Below are positions 1 to 64,000 of a stretch of DNA of 64,000 bases, piece by piece. The first letter of the stretch is position 1. Each line of letters starts with the position of its first letter. A program made the translations under genes and the position numbers. The stretch covers positions 33,441,520 through 33,505,519 of the forward strand of contig NC_057719.1 of assembly GCF_004010195.1 (NCBI RefSeq), read 5' to 3'. This stretch comes from Chiloscyllium plagiosum. Taxonomy: Eukaryota. The notes beneath the pieces are model-generated. The model worked only from the letters and a program-made list of their open reading frames with translations, did no database searches and was not told where the DNA came from.

Positions 1-1384
1 ACCAAATCCTCCCCAAGACAACTAACCCCCACTGCCCCACAAGGTAACTTCCAAACTTTAAATCATCAATTACATCTATTTATTCCTTCACACCAACTCC
101 AATTGATTCCAACCTCAGTCCTCCCCTCCCCCAATCTTGATTTCTTCTACATCCCTGAGCCCCAAATTTGCCTTTAACTTCTCATGCCTCTACCCTCCCA
201 ATCATGGCCATGATTGCTCATGTCACCCCTGCTATGGATTACTGGGAATTATTCCCACAAGTTCCTGGCTACAATCCCCTGGTACTAATACTGCTCCCCC
301 CCCCCACCCCACCCCATCACAAAGACACTCCATTATCACAGTGTCATGCAGGAGTCTGTACTGGTTTATCCAAATAAACTCTGGCTCCTGCAGGGCTTTT
401 TTTGCCCACTAATGGGATTAACCCAATACTTCCACCTGAGGGCCACAATTCTGAGCCATCGCACAACATTTTTTCAATTGCTGGTCTTCAATGTTTCTGT
501 TACCATGCAGAAAAATTCATTTTTCTTTCAGTACAAATTGACTCTTTTTCTATTTTCATATTGATGAAATATTTAAATATTTAAACTTGCCTGTCTCATT
601 ATTTCAATGCCCACAAAGGAACTATACACCACATCATTCTGCGTGATTTTATCATTAGAACTCATTATCCTGTTGTAATCCAATATCTCCAGACTCTCAA
701 AAGTGTGGCTGACCACTCCTCCTTCAGTCTTCCCATTTCCAGCTTCTCAAGACCCAAGAATGGAAGTACCCAGATGCTCTACCCAGCTTTATTATTTTAC
801 GAGCATTTTTTTTTCAATCTTGGTGATTTACTATGCGATGGATCCTATTTTTATATGTGGTATTTCAGTATAAAAATAAACAAACAAACAAACTTGACAC
901 TTTGGTCAAAATATAAATATTTTGAGCTAAATCAATACCTTATACTCATAAAGAGAAACTGCTGTTGCAACAACATTCCAATTCACCACAGGTCTAGTAT
1001 AGATTGACATTTGAAGAATTTCATCAATCTTAACAAATTAATTGAGTCCAAATTTTACCCAGCCACAACTCTCATCCTTACAGCTCAAAACTCCAGCTCC
1101 ACACTCGAGAGGTTGTTCCGCATATTGTTTTAGGGCTAGCATGATTGAGCAAATCTGGTTACTTAACACTTTTGGTCTACTCCACAAAACAATTAAAAAT
1201 ATGTCACTAGGATCTATAATTGTAAATCAAAACAATTATTTCCAAGAGTTTTTCATTCAACTGCAAGGTTTTTATTCTAAAAACACAAGTTCAACCATTA
1301 ACCATAACACTTTTGCCTTTGAGTCACAATGTTTGGATTTCAATCCCACTGCAGGGACTTGGGGAATGGAGGCTTGAGCCCTGG

Positions 1385-2110
1385 GAATTGTCAGTTGTAG
1401 AGAAGACTCAGAATGAGCCTTGGGAGTCTTTGGTAGTTAAATGCAGCTGAAGATGGGGGTGAAAGAAACCCATAGGCAGGTTTTGTTTGGTATAGGTGAG
1501 AAACATTAGAGCCTGAAGAAACCCAGGGGCAATGTCACCATTGGCTTGGTAAAGCCAACTGTTTGTGAAAGAGATGGAATTGTGTCTGAGATTAGACAGT
1601 GGAGCGTGGTCTTGGGAATCCAGAGAAATGCAAACTCGGGAGAAGAGATTGTACACCAAAATGTGAGCAGCTGTTGATGCAGTCTATGATAGTGCGACCT
1701 TTGAGAGAGTTCCAAAGTTTGAGTTTTGAAAGTGAAGAAATGTAATGTCTTGTAAAGAAAATAAAGATTTAATGATATTTAGTGAGACAGTGTCACTACA
1801 ATCTGGGTGTCGAGAGTGCTGAGAAATCTGTGGGGGCTGTTTTGAACACATTTACTACTTAATGTGCTTTGCTAAGTGCTCAGTTGTCTGTTACCCGTAT
1901 TTATCTCATTTTAAATCTCAGCTTTCTTTATTGGTTGATAAGTTGTGTAGACATTGTAGATTGTTTTAGCATTCTAACTGCATAAAGTTTAGTTTATTGG
2001 TTCAAAACCATGGACCTTGTGGCTTTATCCTATGATTAGATAGCTGGGATTTCAAACTTCATCAACTTGAAACATAAAAGGTTACTGGTCCCAGGTGAGA
2101 CCATATAAAT
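1385..2110 (+). mobile_element. Possible old, decayed LTR-like element
   Basis: AG-rich then T-rich composition resembling decayed shark LTRs, ending near ...ctggtccca...catata. No clean termini or TSD seen. Confidence 0.25.
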
Positions 2111-2766
2111 TTGGTGATCTTGGCAGGTTATTGCAATGCTGCCTTTTATTAAAGATGTGAACAGTCATTCAGGTCTTGATGACTCTGCATTCTTACTCTC
2201 TGCCAAGGAGTGGTATGATTTAACTGGTCAAGGGGCAATGTCTTGCAGCCTATGAATGTAAGAGTAGAATTCTCTCTCAGTATTTGCCCATTAGAGTCAT
2301 ACTGAATTATGCAGTCAGTTTTCTGTCGGACAGTACACAGGTCCCAGTCATAGCGTGGACATCTTGGTTGATGCTCCCAGCAGTGAAACAGACAGGAATT
2401 AGATTACCAGTAGTAGAAAATTCAAATTGAAATTCTGGAAAAATATATTGGCAGGCATTTCCATATATTAGCAGAATTCAAATTAACTTTATTCCTTGTG
2501 GCAATGTTTGTGTCACCATTGATGACTAAAAAAGCATTTAAAGCAGAGCTGCAATTTCAACTTTGATTAGTTTGAAACTAACTATTGCTTGGAACTGCTG
2601 TTTATTGCATTAAATACCAAAATATCTGTCATTTTAAACTGAGCTGTCCTCACCCCATTGCCCTGCAGAGCTGACAGCTCCATGTCATGTGCTCCCTGGC
2701 ACCAAGGAGCAGCTACCAGACAGCAGCCTATCATGTGCCTCCGGTAGATGACAACCTCATTAATAT

Positions 2767-2980
2767 AGGAGAAAGTGAGGACTGCAGATGCTGGAGACCC
2801 ATTGTTGAAAAATGTTGTGCTGGAAAAACACAGCAGGTCAGGCAGCATCTGAGGAGCAGGAGAATTGACATTTTGGGCATAAGCCCTTGATTCCTGAAGA
2901 AGGGCTTATGCCCGAAATGTCGATTCTCCTGCTCCTCGGATGCTGCCGGGCCTGCTGTGTTTTTCCAGCACCACATTTTT
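2767..2980. mobile_element. Penelope-derived fold-back (hairpin) element
   Basis: Inverted arms (gaaaaatgttgtgctggaaaaacacagcagg... / ...cctgctgtgtttttccagcaccacatttttc). Flanking direct repeat caacctcattaatat at 2752-2766 and 2981-2995. Same terminus as the GIY-YIG-bearing element at 43389-44299. Confidence 0.8.
2894..2921 (+). ncRNA. Minimal hammerhead ribozyme-like motif (slightly decayed)
   Basis: CTGAAGA-A-GGGC-TTAT-GCCC-GAAA-T-GTC; helix I is weak. Confidence 0.55.
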
Positions 2981-3113
2981 CAACCTCATTAATATTTAGA
3001 GTTTGGAGTCTTAAAATGCTAATTACTATTAAAACAGCAATTTAAACTAGCCATTATAATTGTTGAGCCAAACGCCAGATTCTCCAGTGAAACCTGTCAG
3101 TAAGTCAATGTAG

Positions 3114-3282
3114 TCAAAAGGTGTGGCACTGGAAAAGCAAGCTGGTCAACATTTGATGTACTGTTTATGCTCAAAATGTCAAATCTCCTGCTCCTCAGAT
3201 GCTGCCTGACCAGCTTGCTTTTTCCAGTACCACCGTGTTTTGACTCTGATCTCCAGCATCTGCAGTCCTCACTTTCTCTGAA
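3114..3282. mobile_element. Penelope-derived fold-back element
   Basis: Inverted arms, terminus ctccagcatctgcagtcctcactttctc, TSD taagtcaatgtag at 3101-3113 and 3283-3295. Confidence 0.75.
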
Positions 3283-4652
3283 TAAGTCAATGTAGGATTA
3301 GATGAAATATATTCCAAGACCACGCAGGGAAACCCTGCGACTCCTCTGCCCTTTACTGTCTGAGCGCCTTCCACCCACCCCGCACAACTGACTTCGTTTC
3401 GGATGGAATATTGGATCCTCGGCAATAATTCAAGTGCTCACTCCCACTCACTGAACAGCTATCTACAAGGTCTTTAATGGTCTGGTCTCAAGCAAGTTAG
3501 GGACCAGATACACACTGAAAGATGTACATTCAAATCCTTCAGAACTCCCAACACAATGTCAATGAGTTAGTTACCCAAAAGCTTAAACCTCCAGTGGAAC
3601 CTGGAATCTGTTTAAAAAAAGAAATCAGCAACTGCAAGTGAGAGTTGGAAATTTCAGAGGGTTTGGATTTAACAACCTGGACAGTTACCCAGGAAATGTT
3701 AGAGGACTAAGACCGGCTCTAACTCTAACTCATCCCGAACCCCAATCACTCACACACTGAGTAACCCTCCCCACCCCACCAACATCTGACAACTTCCACA
3801 CTCTGTGGAAGGCACAAGAAACTCCAAGCATTGTTTAATTGGACACCAGTTCTCATCATCAGGGACTATCAACCAACAGGACCATTCTGGAGCAGAAAGA
3901 AAAGATGTGGGTTTCTTTTGATACTTCCAGTTGTGTTGACACTGTTGGAGAGAGTGCTTGGAGAATATTCACAATATCAGTGCCATGAAGCTTCAATCTT
4001 TTGCACTAGTATCAGCAACCAGAGAAATAATGGCCACATGCAATGTTATCAGATGTTGCAAGTAAGAATGTGCATTATGCCCTCAATGGCCTGCCCTCGG
4101 CCTGCACCATTAAACAGGATGCAGGAAAGACTCACTTTGGTTATTCAGCACATCACTAATGTGAAAAGTGCTCTCCTGTTCTTTGCTATCAGGTAAATAC
4201 AGCCCATGAGAGGGAAGATAGCGAAAGCTAATCACAATACCTAACAAGACACAAAATGCTCCTTGCAACACTTACACTGCTGTCCCAATCTGAGCTCCAC
4301 CCTTAGTTCAGAAATCTCTATTGGGGTCCTGTCAGGATTCAAAATAGCAGAAATCTTGAGCTGCAAATCCAGAGGATGTCAGTCAAGAGTACTGGAACTA
4401 CCAGAGCATCAATATGAACAGGCTGCCTCAAGATGTTCTGACAAGGGTTGTGTCATGCAGGGGTGGATGAGAAAGGAACTGTAGTTGCCCAAGAGTATGC
4501 AGCTAGTTACATTTCTCAATACTATAAAATTTAATACACTGCTCCATAGTGCTGTCTTGATCATTTTTTGCCTATTGTTTCTCATGTGACCTTCTTTCTT
4601 ATGATAAATAATAACAGTTATTGATGAACAATGCATGTCAGTGAAACCTGTT

Positions 4653-4921
4653 GAACATAGAACATAGAAGAATACAGCGCAGTACAGGCCCTTTGGCCCT
4701 CGATGTTGCGCCGATCCAAGCCCACCTAACTATGCCCCCTCGTAATAGCTGACTCCATACGTGGAAAAAGGTTCTCACGGTCAACCCTATCTAAACCCCT
4801 AATCATCTTGTACACCTCTATCAAGTCACCCCTAAACCTTCTTTTCTCCAATGAAAATAACCCCAAGTGCCTCAGCCTTTCCTCATACGATCTTCCTACC
4901 ATACCAGGCAACATCCTGGTA
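4653..4921 (-). mobile_element. CR1 LINE 3' fragment
   Basis: ORF 4726..4914 SYEERLRHLGLFSLEKRRFRGDLIEVYK is the CR1 ORF2 C-terminus; (agaacat)n tail. Confidence 0.9.
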
Positions 4922-5859
4922 AAAAATGTGGGACTAGTTGATGCAAGTATTTCATGGGAATCAATGGGTTCAGAAAGTGTTTGGCACTTGGTACACAGCC
5001 TCAGTCTAAGTCAAGTGTGTTGGAATCAGGCCATCCTGGACACCTGAGGAATCAGGCATGTTGTGATATTAGGCCCTCGTCACTACCTGCTCTTCCCATA
5101 AAGAAGCAAGGTGGTTAACACTTTCCTATTCCAGGAACTTCTGTGCTTGCTGGGTTTTTTTAAATAATGCTGATTGTCAGCCAGCATCCATTGTATTTTA
5201 GATGCATCTTATTTCTATACTTGTCAAGTATTGTTGGCCATGTTTTTCAAGGTTCTCCATCAGTTTCCAGGAACCATCCGCTATCTCTGGCTCCAAGTGT
5301 AAGGACCTCAGGTTGGCTTGATTGGCAAGTGATGAGAGCAAAATGGCATTTTTTTTGTATTTAGTAATGCCGTAGGTCTAATTTTCAGCACTGACTCATT
5401 AGTTTACAGGAACAAAGACAAAAAAAATCTTTTCAGCTGTCAAAAAATGCTGCTGACATTTCAGTTTTGAATATTTTCATACAATGCAGTTTTCAATGAA
5501 AGATTATGTACCTAATTTGTCTGTTTATATCCTTTCCTGTTCAGTTTTTGACTTCTTGCTATTTGTGAAAACAAAATTAGCAACAATTGACATGTCTTTT
5601 CCATGTCAAGTTTGACTGTTGTCATATTATAAACATAAGACTTCCTTACATTACACTGTCAAATTCCTGGAGACTGTAGATCACAGCAACCACCTCAGAA
5701 CAAGTGTCCTATTGTCAACCTTTATCAAAATCTCAGTGTTATTGGTTCCTTGGGATTCTACATCAACAGAACAATAGCTTACAAATGTCCATTTGACTGA
5801 GCTCAGGCACATGTGGCCTCATCTGACTGATACAAAGACATTTGCTAACCTCTGGAAAA

Positions 5860-6005
5860 CGCATAGAACGTTTGACGAAGAATCATCAACCTGAAACATT
5901 AACTCAGGTTCTCTTTCCACACATGCTGTCAGACCAGCTGAGTATTTTTAGCATGCTTTTTGTAAAAAAAACACATGATTATCAACGTCTGCGGTATTTT
6001 GCCTG
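5860..6005 (+). mobile_element. Decayed Penelope-like terminal fragment
   Basis: cctgaaacattaactc...ttccacacatgctgtcagaccagctgag resembles the terminus seen at 8090, 41205 and 53025. Confidence 0.55.
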
Positions 6006-6499
6006 TGTGCTCAGAATAATTCAAATTGGTCTGAATCAGACCTCTTCTTATGTGTTTTCAAAATTAGCTATGAGCTTGTATCAGCAATATTGCTTAACAC
6101 GGAAAGCAGAAAAAAGGCACTAATCCACTGACACGGCAAAACATTGCATGCCATTTTTGAGAATTATATGAGCAGATGGAGAACAGCTTTCACCTTTAAA
6201 CATAGGCTTTGTACAGCGAGATCAATAATTCATTCCGTGCCGGAAAATATTTTTTAAAAAAGTAGTATTTAGGTGTCACACAGGAGAGTTTTGCAGACAA
6301 TAACAAACCTTTGTATTTACATAACATTCTTAACAAAATAAAATGTCCCAAGGCACTTCACAGGAGAACTTAGAAGCAAATATTTGACAGACATATATTT
6401 TAGATTAATTTCTAGTGTCCAAATTTGAGAGCGGACAGGTAGACAGAGAAAACTATCCCCGTTAACAGAAGGACTGAGAACTAGAAAACACAAGTATGA

Positions 6500-6990
6500 A
6501 TAAAGTGCTGGAGAAACTCAGTAGGTCTGGAAACATCTGTGGAGAGATAAATAGCTATTGTTTCAAGTCCGGCATGACTCTTTTTTAGAGCTCGAAGGAA
6601 TTAGAAAATGCTATTTTTCAAGCTAAAGACAGATGGGGTGGAGGAGCACATGGAACAGATTGTAAGGATGCCCAGAGCAAAAGACAAAAGCAGTGATAAA
6701 AGGAGAGGGAGATGTGTAAAATAGACATCTAAAATAGATCTAAATATTAACTGCGAAAATGAGAAAAATCAGTCTGCTCTACTGAGGGAAAAGTCAACAA
6801 GATGCTTGCCATTTTGATAAAATACATTGCTGTTAACATTCCCATTCTTGGCCTGCTACAGTGTACCAGTGAAGCTCAATATACCTAAAAGATTTAAGCA
6901 TTCTACAGCCTCTGGGACTCAATATTGAATTCCACAACTTCAGAGCATGACCTCTGACCTCCCACCCTCTCCTGGCTCTGTCTTGTGGCT
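6500..6990 (+). mobile_element. Decayed Penelope-like element with GIY-YIG C-terminal remnant
   Basis: About 6835-6945 encodes NIPILGLLQCTSEAQ...LQPLGLNIEFHNF-like pieces; inverted terminus at 6500-6600. Confidence 0.65.
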
Positions 6991-7495
6991 ATCCAGTGAG
7001 GGGATCAGCTTTTTCCAATCAATCCAAAAATGTCTTTATGTCAGACAAAAAACATACCAATCACATACAAGGAAACAACAATGTGGGTTCTTCAATTGTA
7101 GATAAGATTATACACAGAAATCATTCACTGAGAGCCACAAATTGTACCATCTACTTGTATCACTGCCTTTTCAGACTGTGTCAAGTCATGGAACTTGTCC
7201 TTATCGTGCTATGATACTTATATTAGCTTTTATAACATAAAGATGAGATTTTGGTCAGGTATTACTGAAGAATTCAACAAACCTTTATTATAGCTTCTGG
7301 TATTTACATATATACATGAATATCACAGGCAGTTGTTTGCCTGACCTGAAGCTAAGTACTTCGGATGTACTTTAGAACACTTCCCTCAGTATGTCTTCTT
7401 GCAAAAAGACAGAAGTCAGTAAGATGGAGACAGAACTTTATCCCATCAGGTCATATTCCATGACATGGTGGTGCCATTATCAGTATATCATAACA

Positions 7496-7897
7496 ATATA
7501 AGATTTAGGAGCAGGAGTCGGCCATCAGGCCCTTTGAGCCGGCTCTCCCATTCAATAAGATCATGGCTGATCTTTTCATGAACTCAGCTCCACTCACCCA
7601 CATGTTCAGCATAACCTTTAATTCCTTTACTGTTCAAAAATCTATCTTTGCCTTAAAAGTATTCAATGGGAAAGCCTCAGCTGGGCTGGGAATTCCACAG
7701 ATTCACAACTCTTTGGGTGAAGAAGTTCCTCCTCAACTTTGCTCCCCCTTATTTTGAGGTTATGCCCCTAGTTCTAGTTTCACGCGCCTGTGGAAACAAC
7801 CTCCCTGCTTCTATATTATCTCTTTCCTTCATGATTTCATATATTTCTATAAGATCCCCCCTCATTCTTCTAAATTCCAGTGAGGATAGTCCCAGTC
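7496..7897 (-). mobile_element. Old CR1 LINE 3' fragment
   Basis: Typical reverse CR1 tail (ggagcaggagtcggccatcaggccctttgagcc...) and agatcccccctcattcttctaaa. Confidence 0.8.
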
Positions 7898-8089
7898 TTC
7901 AAATCCCAGAGGTGCGTAATAATAAATCTGAGCAGGTTGATTAGAAAATATCTATATTTGCTATAAAATATTGTACACCACAAAAACGCCATATTCTGTC
8001 AAGGTATGTAATGAGTGACAGCAATTTAAAGTACTACTTCCTTAAAAGGTACATTTTATCAGAACATAACACTCAGTTAAAAGGTAATA

Positions 8090-8190
8090 TTCAGAGGAAG
8101 GGTCGCTCGACCTGAAAGGTTAACTTTAATTTCTCTCCACAGATGCTGCCAGACCTGTTGAGCTTTTCCAGCAATTTCAATTTATGTCAG
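8090..8190 (+). mobile_element. Penelope-like terminal fragment with decayed hammerhead motif
   Basis: cagaggaagggtcgctcgacctgaaaggttaac...ctctccacagatgctgccagacctg. Confidence 0.6.
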
Positions 8191-10044
8191 ATTTGTGCAT
8201 TAGGAAGAAGATTAAATGATGTTGGACTTGCAGATTACTATGGAAGTCAATAGCATTGACAGGTGAGAGAAACTAATATATAAAAAAGCAATATGTCAGC
8301 ACTACTCTACTCTCCAATATAAACCTACAGATGTTACTGATTAAGATATTGCCACCATGAAAACAGAAACAGATGATTTTTGAAGTTGGCAGTGGGTAAA
8401 CAGGACAACCCAATTGCAAGAACATTTACAAACCAAAAGAACTGAAGATGCTATAAATCAGAAACAAAACATTCTGAGGAAGAGTCACTCAACCCAAAAA
8501 GTTAACTTTTTTCTCCACAGAGCTTTCCAGAAATCTCTATTTTTGTTGCAAGAACATTTTCTGTGGCAGCGAAGGGTGAAACCCTGGGGTAGACAAACCC
8601 AACTGACAGTATTCACATTCATAAACACACAGTTCCTGAGAGTGACTGAGCACGCTGAAACTGAGAAGGTGAATGAACTGCAAATAAAATTCAACTGAAA
8701 ATGGCCATTCAAATCATCAACATTACAAATTAAAATGGAAGGAGAGCACTGATGTTCTTTCAGTCCTTTTGTTCCCAAATTCTTGATGTGAGCCAACTTG
8801 GATACTTTGTCAAAAGTAAGAATTCACACTGGTATTTCAAATTCCATTTAAATCACAGGATTTCTATTAAACATATTCTCCTAGATTTCCCCTGCCAGGA
8901 TATTTGGATGCATTATTCAAGAGTACAAGTAAAGGCATATCACTGAACAAAAATAAATCTCTGTACCTTATTTTAAAGGTTCTGTTTTAATACATTCCTT
9001 TAACAACTAGGCAGTACATTGATAAAGTTACTTCTTAAATGTAATGCTTTCAAAAAAATGCAAGGATAAATTCAGGCTCTATTCAACAAGTACAATTCCA
9101 AAAAATAAACTATCTTCCTTTTAATTGATTTCTGCTGTAAAAGCAAAGAAACAAGTGGGGAGTTTTTATGGATGTGTTAAATGAGGTCCAGGAGAAGCAT
9201 GCAATGTACAAGTCAGTGTGATGAAGAAATAAAGCAAACAGTCCTTTTCATGGTCATAAAGTAAAGTTGGGCAGAATCCGCTGAGCAGATGAATTTTCCA
9301 CAGAAATACTGATTCAGTCCAATGTGGAACCTAGATATTAACTTCCAGCAGAATTTAGGTGGGTAAGAGCTGAAACTAATGAGAAATCATCTGGCCCACA
9401 GTTTCAGGAAGGTCAGGAGACCTGAGCTCCCAGGCCACAACAGTATAGTCTGCATATGGTTCTGACATGCATCCAGCTTTAAGCATTAGTCAACAGGAGA
9501 GCAGAAGGCTGCTGTTGGAGCCAAGGTATTGAACTAGATGGTTAGGTGGTGGGAGGAGTCAGGAGAAGGTCCCAAATGCATGAAAGGCAAGAAAGGCCCA
9601 AGATTTTATTGTGGAGCATTCCAGACCATAACACTGTAGAAATTTACAACAATGCAACAATGTCACTTGGCTTTTGTTTCTGCCAGCTCTTAGCTGTAGC
9701 GGTTTGTATTAAATGCACTGCCTACCTTGATTTCAGAGCTCCTTGATCTCAAATAGTCCTTAGTCCCTACCAATGATCTGATCTACCCTGACCAAAGACA
9801 GAAAATAAAGCAATTTTGCCATTTCCACCATTTAGTACTTCAACATGTAAACTTACCTCAGCAACAGCAATTAGTCACAAATTACCCTTAGGGAGTGTTT
9901 AATCAGAGTACAGCTCTGCAGGGAGTAGCTTAGCAAGTGGAAGATTGGATTTCAGCACCAGTCCAGTTAGACTTTGTAGCCTTAAATCAAATTAAACAAA
10001 GCTTCACCTGATCTGCAGACAGCTTACCTCAAGGCAGTCATTTT

Positions 10045-10480
10045 GTTCAGACTCAGCTGTGACTCAGTCTTGCCTGTAAGTCCAAGATTCTGTCTGACTA
10101 CAAAGCTTAACAGAAAAAAAAGTCCTACACTCACATGCGAGTGCACTACAAAGGCAGTGCAGCATTGTTGAGTCTACTGTCTTTTGGATGAGCCATTAAA
10201 TCAAAACCCCATCGCTTGCCTAGCTGGATGTAAAAGATTCCATTGCAAATTTCTGAATAAAAGTAGGGATATTATCCCTGATATGCTAACCAATATTAAT
10301 CCCACAATCAAAAATACTAAAACAGATTAACTGGTTATTATTACATTGCTGTGTGAATGTTGCCCGTCATTTTTATTTCCAACATTACAATAGTGACTAT
10401 AACTTTGAACATATTTCATTAGGTGTACAGTGTTTAGAGGTATCTGGTGCTCATGAAAAGCAATGTATAAGTAGAAGTAT
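10045..10480 (+). mobile_element. DeuSINE (SacSINE1/AmnSINE-like)
   Basis: Deu-domain-like core tgtcttttggatgagccattaaatcaaaacccc...taaaagattccattgca...agtagggatattatccctg, followed by an L2-like tail. Confidence 0.7.
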
Positions 10481-11249
10481 TTTCTCTGGGGAAGGGTATT
10501 TAATATTCCCCTCACTGATGTAGAATAATAGGTTGTAAATCAATATTTACATTATTTGATTTGGTGTTTAAGTTTCCGTTTTGTGGAAAAATGTATTAAC
10601 ATTGAACCAACTGCACTGTCAGGCATCGATTGAATTTTACCCAAAATAAGCTGAATGTCAATTTCTAGGAAGTTTCATGAAGGGTTTCTCTCTCTGAGCA
10701 TTCGTAATTTCTCTCATGCTAATCTCCGTAGCTCACATCATTAGCAACTCAGCACACCTCCACAATCCCCACGCACACTATTGTCTACTCACCAGCAGCA
10801 GAGCCTCGACTACCAGGGCTTTGGGGATTCTTGGCACTCTGGTCTGCCTGAAAGTTGATGATCTTCCAGGGGAAAGATTTGACCTTGACTCAGTGTTGCA
10901 GACTGGCGCATTCCAAAGTCCAGGACCACATGCGGAGGTACGTACTAAAGCTTAAACCACAGTCTAAGGTCGTTTTGCCAAAGTATAACGAGGGTCTGTT
11001 CAGATATCGGACCATCTCATTGCCTCATTGTATGTAAATACTGTCCCACATGAGTAAGAAATGCCTTTGGTTTTGTTATTGCAGGAAATGTCAAATTCCA
11101 TTGTTTGTTTTTCTTAATATGCAAAGACAGTAAAAACTGCTTCAGCATCTGTTAATGCAGATAAAGTATATTTTTGCAATAAACAAATTGTTTAAAATGT
11201 AATTATGCAGCAGGCCAAGTGCCATCAGTCCAGAAATGCCCTGCACTAT

Positions 11250-11963
11250 TTCTGACTGTGAGGAATTGCCCTGGAGATAGCTGCTTTGATGTCAGGGAAC
11301 TTGAGGTCCTGGTGGATGGGATGGTGCAGAGCAAGGCTATTTTCTTTCCTCAGAATCACCAGAGGAGCACATGGCACTGACCTATGCCATCCTGGCTTAG
11401 TACCATTTCCACAGACCAGAGAAAAACTCAACAATGCTGCAAGAAGATTAATGAAAGGTTTACAAGGAAAAGGCAGAAAAGTAGATTTAAGGATTATCAG
11501 ATCAATGATCTCATTGAATGACAGAGCAGAATCAATGGGCTTTATGGCCTATTTCTGCTCAGGTCTCCTATTGCTTTATGGTCTTAGCTTTTATATTCCA
11601 CAAGGGTAAGTGCCACCATCTTGTCTCAGCTACCTTAAACTCACCCTAATTCTGCATCCACCACCCAACAAGGCTTATGGTCTACTAATCTCACTGCTGC
11701 ATGTGGCCCTATCCCTCACTCTCACCTGCTCAAACCGCCACATTACTATCATTATGTGTTCTCTACACTGGCTTCACCTTCACTCAGGGCAGCTCACCCA
11801 CTTTGTTCCCCTGTCAATGCCAGCACTATCAGCTGTACCACCACTTCCATCTCACTCAATCCCTCTCCTTTTTTTCCTCATTCCAGGCAAAGAAATGGCT
11901 CGCAATAGGGCAGAGAGAGCCAAGATGGCTGGTGAGGGTGCCCTACATCTGTCTCCTCACTCT
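11250..11963 (+). pseudogene. PIF/Harbinger Myb/SANT-like gene relic with intron
   Basis: CFDVRELEVLVDGMVQSKAIFFPQNHQR...W at about 11283-11400; donor gggtaagt at about 11605; CT-rich intron; acceptor ttccag at about 11887; then EMARNRAERAKMAG. Truncated by a CR1. Confidence 0.6.
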
Positions 11964-12450
11964 CAGGAAAGATTTACAAGGATGTTACCAGGGTTGGAGG
12001 ATTTGAGCTAGAGGGAGAGGCTGAACAGGCTGGGGCTGTTTTCCCTGGAGCGTTGGAGGCTGAGGAGTGACTTTATAGAGGCTTACAAAATTATGAGGGG
12101 AATGGATAGGGTAAATAGGCAAAGTCTTTTCCCTGGGGTCAGGGAGTCCAGAACTAGAGGGCATAGGTTTAGGGTGAGAGGGAAAAGATATAAGAGACCT
12201 AAGGGGCAACTTTTTCACACAGAGGGTGGTACTGGCATGGAATGAGCTGCCAGAGGATGTGTTGGAGGCTGGTACAATTGCAACAGTTAAGAGGCATTTG
12301 GATGGGTATATGAATAGGAAGGGTTTGGAGGGATATGGGCCGGGTGCTGGCAGGTGGGACTAGATTGGGTTGGGATATCTGATCAGCATGGACGGATTGG
12401 ACTGAAGGGTCAGTTTCCATGCTGTACATCTCTATGACTCCATGATTCTA
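11964..12450 (+). mobile_element. CR1 LINE 3' end
   Basis: [15 protein letters not shown]..., CR1 3' UTR and ctatgact tail. Confidence 0.92.
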
Positions 12451-12754
12451 AGTGGATGAAGATAGCTCATGTCGAGATGCTGAAACCTCCATGTCCCAAT
12501 GAGGAAGGAAGACACATTGCCTATTTGCTCTGCTGCTCTCCCATTACCACCACTGCAAATATTCTCTTATCATGCCCAAACATCTACCCCTATTTGGAAA
12601 TTCATTCTGTCTTCTGTTTCCTGCAAATATCAACTATCTACACAGTCTCTGTTCTTAAGAGAGTGGCCCGAAAAACATTTCATCTTCCACCATTTCTGCA
12701 GGATGTGTGGCTTCCTCCTCTAGAGCATGCACCAGCAAAGGCTGCTTCCTGAGT

Positions 12755-12891
12755 GATGGTGAATTCTCCGTTCAGTGTTCTCTGTACCATCACGTCTAGG
12801 AATGGGAGTTGGTTATCTTTTTCTTCCTCTCTAGTGAATTGGATTCCTGAGAGTGTGACGTTGATGATCCGGTGTGTGTTCTCTATTTCTC
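12755..12891 (-). mobile_element. Penelope-like reverse transcriptase fragment
   Basis: Minus strand reads EIENTHRIINVTLSGIQFTREEEKDNQLPFLDVMVQRTLNGEFT, the IxFTxExE...LPFLDV motif of PLE RT. Confidence 0.8.
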
Positions 12892-13736
12892 TTTGGGCCT
12901 GTTGTCACTCACTAGTGAGCTTTTCATCACACCGTTCAAAATGTGGTTGCATATTTGATCTTTTTCTCACTCGACATTGAATATCTACTTTCTGCCAATA
13001 TTGTCTTTGTCTCCTAACTAACTCACCACTGACCCCATCACTCAGGGGCTGAGAAGATTCCACCCATCAATTTGGTTCATGTTGTAACTTGTAGGTTTTA
13101 TTGTTTTAATACTTCACTAATTAATGCATATTAAACAAGGTCCGACTCAAAGCATGCTTTAATTGTAAATGGACATGCAGATCCACAAAATATATCAAAA
13201 TTAGAACTCAGGGCAATGAGAGACAGCAGCATCAGCTGAATTACAAGCAACAGATTGTTGGATTGGTGTTATTTTAATACCAATGACAACTCGTTCCTTA
13301 AAATCATTCAGAGGAATTTAAACCTTGGCCTCACTGAGACTGTCTCACTGTTATTAGATTTCCACATCCCCACAACCCACCAATCAGTGAAGTGGGATCA
13401 GCCTGTATTGGGTAGGCTTGAAAATTAATGGAGGGTGGAGGAGGGGCTTAGGAGTGATATCAGGAATGCCAGTGGCAATCCTATTGTTGGAATTTTAGAA
13501 CTGGATTGGCTAAGCATGCAAGTTACATGCCTACACACAGCTGTTCTGACATTGCAAACTCCACTGTGAAGATGATCACCTCAGATATTTGCATTTCTGA
13601 TGTAGTTAGGCTAACATTTAAAGACACCATGATCCACACTTGTTCAAAGGTTTCATCGGCATGGGTTCTGATCTGGTGTCAGATGCTTTGACCTTCGTCA
13701 TAACCATTTCATTCAAAAGACTTTGTCAACTTCACA

Positions 13737-13902
13737 AGGTACAATTACCACATTTAAAAGACACCTGGATTGGTGTATGAATAGGAAGGATTGAGAGAGA
13801 TATGGGCAAAGTGCTGCCAAAATTAGGTTAGGATATCTGGTCGGCATGAACAAGTTGGACCGAAGGGTCTGTTTCTGTGCTGGATGTCTCTATGATTCTA
13901 TG
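13737..13902 (+). mobile_element. CR1 LINE 3' tail
   Basis: ggtacaattaccacatttaaaagacacctggat...ctctatgattctatg. Confidence 0.85.
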
Positions 13903-14690
13903 TCAAAATGAAATCTTATATGAAAAGTTACATATGTTCAAATGCATGAGTTGATGATGCAGTTGTGCAATGGCATTTCATTGTGAATAGCTGAGCTCCA
14001 AACTCTAATAGATTCATCTCAGCAGGAGTTGTTGATATAACTATTAAGCTGTGAGCTTAGTTATTTTGATCATTGTATGACCTCTTAGTAGTATAGGTAT
14101 AATCTTTTGAAGTGGTTTTTGATTGACTGCTTATCTGAACAATTTTATAAGGTTTTAATATGGCTATGTTTTTACAAGTGCATTATGAAGTACTGATTAT
14201 ATACTTTGACAGGTTAATGAACATTTAAAATACTTCCTATTGTTTTTTTTAGCATTCCTAAGTTTATACATAATGGATAGTGGGTGAGTAAAGATGTAAA
14301 GAGAGAGAGGGTTAAGGAGGTGAGCAGGTAAGAAATGAGGAATAGGGAACATCTCATGTATCGGCTAAACTAAGGTGGTGTTCCAGTGAAAGGAGGCAGG
14401 CTTCTTAACCTTCCAGCATTAGCATCCGCCTGACTCCATTTCCACCTCAGACTTGCTTCTGGTGATAACAGCCTTGAATTCAGCCCATTCCCACCGCCCC
14501 ATCACGAACATAGCATTAGTAGGGACTGGATTCCAGGAGGCAGGTTTGTGAAGTCAGAGAATGGACTGACTCCTAATTCCCCCCTTGGTCTCTGTTGGGG
14601 GAGAGCTGTCAACAAACAGCATCCCATTTTGCTTTGTTAGGTATTTCTCACCATTTTCACCATAAGGCAAAAAAAAAAGACTCATCTGTT

Positions 14691-15447
14691 TGTGGGATGT
14701 AGGTAAAGCAGTGTTACAATCATAATTGCTTATACAAGGTAAATGAACTCACAGCAGTGTATAATTGTTTCAGCCAAGAGCTGAGTTAACAAGAATGAAA
14801 ACTATGTGAAGGAAATATATAATTGTTTTTGTATTAGCTAAAATGTGCATACAAGAATGAAATGTGCCTGCAAACAACGGTAGATGTTAGAGACAAATAG
14901 ATAAGATGCTGTGAGGGGAGGGGGTTAAGCTAGATATGCCTATACAAACAGTAGTTATAAGCATCTGTTTCCCACTTCTGCAAAAACAAGAACAAAACAC
15001 AATCAAGAGATCATGAGGTCATAAGGTCCAGTATGGACAAAGAACAAAAGGAAATGTTGCTTTGGCAAGCGAGGGAAACAGATGGCAGTGAAGAAGGATA
15101 TATAACAATAAGACCACAAAGGGATGTGGTCAAACAGCCTTGTGAGGCCAGAGATAAACATTTTGTCACGGACAAGGCCGGATGAGTTCAGAGATAAACA
15201 AGAGTAGTGGGCGTCAGGATTAGAGTAGTGGGAAATGTAAACAGGGGAGGAGCAATGGAAGGGGGGGGGGGGAAGAGAAACAAATTACATAAATATTGTG
15301 TTACTCGTTAAACTCGGTGTGTGTGTGACTGCCTTTGTAAACAGTAGACACCACACCCCCCCTTGCAAGAGCGTAATAAACGATACTACTGCTTCAGATC
15401 TTGTCTCTGACTGAAATTATTGAAGTGAGTGAGCTTCGTTTCTCACA
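14691..15447 (+). mobile_element. Solo LTR (757 bp), ERV- or Gypsy-type
   Basis: TG...CA ends with short inverted termini (TGTGGGA / TCTCACA). 4-bp TSD TGTT at 14687-14690 and 15448-15451. Internal repeats cagagataaaca x2 and agagtagtggg x2; CATAAATA at about 15288; AATAAA at 15375-15380. Confidence 0.85.
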
Positions 15448-16083
15448 TGTTGGAATGATTTTTTTTATAATGTTTCTCTGTTTTCAGGGGCATTGTTGCA
15501 CTTCTACTGTGCTTCAATGTCCAATAAAAATGCAATGACAAAACTTATATTCCACAAGAGTAACCTGAAACATTCTCTGATCATTCAGTGAGCCAGTATA
15601 TACCTTCGCGTAGATTGCTTTATTTCCTCAATCCACTAACAGTTTGATGCACAATGGGTATTCTGTCCCTGAGAAAACCTTGCTGGTCCTCTCAGCTGGC
15701 TGATTCCTTCCATTCAGTGCACTCCTGATTAGCTTGGATGCCTTCCTGCTTACAAAACTATTATTATTTTCATGAGCCTACCAAGAACCCAAACTTTAAC
15801 ATGGGCGTAGAACATCCAGCTGACACCTGACATTTGGACATCTGCAGTGCTTAAGCAAACTCCCAATTTGACTAATTTTTGAACTGCACAATTGACTAAA
15901 ACAATCTGGACAGCATAGAGTCCAAAAAGGCTGCACCAAGTTTTAAAATCCAGTCGTGTAGTAGCAGAGGAATTATGAATCGAAACCGGTACATATGTCT
16001 GTGTGTGGTTACAGAAAATATGTAGGCACTCACAAACGATAGTTTAGAGACAAAGAGAGAAGGCATGGACCTCATTCAAAGTA

Positions 16084-16285
16084 GAGTTTAGATCAGAGTG
16101 GTGCTGGAAAAGCACAGCAGGTCAAGGCAGCATCCGAGGAGCGGAAAAATCAACGTTTATTCCTGATGAAGGGCTTTTGCACAAAATGTCAATTTTCCTG
16201 CTCCTCGGATGCTGCTTGACCTGCTGTGCTTTTCCAGCACTACTCTGATCTAAGCTCTGGTTTCCAGCATCTGCAGTCCTACTTT
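16084..16285. mobile_element. Penelope-derived fold-back element
   Basis: Inverted arms tagatcagagtggtgctggaaaagcacagcagg / cctgctgtgcttttccagcactactctgatcta; central CTGATGA at 16163 with decayed GAAA. Confidence 0.8.
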
Positions 16286-19068
16286 GAATGTAGACCAACT
16301 ATCAGAAACAATAGTAGCAGAAAAATGAGGTTGGGCCTCAGTGAATCAGATTTGGGTAGTGAAACAGGACACCCACTGGTACTCATATGATTATGCTCCC
16401 AGTCAGAATTTGAATTTATAAGAAGCTGTAAACAGATCACAATAACATGGGAAACAATCAAAATTGTTTGCTTGACAGGATTTCATGGCACTGAATACAA
16501 TAAGAGAGATGCTTCAAATGATTACATGAAATTAGCAAAACTGTTGAAAACAATGGGAGATCCACTAGGTGGCCTCTTTCCAAATAGCTACACTATTTAT
16601 ATTCTGGGTAAAGCTCCATCAAGTTACTAACAGGAGTACCATCTTCACTAAAAACAACATATACTGGATTCCAGCATCTGCAGTAATTTGTTCCTTTGTG
16701 ATTTCCAGCATTTGTTGTTTTCAGTACAGATTCCAGCATCTACAGTAACTTGTTCTACCACGTTCACTAAATTGGCCTTGCAATAGATAGAAGGACTTTT
16801 TAGCTGCTCCAATACCAACCATTCTACATCACCATTAAATTATGTTTAATTTTTCATATTACTTTCAGTTCCTCTACCCTTTTAGCCTTGGTACAGGCCA
16901 ATTATGGTTTGAAATGTAGAGAAGGGTGTCAAACTATTGCCACATCATTTAGCATAATAAAGACTAAGATTTTTAAACTCACACCTTAGACTAAGTTTCT
17001 ATTTGAGGGCAAGGTTGTGTGTGGTTAATTATGCAGACAAGCTGATCATGGGTTACATGTACTGCACTGAACATCTGACCCAATTTGTAACAGTTCCCTA
17101 ACCAGTATAGGCTGAAGATCATTTAGATTTGAAATTTTATACCAATGGGTAGATCACAGGATATCACCGTAAGGACTCCTCACAATTTAGCAAAGCTAAA
17201 CTTCAGCATCATATTCTTATTAGCATAATATTACTAATGATCACTGTTCTTAAATATCATTTTTTCTCACTTTAGAGTAATGGTGTAATCATCTTTAACC
17301 TTATCATCATTCACTTCCTTCAGGTTGTACCTAACTTGTTACATCCCAAGGGATGCATGGTGTATGAACCACATTTTGTTTCAGTAGATTTTTAACTAAA
17401 AGATCAGCAATTAGAAAAGCATTAAACAAAAAAAATTGCAAAAGTGCTACTTGTCATGCAGCCGCAAATAATGGTTACCCTTGATTTGCTATGTCATTTT
17501 TAAAAATTAGTCGACAGAACTTTCAAGCTAATTTCAAACAATAAAGATCACAGAACTGAGCTCAGCTCCAAGGAACAGCAATGCAGAATTGAAGCACTTG
17601 AGATTCATTCTGGAATCTGCCAAAAAAGTGTAGCATAGTTTGACCAGTCAGATGAGGCTTTTTAGTTATATTGATGTGATTGGTACTAGATTTCAAAACA
17701 TATAGGAACTGAGGTGGAACTGGTCTGAAAACATGCCAATTTTCTAATGTTTTTCTGAACACTGCCCATATGAGACTAGGTAGGATCAGTGTTCACAGAG
17801 CTACTTGCCTTGATGTGACAGCTGATTAAGTTTGTCAAGTTCCCTAGTCTAACCAATTTACTAATAAATGGCTTTAATTTTTCAGTCAACCTCCAGTTTC
17901 AGACATTTGCAGCAATCAGTTTAGTTTCTTCGGGGCAGGTGACCAGCAATAAAGAAACAGAGAGCAGGAAGCCCTCCTTGCCTCCTTGAAAATAAGTACA
18001 GCCACTTACCATCCTAAAGAGGCACCTTTCACCCATATCATTGGAAAGGAAAATACTTTAAGGTATTGGAAACATTGATGACAAGGCATCTCCATGTTGA
18101 AGCATCATCTCTGTTATTTACCTATCATCACACTCTGCTGCTTCTCTCTGACTGGAATGCCTCTGATTAGCCATCCGGTTTTGAAAAGCCATCAATTGCC
18201 TTTAATTGGACAGGGAACCTGACTCTATGCCAATTATGAAGACCATTCTGAAAATCCCAGTGCGTGACCAAACACAGGTGTGAGTGAGACCCAGAAAGAG
18301 TCTTGTCTTCTGTGTCCTGCCACCATTGGAAAAAGTCTGCCATTTTTGTGACACTAAAATGCTATTATGCCAATATTAAGTGTATCTCCATTAGTGACCA
18401 AGGTAATAGTTATTTTGAATGTTGAATCTGCCTGATTTTCAATGTGGGTTGTAAGGGTAGGTAATTTACAACAAAACAAATGAAAACTGTAATTTGTTAC
18501 ATAGTTTTAATAAGAATTCCATTAAATCCCATTATTAAGTGTTGAAAGGTTTTGGTTAAAAGCTAGTCTCAGTGAAATTAACAGAGTATCAAAGAATAAA
18601 AAAAAACCTGTAAACCACTCAAAAATTTTAAAACTGCATCGACCGACTATGTCTTTTCTGAACAATTTACTATTTACAGATGCCAATATATTGATTCAGT
18701 TTGACAATGTTGATCAAAACTCAATAACAATTCAAAAAATGGACTTCTAAATTCCATTTGTTATCCCATTAAAATGTTTAGTTAAAATTTCCAGATAATA
18801 TTAAAATCAGTTGACTATTATATGTAGAGGATGGCAACTTTATTCCTGGACAATGTTAATATAACTGCCGCAGTCAAATTATTTGGTATTTATGAAGTTG
18901 AACACCATTCCAAACATTGATTTGGGATTAGACTTACTGTACAACCTGCTGTCGTGATTGTAATGAGGTCAGCCAGGTGGACTTCATAGAATGTATGAGC
19001 TCCCTGATTTGGGCTATGAATCTGGTCCAATCAGGGAACCCTGGCAGACAGATATAAACAAGAGAGTC

Positions 19069-19298
19069 ACCCGGGTGTTTTCCTATCTTCCTGGTGGTGG
19101 AATTTGAATAAAGATTCGTGCACTTTGTGTCTTTCACTGTGTCTCACACCTGCACACACACCATGGATGCTGGGGAAAAAATAAGCACTACCACACTTAA
19201 GTGGTAGTGTGGGGGTTAATATAAAAAAAAAGAAAAAAAAATTGGAAACAGGTCATTTCCCTGCCCTCCCAAAAAAGAAAAACAACAAAAAAAAAAAT
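19069..19298 (+). mobile_element. Tx1-like LINE, 3' UTR-only copy 1
   Basis: Same 3' UTR as the ORF-bearing copies (aataaagattcgtgcac..., hairpin, A-rich tail). Confidence 0.8.
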
Positions 19299-19311
19299 AA
19301 ACAAGAGAGTC

Positions 19312-19470
19312 ACCCGGGTGTTTTCCTATCTTCCTGGTGGTGGAATTTGAATAAAGATTCGTGCACTTTGTGTCCTTCACTGTGTCTCACACGTATACAC
19401 ACACACCATGGGTGCTGGGGAAAAAAATAAGCACTACCACACCTAGGCAGTTTATAAAAAGAAAAAAAAG
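19312..19470 (+). mobile_element. Tx1-like LINE, 3' UTR-only copy 2
   Basis: Near-identical to copy 1, with the same 5' junction aaacaagagagtc|acccgggtg. Confidence 0.8.
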
Positions 19471-19610
19471 AAACAGGAGCGTGTTAGAGGTTCTGTTCTC
19501 TTAAAGCTGGCTTTGAGGGAGCTGGATCAGTATCTGTAGGGGGTAAAGGAAAAAAAAGAAAAAAAAAGAAAAAAAAGAAAAAAAAAAGAAAAAATATAAA
19601 CAAGAGAGTC

Positions 19611-20135
19611 CGGTCCAGGCAGCGGGCCGTGGAGGGGGTCGTTAGGGCCATCTGCCTGCCCTTCTTCCGCGGTTACGCTAGAGCCCGGGTGTCCTTGGAG
19701 AAGGAGCATGCGGTGTCCACCAATACCCTGGAGTTGTTCAGGGAGAGGTGGGCGCCGCAGGGAGTGGAGTGCATCATTTCTCCCTCCAACTCTATTTTGA
19801 TTTAGTCCCTACCCTCCTCTTCACTGTTTTGATCACACAGCATTGCCCTTTGATGTGAAGGGCACTGCTTGTCACCGGTCACTCGGGTGTTTCCTATCTT
19901 CCTGGTGGTGGAATTTGAATAAAGATTCGTGCACTTTGTGTCTCTCACGGTGTCTCACACCTACACACACACACACCATGGGTGCTGGGGAAAAAATAAG
20001 CACTACCACAATTAGGCGGTAGTGTGGGGGTTAAAAAAAAGGAAGAAAAGAAAAAAATACAGAAATTCCTCCCAAAAAAAGAAAAAAAAACAAAAGAGTT
20101 TAAGAAAAATAAAGAAAAAAAACAAAAAAAAAGAG
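19611..20135 (+). mobile_element. Tx1-like LINE 5'-truncated copy 3
   Basis: Encodes RSRQRAVEGVVRAICLPFFRGYARARVSLEKEHAVSTNTLELFRERWAPQG, followed by the 3' UTR and an A-rich tail. Confidence 0.8.
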
Positions 20136-20189
20136 AACAGGAGGGTCAGACAACTTGTTCACTCTGAAAAAAAAAATTAACAGGAGAGT

Positions 20190-20725
20190 TTGCACTTCAG
20201 TCCCACGCTCCTTATCTTCAAGCACCCGATACGGAAGAGTGAGGGCAGGTCTGAAGACCTCCTGGTGGGTCTACTCATGGGCCTGGCCAAACTGGCCATA
20301 AACAGATCCAGGCAGCGGGTCGTGGAGGGGGTCATTAGGGCCGACTGCCTGCCCCTCTTCCGCGGTTATGTTAGAGCCCGGGTGTCCTTGGAGAAGGAGC
20401 ACGCGGTCTCCACCCTGGAGTTGTTCAGGGAGATCGTGGGTGCCGCAGGGAGTGGAGTGCATTATTTCCCCCTCCAACTCTATTTTGATTTAATCCCTGC
20501 CCTCCCCTTCACTGTTTGATCACACAGCATTCCCCTTTGATGTCAAGGGCACTGCTTGTCACTGGCCACTCGGGTGTTTCCTTTCTTCCTGGTGGTGGAA
20601 ATTTGAATAAGGATTCATGCACCTTGAGTCTTTCACTGTGTCTTACACCTGCACACACACGACGTGGGTGCTGGGGAAAAAATAAGTACTACTGCAGTTA
20701 GGCAGTTTATAAAAAGAAAAAAAAG
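20190..20725 (+). mobile_element. Tx1-like LINE 5'-truncated copy 4
   Basis: ORF 20190..20519 LLVGLLMGLAKLAINRSRQ...FRGYVRARVSLEKEHA resembles the Tx1/L1-clade ORF2 C-terminus. Confidence 0.8.
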
Positions 20726-21514
20726 AAACAGGAGCGTGTTAGAGGTTCTGTTCTCTTAAAGCTGGCTCTGAGGGAGCTGGATCAGTATCAAGAACTTTTC
20801 ACATGCAAATAAAAAGTGACTTGGTGTTGCGATACCAGCCTTTGTGGAGTTACTTAACCCACAATAACATTTATTTCTTAGGCGAATTACTTGTCCTCAC
20901 TAAATTTGTAAATATTACAACAAGTTGTAAAACCTCCAATGAAACCATGGGCCAATGACATGTTTCCAGTGAGGAATGATACTTGCTGAAAGCTTATTAC
21001 AGGAAATCATGGCTGATTGACCATGGGCAGAAAATCACAGGCTCTGCACCTGCAGATTCCAATGACGCACTGCCTATGAACTCCACGATACATTGGGAGT
21101 GCAGAGCTCAGCCCATCACAAGCACATACAGTACCTGCCTTGCTACTGTGGTCATGATTGCTCCATCCCAATCATTTATCTCAAGGCTGATGGTTTCATG
21201 GTAATTAAAATAATAGTCACATATCTTACTCAGAACAGTTCATTGAAGCTATGAGTATCAGGACAGTGCTGTGTGCCAGGACATTGGCATAGCACAGTCA
21301 AAGAGTGCAGTTGGTCCTGTACTTATTTTCTGGACTGCAATTTTGCCATCTGTTTGCATCCAAGGCAGTGCATACACAGACTCCATGCAAATTTCATTAG
21401 TAAAAAGAAAGACTCATTCCTCTGTACAGATTTTCATGAATGGAAAATGTCCCAGTGTTTCACAGACTACATTTCAAAATGTTTAGTTGACATGTTGTCA
21501 CGTATATAAATTTT

Positions 21515-22231
21515 ATTTCCTCTTAGAATATTGGCATCGCTGGCTGGACTGGCATTCATTGCTCATGACAGGGTGGTAGTGGGATACTTTCTTGAACAAC
21601 AGCAGCCCATTTGTTGTAGTTGCATCAACAATGGCAGGGGGTTCCAACAACTTGACTCAACAACATTGAGGGAACAACAATATTTTGTTATATTATCCAA
21701 GTGAAGATGGTGAGTGGCTAAGAAAGAACATGCAAGTGGTGGTGTTCCTGTGTAGCTGCTGTCCTTGTCCTTCTAGATAGTAGTGGTCATGGGTTTGAAA
21801 GGTGCCAAGCAACTTTGGTGAATTGCTGCTACTGAGAGTCATTGTGAAGGGAGTGAATGTTTGTAGATGTGCTATTAATCAAGTGGTCTGCTCTGTCCTG
21901 GATGATGTCAAGCTTCTTGAGTTTTGTTGAGCTGCAGTCAACCAGGCAAGTGGGTAATATTCACTCTCACTGCTGACTTGTGCCTCGTAGATGGTCGACA
22001 GGTTTTGGAGAGAAATGAGGTGAGTTCGTCACTGCAGGATTACACATTGTTGAATAGCTGCTAGTGTTGTTGCTGCCCTCCTGCTCCCTTCATTCAACCC
22101 GAGTCGATTGCCTGGCTTAACGGTGATATGCAGGGCCATGATGTTGTAGATTGTTTTGGAGTACAATATGACTGCTGCTGATGATCCATATTGCTTCATG
22201 AATTTCCAGTCTTCAGTTTCTAGTCTTCCAA
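21515..22231 (-). mobile_element. Old CR1/L2-group LINE, 3' part (5' part at 25490-26060)
   Basis: Recognisable reverse 3' tail and decayed RT-region sequence; interrupted by the CR1 at 22232. Confidence 0.6.
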
Positions 22232-25230
22232 TCATAGAATCATACAGTACAGAAGAAGCACATCAGCCCATTGAGTCTGCACCAATGAAATTTATTCTAA
22301 ATCTACATTAGCTCCACTTTCCAGCAGTTGGCCCATAGCCATGAATGTTATGATATTTCAAGTACTCGTCCACGTACATTTTAAAGGTTTGGAGATGCTG
22401 GTGTTGGACTGGGGTGTACAAAGTTAAAAATCACACAACACCAGTTTATAGTTCAACTTTGGAGCTGTACATTTTAATAGTTTTGAGACTTTCCACTTCA
22501 ACTACCCTCCCAGGTAGAACATTCCACGTTTCCAGGACCCTTTGGGTGAAACAAAATTTTTCCTCAAATGCCCTCTAAAGTTCCTGCCTTCCATCTTAAA
22601 ATTATGCCCCTTGGTATTGGTCTTTTAAGTAAGGGGAGCAGTTGCTTCATATCAACCATATTTATGCCCCTCAATCTTATGCAACTCAATTCGGTCTCCT
22701 CTCAAAACTTCTCCAATCTAAAGAATTTAACCTGAGCTTATGCAGTCTTTCTTCATAGCTAACCTGCTTTCCCACCCCAAATAGGCAAGCTCCAGGCGAA
22801 TCTTCTCCACATCCCCTCCAGTGCTATCACATCCTCCCTTCAGTGCAGTGACCACAATTGCACACTGTACTGCAATCTAACCAAAGTGTTGAATACCTCC
22901 AACAAGCTACATGCTTTTTAAATTTATGTTATGACTGATAAAGGCAAACATCTCATATGTCTTCTTAATACCCTACTAACCTGTCCTACCATCTTCAGAG
23001 GTCTGTGGACAACCATCCCAAGATCTGACTGTTCGTTTGAAATTCTTATTGTCCTGCCATTTACTGAGTACTCTCTTGTCTTGTTACTTCTTCCAAAGTA
23101 CAGCACCTCTTACTTTTCAGGGTTAAATGCCATCTGTCACTAATCTGCCCATCTAACTAATCAGCCTACATCCTCCTGTAACTTTAGACATTTTTCCTTG
23201 CCATTAATCATCCAGGCAATCTTCATGTCATCTTCCCAACATTTTCTTCTATAGTCACTCATATACATCACAAACAATAAGGGATCCAGCATTGATCACT
23301 GCAGGCACCAGCCTCCAATCAGACAAACTGCCTTCTAACAGCACCGTCTGTCCCCTACCACTGAGTAAATTTGGAATCCAGCTTACCTAGATTCCAATGT
23401 GGGACCTTGTCAAATGACTTTCTGAAATCTATTTAAGCTACATCAACTGCATGACCCTCATTTAAAAATCTGGTCATTTCCCAAAATAATTCAATGAAAT
23501 TTAGACATGACCTTCCTCTGACAAAACCATGTTGACTATCCCTGATCAAACCATGCCCCTCCAGGTGGAGATTAATTCTCTCCTGCAGAATTTTCAATTA
23601 CTTTCCTGATCATTGATGTGAAACTCTCTGATCTGTAATTCCCTGGTTTATCTCTACCACCCTTCTTGAAAAGTAGAAGCACATTAGTTGTCCTCCAGGC
23701 ATCTGGCACCTCCTCTTTGGCCACACAGCTATTAAAAACTTGGGTCAGAGCCCTTGTAATTTCCTCCCATGTCTCCCACAGCAGCCTGGGATAAAACTCA
23801 GCTCAACCTGGGAATTTGTTACCTTTAAACACTCCAAAACGCCCAATACCTCCTCATTCCCATGTCAAACTGCTTAAAAATGTTACAGTCCAACTTCACA
23901 AATTTTGTACCAACATATTTTTCTAATCACATTGTTCAGAGATTTTATCCAGACTTCTGGAGCAAGTGGAACATGAAACTGGGCCTCCTGGTTCAGAGAG
24001 GAGGAAACTACCACTGTGCCACCAGAGCCCTGATTCTGACCCTACTCTCCAAAGTGAAGACAGATATGAAATCCTTGTTTCATACTCTATTAATGTCTCC
24101 TGGCTAAATGCACATATCCTTGGTCCTTAATGGCTTCTATTCTTTCCCTCATCTTTTAAGCCTATATTCTTCCCCAATTCCATTGGCAATGTCTCCATCC
24201 CACTGTTTTGCTGTAGATTTACCCAGAAGTGACTGTTCCCTTTCTACTTTGGCCAGATCCTGCCTTATTTTAATAAAATATGCTTTAACGCAATCCAAAA
24301 CCTTTTATTTTCAAAGGCCATCTTGTTCCTTTTCTGCAACAAAATTAAAACATACGATGCTGTGTTCACTTTCACGAAAATGTGATCTCACTAGCACCTC
24401 ATTCCCCCATCTCTGTTCTCCCCATTATTAGGTTTAGCACTGCATTTTCCCTTGTTGGACTTTCTTCGTGTTGATATAAAAATGTCTCTTAAATACATTG
24501 AGAAACTTGCCCCTCTCAACCTTTGATATATGACTATCCTGATAAATGCTGGAGAAGTTGAAATCCTGTAATATAGTTACCGTATTGTTTTTACACACCT
24601 TAAGTGATTTGACAACATATCTGCTGCTCTACTGTCCACAATCTATTTGGGTGCCTATAACACCCTCGCAGCCTGTATTACACTCCCAGCAATGTGACAG
24701 CACCCTTCTTTACTCCAAGCTCTACTCACGAAGCCAGACTTTCAACCTTAACAGTAACTGACTCCTTAATGAAATTGCAACACCACCTCCCCTTCTGTAC
24801 CCTCCCCTGACCTACCTGAAGATTCCATCTCCAGGAATGTGGATTTGCCTTTCCTTTACCTCTGTGATGTCAACAACCTCGAAATTCCACATGTCAATCC
24901 ACGCCCTTAACTCAACTGCCTTACCTGTAATATGCCTTGCATTAAAACAGAGGCCATCCAGCCTCACCTTATTCCCCTGAAATACAACATGGCTGAACTC
25001 CCTCACCCTTCACTAACACTGTGCCACTTCCCCAGCCGAACAGGTTTAAATACCTCCCAACAGCACTGGCAAACCCACCTGCAAGGATGTTAGTCTCATT
25101 CTGGTTCAGTTGCAGACCATCCTGCTTCCCAAAAAGTTTCCCAGTGATCCAAGAATCTAAAACTTCCCTCCTGCATCAACTCTTGACTCATTCATTCATC
25201 TGCCCTCTTCTCTTTCTGTACTCACTAGCC
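22232..25230 (-). mobile_element. Long decayed CR1 LINE
   Basis: atcatagaatcata tail; ORFs 22924..23106 (DLGMVVHRPLK) and 24812..25006 (CFNARHITGKAVELRAWI, APE N-terminus). Contains a PLE fragment at about 22390-22460 and a SINE fragment at about 23935-24030. Confidence 0.8.
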
Positions 25231-25489
25231 CATTTGAAGTCTAGCTCATTGAGTGTTGCACTGGGGTGGAGAAAGTCTGAAGTCAAATGACACCAAGTTA
25301 TACTTCACCTGACACCTTTCACTTTGAAAGCCCCTTATTTCAAATAAACCTGTTAACTATAACCTGGTGTCATGTGACTTCTGACTTTATCTTATTGAGC
25401 AAAGTGATAGTGCCATACAAAATGATGCAAGGTATTTTCAAAGTAAAAATGGGACTTAGTTTCCACAGGGCCTGTGGTCACTCTGACTG

Positions 25490-26060
25490 ACTCTGTCAGG
25501 GACGACTATATCTGCAACATAGAGAGTGGTGAGGATGAGGTCTAGTATGTTTTTCGCTCTTGTTGGTCTCTTCATCACCTAATGCAGACCCAGTTTAACA
25601 GCTATGTCCTTTGAGACTCGATCAACTTGATCAGTGCTGTCAATCCACAATTCATGATGGACAATGAAGTCCCCTATCCAGACTACACTCTGCCCCCAGC
25701 CACCCTCAGTGCTTCCTCCAAGTATTGTTTAATATGGAGAGTACAGGTTCATCAGCCAAGAGGCTAATCAGTGGGTTTCCTTGCTCACGTTTGCCCGGAT
25801 GTCCAGAGTCAATGTTGAGAACTCCCAGAGGAATTCCTTCCCAATTCTATACAACTGTGCCATCACCTCTGCTAGATCTGTTATATTCAGGAATGGTGAT
25901 GGTTTTATCTGGGACATTGTCTGTTAAGGTACGGTTCTGTTAGTATGTCTATGTAAGGCTGTTGTTAGACTATGAGACAGCTCTCCCAATTTTAGCACAA
26001 GCCCCCAGTGATTAGGAAAGAGGTCTTTGCAAGATTTAAAGGGCTGTGCTTACTGTTGTT
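25490..26060 (-). mobile_element. CR1/L2-group LINE endonuclease-region relic
   Basis: Minus strand VVWIGDFIVHHE-like motif near 25655-25690. Confidence 0.6.
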
Positions 26061-26078
26061 GGGTCTCTGGATTACTAG

Positions 26079-26258
26079 GAGATAGTGAGGACTGCAGATG
26101 CAGGAAAGTCAGAGTCAATAAAGTGCAGAACTGGAAAAAGCACAGCAGGTCAAGCAGCATCAGAGGACTGATGAAACATCCTGACCTGAAATGTTGACTC
26201 CCCTGCTCCAGTCATGCTGCTTGACCTTCTGAGCTTTGTCCAGCTCCATTCTTTACCA
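26079..26258. mobile_element. Penelope-derived fold-back element
   Basis: Terminus gagatagtgaggactgcagatgc; inverted arms; TSD tctctggattactag at 26064-26078 and 26259-26273. Confidence 0.78.
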
Positions 26259-26604
26259 TCTCTGGATTACTAGTCGGGCAATAATATCTCTGGGTCATCG
26301 CCTCACTCCAGTTTAGCTTCCAGATTTCAGAAAGCCTATATTCCCCTTCACACTTGTATGAGATTTGCACTTTGTTTACTCTTTTATCATACTGACTGAT
26401 TCCCTGGCTTTAAAGTTGCATCACTAACAACACAATGATGTGTATCCCAATATCGAAAAGGTCACCAATGTTTGACATCACTCAACATGCAACTCATCTG
26501 GGTCATTAGCTAACTGCATCAGTGTTAAAATAATGTGATGTGTGAAACCTTTTGGACAAGTCAGAGTAGCAAATCTTTCCATTGTAAGGGGGAGAATATG
26601 CAAC

Positions 26605-26833
26605 TGTCTACAGATGCTCCAGTTTCATCTCTCAGTCCAAAGATGTGCAGGTTAGGTGAATTGGCCATGCTAAATTGGCCATAGTGTTCAGGGATGAGTA
26701 GGATAGGTGCATTAGTCAGGTGTAAATATAGGTTAGGAGAATGGGTCTGGGTGGATTAATCTTCGGAGAGTCAGTATGGACTTGTTGGGCCAAAGGACCT
26801 ATTCCCACACTGTAGGGATTCTATGATTCTATG
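26605..26833 (+). mobile_element. HE1/V-SINE, 5'-truncated
   Basis: cagtccaaagatgtgcaggttaggtgaattggccatgctaaattg plus a CR1-derived tail. Confidence 0.85.
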
Positions 26834-27512
26834 AAGTTGTAACTTTGAATTGCGGCAGTTTTCCTTGCAAACTTTAAAGGTGCTGCATCCTTGTAAAATG
26901 CATTGCTGAAGCAAATTTGGCTTGTATATAGTATCTTAGAAAGGTATAAACACCTTTAGTCTGTGCTTTTTCTTCTTTTTTTTTAATCTGTAGGAAAAAT
27001 CACTTAATGGTTGCAGTTTAAATTTCTCCTGCATCCAACGTTACTTTGATCTCAGTAAGTGGACTATCAACATCCAAGGAAACATGATCTCGGGCTTGTA
27101 CAGATTAATATATTCATGGTGTATGATCCAAAGAGTTGCTGTCTTACCATCAGACAGATTAAGGAATTGTCCCAGTCACTCTTGTAGAGCAAATCAAGTT
27201 ATTTTAATCTATTACTCATCTAATCTTGAACAGCACAAAACTGTTAAGAACCAAAAAAGCATACACAGCCTCTATTCAACAAAAACTGGACAGATATAAC
27301 AATGTTCTATAGTATTGGTGTGCCATCAGTTGTCTACAAGATGATGTTTAAGTTGTATTAGTGGACATCAGTTTCTAAATTAAAAATGTATTTCAGATAC
27401 CTGTGAAATTGGCAAAAACACAAAGCTGGCATCTTGTAAATCTAAGCTTATTATTGGCAGTTTTTCTGCCAGTAAAGCAAATGCATCACAAGTACACAAA
27501 CCTTGGTCAAAA

Positions 27513-27560
27513 ATTAATTTAAAATATAATTTAAAATTTAATTTAAAATATAATTTAAAT
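27513..27560. repeat. AT-only 12-bp tandem repeat
   Basis: About four copies of aatttaaaat(a/t)t. Confidence 0.7.
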
Positions 27561-29593
27561 TGGTGTTTGCTGTTTAAATTGCCTCGAATAATACCATTCT
27601 CCAAGACAGTAGCTGTCTTGTGAATGAAGAAGAAAACTGGCCAGTAGACAAAGGTAATTTTGAGCCCAATCCAGTCAAACAGACCTCAAGTCTTCATTTG
27701 AATGTACATACAATCAAACCAGCTTTGTGAAAGAAGGAAAAAACAAATAATTCGCAGTTGCATAACCCATCATCACAATGCAAGGTCATGCATTCTAAAT
27801 CACTGTATTACTTTGGAGTCCACTCACTGGCATTATATAAGTAAATTTGACAAGCAATTACGGTCCCTCAAACAGCAAAGGATTAATCTGGTTTTAATGG
27901 TGTCCGTTTAGCCAGGACACCAAATTAATCCTGAGTTCTTTGCTGAAAATCCATGAGACCTTTTATAGCAACTCAGACAACTGGGGTTAACTCAGTCTGT
28001 AACTCTAAAGAAAACCCAGAGAAATGTCATTCTTCTTTTGAGCAACTGAAGAAGCAATATTTAATTCAATGGCCAGAGTGCTATCAAGCCTACTAAGTTT
28101 ACAGTAAGAAGTATAGTCAGAAGTATAAGTAGTAAATTCTAATTCCTCAGATTACTTTACATAAAAATGTTTAGTAATTTTAAAAAATATATATATAATG
28201 CTTAGTTACTAGTTGTCACCTTCTAACAAATCCTTATGGAAGGTCAGGGATTTTTTTTTCATTTTAATATATTAGTCATTAAAAAATCTAAGTGACTCCA
28301 CATCAACACCAACGTTGTAACATATAAGGATGCCATTAAAATTGGCAAAAACAATTAACTAGTGTTAAAATATAAAGGATAAATAAATTTTCAATGTCCA
28401 ATTTATGTTTTAGAAGTTTACAGACAACCTGACTATCCAGTTCAATATGGAGTATGTGGCAAATTCAGTCTAACAAGTAAATTTAGCAGAGGTTCTGTTC
28501 AGATGATAGCACATGGCATCTTATCATGACAGAGCTGGTTCAAATAGATAATTAAATGATAAACGTCTACAGTGAATTTCAAATCACAGAAAGTGAACAA
28601 AATAACTTCTGCTCTCAAAATACCTTAAATATTTCAATACATTCACAAATGGGAAAAGAAAGAAAAGTAAGGACAAATGGAAATTCTAGAAGTGATGACA
28701 ATGAAAATATCAAAGACAAGGAGTGTATGAAAGCACAGCATGGAGTAGCAAGGCAGAAAGGTTCAGAAAGAGAGTTGCAAGCATAGGCCTTACCAGCAGA
28801 CAGTTCTACCTCTGATCCTGGATTGAGATAGAGTTTAATCTAAAGTACATTGTTTAGTTTTAAGAAGTTGCAGTAATAATCTGGTTTGATATAGTTCCTG
28901 ATACATGGTTGTTTGTTTACACAGCTTAATGGTGTGTAAGGAATTAAATTGTTTTCTATGCACCTACAGTTTCATTCACAGTATCAACGAGAGAGGATTG
29001 AATGAGTGTTCTGTCAACTGGCGCAGAGTTAATGTTTCACACCTGCACTGGTTGCTATTATATTGCTTCTGTGGACTCTATATTGTGAGCCATTTTAGTT
29101 TCTCAGGATTGAAGATGATTCCCTCCATTCAATGGAGATGAATATTATGTCCAATGCATGATCTGTAGATTCTGCTAAATCAGAGGCAGCATGTGCTTGA
29201 GGGAGTGGGCAAATTAAATGTTTGGAGGTTTGTGTGCTGTCTCCAATACCTCAACTTTGCCGCTGCATGCTTCTGAAGTCCCTTCATGTGTTTAGAGCCT
29301 TCCTGAATAAACATTGAAAGTTTTAGCTGGTTGCAAGCTGGGAACTCCCAGGATCTCAAGGGATACTTTGATAACATCCTTAAATCATTTCTACTGTCCT
29401 TTTGGAAATCTCTTGCAAGTGCTTCACAAGTTTGTTATCAAGTATATATGAGTGATGTGCCACAGGCAACTAAACTAATTTTAAGTGTCTAGTGCCTTAA
29501 TGTTGGGCATGTTGGCTTGGGCAAGGCTGCTGCTGTTGGACAGTTTTTCTTGCCATTGGATTTGGAGAATCTTCCAAAAGAACTGCATGCAGT

Positions 29594-30770
29594 ACATAAA
29601 AGAATACAGCGCAGAACAGGCCCTTCGGCCCTCGATGTTGCACCGACGCTTGAACTATTCTCAGCTCGTCCCCTACACTATCCCATCATCATCCATGAGC
29701 TTATCCAAGGATTGTTTAAATCTCCATAATGTAGCTGAGTTAACTACATTAGCACTCTCTGAGTAAAGAACCTGCCTCTGATATTTGTCTTAAATCTATC
29801 ACCCCTAAATTTGTAGTTATGGCCCCTTGTACAAGCTGACGTCATCATCCTAGGAAAAAGTCTTTCACTGTCTACCCTATCTAATCCTCTGATCATCTTG
29901 TATGTCTCTATCAAATCTCCCCTTAGCCTTCTTCTTTCCAATGAGAACAGACTCAAGTCTCTCAGCCTTTCCTCATAAGACCTTCCCTCCAGACCAGGCA
30001 ACATCCTGGTAAATCTCCTCTGCACCTTTTCCAATGCTTCCACATCCTTCCTGTAATGGGGGCGACCAGAAGTGACACAATATTCCAAGTGTGGCCGCAC
30101 TAACATTTTGTACAGTTGCAGCACAATATTGCGGCTCTGGAACTCAATCTCTCTACAAATGAAACCTAACACATGGTATGCCTTCTTAACAACACTATCA
30201 ACCTGGGCGACAACTTTCAGGGATCTATGTACATGGACTCCAAGATCCCTCTGCACATTCACTCTACCAAGAATCTTTCAATTGACCCAGTACTCTGCCT
30301 TCCTGTTATTCTTCCCAAAGTGTATCAACTCACATTTAGCTGTATTAACACTATTTGCCACCTCTCAGCCCAATCCTGCAGTTTATCCAAGTCCCCCTGC
30401 AATCTTTAACATTCTTACAAGCTGTCCACTACTCCACCAACTTTAGTGTCATCTGCAAATTTACTAATCCATCCAGCTCTGCCTGCTATCTATGCCATCC
30501 ATAAAAATGACAAACAGTAGTGGTCCCAAAACAGATCCTTGTGCCACACCACTAGTAACCAGTCTCCAGGCTGAATATTTTCCATTAACCACCACTCGCT
30601 GCTTTCTTTCAGAAAGCCAGTTTCTAATCAAAACTGCTAAATTACCCTCAATCCCATGCCTCTGCATTTTCTCCAACAGCCGACCATGTGGAACCTTATC
30701 AAAGGCTTTACTGAGGTCCATGTATACCACATCAACTGCCCTACATTCATCTACTTTCTTGGTCACCTCT
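29594..30770 (-). mobile_element. CR1 LINE (RT and C-terminus)
   Basis: [38 protein letters not shown]...VRPHLEYC...RRRLRGDLIETYK. Confidence 0.95.
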
Positions 30771-30891
30771 CTAGTACTTTGAGGGGCCTGCTGTAGGTTG
30801 TTAAAAGTCTCTAAAGTGTATAAGCGTGCAGACAAAACTGCTGCTCCGTAAACCATGATGTTAGTCTTACATTTGAGATCCTGTTTTAAAG

Positions 30892-31345
30892 GGTTCAGAA
30901 AAGATTTACAAGGATTTTGCCAGGGTTGGAGGATTTGAGCATAGGGGAGGCTGACAAGGCTGGGGCTGTTTACCCTGAAGGGTGACCTTATAGAGATTTA
31001 TAAAATCATGAGGGGCATGGATAGGGTAAATAGACATGGTCTTTTCTCTGGGGTGGGGGAGTCCAGAACTAGAGGGCATAGGTTTAAAGTGAGAGGGGAA
31101 AAAATTAAAAGGGACCTAAGCGGCAAAGTTTTCATGCAGAGGGTGGTGCGTGTATGGAATGAGTTGTCAGAGGACGTGGTGGAGACTGGTACAATTACAA
31201 CATTTAAAAGACATCTGGATGGGTTTATGAAGAGGAAGGTTAAACGGGTTTGGGCCAAGTACTGGCAAATGGGACTAGATTAGGTTAGGATATCTGGTCA
31301 GCATGGAAGAGACTGTTTCCGTGTTGTACATCTCTATGACTCTAT
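30892..31345 (+). mobile_element. CR1 LINE 3' end
   Basis: ORF 31008..31283 TRGHRFKV...RVVRVWNEL, plus tail. Confidence 0.9.
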
Positions 31346-31944
31346 AATTACTCTTTTCCTCTGTTCACTGAAGGCAGAAATTAATTTTGCCATCTAGTTC
31401 TATGTTTATTGAGAAAAAGTGGCCAAAATATAGAAAATGGTGCACATTGTCTAGGATTTGCCATTGATCATAATTGGTGGTGAGTGTGGGAGCTGCTTGG
31501 AAGAGGATCTCTAGCTTATCATATTTGGTATACTTCAGAGGGGGAGTTGACAATGCCTTGCAGCTTAATTTTCATATTGAAGCTTTGTGACTGACGTTGG
31601 AGTGGTGTTAGCTTTGTATTGAAAACATTCATTGAAGCTTCCTGTCTGTTCTAGAGATTAGCTCCGTGGCTATGGGTACTTTTCTGGACATGAGGATACA
31701 ATGTAGATACTCGGTGAGTGGCTTGGCAGAATATGTGGGAAGTGGGCAAATGGGGAGAGATCATGGACATTATATGTGGTAAGGCAGTGGGTGTGGGGTA
31801 AGGAATAAGCTTGAGGTGCAATAAAAATACTGCCCCCCCCAAAAAAAGCCTTTCTAAACAACACAATTAGACATTGGCACCCACACACATAGCATACCAC
31901 ACTGCAACACTAAGTAGTACAATGCACATTACCCTAGCATGAAA

Positions 31945-32530
31945 ATAGAACACATGGACAGGTGTAGTCATTCAGCCCATCAATGTTAGCCCAACGTTCC
32001 TTCCAATCACAGCTGATCATTTACTTCAATGCCTTTTCCTCACACCATTTCTATGGTGCTTTACCTCAATCATATTTAGAATAATTTCAATCTATACATT
32101 AAGCATATTCAATGCTTGAGTTTCCTTAGCTGTCATGGGTAAAGAAGAGTCTTCATCTCAATTCTTCGCAGTTTCCCCCTCATCTTGGCATTGAGTCCGT
32201 TGGTTTTAGATTCCACATCTTACCTGCATCTATGCTATCTATCCTTTTGAAAATCTTGTTAGTTTCAATCAAATCATCTCTTGTTTTTCAAGCCCAGTTT
32301 GCCAAATTTCTCTTCAAAGGACAATGCTTCCATCCCAAACCTGCTGAGTTTCTCAAGTATTTTCTGTTTTCATACTATACCCACCAACTCCCCTTTATCA
32401 ATCCTGTTTCTAAGTTCCTCAAAGTCTCCAAAAAAGTTAATCAGCCAAGATTTCCCATTTACAAATCCATGATGACTATGCCCATCAGATTATGATCACC
32501 TAGCGTCCATTTATCATATTCCCTATGAGA
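31945..32530 (-). mobile_element. Highly decayed CR1 fragments
   Basis: Reverse CR1-like tail and RT-region remnants. Confidence 0.5.
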
Positions 32531-32929
32531 AACAAAAGTTAGACATAAGTCAGGAGTGTGTTTCTGAAGGCACAATTTCACCTGATTTACATATTGCAGG
32601 TCCAAGATGAAAATCTGGGCACACAAGTCACATTCTGTCAATTGTAGCATGTGTAGTTTATTCTATGTCCCCATTTCCCAGTCCATTTCCCTAGCCATAC
32701 AAAATGTTCCCTCAATTTTGTGCATGTTCAATTTTTGCTAATAATCTTCTGGCATTGTGAATACTGATAATATACTAGTTCATCTAGACTATTTTATTCT
32801 GTTGAATGTCTAGTCCAACCTTTTTCTCTTCAACTTGGGATTTGATGATAAGAATTGTGAACTGAATAATATTTGTGAGCAAGAATCCTGTTTTCACTAT
32901 ATTTTGATGGGACACATATTTTTACTTAC

Positions 32930-33051
32930 AAGTAATGCTCAAAGTCAAAACTATGCAGTGCAAAAATCTCACTTCTGGGAATGATAACACTCCTTGTAAT
33001 CTCAGTCTCAAATATAAATTCAAATGTCCACATAGCAGGGCTGAAATTCCT
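32930..33051 (-). CDS. Candidate internal exon (122 nt), product unknown
   Basis: Acceptor ttttatttccacag, donor TT|gtaagt. Two frames are open (RNFSPAMWTFEFIFETEITRSVIIPRSEIFALHSFDFEHY or GISALLCGH...). No recognised homology. Confidence 0.3.
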
Positions 33052-33891
33052 CTGTGGAAATAAAATGCTATAAACTTACAACTTCTGTCAGAAACGAACA
33101 CCATTTTAACAGGGAATTCCTGACCAAATTGCAACACCATCCCCGGCTGCTGCTAAAATGAGAAATCCTTCATATCCAGCGCAACTTGAATTTGGTGATA
33201 GTTGAGCTGGGAATAGACTCTGAGCTCATCCTTACAGTCTACTACATTAAATGGAAACTCTAATGTCGGGCCCAGCAGGACTTCTCACACGCATCAATCA
33301 TTCAAATGTTTGGTGAGGAAGAACCTGAGGACCTGCAATGCAAACACAGGCTGTCCAAGTTAGCAGGAATTCCTATCGGGCATTTAGCACAGGCACAAAG
33401 CCTTGCTGCTACTGCCTGACAGCTTTGTCTACGACAACAGGCAGGGATACACTGATTACAATTATACAGAAAGGATGGCCAAACTATATTTCTAAAAGTA
33501 GTTATATATGATTGTTAAGGTTTGTTTTTCAATGTAAGTCAAGAGATACTCAAGTCAATTTGTATAGAACAGAAATTGCAAGAAGGTATGATACCACCAT
33601 CTCGACCTTTGAAGTGCCAAATAGAAATATCCTATCATAGAGAACAATAGACCACTTGGACCTTTGAACCTGCTCTGCAATTCAATAAGATCACAACTGG
33701 TTCATACTTACCCCTGACAATCTTTCATCCCTTGCTTCTCAAGAAATTAGCTCACTCTACCTTGAAAAAATTAAGAATTTCAGAAAGAATATTCCAAAGA
33801 TCCACTACAGTTTCGGAAAAAACATTACTCCTCATCTTCATTTTAAATGGATGACCCCTTTTTTAAAATTAGTAAAATCATTCTAGGTTCT

Positions 33892-34527
33892 AGAGTCATT
33901 GAGTCATACAGATGTACAGCACGAAAACAGACCCTTCAGTCCAACTCGTCCATACTGACCAGATATCCCAACCCAATCTAGTACCAACTGCCAGCACCTG
34001 GCCCATATACCTCCAAATCCTTCCTATTCATATACCCATCCAAATGCCTTTTAAATGTTGCAATTGTACCAGCCTCCACCACTTCCTCTGGCAGCTCATT
34101 CCATACACGTACCACCCTCTGAGTGAAAAAGTTGCCCTATAGGTCTCTTTTATATCTTTCCCCTCTCACCCTAAACCTATGCCCTTTAGTTCTGTACTTT
34201 CCCCAACCCCCAAAAAATCGTGTCTATTTAACCTATTCATGTCCCTCATGATTTTATAAACCTCCATAAGGTCACCCCTCAGCCTCTGATGCTTCAGGGA
34301 AAACAACCCTAGCCTATTCAACCTCTCCTTATAGTTCAAATCTTCCATTCCTGGCAACATCCTTGTAAACCTTTTCTGAACCCTTTCAAGTTTCACAACA
34401 TCCTTCCGATAGGAAGGAGACCAGAATTGAATGCAATATTCCAACAGTCTAACCAAAGTCATGTACAGCCACAACATGACCTCCCAACTCCTGTACTCAA
34501 TACCCTGACCAATAAAGGAGAGCATAC
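33892..34527 (-). mobile_element. CR1 LINE 3' part nested in an older CR1 (33640-34820)
   Basis: ORF 34166..34525 LEYCIQFWSP...[15 protein letters not shown]; older CR1 sequence on both sides. Confidence 0.9.
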
Positions 34528-34996
34528 CACAACAGGAAATGTCCTTTCTACATCCATCCTATCAAGACCTCTCAGGATCTTATATGCATTAAGCAAGTCA
34601 CCTCTTATTCTTCTCAACTTTTGTGGATACAAGCCCAGCCTTTTCCTCATCAACCAACCCATTTTAGGTATTGGTCAAGTAAACTTTGTCTGAATTATGC
34701 CCAATGCATTCACCATCTTTTTTGAATAAGGAGACTAATACTGTACACAAACATCTGGGTATGGTTTCACCAATGTCCCATACAACTGAAATGTAACCTC
34801 CCTATTTTCATTCAATTCCCAGACTCATCATAACCATTAAAATAAGTGAAAGAGATGCAACCAAATTGAATAAAATGAAAAGCAATGGTGACTGCACAAA
34901 ATAACGATATCTCTAAATGTGGAAATAACCCAAGAGCAAAGAAAAGGACATAACGTCAGGTTCAAAGACCTTAGTTTGGCTCTATCTAATGAACTT

Positions 34997-35992
34997 AGAG
35001 TTGTATAGACCATTTGGTCCAACTATTCCATGACAACCACATTTCATAAATTAATCTCGTGCCATTTGCCAGCATTTGGTCCATATCTCTCTAAACGCTT
35101 CCCATTCATATATTCATTCAGATGCCTTTTAAATATTGCAATTGTACCAGCCTCCACCACTTCCTCTGACAGCTCATTCCATACACACACCACCCTCTGC
35201 TTGAAAAAGTTGCCCCTTATGTCCCTTTTAAATCTTTCCCCTTTCACCTTAAATCGATGCCCTCTAGTTTTGGACTCCCCCACTGCGGGCACATTCCTGA
35301 TGAAGGGCTTATGTCCAAAACATTGATTCTCCTCCTCCTCGGCTGCTGCCTGACCTGCTGTGCTTTTCCAGCACCACACTGTTCGATGGGTAAATACCTA
35401 GTCTATTCACCCTATGTCCCACATGATTTTATAAACCTCTATAAAGTCACCCCTCAGCATCTGACTCTTCAGAAAAAAATAGCCCACGCTATTCTGCTTC
35501 TCGCTATAGCTCAAACCCCCCAACCTTGTAAATCTTTTCTGAACCCTTTCAAGTTTCGCAACATCCTTCCTTGAGCAGAGAGACCAGAATTAGATTAGAT
35601 CAGATTGCCTGCAGTGTGGAAACAGGCCCTTCGGCCCAACAAGTCCACACCGACCCTCCGAAGAGTAACCCACCCAGACCCATTTCCCTCTGACTAATGC
35701 ACTTAACACTATGGGTAATTTATCATGGCCAATCCACCTGACCCGCACATCTTTGGACTGTGGGAGGAAACCAGAGCACCCAGAATGTGCAAACACCACA
35801 TAGACAGTCGCCCGAGGCTGGAACTGAAGCTGGGACGCTGGTGCTGTGAGGCAGCAGTGCTAACCACTGAGCCTCTGTGCTGCCCCAATGAAACCTGCAC
35901 AGAGTATTCCAAAAGTGGCCTAACCAATGTCCTGTACAGCTGCGACATGACCTCCCAACTCCTGTACTCAATGCACTGACCAATAAAGGCTT
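34997..35992 (-). mobile_element. CR1 LINE 3' part interrupted by a PLE fragment (35290-35382) and a SINE
   Basis: TRGHRFKVKGERFK...VWNEL and FIGQCIEYRSWEVMSQLYRTLVRPLLEY. Confidence 0.88.
35590..35884 (-). mobile_element. HE1/V-SINE
   Basis: tRNA-like head, V-domain and (tagat)n tail. Confidence 0.9.
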
Positions 35993-36789
35993 GAACAGAA
36001 GATGTCAAATATCTTCCACAACACTCAGTAAAACAATCTTACTTCAAATAATGATGAGCATCAATGCTGGAAATGTAGCATAAAAAGTAACCTTTTTTAG
36101 CTATTCCTACTATTGCAAATCTCTAGTTCATGATTCATGTATTTTGAAATGTAAATGTTAGTTTTTGGAAGTGCAGTTTTTAATTATAGAAAATTATTTG
36201 AAGTGAATACAAGTAAAACAAGCTTTACGCCATGTTGACTGAAGAGGCTATGAGTTAGAAAGGCACAATAAAATAAAGTAGATTAAGAAACTTAAACAGT
36301 GAATGATCTCTAGGTGGAAACAAGATTTCTTTCTTCAGATCAAAGAAGAAATCATACACGCAAGGTAATTAACCAGAAGGCCCATTTGAGCGCATTCGCA
36401 GAGCATGCCATATTGTCATGGAGATCTGTGAAACTTAGGAAAATTCAAACTTATCTGGATTTTTCCTGAGAGTTTTAGTTGTAGCTTGGACTTAGTGGGA
36501 CAATCACAGAGAGATTATGCCACAGAAATACTGCTCCATATTCTAATTAAGAGAGTGAAATAGCTCAGTTAACAATGGTTTCCACAGACATCAGCAGGCC
36601 CCTTGCTTGTCTGGACCAAACAAAGAGCAATTTCCTGTTTTCCCTCAGCTACATCCATCACTTCCCCAAATATACAACCAAAGACTGATAAATTCAATCT
36701 CTGATTATGGGGACATAGGTGTTCAAGGTAAGCACTGGAACTTAAACCAAAAATGGAATCCATCACAAAAGCTGACTCATACTGTCAAG

Positions 36790-37175
36790 GTACCAGTGTT
36801 AGACTGGGGTAGATAAAGTCAGGAGTCTCTCCACCCTGGAGGCTCCCTGCCTGCATTCCTGATGAAGGGCTTTTACCTGAAACATCGATTTTCCTGCTCC
36901 TCGAATGCTGCCTGACCTGCTGTGCTTTTCCAGCACCACTGTAATCCATTCAGCTGTTGACACTTTACTCACATTGTCTGACACTTTTGATCACCTGCAG
37001 AGACTTATTATTTCACACTCCACTCATATCTTTTGTATGATCTTTTGATCTCTCTGCCAATAAATTCTGTGTCTGTACTTTTTTTCACTTCACCTAATGA
37101 AGCAGTACTCCGGAAGCTTGTGATTTCATATAAGCCTGTTGGACTGTAACTTGGCATTGTGTGACTCCTGACTTT
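36790..37175 (+). mobile_element. Nested Penelope-like terminal fragments
   Basis: CTGATGAAGGGCTTTTACCTGAAACATC at 36859-36886 and a second-family decayed core cacctaatgaagcagtactccggaagcttgtg at about 37091. Confidence 0.65.
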
Positions 37176-38400
37176 AGATTAGAGTGTTACCTAGTCAACA
37201 ACTGAATAGCAAGTGAAGGGGATCACCTATTATTATCCAATTAACTGAGGCAAAGAGATAATTAACAAAAAAAAACAAAGCGATGCTGGAGACAAACAAA
37301 AAGAGGCTGGAATAACATTATAGGTCTTAGAGTTGCATGTCGAGGGTCTAATCAAAGTAACAAGTAATGCAAAACTGAACAAACTAATTATGGCAGAGAG
37401 ATCATAAGAAGTTATCAAGGTAATGGTGTTAGATGAGGACAGTAAGTAAGATTTGCAAATACAGAGCAGTCTGGTAGGGTTACATGTAGTGCCAGTGATA
37501 ATCCATTATCAGACCCAATTCTTTTATGGCAGGCTATGACGTCAAGTATAAGGTCAATCACTGAGAGGATTAGGACACAAAATAATCCAACATCCTATAA
37601 TTTATCTATCCATGCCCTTAATCTCTTCAGTAATCAGTGATATTAGTGTGGCACAGTAAGCCATTTTAATAGGAAGATTTATTTGGATAATTTCTTTCAA
37701 AAGCTGATTTTCTATGTTAGATGTGTGTGCCTAGCTTAGCCCACTTTTCTCCTGGGTTTAAAGTCTTACAACAAGGTATTCATGAAATATTGCAGAGCAA
37801 GTTGCATTTCATTGATGAGTTGTTTTTTCCATCAAAGTTTAGATTCCTTGTAATGTATCACACAATAATGTCAGTTCCAAAACAGGGCCAGTTGATTGTA
37901 GTGTTTGCGGGCATTATTCGACATTTTAGGCACAAAAGCATTTCAGAAATACAAACTGGTTTAATGTAGAAATCTGTAAGCTGAATACATAATATTTCTA
38001 TGAAAAGGTTGACTATTAAAGAAATGCACCTGTCAATGAGTGCATGTTAAATGGAAGCTGTTGTACTTTTTGTGTAAAGTCAAACAGAATACATTTGTAA
38101 GTGTTGCTCGCCTCTTCACAGCATCAATATTTCCTGTCAATTAGGCAAACGAAAAGCTGATGCTCGAGTTTCTTTATGGTTACACAATAAAATAAGCCAT
38201 TTAAATTTCCTGTCATAATATAGCTCAAAGAGGAAATTCCTGGGAATCAGATAGTGGATGATGCAGTCAACTCTGAAATCGATACATCTCTGATGTCTGG
38301 AGGGTCAATAACTCCTGTAAGTTGTCTGAGCATTTTATTTTTATATGAATTCACCCATACCAACCTGCATATAAACGTATGAGGGCTATCAGATCCTGGT

Positions 38401-38605
38401 TTAGATTAGATTAGATTATTTACAGTGTGGAAACAGGCCCTTCGGCCCAAAAAGTCCACACCGACCCGCCGAAGCGCAACCCACCCATACCCCTACATTT
38501 ACCCCTTACCTAACACTACGGGCAATTTAGCATGGCCAATTCACCAGACCTGCACATCTTTGGACTGTGTGAGGAAACCGGAGCACCTGGAGGAAACCCA
38601 CGCAG
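38401..38605 (-). mobile_element. HE1/V-SINE (left arm of an inverted pair, runs into an N gap)
   Basis: V-domain and tail in reverse orientation. Confidence 0.9.
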
Positions 38606-38664
38606 NNNNNNNNNNNNNNNNNNNNNNNNNNNNNNNNNNNNNNNNNNNNNNNNNNNNNNNNNNN

Positions 38665-38900
38665 GGCGACTGACTGTGTGGAGTTTGCACGTTCTCCCCG
38701 TGTCTGTGTGGGTTTCCTCCAGGTGCTCCGGTTTCCTCCCACAGTCCAAAGATGTGCAGGTCAGGTGAATTGGCCATGCTAAATTGCCCGTAGTGTTAGG
38801 TAAGGGGTAAATGTAGGGGTATGGGTGGGTTGCGCTTCGGCGGGTCGGTGTGGACTTTTTGGGCCGAAGGGCCTGTTTCCACACTGTAAATAATCTAATC
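38665..38900 (+). mobile_element. HE1/V-SINE (right arm of the inverted pair)
   Basis: V-domain and tail; near-perfect reverse complement of the left arm. Confidence 0.9.
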
Positions 38901-39199
38901 CTTGTGATCAGGACTGGATCTTTGAGCTAAACTTTATGTATTTTGTCTAAGTTGGAACTACATCAAGTTTTCTTTTGAAAGGTTTGACACTGTGAGGCAT
39001 GGTGAGTTCTCTCATTATATCTTACCAAACTTGCTACAGAAACTTCCTACTAAGGCCCAGTGGTGTCTCAATTTGGAATTCCAACCCAAGTTACCACATG
39101 CCGTTATCAGAATAAACTGCCAATCTGCGGGCATCTTGGAATTCATCTTGACATCTCTTAAAGTGGGCCATCTGTAAAAGATCCTTGTGCACCCAGACA

Positions 39200-40400
39200 A
39201 ACATGGTCAGTCTGGAGTGACACTGCACAATTGCTGACCTTTGCCCTGGATATGGCAGATAGGGAGAAAATCAATACCTTGCTCTGTGGGCAGGGAACTG
39301 GAGGACCCATTGGGCAGAGTGGTACTGAGATAGAATAACCTCCTCCTCCTCCCAGACCAGCAGTTGAGGCCACGACACCAGGCCATGAGGTTTCCACCTT
39401 GGTGTGAATATTCTCACCGATGAGGAGTGCAGAGCATGTCGGGAGAAGGTCAATATCTTTCTCCATATCACCCAACTCACTACTGTCATCTCTCTCCGAA
39501 ACCTCACACTCATTCTCTGCTACTGTACTCACCTCCCACCAAAGTTCACCCTCTACCATTCTCATTAAATGTCTGTAACATCTTCCCAACACACCCTTAC
39601 ACATTCTTGTTCCCAATATCACTAACTCTACATAGTGTCTACTCTACCTTGTCACTTAGGAGACCTGCACTAACAATAATATTGATGTTGCTTACTTTAG
39701 TTTCTCATAATAGTTGCCTCTTTCTCATTCCCTGAAGAAAACAGCCCACAATAGGACAGAAAAGGCTTGTGTCAGATGGAGTGCTAGCCACTTTAAGCTC
39801 TAAAACCCCTGACAAGAAGAAAATCTGAAGTCTGACTGCCTCAAGTATGGCCTGGACAGATGTCGGAGACTGCCCCTGACTTACTGATCTGGGACTTTCT
39901 GACTGGAGTCGATCCTCCTGGACTTGACTGAGATACTGAAAATTATGACAAGCTTCCTGCTGTGTGTCTGCATTAAACAGCACAACAGTACAGGACTAAT
40001 GAAAGCTTGATACCTCTGGCTGAAGTGGCAAAGCACAAGAAGCTAAGGCAAGACAATGCAAGGCAGAGATGCTGTAAGTATCCACCTATCGGCTCAGACT
40101 GAATGAGCACCATGACAGCCAGCGAAGAGCCTAGAGATGCAGTCTGCTCCAATCCATGAGTTTTTTTGTCCATGAGTACAGTGTCCTTGCTGTAGCATTG
40201 CAAGGGCAGATGGTAGTGCAGTCAGAGATGTAGAATCAATGCGCAGAAGCATTCTATAAGTTGATTAGAAAAGTGCAATGAGGGCTTTTACAAGCTAGCA
40301 CATTTTGGATGCCAGCACATGTGCACATGGTATGTGTTTGGGTGGAGACAAGGAAGTGAGTCTTGAGATGTTGGTGCTTGGTTTCTAACATGGAGGTCAT
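39200..40400 (+). pseudogene. Second PIF/Harbinger Myb/SANT gene relic
   Basis: GRELED...CREKVNIFLH at 39290-39467; CT-rich intron; then KTAHNRTEKA after about 39737. Parallels the 11250-11963 relic. Confidence 0.55.
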
Positions 40401-41202
40401 TTGGAGCAAAAGGCAAGTAGATTGTACAGGCACTCTTGCACTTTGAATTCCCTGTCAAATTTCCTGATGTTGAGATTGTTTGGTGAGCTGCTAATACAGG
40501 AGGCTTAAACTTAATGAGGTGAGTTGGGTTGTTAACAAAGCATTTGACATGGAATAAAAACCAAGTAGAAACTTGCTCCTGCAGTGAGAATCTTGCCACA
40601 CCACTTGTGAAAAGCATAAAAGTTTGCACCTTCATTACCTCTGAAAGCTATGGACACAGGAGGGAGCTTGACAATGTTAAGTTAATTTATTTAACACTCA
40701 TGAACATTAAGTAACAGTTATGATTAGATTCACTTATTTTAATTATAAACTATACAATAATGTGTATTAACATAGATATGGGTTCAGCATATCCTACTGG
40801 CTCACAGCAGTGGATAAATATTTTTTACTGGAATAATACAAGTCTTCTGTTTTTTGACCTCTGGTGCAGGGAAGTGCCTCCATCCTCTGCACCTTATGGA
40901 TGGAATTTAATTTGATCTCACAAAGATGTGGCCTTTGCCACATGGAATGTGTGCGGGCAGAGTGTCAAGTCAAACCTGAATGAGTTGTGCTGCTGAAGAT
41001 CTGTTCAGAATATCTCAGAAGATGGGCAAAGGATCATCAGTTACCGGATGACAACTTAGCAAAATAGGGAAAAACAAGCTCATGAGAAGCTGGGAGTAAC
41101 TTTGAAATGATTCTTGTAAAAATTGTAATCCTGCAGACTGCATATTGCAACCTATAAATGTGATGTGGGTTTTGAGTGCATTAAAACAATTATAATGATG
41201 TC

Positions 41203-41370
41203 AGTTCTGAAGAACTGACCCATAATGTTAACTCTGCTTTCTCTCCACAGATGCTGACGGACTTGCTCAGTGTCTCCAGCAATTTGTTTCAAATTTCCAG
41301 TATCTGCAATTCTTTGGTTTTAGCTGCTAGACCTGCTGAATTTTCTCCAGCAATTTCTGGTTTTGTTTAA
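41203..41370 (+). mobile_element. Tandem Penelope-like terminal fragments
   Basis: gttctgaagaa...tgttaactctgctttctctccacagatgctg, with the terminus repeated. Confidence 0.6.
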
Positions 41371-43487
41371 TAATGATGTATTTTCTGTGGTTTATTGCAT
41401 TAGTTGCTTATTAAGCAATGATTAGTTGTTGTTTCATTTAGTCCGTTGCAGTAAAAATCCTCTTTGTGGATCACCACCTTGATATTTTGGAGAGACTTAC
41501 ACTTTGATGGTTCCTTGAGCAATGCAATTGGGCATTTGCTACTCCTGGTCGGACCAGCCTTGATGGCAAACTCAGGAAGGGGTGTGTCACATGATTGGCA
41601 CTTAATTCAGCAGATTTTTCTGAAAGAAGGCAAAACGAGCCTCTCAATCTGAAGAGTGACACTCTTGTAATTAAACACCACATAATGATTGAGAGGTAGG
41701 ATTTGTCAAGTCCCCAGAGAATCTATTAAATTCTAATGTTACCCTTGCAAGCAACAAACATTCATTCATGTTCAAGCTTTTGAGAGTGCACTTTTGTTTA
41801 GAACATTAACAATGTCTCATTTTCAATTTCTTTTGACTAAACAGTGATGTAAATGTATGGAATGTGACAGATTTGGTATAACGTAAAGTGAATCAAACCA
41901 AAGCTGTGAAACTTCAGCATTAGGGTTTGTTCCAAGAAATAATATTGGCTTGTAGCTAGCAAATAAAGTTGAAATTGCAAGAGCTGTCATTCCAATTTTT
42001 AAGATTTGTTTTTGTAATTAAAACAATTCAGTTTACAGTTACAGAGAAATGATTTCTTTCTCTGCATGGCTGCTAAAATCTAATTTTGTTTGATCTTTTT
42101 CACAAATAAATTAATTGCTTCACTCCCAGAAAGAGTACATAGGGTATATGTTGTCAGGACCACAAATCATTTAAATTTACATTTTAAAAAGGGATATTGG
42201 CAAATTTACTTCTCGGGATCTCAGAGGTTAGCAGAACAGAAAAGACCTTTAGTGTCACAGGTAGCCTTACCACCTCTTAGTGAGCTGGACACACTGGTTT
42301 ATCAGTGCAGAGTTGAAACTGGATTTTCTCACTTGATATGTATGCTGACATTTTTCACATTGGTCAGAGGAAAGCATATCTATATGAGTCGGTACTTTTG
42401 ATACAATGAGAAACCTTGGCAGAGTGGATACTCAGTGAGTTATTGCAAAAGGGTCTTGGAAACTCCTTTTATTCTGGAAATATCAAATAACAGCCTGTCT
42501 GGCTTAATAATATTGTTGGTATTGTACATCATCCAATTCACAGACAAAATTTTGGAAGCACTGACCCAGGCATTCTAAGCTGCATCTAATTCTGTACGAG
42601 CAGAATGATTGATGTTGGCCAAGCGAAAGCAAGTCTGTTTCCCTAACACCACAGATCTGTTAATGGTACATTCTACCAGAAGCAGCAGATGGCAATGCTA
42701 AAGTTTGCCATAAATACTTAAGGCTGCATTAAAACAGACAAATAGATTTAGCATCATCCTTCAGCAAAGAACAATAGCAACAGACGCCATCCAATCACAG
42801 GATTTGAATGCACTATTTCAATTTTATAGAATTGCAAACTCAAGTAAATGTGCAATATAACATATTTAATTTTAGTCATGAAACAAAGCATAAGCCTCAA
42901 TACCTAAGTGTACAATTTATTGTCTATGAACAGTAGTCTGTTAAAATTGAACACCAATTCTATTCAATGTTTTGAGATATTTAGCATATGGAAAGTATGA
43001 GTTACTTTTGAGTTTCACCTTTTCAAAAATTAAATTTAAAAATCATCTGGGGAGATGGTGGCATAATAATAATGTCATTCTACTAATTCAGAGACCCAAA
43101 CCTAGTGTTCTGGGGACATAGGTTCAAATCCGCCTACAACAGCTGGTGGGATTTGACGTCAACTAATAAACAGTTAATTTAAATCTTGTCTTAGTAAGAT
43201 AGACGATCATTGATTTTTGAACAAAGAAAAACATATCTAGGTAATTAATATCCTTTTGGATGGCAAATCTGCCATCTTTAACCAGTATGGTCTACATGTG
43301 ACTCCAGTCCCACAGGCGGACTTCAGCAAAGCATTTGACAAGGTTCTGCATGATAGACTGGTTACTCAGGTTAGACCACATGGCATCTCGGAGAAAGTGA
43401 GGACTGCAGATGCTGGAGATCAGAGCTGAAAAATGTGTTGCTGGAAAAGCACAGCAGGTCAGGCAGCATCCAGGGAACAGGAGAATC

Positions 43488-43515
43488 GACGTTTCAGGCA
43501 TAAGCCCTTCTTCAG
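43488..43515 (-). ncRNA. Minimal hammerhead ribozyme-like motif
   Basis: Minus strand CTGAAGA-A-GGGC-TTAT-GCCT-GAAAC-GTC with palindromic ACGT; helix I is weak. Confidence 0.6.
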
Positions 43516-44209
43516 GAATGGGGAAAGTTTGTCCAGCAGGCTAAGATAAAAGGTAGGGAGGAGGGACTTGGTAGAGGGGTGTTGGGAATGCGATAGGTGG
43601 AAGGAGGTTAAGGTGAGGGTGATAGGCCGGAGAGGGGTTGGGGGCGGAGAGGTCGGGANNNNNNNNNNNNNNNNNNNNNNNNNNNNNNNNNNNNNNNNNN
43701 NNNNNNNNNNNNNNNNNNNNNNNNNNNNNNNNNNNNNNNNNNNNNNNNNNNNNNNNNNNNNNNNNNNNNNNNNNNNNNNNNNNNNNNNNNNNNNNNNNNN
43801 NNNNNNNNNNNNNNNNNNNNNNNNNNNNNNNNNNNNNNNNNNNNNCCCCCTCCCACTCCGCCAAGGACATGCAGGTCCTTGGCCTCCTCCATCGCCAGAC
43901 CATGGCAACACGACGCCTGGAGGAAGAGTGCCTCATCTTCCGCTGAGGAACCCTCCGACCACAAGGGATGAATGCAATTTCTCCAGCTTCCTCATTTCCC
44001 CTCTCTCCACCTTATCTCAGTCCAAACCCTCGGACTCAGCACCGCTTTCTTGACCTGCAATCTTCTTCCCGACCTCTCCGCCCCCACCCCCTCTCCGGCC
44101 TATCACCCTCACCTTAACCTCCTTCCATCTATCGCATTCCCAACACCCCTCCCCCAAGTCCCTCCTCCCTACCTTTTATCTTAGCCTGCTTGGCACACCT
44201 TCCTCATTC

Positions 44210-44237
44210 CTGAAGAAGGGCTTATGCCCGAAACATC
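44210..44237 (+). ncRNA. Minimal hammerhead ribozyme-like motif
   Basis: CTGAAGA-A-GGGC-TTAT-GCCC-GAAAC-ATC. Confidence 0.55.
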
Positions 44238-45989
44238 GATTCTCCTGCTCCTTGGATGCTGCCTGACCTGCTGCGGTTTTCCAGCAACATATTTTTCAGC
44301 ACATGGCATCTAGGGGGAGATAGCCAATTGGATAAGGCTTGAAGGCAGAAGACAGAGGGGGTAGCAGAGGGTTGCTTTTCAGACTAGAGGCCTGTGACCA
44401 GCAGTGTGCCACAAGGATTGGTGCTGGGTTCACTGCTTTTTGTCATTTATACAAACAATTTGGATGTGAATATAGGAGGTATGTTTAATAACTTTGCAGG
44501 TAACATCAAAATAAGTGGTGTAGTGAACAGTGAAGAAGATTATCTTAGAATACAATGGGACCTTGATCAGATGGGCCAGTGGTCCGAGAAGTGGCAGATG
44601 GTGTGTCTATGGAATGAGCTGCCAGAGGATGTGGTGGGGACTGGTATGATTACGACATTTAAAAGGCATCTGGATGGGTATATGAATAAGAAGGGTTAAG
44701 AGGGATATGGGCCAAATGCTGATAAATGGGATGAGGTCAGAGCGGGATGTCTGGTCAGCGCAGACAAGTTGGAATGAAGGGTATGTTTCCGTTCTGTATA
44801 ATTCTATGACTCTGAGTAGTTGGCTGTTAACTGGCCTCAGCTCAAGGGCAACCAAGAATAGGAAATAAATACTTACTTGCCAGTTATGGCCATATTTAAA
44901 GAAAGAATAAAGGGAAAAGAAATTAGCTGAACTTGCAGAGAGTCTTGTTTCAGGTCTGAATATGGAGAAGAAAGATCAGCACTCAATCTGTCTGGTTAAG
45001 GAAATCCTCAGTTACGCTGCTAATGCAGGTCCTGTGACTTTCCAATTACAACAGTGGTGAGCCAATCAGCACTCATATCTCAACATAATTCCACCCCCTG
45101 CCCCCAAAATGGCTAGCTCAGGTGCACAATAAAATACCGTTTCATCATAAATTGGGGAAAGGTCATCTTTTGTCATATTTCCTGAATTTCACACTTCCTT
45201 GTGACACCAGGTCCAACAGTTCTCATTCACTCTACCTAAATGTAAAATGCTCCATTTTCCTCCGGCCCATCACACAGCAAGAAGCCAAACAGTAACAGAT
45301 GGTGGCTTGAACAAACATCACATCCTGAAGTAAATGTCCCTTAGCAAACTTTTCTGCGCATGTCCACATCTTGAAAGCATCATTCAAATAAAAATTCAGA
45401 TGAATTTGAGGAGTTAAAAACTAGAATGGAAGAGAATATATTCATAGATTGTTACTTCTAGATTTGAAACAAAAGTTCCATGGGCTGTACAGGCAGTGAG
45501 CTCCGGTACTGCCTATATGGAGAATCAAAGTAAGCCTGCTGGTAACATCTCTTTGGAATTGAATTTCTTCTATTTTTGATTTCTGGGTAACTGCTGATCA
45601 GAGATAAAAGTGAAAAAGCAATGCTGTTGGGTGTGGGTGTTTGAGCTTAAGGATATATTCTATGTGATCAAAAATAATTCATAAATCAAAATAAATGGCA
45701 ATGATTCTGTGTTTTACACAGTTGCAAAATATGATATTATTTATATCAATGCATTAATTTGTTGATACAGATTTACTCTATGTGAAATAATGGATTAACA
45801 ACGGGATTCTAAGAAGTCTTGATGTGTGGTGCGAGGTCACATGACTAGATGGGAATCTGGAGCTGTCCTATTAAGAAGGCATTCAAAGTTCATTGAGAAT
45901 GTTAAATAGGAAATTTGTAAATAAAAAAAAATTGTGTCGAAATGGAAAAAGATCCCAACAGAGTTAATCAAAATATAATCAGGCTCCAT

Positions 45990-46505
45990 TTCATGAAGAA
46001 AGGTTGAGCCAGTACTCAATGGAGTTTAGAAAAATGAGAGGTAACCTTATGGAAACATACAAGATTCCCTTTGGGAATTGACAGGGTATATGCAGAAAGG
46101 CCATTTCTCCTCATGGGAAGTGATTAGGACCAGATGGCATGAACTCAGAACAAGGGGTCACACATCTAAGATACAGTTAAGGAGGAATTTCTTCTCTCAG
46201 AGGATAGTGAATCTATGGAATTCTCTACCACAGAGGGCTGTTGAATTTACTTATTGACCCAATCTCAAGGGTGAGATAGACAGCAAGGAAATCCAAGGTA
46301 ATCAGAAAAGTGGAGTTGTGGATAATCAAATTATCTTGATCTCATTGAATGGTGGAGTAGACTGAATGACAAACAAAAACAGAAATTGCTGGAAAAGATC
46401 TGTCAGCATCTGTCGAGAGAAATCAAAGTTAACATTTTGGGTTGAATGACCCTTTCTCAAAACAGAAGTCTCATTGGGTTGAATGCCCTAACTGTACTCA
46501 TGGTC
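45990..46505 (+). mobile_element. Old CR1 3' end with a PLE fragment (46370-46465)
   Basis: tggagtttagaaaaatgagaggtaaccttatggaaacatacaag... Confidence 0.7.
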
Positions 46506-46789
46506 TTAACAGCTCAACAAGATGACAGGACACCATATAAGATATTTAGCAAAATAAGTGGGAACAAGAGGAGTGAACACTGCGTTTGAATCTGATTGCA
46601 AGATTTAATCAGAAAATATAGATAACATTACCTTGAAGAATAGTACTCCTATAATTCTGCGTTTAAACAAGAGGAAGTTTCCCCTTTGGTAGCCTCACAT
46701 CAAATTAGATTTGGGCGCAGTTCTGCAATCTGTGTTGACTGGAAATGGATTATGAACCTAACCCACAAAGTAATTCAACAGATCACATG

Positions 46790-47860
46790 GTGGAGCTACA
46801 GGGAAAAGCTGTACAGGCTGGGGCTCTTTTCCCGGGAGTGTCAGAGGCTGAGAGGTGACCTTATAGAGGTGTAAAAAATCATGAGAGACACAGATAAGGT
46901 AAATAGAGTGCAGGTTCATAGCTCCTTGAAAGTGGAATCGCAGGTAGATAGGATAGTGAAGGCGGCATTTCGTATGCTTTCCTTTATTGGTCAGAGTATT
47001 GAGTACAGGAGTTGGGAGGTCATGTTGCTGCTGTATAGGACATTGGTTAGACCACAGTCAGAATATTGCATGCAATTCTGGTCTCCTTCCTATCGGAAGG
47101 GTGTTATGAAACTTGAAAGGTTCAGAAAAGGATGTTGCCAGGGTTGGAGGATTTGAGCTATAGGGAGAGGCTGAACAGGCTGGGGCTGTTTTCCCTGAAG
47201 CGTTGGAGGCTGAGGGATGATCTTATAGAGCTTTACAAAATTTATGAGGGGCATGGTTGGATAAATAGACAAAAGTTTTTTCCCTGAGATGGGTGAGTCC
47301 AGAACTAGAGGGCATAGATTTAGGGTGAGAGGGAAAATATATAAAAGAGACCTAAGGGGCAACTTTTTCATATAGAGGGTGGTACATGTATGGAATGAGC
47401 TGCCAGAGAAAGTGGTGGAGGCTAGTACAATTGCAACATTTAAAAGGCATTTGAATGGGTATATGAATCAGAAGGGTTTGGAGGGATATGGGCCGGGGAC
47501 TAGATTGGGTTGGAATATCTGGTCAGCATGGACGGGTTGGACCGAAGGATCTTTTCCGTGCTGTAGATCTCTGTGACTCTATGATTTTATGACAAGGTCT
47601 TTTCCCTGGGCTGGGGGAGTCCAGAACTAGAGGGCATAACTTTAGGGTGAGAAGGGAAAAATGTTAAAGGGACCTAAGGGGCAACCTTTTCACACAGAAG
47701 TTGATATGTGTATGGAATGAACTGCCAGAGGAAGTGGTGGAGGCTGGATCAATTACAAGATTTAAAAGGCATCTCGATGGGTATATGAATAGGAAGGATT
47801 TGGTTGGCAAGGACGAGTTGGGCCGAAGGGTCTGTTTCCAAGTTGTACATCTCTATGACG
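46790..47860 (+). mobile_element. CR1 nested within CR1 (inner copy about 46906-47590)
   Basis: Outer copy breaks at ggtaaata and resumes at gacaaggtcttttccc; the inner copy has its own tail. Confidence 0.88.
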
Positions 47861-48889
47861 TTTGTGGTGGCATCATCTGGTAGTGGCAAGGTCATCAGCG
47901 GTTGGTCAGAAAGTGAGGATTGTTCCGCTTAGAACAGGATGCTGGATACACATGATCATGCAGAAGCCAAACAATTAACTATGCATGGTTAAGGAAAATG
48001 GCACACAATACAGTGATGACAGTGGGATATCTCTGCCTTCACCTCAAAGTGCTGAAGGTCCAGGTCATCATATTTAGTGCATACCCAGACTGGTGTTTAT
48101 TCCCTACAGTCTAGTGTTACTGTGGCTGTATTTGGAGACTCAACAGCTGTTATTGGAATCCTGCGATCTTTCAAACTCCCAAAAAGCCAACTGCCACTAT
48201 AATCGAACATCAGCTCATGCATATAGTTTTTCCTGGTCTATCTCAACTAAACCTGTCAAAATCTTTTACATCCTTATGTCATCTCACCTTAATTTCAGCT
48301 AGAGAAGTGACGATATGTAAGAAGGAACACCAGAGCTTGGGCCAAGACAGTTAAACCGATTGGGATGCACTGATGGCCAAATTAGAAGGTGAATATTATT
48401 CAGTTTTAAGTATTGCTAGAATGGTTTGACATGTGGCTGTGCAAGTCTCCATTTGAGTTCTGTTCCAAGCAACGGATAGGTTTAATATGGGGAGACTAAT
48501 ATCTTTTGACAGTCCAACAAGGGGACATTTCTAATAAATAACTGAGACTGAGACTCCTGACAAATCTGTTGGCATGGCTGCTTCTTATTTTGCTGATTTT
48601 GCAATATCTAAGATGTGCAAGTGTTTTAGCACACAACCAAAAAGAAATATGCATAGCAACGAAATAGACCACACTGCTTTCAATATGTAGCATTTGGCAT
48701 AAGTTAAGAATTACTTAACACTGTGTCAAATTTGTTACTGAAACTGATGTAAGTCCCTGTGTCACTAAGTGCCACTTAGTTTTAATCAATCTATTCAGAT
48801 GTGGTGTAACACAATTGCCAGGGGTTGAACCCAACCTTTTTGGTACAGAGAGATTAGGATATTAGCACTACACTACAAGATACTCTACT

Positions 48890-49062
48890 GGAGTCAGGCT
48901 GGGTAAAATCATAGTCATCCCAGAGGACCACAGGGTTGCTCTCTGAGAGAGATCACTGGTGGTGAGTTTAACCTCACCTCAGATTTGGGAAGAGGTTGAA
49001 AAGGCAAGACCTTAATGGAGTGGAAATTGAACCATGCCATCGCAAACCAGCCAACTGAGTTG
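48890..49062 (-). mobile_element. Decayed tRNA-derived SINE-like element
   Basis: Reverse A/B-box-like head (ggaaattgaacc...cagccaactgag). Confidence 0.45.
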
Positions 49063-50236
49063 TACAAATGCACAAATTCCATCTGTCTAATTGACTCTCT
49101 CGTAAAGACAATTGCATGTGTAGTTGGTTACCTTTAACAAGTTCTTGGCTGTGAACAGAATTATTGCACAAATTAACAAAATCATCCGAAACTTCTTAAC
49201 TCTCTCACTGAACATCTAATTATAATAACTTTACATAAGTCACTCAAAATGAAAGTAATATGGAACAAATTCTAAATCCACTGAGGAACATTGCCCAGAT
49301 TGGTCAAATCACTGAACACATCACCCTGGTTAATTTGCCAGGCAAGAAATGTAACCTTTACTACAACAATAGGTCGCAGTGAATTGACATGGGTCATTGT
49401 CTTTGAACTGCTGCAGCTAAAAAATTTAAGAGGACTCTGACTAACTGTTTAACTAGAAAATAGTCTGGTAAAAGAAGACAATGCAACATGACTTGACGGT
49501 GAATGCAGGCTTGAAATTCAAGTAGTTCTTCTTTTTGATACAAACATGACACAGCTGCACCCCTGTCAGGCCAAGAACAAGACTTCACACTTTCATCAAT
49601 AACACTTAGGGAGAAGATAGTTGATCAATCAAATGTCATGCTGGATTAAAGAAATCATTTTCATCCTCTAAAGGGAGCCAAGTCCAGCAGAGTTGTTTGT
49701 ATCATCTCATGATGCATTTCTAAGCAATTGGAAGAGTTGATACAGGCATGTCCAAATACAGCACATGATATTCAAAAATTAGAGATAAACATCAAAAGGT
49801 TTCAAAATGTCAATGGCACAAGTCACCATCACCTCTATAGTGACAATAGCATGGCACAGCTTGGACAAAGACAAAATTCCAGCTGTACTGTCAGCAATTG
49901 AAGGATTCTGATTCTTGTTGGAGGAAGAACATTCTTGCTGTCATTACTGCTTTTTATTAAGTATGTTTATCACTCTTGTTAAATGAATTCTACTTTGTGT
50001 CCACATTGTAGGTGAGCTCAGTGAGACCTGGAGAAGCTGTGAATTTGAGGTACAAAATTAAATTTCCTACAGATACTAGCAATCTGAATTTTCAATCAGG
50101 TTCGATTGTACAGTTATTGCAGTAAATTCAGCCTTAAAATTGACACAGCTATTATATGAACAATCAACGCACTAAATTAGCACAAACACCAGTGAGACAA
50201 TGAACCAGGTTATCTGCACTTTTGTTGACTGGACTC

Positions 50237-50875
50237 AGACATTTACAACAGAGAAGGTGGTCTTTGGCCCATAATATCTGTACAGTTCAATAAAGATCTG
50301 ACTACACAAATCCCACTTTCTAGTTTGTGGTCCATATGGCAACTGAAGCAGAAATCTAAATACTCTTTAAATCTTGACTCAAAACATCCTTTCAGATAGT
50401 GAGTTCCAGACACCAAAGACCCTCAAAGAAAAAAAAATCTTCATTCACCTCAGCCATCTACTCATTACCTTAAACTTATACCCCTGATTGTCGACCACTC
50501 TCAAATGAAAATGTACTTTCCAATCTCTCTCATTCACTTCTATCAGGTATTCTTTCAGCCTTCACTACTCCAAGGAAAACTAACCCCAGCCTATCCAAAT
50601 CTTTCTTGATAGGTTAGACCCTATAGTTCAGGCAGCAACTGGCAAATCTTCTCTGCGTCCTCACTAGTGCAATCACATCTTTTCTAACATGTGACTACCA
50701 GAAGTGCACAGAGCGCTCCAGTTGTGGCCTAACCAGTGTTTTATATAGTTCCAGCATAACCTCTTTGCTCTTGTTTTCTATGCGTCTGCTAATAAAAGGC
50801 AAATAATACATATGCCTTCTTAACCACCTTGTCTATCTGCCTTTCTACCTTCATATCGGTGGATGTGCCCACCAA
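50237..50875 (-). mobile_element. Old CR1 LINE 3' part
   Basis: Reverse CR1 motifs (gagcgctccagttgtggcctaaccagtg, atatgccttcttaaccacc). Confidence 0.75.
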
Positions 50876-51326
50876 GGAGCAAAGACAAAATTAAAAATGT
50901 ACAAAATGAAGTGTATTCATAACGTCTAAAAATTAACCACAGCTATTATATGAGCAACATGCATACAATGGTAATACTATTTTATTCCAAACATAGTCTA
51001 CGTTGAGTATTATATTCATTAGACCATTGAAACATTTATACTATGTGACCCTGATGGTGTTGTACTATTTAAACATACATTTCAGCAGTCATCATTATAC
51101 AATGCACAGTCTCATCACAAATCTTGCTGTCAAAATAGCTTGATGATATTTTGTGATCATAGAAACTTGTATTACATTAATTTCCCAACTGAAGTGCACG
51201 AAAGTGGTGTATGGGAACTGTAGCGGTAATTGCTGGTTGTCATTTAGTTTAACAGTGGCTGGTTTGACTCTTGCCAGTTTCATTGAGTTTTAATGATGTT
51301 CAAAATAAACTGATTTTATTTTACAG

Positions 51327-51437
51327 ACTTTCTCAACGATTGGAGGATCTAATTCCACGCCCTCACTGCTTTCCTGCTCCTCCAGAATGCAAAGAAATGA
51401 TGAATAGGAGCAACGCATGTAAAGCAGGGCATAGAAT
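51327..51437 (+). CDS. Candidate internal coding exon (111 nt, phase 2-2), product unidentified
   Basis: Branch-like ctgat, acceptor ttttattttacag, donor AAT|gtaagt. Only one frame is open: LSQRLEDLIPRPHCFPAPPECKEMMNRSNACKAGHR. Unique sequence, with higher GC than its flanks. Confidence 0.55.
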
Positions 51438-51609
51438 GTAAGTGAAACAATTTCTTTTCAATTTCCTTTATTTTACAAACAACACAAAAAATTCAAGGTT
51501 ATTCTGATTAAAATAACATTCATAAAATTGCTCTTCATTTTATAAGAGATTCTATAATGTGTTCCAGTAGCTGTCTCCAGCTTAAATCCTATGTATCTAT
51601 TTGTAGAAA

Positions 51610-51755
51610 TGATTTGGAGATGCCAGTGTTAGACTGGGGTGAACAAAGTTAAAAATCACACAACACCAGGTCTAATGAAGGAGCAGCACTCCGAAAGCTA
51701 GTGCTTCCCAATAAACCTGTTGGACTATAAACTAGTGTTGTGTGATTTTTAACTT
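51610..51755. mobile_element. Penelope-derived fold-back element (second family) with mutated hammerhead core
   Basis: Arms aagttaaaaatcacacaacac / gtgttgtgtgatttttaactt; core CTAATGA-AGGAGCAGCACTCC-GAAAGCTA-GTG. Confidence 0.75.
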
Positions 51756-52106
51756 CATATTTCTCGAAACCTATTTATGACATTAAAAAATGAAATACGC
51801 AAAATGCAAAGAAGAACGAAGCCAGAATAATAAAGAGAAATAACCAATTTCATGCTGCTGCCAATCAGGACAAAATGGTATGCAGTAATCCTCATTTATT
51901 TAAGCATTGTGATTTATTGTTGAGACAACCAAAGTATGCAGAAGCTCATGAATTGAGTATAGCTTCATGTAAAGGGCACACTCTCTACTCGCTTATTATC
52001 AATCACTTTCAAGACCTGCCAATGTAGCAAATATCATCATCATTGCTTCTTTAGTTTTGGAAAACTGCCTGTATTGCAAAACTTGTCAGTATTGTATACT
52101 TTACAG

Positions 52107-52153
52107 TGTTAGAACAGGGCATCATCCCTTTGCAATGCTGTCTGCACAAACAG
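52107..52153 (+). CDS. Candidate small exon (47 nt)
   Basis: Acceptor tatactttacag, donor CAG|gtgagc. In phase with the 51327 exon (VRTGHHPFAMLSAQT). Confidence 0.28.
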
Positions 52154-53024
52154 GTGAGCAGACTTCTGGTTCTAGTCCTCATCAGCTTCAGATAGTTTGA
52201 GTGATTTGCATTTGCTTTGCTAGAATCAGCACGGACTCTGTGGCCGATTTGGCTGAACTTGCTGTTGGAACATGGTGTTCATTGCAGAAACCCAGGAACC
52301 TCAAAAGAAAAAGGGAAACACAACTGGAGCAGGGACCTATTACCCTGGTCAGGTATTTTGATTTTCCTTTCAGCTTGGAGGTGTCCTCACACTTACCTAG
52401 ATCTTCCAAACTCTCCAAGAGCCAAACTGTCTGAATTAACAGCCATAGAGCTTCAAAAGATAACATTCACTCATTATTAGCCTCAAAGGTGAAAAATTAG
52501 CAGCATCGTCTTTCCAAATTATAATTTAAAATCTGTTAGTATCACAAGTTCAGACAACAGAGGCCAGGCAACTCATCAACCCTGTGCCTGTTCTCTTAAA
52601 AAGTCACCAGTTAATCCCACCCTGCAAAATGCTTTAATTAGCTCTCGTGTCTCTACATTTAAAAAAAAATGTTTTGATAACAGTGTCTATAAGAAGTTAT
52701 AATTTGGGAAGTGCCACATGAATAGATATGCGAAATGTAAACTGAAATATTGATGGATACCAGAGCTAGGAATACAGATGTATCCTGATATGGATAGTTC
52801 AACATGGATGCTCTGTGATGCAATCAGAGCTGTGTTTCCTTAAAGTGATGTATGATATTTTATTGTATTCTTTTACTGATAATTGTTTTATTAATTCAGT
52901 TCTGTAATATAGGTTTCTACCTTTGTCAATGCAGTGCGCCAAGTACATTTTAAAGTGCCATCACTCAAATCGTTTCATAAGTGCAGTTGCTAACACTAGG
53001 ATACAATTACCGTGTCTGAACAGC

Positions 53025-53250
53025 CACAGAAACACAAATTGCTGGAAAAACTCAGCAGGTCTGGCAGCATCCATGGAGAAAAAGTAGAGTTAACATTTTG
53101 AGTTCAGTGACCTTTCTTCAGAACTGGACTCTGGTCATTGAATCCGAAATGTTAACTCTTTCTCTGTCTACAGGTGCTACCTGATCTGCTGAGTTTGCCC
53201 ATCAAAGTTTGTTTTATTTTCTGATTTCCAGCATCTGCTTTTTTTGTTTT
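53025..53250. mobile_element. Penelope-derived fold-back element (third family)
   Basis: Inverted arms aaactcagcaggtctggcagcatc...agagttaacatt / aatgttaactct...ctgctgagttt; decayed hammerhead core on the minus strand. Confidence 0.72.
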
Positions 53251-53376
53251 TTATGACTGAACAGACCTTGCTGTCAAACACAGCATGGTCTTAAGGGAGA
53301 GCCGGTATTTGATAACTGAAATGTGAACTAAATTGCAATGGTTAGCAAAAGGTAAATAAACTAAATGTAACAATAG

Positions 53377-53688
53377 TTAGATTAGATTACATTACAGTGT
53401 GGAAACAGGCCCTTCGGCCCAACAAGTCCACACCGACCCGCCAAAGCGAAACCCACCCATACCCCTACATTTACCCCTTACCTAATACTATGGGCAATTT
53501 AGTATGGCCAATTCACCTGACCCTGCACATCTTTGCAAGGTGGGAGGAAACTAGAGCACCCGGAGGAAACCCACGCAGACACGGGGAAAACGTGCAAACT
53601 CCACACAGTCAGTCGCCTGAGGCGGGAATTGAACCCGGGTCTCTGGCGCTGTGAGGCAGCAGTGCTAACCACTGTGCCATCGCGCCAC
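53377..53688 (-). mobile_element. Full-length HE1/V-SINE
   Basis: tRNA head (reverse of gggttcaattccc), V-domain, (tagat)n tail. Confidence 0.93.
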
Positions 53689-54459
53689 TCATAAGTTACT
53701 TTTGATCCAGTCCAAAAAGCGACAGCAGAAAGGATCCCTTTTCAAATATTGGATAGGAGCATGAAGCAAACTCCCATGATAAATGAACTCAATGTATTTA
53801 AACTTGCTAGGTAAGCAGCAAAACAAACAAATGAGCTGGTGTTGTCCAGCGTCCTACAGGTTTGTTCTTACCAGAGTGTTCAAGATTCTGATCAACTGGA
53901 ATCTTGAACCTGCACTTGCTGGAAATTGGCACAAGATTTCCTGCAGGAACTTCTTATTAAGAATGGTAGGCTAGCTTTCGAAGTTGCTGGCCAACTCAGA
54001 GGGCCAGCAGCCCTGGAACCTTGGAAGTCCCAGCTGGACGGCTGTCTTTGGAACATGGTTCCTCAGGATCTGAATGCTTCCTGTTTTGCCAGAGGGAGGC
54101 TGTGTCCATTGAGATGGCAGCATCTGTGCATGATAAGGAGCTATTCCACCAGCAAAATGCTAATGAGGCCATAAACATCCGTCCTGTGAGACAGGCTGAC
54201 TCAGTCCGATTGCTAGCACTTTGAGACATAAATGAAGAGGGAATTTAACAATCAGGGGCAGGAGTAGATAAAAAGGTGGCGAGAAACTTGTTCAGGTAGT
54301 TTTTTTTTTAAACTGTTGGTTGAGTCTAACATCTACTTAGCTCAAAAAAAAGACAACATGCTACTGTGTCCAAATGCCAAGATGGTGTTATCTAATCTGC
54401 TTGAAACTGGAAACTTCTAATCACCATAACATATTCATCTCTGCAGTGTACCAACAAAA

Positions 54460-54990
54460 TGATTTGGAGATGCCGGTGTTGGACTGGGGTGTACAAAGTT
54501 AAAAATCACACAACACCAGGTTATAGTCCAACAGGTTTAATTGGAAGCACTAGCTTTCGGAGCGACGCTCCTTCATCAGGTGGTTGTGGAGGACACAATT
54601 GTAAGGCACAGAATTTATAGCAAAAGTTTACAGTGTGATGTAACATTAAAAAATACCTTGATTGTCTGTGGAGTCTTTCATCTGTTCAAATACCATGATA
54701 GTTTCTCTTCTTTCATGTGTAAAGCACAAAACTGTTTTTTAAAAGTTGCATTCTCAGGTTAACTGTAACAATTGGCATTAGCTAGACAATATGCTAAAGG
54801 TGTTAGCCCCATGATGTTTAGATCGATTCTAATCTAAAAAGTGAGATAACAGAGTTTTACATGAATTCATGCAATTTTTGAGCAAAATACAATGTAACTC
54901 TGCAAGTACAAATTCATCCCACAAACGTATGTGTGTGTGTGTGTGTGCACGCGTGTGTGGGTCTGTGTGTGTGTGTGTGTTGGGGGGGGT
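54460..54990 (-). mobile_element. Penelope-like terminal region (second family) with internal (TG)n
   Basis: Same terminus as at 51610, 22390 and 55716; carries an intact hammerhead core; TG microsatellite at 54929-54980. Confidence 0.7.
54548..54582 (-). ncRNA. Minimal type I hammerhead ribozyme, intact core
   Basis: Minus strand CAC-CTGATGA-A-GGAGC-GTC-GCTCC-GAAAG-CTA-GTG: helix I CAC/GTG, helix II 5 bp, palindromic AGCT in place of helix III, CUA cleavage triplet. Confidence 0.75.
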
Positions 54991-55514
54991 TAATGAGCTC
55001 ATGGATGGTCATAGTGAATGAGACCAGCTTGACATGCCATATCCCATTGCCTATATTACTAGCCTCAGATGCTGCTCAATTCAACCTAAATCATTCACAT
55101 GATTTGCTTCACCTTCACATTTATCACTGCAGCAACTCACATCAAACATTAATAGGGATGTCCAAATCTAATGTGCATGCTGAAATCCATTGCAGGTGTC
55201 CGGTGATGATATCTGAGAGAAAGAGTAAACTGTTGTTGGCTTCAATCAAAGAGTTCCTGTGGCAGCTGACTGCCTCAGGCTTGAAATCACTGTCAGCAGA
55301 GTGATAAGACACAAAAAAAAGAGTCAACACTCATTTGATTTTGAAAGGTTCTGTCTTGTCTCAGCTCTTTTTGGTCAGCTTGTTTTCTGGCTTGCAAAAT
55401 CCTAACACTAAATTCAGAGTCTCCAAAACTAAATTGGTTGAAAAGCCACATTTGCTTTGATTTATCTATCTGGAGTTCCTTTTCTGTTCTCAGTATCCCA
55501 TCTAAGTCCAGCCA

Positions 55515-56562
55515 ATTAGGGTATATAGTTAGTAAGTTTGCACATGACTCTAAAATTGGTGGTACAGTGGTCAGTGAAGAAGGTTATCTAAGATTACAAA
55601 GGAATCTTAATCAATTGGGCCTAGAGACTGATGAGAGGTAGATGGAGTTTAATTTGAATAAATGTGAGGTATTACATTTTAGTAAGATGAACAAGGGCAA
55701 GACTTTTACAATTAACACCTGTTGGACTATAACCTGTTGATATGTGATTTTTTAAATTTTATACACCCCAGTCCAACACCAGCATCTCCACAGCATGTAT
55801 ACAATTAATGGTATGACTCTGCCGATTTTTGCCACATAGACTCCTAGGGGTTCAGGTACATAGTTCTTTGAAAGTTGTGTCACAAGTAGACAGGGTGGTA
55901 AAGAATGTACTTGGCATGCTTGCCTTCATTGCTCAGACCATCGAGTATAAGAGTTGGGATGCCATGCTGCGGTTGTACAGGACGTTTGTGAGGCCACCTT
56001 TCTGCACACTGCTGTGTACAGTTCTGATTGCCCTGCTATAAGAGGGATATTATTAAATTGGAGAGGATGCAGGAAAGATTTATAAGGATGTTACTGAGAC
56101 TGGAGGGTTTAAGTTATAGGGAGAGGCTGAATAGGCCAGGACTTTGTTCACTGGAGCATAGAAGGTTGAGGGGTGAACTTATGGAGGTTTATGAAATCAT
56201 ACAGGGCATAGACAGGCCATTAGCAAAGGTCATTTCCCTAGGGTAGGGGAATTCAAAACAGAGGGCATATTTTTATTTGGATAAATGTGAGATATTACAT
56301 TTTGTAAGGAGAAAGATTTAAGAGAGATGTGTGGGCAATTTTTTTCAGAGGGTGGTTTATATGTGGATTGAATTGCTAAAGAAAGTGGTAGATGAAGATA
56401 CAATTACAACACTTAAAAACAATTGAACAGGTTTATGAATAGGAAAGGTTTAGAGGGATACAAGCCAAACACAGGCAAGTGGAACCAGTTTAATTTGGGA
56501 AAACTTGGTCAGCATGGATGAGTTGGACTGAAGGGTCTGTTTCTGTGCTATATGACTCTATT
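55515..56562 (+). mobile_element. CR1 LINE 3' part with a PLE fragment inserted (55716-55799)
   Basis: VSKFAHDSKIGG, LGVQVHSSLKV, HRRLRGELMEVY; insert TSD tacaattaa at 55707-55715 and 55800-55808. Confidence 0.9.
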
Positions 56563-59500
56563 AGGGGCTCTCAAGAATGCAAGTGTGCGCATCTAGAGTT
56601 TCGCATAATAAAGTTTTGCAGTTGACCAGAAGAGAACACAAAGATGCCAGTGCTGAGTCACTATGGCCACCCCAAACCAGAGTGCTGCCCTACAGGGTTG
56701 ATCTCCATCAGAATAGAAAAAGATTGAAGTCTTGGTTCTAAGTTGATTGGGCAATTGATGTTGCATAATGTGTTATTATGGACCTGCCAAACTCAAACAT
56801 CAGATTACAATTTACCAATTTAGTTCCAGTCTGCCATTATCAAACTTGCCAATTCAAAGATAAGTCAACTGCAAAGAGTAATGCTTCCATTCAAAATGAG
56901 AAAGCTATTAGAATTATGTTGATGATCTGTTATAAATTTCAAACCTAATGTCATCAATGCTCCCAATTGCATAGCATGAAGACAGAGAACAGAAGGAGCA
57001 GATATTTTTCTCTGGTCTAACAATTTGATTTGTTTTCAACCACCAAACATGGCCCCAATTGCATTGGAGTAACATTTTTCTAGGCTTCGTCATGTTGCAA
57101 ATTAAAATTGATTGTAGGGCAGTTCGACCCCATCTCAGAATCTTTACAACACAGAAGGAAGCCATTCAGCCTATTACATTCTCCAGGCGCTCCAAATGAG
57201 TTTTTCTCCTGTATTGTCCCATAATTCTGTGCATTCTTCCTTTATAAGTAACAACAAAACTTCCTTTTGAGTGACTCAGTTAAACCTGCCTACATCACAT
57301 TCTCATGAAGATTATTCCAGATCCTAAACACTCACTGCATGAAAAGGCTTTTCCTCACATCACTTTTGTTTTCAATCTGTGTCCTTGCAGTTGTTCTTTT
57401 CTCAAGTGGAAATCTTTTGCTTATGTACTCTGTCTGGACCTCACTGGATTCACTAAACTTGGTTTAGAGCCCTTACAGCAATCAAAGAGGGATGAATTGC
57501 AGCACATTAAACTTATTTGTATTAAGAGTAGGGTTCACAGAAATTTAGTAAAAATGTGTACTATTCATTTCTGTCTTTTATTGCCATTTAGGTTCAAGGT
57601 TCCTGTGAATATTTCTTGCTCCAAAAACTGCAAGGAACTCTCTAACAAATTACTTCAAATGTTCGATCAGATTTTTCAATGTCACTTCCTCCTCATTACA
57701 TGACACGTTAGTGGAAGTTCTAATAAGACGACACTTTGAGACACAAAGCAAGAACACTCCAATTAGAAAACATTAGTCCTGTTTGTTATATATTGCTACA
57801 TGTCTTAGACATTTGCATTATGTATGACTCTTTAGTTTCATTTCACATTGAAGACCATAGAATTAAAAAGAGTCTATCCAAGCTCTTTTCCAGCAATTCT
57901 TCATCATAAATTAATTATCAAAGCTCTTTTTCATGAAGCCTAAAGACTAATTTATTTAGAATTTTGTTTATTAGTTACAAGAGAACCTCTAAAAGAGCTT
58001 GTATTTCTAAGATAGTTTTCACACAAAAGAATTTTATTGTTTTTTGAAGATTGGCCATAGGAGTCATGTTGTTGGCAATCACAGAACCACTCAAGCAAGA
58101 TTCAACACCTTCAGCAGGGGAGAGGAAATGATCGCCCTCCCATCAGGACAAATATAACATACTGCAGAAATCTGATATAAAACCAAAGTACTGGAAAAAC
58201 TCAGCAGGTCTGCCAGCATCTGCGAAGAAAGAAACAAGGTTAATATTTCAAGTGCGATCGGAATGTTCTTTAGAATTTCAGAATCTCCAAGATAAAAAAA
58301 GTCTGAGCACTGGATGTTTTTCAGAGAAATGCTTCAATCAGCACAGCCATCATATGCAAGTACTTAACATGAAAGAAATTGTAAAATGCCAAACAGCACA
58401 AAAATATCAGATGATCAAACATTGGCTGTTTACCAGTTCAGTCAGAAATTATCAGCTTTCAGCTGAATTTTGTCAAGTCACACTGTTTCTCTGATTGTAA
58501 ATTTCGGTCATGTTTTGCAAAGGGCACTTGACACGTAATTATCTGTAAGCCTTAGCTGCTACTTGCTTCTGTCCAAGAATAAATCACTAATAAGGGACAC
58601 ATTTCAAAGAGATCACAAAATACAAAGACAAAAGACACATTTTAAAAAGTAAATGTTCATCTCAATGAGAAAGGCCACAATATATTTAAGCAAATGATCA
58701 ATTCTAAAATGAGATGCCTGGTCATCCTGTTTTTGGTGGGAAGGGGGGCGGGGGGGGGGGTGTTGGTGGTGTGGAATATATTAAGATTTGGCTTATATTT
58801 CTGAAATCACTCATCACTGAACTAATCATTACTGCCTCAGATATCGCGATTGTTCTCTCAAACTTTGATTCATTTGCATGTAATGATTTGGATCACAAAA
58901 AATCATTTTTGTGCAATCATTTATATAACCAAGTCACACATCACCACTCAAGTTTATTAGAGTAATCAACTCAAGACTGTTCCCTTATTGTTATTAGATT
59001 TGATTCACATTAAAATTCGTGGAATGATTATATACATTTATTTTCAAATTCCAAGGCTCAATAAATCTGATCTAAATCAAAGACCCAGGAATGCAATCAT
59101 GCTGCAACCTGTCATATTTTGAGAGAACTTTACAAGATAAAATGCTTAGTATAGAATTCCTTCAACTTCTCAAACTCCAGCAAACACTAAAAGTTACCCT
59201 GAGTATTAAATTCTCCAAAATAAATTTCAACAGCAGCCTAAAGTAGTCAAGGCTATATTCATAACAGCTTACTTCATCCTTTGAAGATAACAGCCCACGC
59301 AGTGCCTTTTCTTTGACTCTGCTTTTAATGTACATTCAGCAATTCTTCACTTCAGTATCTGGATGGTAATTGATGTTGGCAATGACACAATTCAATTCCA
59401 GGTATTATAAAGTTCAGTGACATTTAAAGTCATACATTATGTGAACACTAATGAACTCTACACAATTTAAAAAGTGACAACTTACACGTTTATAGACAGT

Positions 59501-59777
59501 TTAATGTAACAAAACACCCTACAACACTTCAGGCAGTTAATAGTGCTGGGAGAAATCTTAGAGAAGGCAATATCAAAGAGATAAATTTTAGGGCAAAATA
59601 ACCAAAGTACTGCAGGTGATAGAAGCCTGAAATAAGGGAATATTAGAAAAGTATCCTTCTGCCAACTCTACCTGACTTGTTAACCATTTTAGATGTTTTT
59701 GTTTCCATTGAAAATTTAAAGGTGGTTTTCAAAGCAGGGAAGAGGCGATATGGTGGAGGCATTCAGACAAGAGTATC

Positions 59778-60300
59778 TGAACATAAGAACTTGGAGCAGG
59801 GGTAGGCATTTCAGCCCCTCACGCCTACTCTGCCATTTAATACGATCATGGCTGATCTCATCTTGCCCTCATCTCCACTTCCCTACTCATTCTTCATAAC
59901 CATTCAACTAATTATTAATGAAAAATCTGTCCATCTCCTCCTTATGTTTACTCCATGCCCCAGCATTCATCATACTCTGGGTTAGTGAATTCTATAAATT
60001 CACAGTCCTTTGAGAGATGTGATTCCTCCTCATCTCGGTTTTACATTTTCCAATGCTTATTCTAAAACTATGATCTCTCATTCTAGATTGCCCAATGAGG
60101 AAACACCCTTTCTATGTCTAATTTGTCAATCCCCTAGCATCTTATACACTTTGATTAGATCTCCTCTCATTCGTCTGAGCTGGAGAGTATAGATCTAAAC
60201 TGCTCAAGCTCTCTTCATTAAAAAAAGGCCCACATCTCTGGAATCAATCTATTGAACCTCCTCTGAACTACCCCCAATATAAGTACCTACCTCTTCAAAT
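59778..60300 (-). mobile_element. Old CR1 3' fragment
   Basis: gaacataagaacttggagcaggggtaggc... reverse tail and agatctcctctcattc. Confidence 0.75.
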
Positions 60301-61157
60301 AATTTTTTTTAATGTGTGTAATTCCAAATGAGAATTTCACAGCTGAAGCTAGAAAGGATATTGAGGGAGAGAGCAAATTGAGGTTTCAGACAATCCAGAG
60401 CAGGAGAAGAGACATTAAAAGGCCATGGAGGGACTTACAGATGAAGACAAAAACTTTATGGCCAATTCAATATACTGCCACTGAGATCTAACATAGGACA
60501 GGAGTGATAGAAGAGTGAAATTTTGCATTTGAGCAAGTTATCCCAAATATCTATTTTTAAATTGACTCATTTTTAGATAGGAATACATTTAAAGTACACC
60601 AATGTCCCTTTTTAAATGCATTAATTACTTTTCTGTGCAGAGAGCATAAAATAACTCATTAACCAGAAGGTACAAGATGGCCCAAAATTGATGAAAGGAA
60701 ATAAAATTTGTATTATCTTAATGTTACTACTCAATTTCATCTAATTGTGATCATGGGACAATATAGGGAAAATAAATTGAACATGACCAAGTTAAGCAGA
60801 TTTTCATATCCTGATATAATGGCTAAGGACAGTGTGTATGAACACTTAGCCATCAGATTTCAGTGTCAAGCCTAAATAATGCAACAAAATTATGATAAGG
60901 CATACATAGAAACAATTTGTCATCAATGAATTAATTTTATTTTTAAAATCACACTCCATGCTGTCTAAATGCTCCTCCCAGTGAGAAGGTGATAGAAATG
61001 ACAGTTAAGCAAGTCCAATTCCATTGCCATGCACTGCCATTTTAACTGCAAGGTTTTTAGCATTACAGCAACCTTGCACTGTCGAGCTGGGACTTCATTC
61101 CTCGACAACAGTTGGAGTTCAGTGACTTCATTCAGGCTCTGATGTGTTTTTAAGAGA

Positions 61158-61438
61158 ATGGCACAGTGGTTAGCACAGTGGTCTGCTACAGTGCCAGAGA
61201 CCCGGGTTCAAATCCCACCTCGGGCAATTGTCTGTGTGGAGTTTGCACCTTCTCCCAGTGTCTGTGTGGGTTTGCTCCGGTTTCCTCCCACAGTCCAAAG
61301 ATGTGCAGGTCAGGTGAATTGGCCATGCTAAATTGCCTGTAGTGCTAGGTGTAGGGGATGGGTCTAGGTGGGTTGCTCTTCGGAGGGTCAGTGTGGACTT
61401 GTTGGGCCAAAGGGCCTGTTTCCACACTAAGTAATCTA
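61158..61438 (+). mobile_element. HE1/V-SINE
   Basis: tggcacagtggttagc A-box, gggttcaaatccc B-box, V-domain, tail. Confidence 0.92.
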
Positions 61439-62152
61439 AAAAACTTTAGATTGTACCAATCACTGTTTCATCTGCCAGTGAAATTATACATGAGGAAGAG
61501 TCGACAGCTGAGTACTAATTTTATTATTTTTAAATGTATGTTGATGGCAAAGAAGACATTTAGTGTCTTTTGGCAATAAAAGGAAACATTGGGTCTTCAC
61601 AGCTCCTCCCTCTTCTAACTGTGATTGATTGCCTTCTAACCACTAACTCTCATACTTGTGTTGGTGCTGGGGGTTATTCCTTCAGGTCCCTGCTGGTGGC
61701 CTCCTACCACGTGAAATCATGTGGTCACTCTGATCACTCACCCAGCAATTCTCACCAGGAACCCATACTGCAATGTTTTAATGATGTCCTCTGTTAAAAT
61801 GACCTGAGCATCACAAAGTTGCCATCCAAGGCAATATTCATTCAGCTCAGCTTTTACCTACTGCACTAAAATCAGGCTCTCATTTTGGAATCTCTGTTTA
61901 ACAATTGATTATTTATCACATGATTTATCTTTAATTTAATTTTGTTCAATTTTGCACAAAAGGACACTACTGCAAAAATGCTATGTATCCTGCAATCCAC
62001 AGTGGTGCATTCATGTTGTGAAGTGAGGCTCATCTCTGTCTATTTTATCAACATGGCATGCTCTTCCACTTAGGGAGGAGTGCCTAACCAAGAGAACTGG
62101 TATCCATTCAGTGAAGCTGAACAAAAATATTGCTTCTCCCAAAATAATTTGT

Positions 62153-62471
62153 GGGTGGCACGGTGGCACAGTGGTTAGCACTCCTGCCTCACAGCACCAG
62201 AGACACAGGTTCAATTCCTACCTCAGGCGACTCTCTGTGTGGAGTTTGCACATTCTCCCCGTGTCTGCGTGGGTTTCCTCCGGGTGCTCCGGTTTACTCC
62301 CACAGTCCAAAGATGTGCAGGTTAGGTGAGTTGGCCATGCTAAATTGCCCATAGTGTTAGGTGAAGGGGTAAATGTAGGGGAATGGGTCTGGGTGGGTTG
62401 CTCTTCAGAGGGTCGGTGTGGACTTGTTGGGCTGAAGGGCCTGTTTCCACACTAAGTAATCTAATCTAATC
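62153..62471 (+). mobile_element. Full-length HE1/V-SINE
   Basis: A and B boxes, V-domain, (aatct)n tail. Confidence 0.93.
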
Positions 62472-62474
62472 ATA

Positions 62475-64000
62475 TAAACTGGAACCAACGGCATAGGAAG
62501 GGAAAAGGTTAAGATTCTGAAGGGAGATTACAGAGAGTTAGGCAGGAATTAAAAAAGGTGATCCTCAAGAATAGTAATATCTGGATTACTCCCAGTGCTA
62601 CGAGCTAGTGAGGGTAGGAATAGGAGGATAGATCAGATGAATACATGGCTAAGGAGCTGGTGTATGGAATAAGGATTCACATTTTTGGATCATTGGAATC
62701 TCTTTTGTGAAGTGACCTGTACAAGAAGAATGGATTGCATCTAAGTTGGAAGTGGACTAATATACTGGCAGGGAAATTTTCCAGCAATAAAGTTTCAACT
62801 TTGATCTCCAGCATCTGCAGACCTCACTTTCTCCTCTTCACATTTTTGGATCATTGGAATCTCTTTTGTGAAATGACCTGTACAAGAAGAATGGATTGCA
62901 TCTAAGTTGGAAGTGGACTAATATACTGGCAGGGAAATTTGCTAGAACTGCTCAGGAGGATTTAAACTAGTAAGGTGGGGGATGGGGGGGAATCCAGGGA
63001 AATTGTGAGGAAAGAGATCAATCTGAGACTGGTACAGTTGAGAACAGAAGCGAGTCAAACAAACAGTCAGGGCAGGCAGGGACAAGGTAGGACGAATAAA
63101 TTAAACTGCATTTATTTCAATGCAAAGGGCCTAACAGGGAAGGCAGATGAACTCAGGGCATGGTTAGGAACATGGGACTAGGATATCATAGCAATTACGG
63201 AAACATGGCTCAGGGATGGGCAGGACTGGCACTGAATGTTCCAGGATACAAATGCTACAGGAAGGATAGGAAGTGAGGCAAGACAGGAGGGGAGTGGCAT
63301 TTTTGATAAGGGATAGTATTACAGCTGTGCTGAGGGAGGATATTCCCAGAAATACATCCAGGGAAGTTATTTGGGTGGAACTGAGAAATAAGAAATGGAT
63401 GATCACCTTATTGGGATTGTATGATAGACCCCCTAATAGTCAGAGGGAAATTGAGAAACAAACTTGTAAGGAGATCTCAGCTATCTGTAAGAATAATAGG
63501 GTGGTTATGGTAGGGGATTTTAACTTTCCAAACATAGATTGGGACTGCCATAGTGTTAAAAGTTTAGATGGAGAGGTATTTGTTAAGTGCATACAAGACA
63601 ATTTTCTGATTCAGTATGTGGATGTAGGTGCAAAACTTGACCTACTCTTGGGAAGTAAGGCAGGGCAGGTGACTGAGGTCTCAGTGGGGGAGCACTTTGG
63701 AGCCAGCGATCATAATTCTATTCGTTTTAAAATAGTGATGGAAAAGGATAGACAAGATCAAAAAGTTGAAGTTCTAAATTGGAGAAAGGCCAATTTTGAC
63801 AGTGTTAGGCAAGAACTTTTGAAAGCTGATTGGAGGCAGATGTTTGCAGGTAAAGGGATGGCTGGAAAATGGGAAGCCTTCAGAAATGAGATAACAAGAA
63901 TCCAGAGAAAGTGTATTCCTATCAGGGTGAAACAAAAGGCCGGTAGGTATAGGGAATGCTGGATGACTAAAGAAATTGAGGGTTTGGTTAAGAAAAAGAA
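62475..64000 (+). mobile_element. CR1 LINE: ORF1 SGNH-esterase C-terminus and ORF2 APE endonuclease (disrupted; runs off the window)
   Basis: IVISGLLPV...MNTWLRSWC..GFTFLDHW...NGLHLS, then LNCIYFNAKGLTGKADELRAWL, DIIAITETWL and VVMVGDFNFPNIDW, with stop codons. Confidence 0.9.
62780..62836 (+). mobile_element. 57-bp Penelope-like terminal fragment flanked by a 104-bp duplication
   Basis: Insert ends gatctccagcatctgcagacctcactttctcc; 62676-62779 is repeated at 62837-62940 with one mismatch. Confidence 0.8.

Follow-up and report, generated by a model that had tools for sequence, protein, structure and literature searches.

The 64,000-nucleotide window analysed here (Chiloscyllium plagiosum, contig NC_057719.1) contains at 18950-20857 a solo LTR which, according to sequence and repeat inspection, is cut directly 3' of its TATAAA box by four copies of a LINE; all features given below lie on the plus strand. 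The U3, or 5' half of the LTR (18950-19068), carries a CCAAT box at 19027 and TATAAA at 19053-19058, and the R-U5, or 3' half (20726-20857), carries AATAAA at 20808. A target motif at 19054-19068 overlaps the TATA box, and identical 15-nt copies of it occur at 19297 and 19596. Copy 1 (19069-19241) consists of a 3' UTR fragment and an A-tail, and is followed by a motif variant (19246), a 12-nt piece of LINE UTR and a second A-tail (19242-19296). Copy 2 (19312-19595), from which copy 1 differs in its 3' half, is interrupted near its 3' end by a 91-nt block (19444-19534) that sequence comparison found to be identical to 20699-20789 at 90 of 91 positions; the 3' tip of copy 2 itself (19535-19549) and its A-tail come after this block. 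Copy 3 (19611-20035) includes the ORF2 C-terminus (stop at 19803-19805) and the 3' UTR, and continues into a composite tail (20036-20176) that contains the motif of a foreign LTR together with 23 nt of R (20135-20166) and closes with an A-run. A local target duplication (20179-20189) precedes copy 4 (20190-20725, with A-tail), the longest of the four and, judged by its position, presumably the first insertion of the stack. The right-flank 5-mer at 20858-20862 matches the left flank (18945-18949) at three of five positions, and the pair is likely a decayed 5-bp duplication.

The first-pass annotation of this DNA had described four same-sense, 5'-truncated copies within a short LTR, with the first motif overlapping TATAAA, and both observations were confirmed: all four copies are 3' fragments in sense orientation to the LTR. 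On a natural full-length LINE, copies 1 to 4 start at 6899, 6899, 6636 and 6523, respectively, and these three truncation points agree with the earlier count of at least three separate events. Counted from the motif, the first 78 nt of copies 1 and 2 are the same, after which the two diverge. The motif, previously placed at every junction, was found at all seven positions (19056, 19299, 19471, 19598, 20135, 20178 and 20726), and a shorter one at 19246 had been missed; some of them, however, were carried in and do not mark a local cut. Those at 19056, 19299, 19598, 20178 and 20726 look like local target duplications. The motif at 19471 falls inside the 91-nt block, the source of which comprises the end of copy 4, its tail, the motif and 64 nt of LTR R; this block is likely a locally templated insertion, and possibly an assembly error. 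At 20135, the motif is followed by R sequence from a different LTR variant and then by the second A-tail, and the composite tail of copy 3 is likely the product of 3' read-through from a donor LTR. For the segment at 19242-19296, read-through at the site from which copy 1 came is likewise the likely origin.

The composite pattern seen in copy 3 recurs at loci L157, L158, L169, L122 and L166, and in the last two an entire foreign R-U5 plus flank has been carried along. Overall, the motif stands behind 43 of 84 LINE 3' ends (several per locus, hence not independent) compared with 10 of 241 unrelated A-tracts. Short-read contigs (four runs, two species) bridged the LTR 3' end and the right flank, and one contig of another run bridged copy 4 and the LTR 3' half. 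No short-read contig from the four runs and two species covered the whole array, and thus its internal order rests on this assembly.

The LINE was assigned earlier to the Tx1 group, and ORF2 similarity, protein domains and an RT tree all support this assignment. An 819-aa piece of ORF2 showed 51% identity to Xenopus Tx1L over 97% of its length, and 69% within RT. Pfam matches included RVT_1 (E=6.7e-33) and, on a 71-aa piece and below the curated cut-off, Exo_endo_phos (E=7.5e-4). Structure matches of ORF2 were to L1 endonuclease and ORF2p, and the L1 matches were far weaker than the 51% Tx1L match. In the RT tree (28 rows; 27 of the 120 listed matches used; midpoint root, no L1 outgroup), the LINE grouped with Tx1L and turtle, sturgeon-labelled and ray proteins in a clade supported 100/100, with 17 more distant Tx1-like rows outside. 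The upstream ORF1 has a CCHC knuckle visible in its translation and Atlas features of 0.90-0.94 to CCHC/ZCCHC3-like clusters; Pfam returned no match for ORF1 or for the ORF2 C-terminus. Insertions of this LINE show a poly(A) tail, 5' truncation and target site duplications, the clear ones mostly of 13-17 bp. Its 5' UTR consists of approximately 2.4 kb of GC-rich tandem repeats, and the ORFs are broken in most long copies examined; reference sequences were natural copies throughout, instead of a consensus. The element is a Tx1-clade endonuclease-RT LINE.

The host LTR is about 235 bp long, and a query with its U3 gave 2381 first-look candidates genome-wide. Exact 5-bp duplications flank 5 of 15 other copies examined, and gag/integrase-like DNA lies internally behind other LTR copies. 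Among 10 LTR-element fragments, Pfam found an integrase core in one (E=8.6e-5) and no match for the other nine; PDB integrases were matched as well, and the RT fragment of the element had no match in PDB. The LTR probably belongs to an integrase-encoding retrotransposon of Gypsy type, a label that we take from motif style and fragment order. Most empty LTRs, judged by eye, have an initiator-like word with its A at TATA+30.

Across the genome, the U3 of this LTR lies upstream of the LINE at 18 of 56 loci (32%), in sense orientation at 13 of 29 loci picked by the 3' end and 5 of 27 picked by ORF2; the loci were the best 20-30 of 325-3416 candidates, which biases the sample toward query-like copies. 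If downstream R-U5 is counted, 23 of the 56 are LTR-flanked, some possibly by transduction. Control loci, some of them minisatellite, contained no U3 in 94 kb, and a tRNA-Gly repeat had it at 0 of 19 loci. Random flanks, which would have spoken against targeting, were thus not seen, and the LINE exceeds the threshold for a target-specific family of more than 20% of flanks being of one type (Kojima, 2015; PMC4494074). Conversely, among 29 LTRs chosen by U3 alone, eight hold the LINE directly 3' of the TATA box, all in sense and with eight different truncation points. Such varied truncation led us to reject hitch-hiking of the LINE inside the LTR element. Similar stacks were present on many chromosomes; the one at L037 looks like a local duplication.

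The proposal that this family targets the promoter of a multicopy LTR therefore stands as a preference for the TATA-adjacent site, and not as a strict rule, because 16 insertions with clear target duplications lie away from any local LTR. Their duplications resemble the motif only loosely and differ widely from it; the automatic duplication finder missed many loci at which the array runs up to the end of the DNA extracted. What is confirmed is that the LINE prefers sense insertion between the TATA box and the predicted start of one abundant LTR. The same site is used by a second, non-coding family, which also has an R-derived head, shows no ORF similarity in its body and is LTR-linked at 14 of 19 loci; it lies in sense directly 3' of the TATA box in two further LTRs of the 29. 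At L053, an unrelated repeat occupies this LTR spot. A tRNA-Gly-headed SINE, suggested as a partner by L056, was rejected, as none of 19 related loci had a LINE tail or LTR.

Within stacks, adjacent LINE pairs have a common 5' start in 11 of 24 cases, compared with 1.8% at random. Over the first 60 nt, members of these 11 pairs differ from their neighbour by 4.0% and from other loci by 8.3%, while their last parts differ by 7.3% and 7.2%, respectively; only the pair at L104 runs the opposite way. Stacked neighbours thus share a 5' start because the front of the new copy matches its neighbour, which also explains the common start of copies 1 and 2. Simple tandem duplication was rejected for such pairs since their 3' halves are as different as those of unrelated copies.

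Full-length copies begin with sequence derived from the LTR R region. Sorted by eye, 13 of 30 loci with a 5' UTR start have the motif and an R-like head, seven directly behind U3 and six behind a LINE tail, and in all 13 the head is preceded by the motif and spacer. In another 14, 3' UTR sequence is fused at one common junction to a piece derived from R; two altered fusions of this kind and one unclassified head make up the remainder. At TATA+17 to +29, identity was 0.865 within the same locus vs 0.712 between loci (p=1e-4, 11 loci), and at TATA+30 to +62 it was 0.808 vs 0.795 (p=0.21). Removal of four less clean loci changed the values to 0.907 vs 0.741 (p=0.005) before +30 and 0.797 vs 0.797 after it. 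A separate analysis agrees with the drop of local identity at the predicted start. The 3' partners in the crossover test were picked by eye, and low power may be part of the reason why no local signal is seen after +30. By these comparisons, the 5' junction follows the LTR of its own locus as far as the predicted start (TATA+30) and not beyond. Full-length copies are thereby likely to rebuild and use the promoter that they interrupt, and the 5' heads lend the earlier idea of an upstream promoter support that is real, though indirect.

We consider it likely that this Tx1 LINE inserts by preference between TATA and the LTR start, that its 5' end is joined under the guidance of homology and that its transcription is LTR-driven. 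The LINE endonuclease would nick the TATA-overlapping motif, where the RNA would be reverse-transcribed. The cDNA end would then anneal to homologous DNA downstream of the cut, either the LTR R region (for a full-length head) or a previous LINE copy (in a stack), and the target strand would be copied up to the point of homology. A full-length insertion would in this way gain CCAAT, TATA, spacer and initiator at native spacing in front of it and would likely be transcribed from the LTR start site. Transcripts may often extend past the donor copy by 10-60 nt into the target sequence downstream of it, and foreign motifs would thereby end up within tails; five of the 16 off-target insertions have the motif within the tail. 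Evidence against this model is that the tails of the other 11 lack it and that 38 of the 56 LINE loci have no U3 within 1.5 kb. The 13-17 bp target duplications regenerate the insertion site. More broadly, and with about an even chance in our estimation, a promoter-less LINE lineage and its non-autonomous partners may live on the core promoter of another retrotransposon. It would cut between TATA and initiator and carry about the first 50 transcribed LTR bases as a head, the annealing of which would complete the 5' junction and rebuild the promoter at each full-length jump, leaving the host LTR severed from its own start.

The preference may be real and the LINE nevertheless be transcribed from an internal promoter, either within the repeats of the 5' UTR or in the captured R piece acting by itself, with the head being a joining aid or relic. 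The long, repeat-rich 5' UTR would suit this reading, and a crossover at the initiator is also compatible with a start at base 1. About half of the heads also open with 3' UTR instead of R, perhaps because a promoter lies there, as it does in the 3' UTR of the Drosophila element HeT-A. We nonetheless regard an internal promoter as unlikely, given the motif and spacer in front of every R-type head, the 3' UTR-fused heads, whose single junction at 14 loci needs transcription from upstream, and the same head and site in a non-coding family with a different body. Somewhat less probable still is targeting by a bound or open TATA region, by way of chromatin or tethering, where the cut would show no more than a loose preference for A-rich DNA and would not depend on sequence recognition by the endonuclease. 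The divergent off-target duplications and the unrelated repeat at L053 would fit; against this, one strand and one position are kept even in stacks distant from TATA, where the duplicated motif alone is present, and the endonuclease mainly sets target choice in the account of Kojima (2015; PMC4494074).

That the stack arose by tandem duplication on the spot, by misassembly or by amplification as a passenger within a replicating LTR element appears very improbable. The common start of copies 1 and 2, the near-identity of the 91-nt block to its source, the lack of a short-read contig spanning the array and the appearance of L037 could all be cited for it. However, the three truncation points here and the eight in eight other LTRs, the divergent 3' halves of shared-start pairs and the occurrence of similar stacks on many chromosomes all speak against these readings, among which a single local duplication had been named as fatal to the targeting proposal.

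LTR targeting by Tx1 elements is already known from crocodilians, in which the Tx1-Mar group LINEs Tx1-8_Crp and Tx1-4_AMi prefer specific LTR retrotransposons (Kojima, 2015; PMC4494074). The LINE described here is like them in this respect; the main-text passages compared give for them no location within the LTR, no link to a TATA box and no head taken from an LTR, that of Tx1-4_AMi being U1-derived. The same article describes tandem insertions of a partner, SINEU-3, around a duplicated target, and raises transcription from the target as a possibility for SINEU (PMC4494074). Tx1L of Xenopus laevis (UniRef YTX2, P0016) shares the supported clade and likewise targets another transposon, but that target is the piggyBac-type DNA transposon Tx1D, not an LTR promoter (PMC4494074). 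R2, as described by Eickbush (2013; PMC3774820), is co-transcribed from its 28S rDNA target, and its uniform 5' junctions are postulated to result from annealing of target sequence that stays on the cDNA. Both proposals are made here for the LINE; R2 differs in its restriction-like endonuclease, rRNA target and ribozyme, and the homologous DNA lies upstream of its site, whereas for the LINE it lies downstream of the cut, with an extended duplication as the result (PMC3774820). Keno and Utopia similarly insert at a single position in a Pol II unit present in many copies, with occasional tandem insertion, but within the RNA-coding part of a host gene (U2 snRNA), whereas the site here precedes the predicted start of a selfish LTR (PMC4640811). 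A literature search, outside Repbase Reports and most subscription journals, returned no report of this LINE family, of Tx1 insertion at the TATA box of an LTR, of placement between TATA and start, or of the borrowed head.

These observations bear on two open points, how LINE 5' ends are completed and how target-specific LINEs are transcribed. The genome offers natural junctions by the thousand, at which LTR variants particular to each locus record the extent of target DNA copied, and homology-guided 5' joining thus becomes readable from the genome. The stacks also caution that common truncation points need not mean tandem duplication, and that a motif at a junction may have been brought in by the RNA instead of arising through local cutting. 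If promoter use holds, one transposon would be parasitising another at a Pol II core promoter; about a third of the sampled LTRs are interrupted.

The Tx1-type LINE at window 18950-20857 has, almost certainly, a site preference for an abundant LTR family in the Chiloscyllium plagiosum genome. The feature in the window is real. According to sequence and repeat comparison, a solo LTR is interrupted there by four stacked sense copies of the LINE, all 5'-truncated, whose 5' ends correspond, in a full-length natural element, to positions 6899, 6899, 6636 and 6523, as the first-pass annotation held in describing same-orientation copies with three truncation points. In its empty form, the LTR spans about 235 bp. 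TATAAA lies in the U3 (5') half of the window copy, and R-U5 makes up the 3' half; exact 5-bp duplications flank 5 of 15 copies examined, and 3/5 flanking bases are identical for the window LTR. Gag-like and integrase-like DNA lies downstream of other LTR copies, and the LTR probably belongs to a Gypsy element.

The right flank junction of the LTR is present in contigs of four runs from two species, and the solo LTR thus likely predates their split. In the second species, the left flank is about 95% identical (window 18500-18959 and 20769-21300 compared). The copy 4 junction is covered by one contig, and none among the contigs of the runs examined spans the whole array. Copies 4, 3, 2 and 1 appear to have been inserted in that order, copy 3 arriving after copy 4 with donor relics in its tail. 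A 91-nt block in the 3' end of copy 2 is a copy of 20699-20789 with short homologies at its edges; it could alternatively be an assembly error. A target-like word also occurs in the LINE's own ORF2 (window 19611 and 20298-20306), complete in copy 4 where copy 3 begins, and one sampled locus (L019) looks like a self-insertion at this word.

Full elements were recovered as natural copies by stepwise upstream extension within the same genome. They are about 7 kb long, with a long repeat-rich 5' UTR, an ORF1 similar to CCHC proteins and an endonuclease-RT ORF2. Tx1 membership, proposed earlier, was confirmed: ORF2 and Xenopus Tx1L share 51% identity across 97% of the query, and both elements lie in one 100/100 clade in an RT tree of 28 rows built without an L1 outgroup.

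Target preference was assessed at 29 loci chosen via the LINE 3' end and 27 further loci via ORF2 (two duplicates and the query removed), every sample being the best-scoring few among candidates that number in the hundreds to thousands. An upstream U3 in sense orientation is present at 13/29 and 5/27 loci, respectively, while 94 kb of control DNA held no LTR match and 0/19 control loci of an unrelated repeat were LTR-linked; flanks of genomic copies are not random. When R-U5 downstream is also counted, 23/56 loci are LTR-flanked, part of R being possibly transduced. Among 29 LTRs selected by U3 alone, eight carry the LINE directly behind the TATA box, all with different truncation points, and a second poly(A)-tailed family occupies two more. 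The target motif AAACA[A/G]GAG(A/C/G)G, which overlaps the TATA box, follows 43/84 LINE 3' ends vs 10/241 control A-tracts. Sixteen insertions, selected by eye, lack a local U3 and are flanked by clear duplications that do not resemble the motif, so that the proposed targeting of LTR promoters stands as a preference and not as strict specificity.

Heads were classified by eye at 30 loci with a 5' UTR start. In thirteen of them the motif comes first, followed by R-like LTR sequence (seven directly behind U3), and 14 start with LINE 3' UTR joined to an R-derived piece at one common junction; two are altered versions of the latter type and one is unclassified. A third head type, behind an R-like piece and ended early by an A-run, occurs at L200 (oriented 130-195) and L163 (oriented 7500-7570), possibly representing another subfamily. 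At 11 loci with both ends (eight LINE, three second family; partners picked by eye), the spacer at TATA+17 to +29 agreed with the 3' LTR half at 0.865 within the same locus vs 0.712 for other loci (p = 1e-4). From +30 on, the values were 0.808 and 0.795 (p = 0.21), with no better local match, and the pattern persists in a 7-locus subset. Most empty LTRs have the A of an initiator-like word at +30, presumably the transcription start site given the usual TATA-initiator spacing. In the simplest reading of the crossover, RNA would start at +30 and target DNA would be copied up to the homologous cDNA end. Homology quite probably guides 5' joining, and use of the LTR promoter by the LINE is a somewhat favoured prediction from sequence.

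A common 5' start was found in 11/24 adjacent pairs vs 1.8% of random pairs. In 14 shared-start pairs, 40/977 positions differ at fronts and 79/977 at ends. Across 11 pairs compared with other loci as well, divergence from the neighbour is 4.0% at fronts and 7.3% at ends, against 8.3% and 7.2%, respectively, from the other loci; one pair shows the opposite direction. Accordingly, new copies derive their front from the neighbour, the front of copy 1 having come from copy 2. Tails frequently contain foreign motif-plus-R pieces and then a second A-run, which points to read-through RNA from donor copies residing in target sites; tail-borne foreign motif occurs at 5/16 off-target sites. AATAAA can arise where an A-tail adjoins the motif, and may explain why read-through is short.

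LTR targeting itself is already known. Kojima (2015; PMC4494074) reports two crocodilian Tx1 families that, like the LINE studied here, prefer LTR retrotransposons, and describes insertions in tandem as well as the possibility that the target drives transcription. For R2, Eickbush (2013; PMC3774820) gives a precedent both for the proposed co-transcription and for 5' junctions formed by annealing, and the Utopia paper (PMC4640811) concerns U2 targeting. Placement at a TATA-initiator site with an LTR-derived head is unreported in the literature found, Repbase lying outside the search.

The second family (about 1.75 kb, 2334 candidates; L045:845-1120 on the minus strand, L044 and L197-L216) is LTR-linked at 14/19 loci and shares the LINE's target site and R-derived head sequence. 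It is apparently non-coding, no ORF1 or ORF2 similarity being found in its body, and is likely a non-autonomous partner. Several of its 3' flanks come from a related LTR subfamily. A repeat derived from tRNA-Gly(TCC), with 492 candidates (L056:2344-2548, minus strand, and L178-L196), forms a single fusion with the LINE 3' UTR, located at the target site in L056; at L178-L196 it carries no LINE tail, and another SINE often follows. At L110 (about 2062), the LINE 3' UTR is fused to endonuclease-like sequence, apparently of a different Tx1-type element. In the window, open frames of 177-243 aa at 29747-30997 (minus) and 63270-63999 (plus) resemble fragments of other LINEs, and the repeats as a whole resemble those of a cartilaginous fish. 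A widespread GC-rich minisatellite with long open frames (621 matches; L002:1-580, L061-L091) adjoins one LINE copy.
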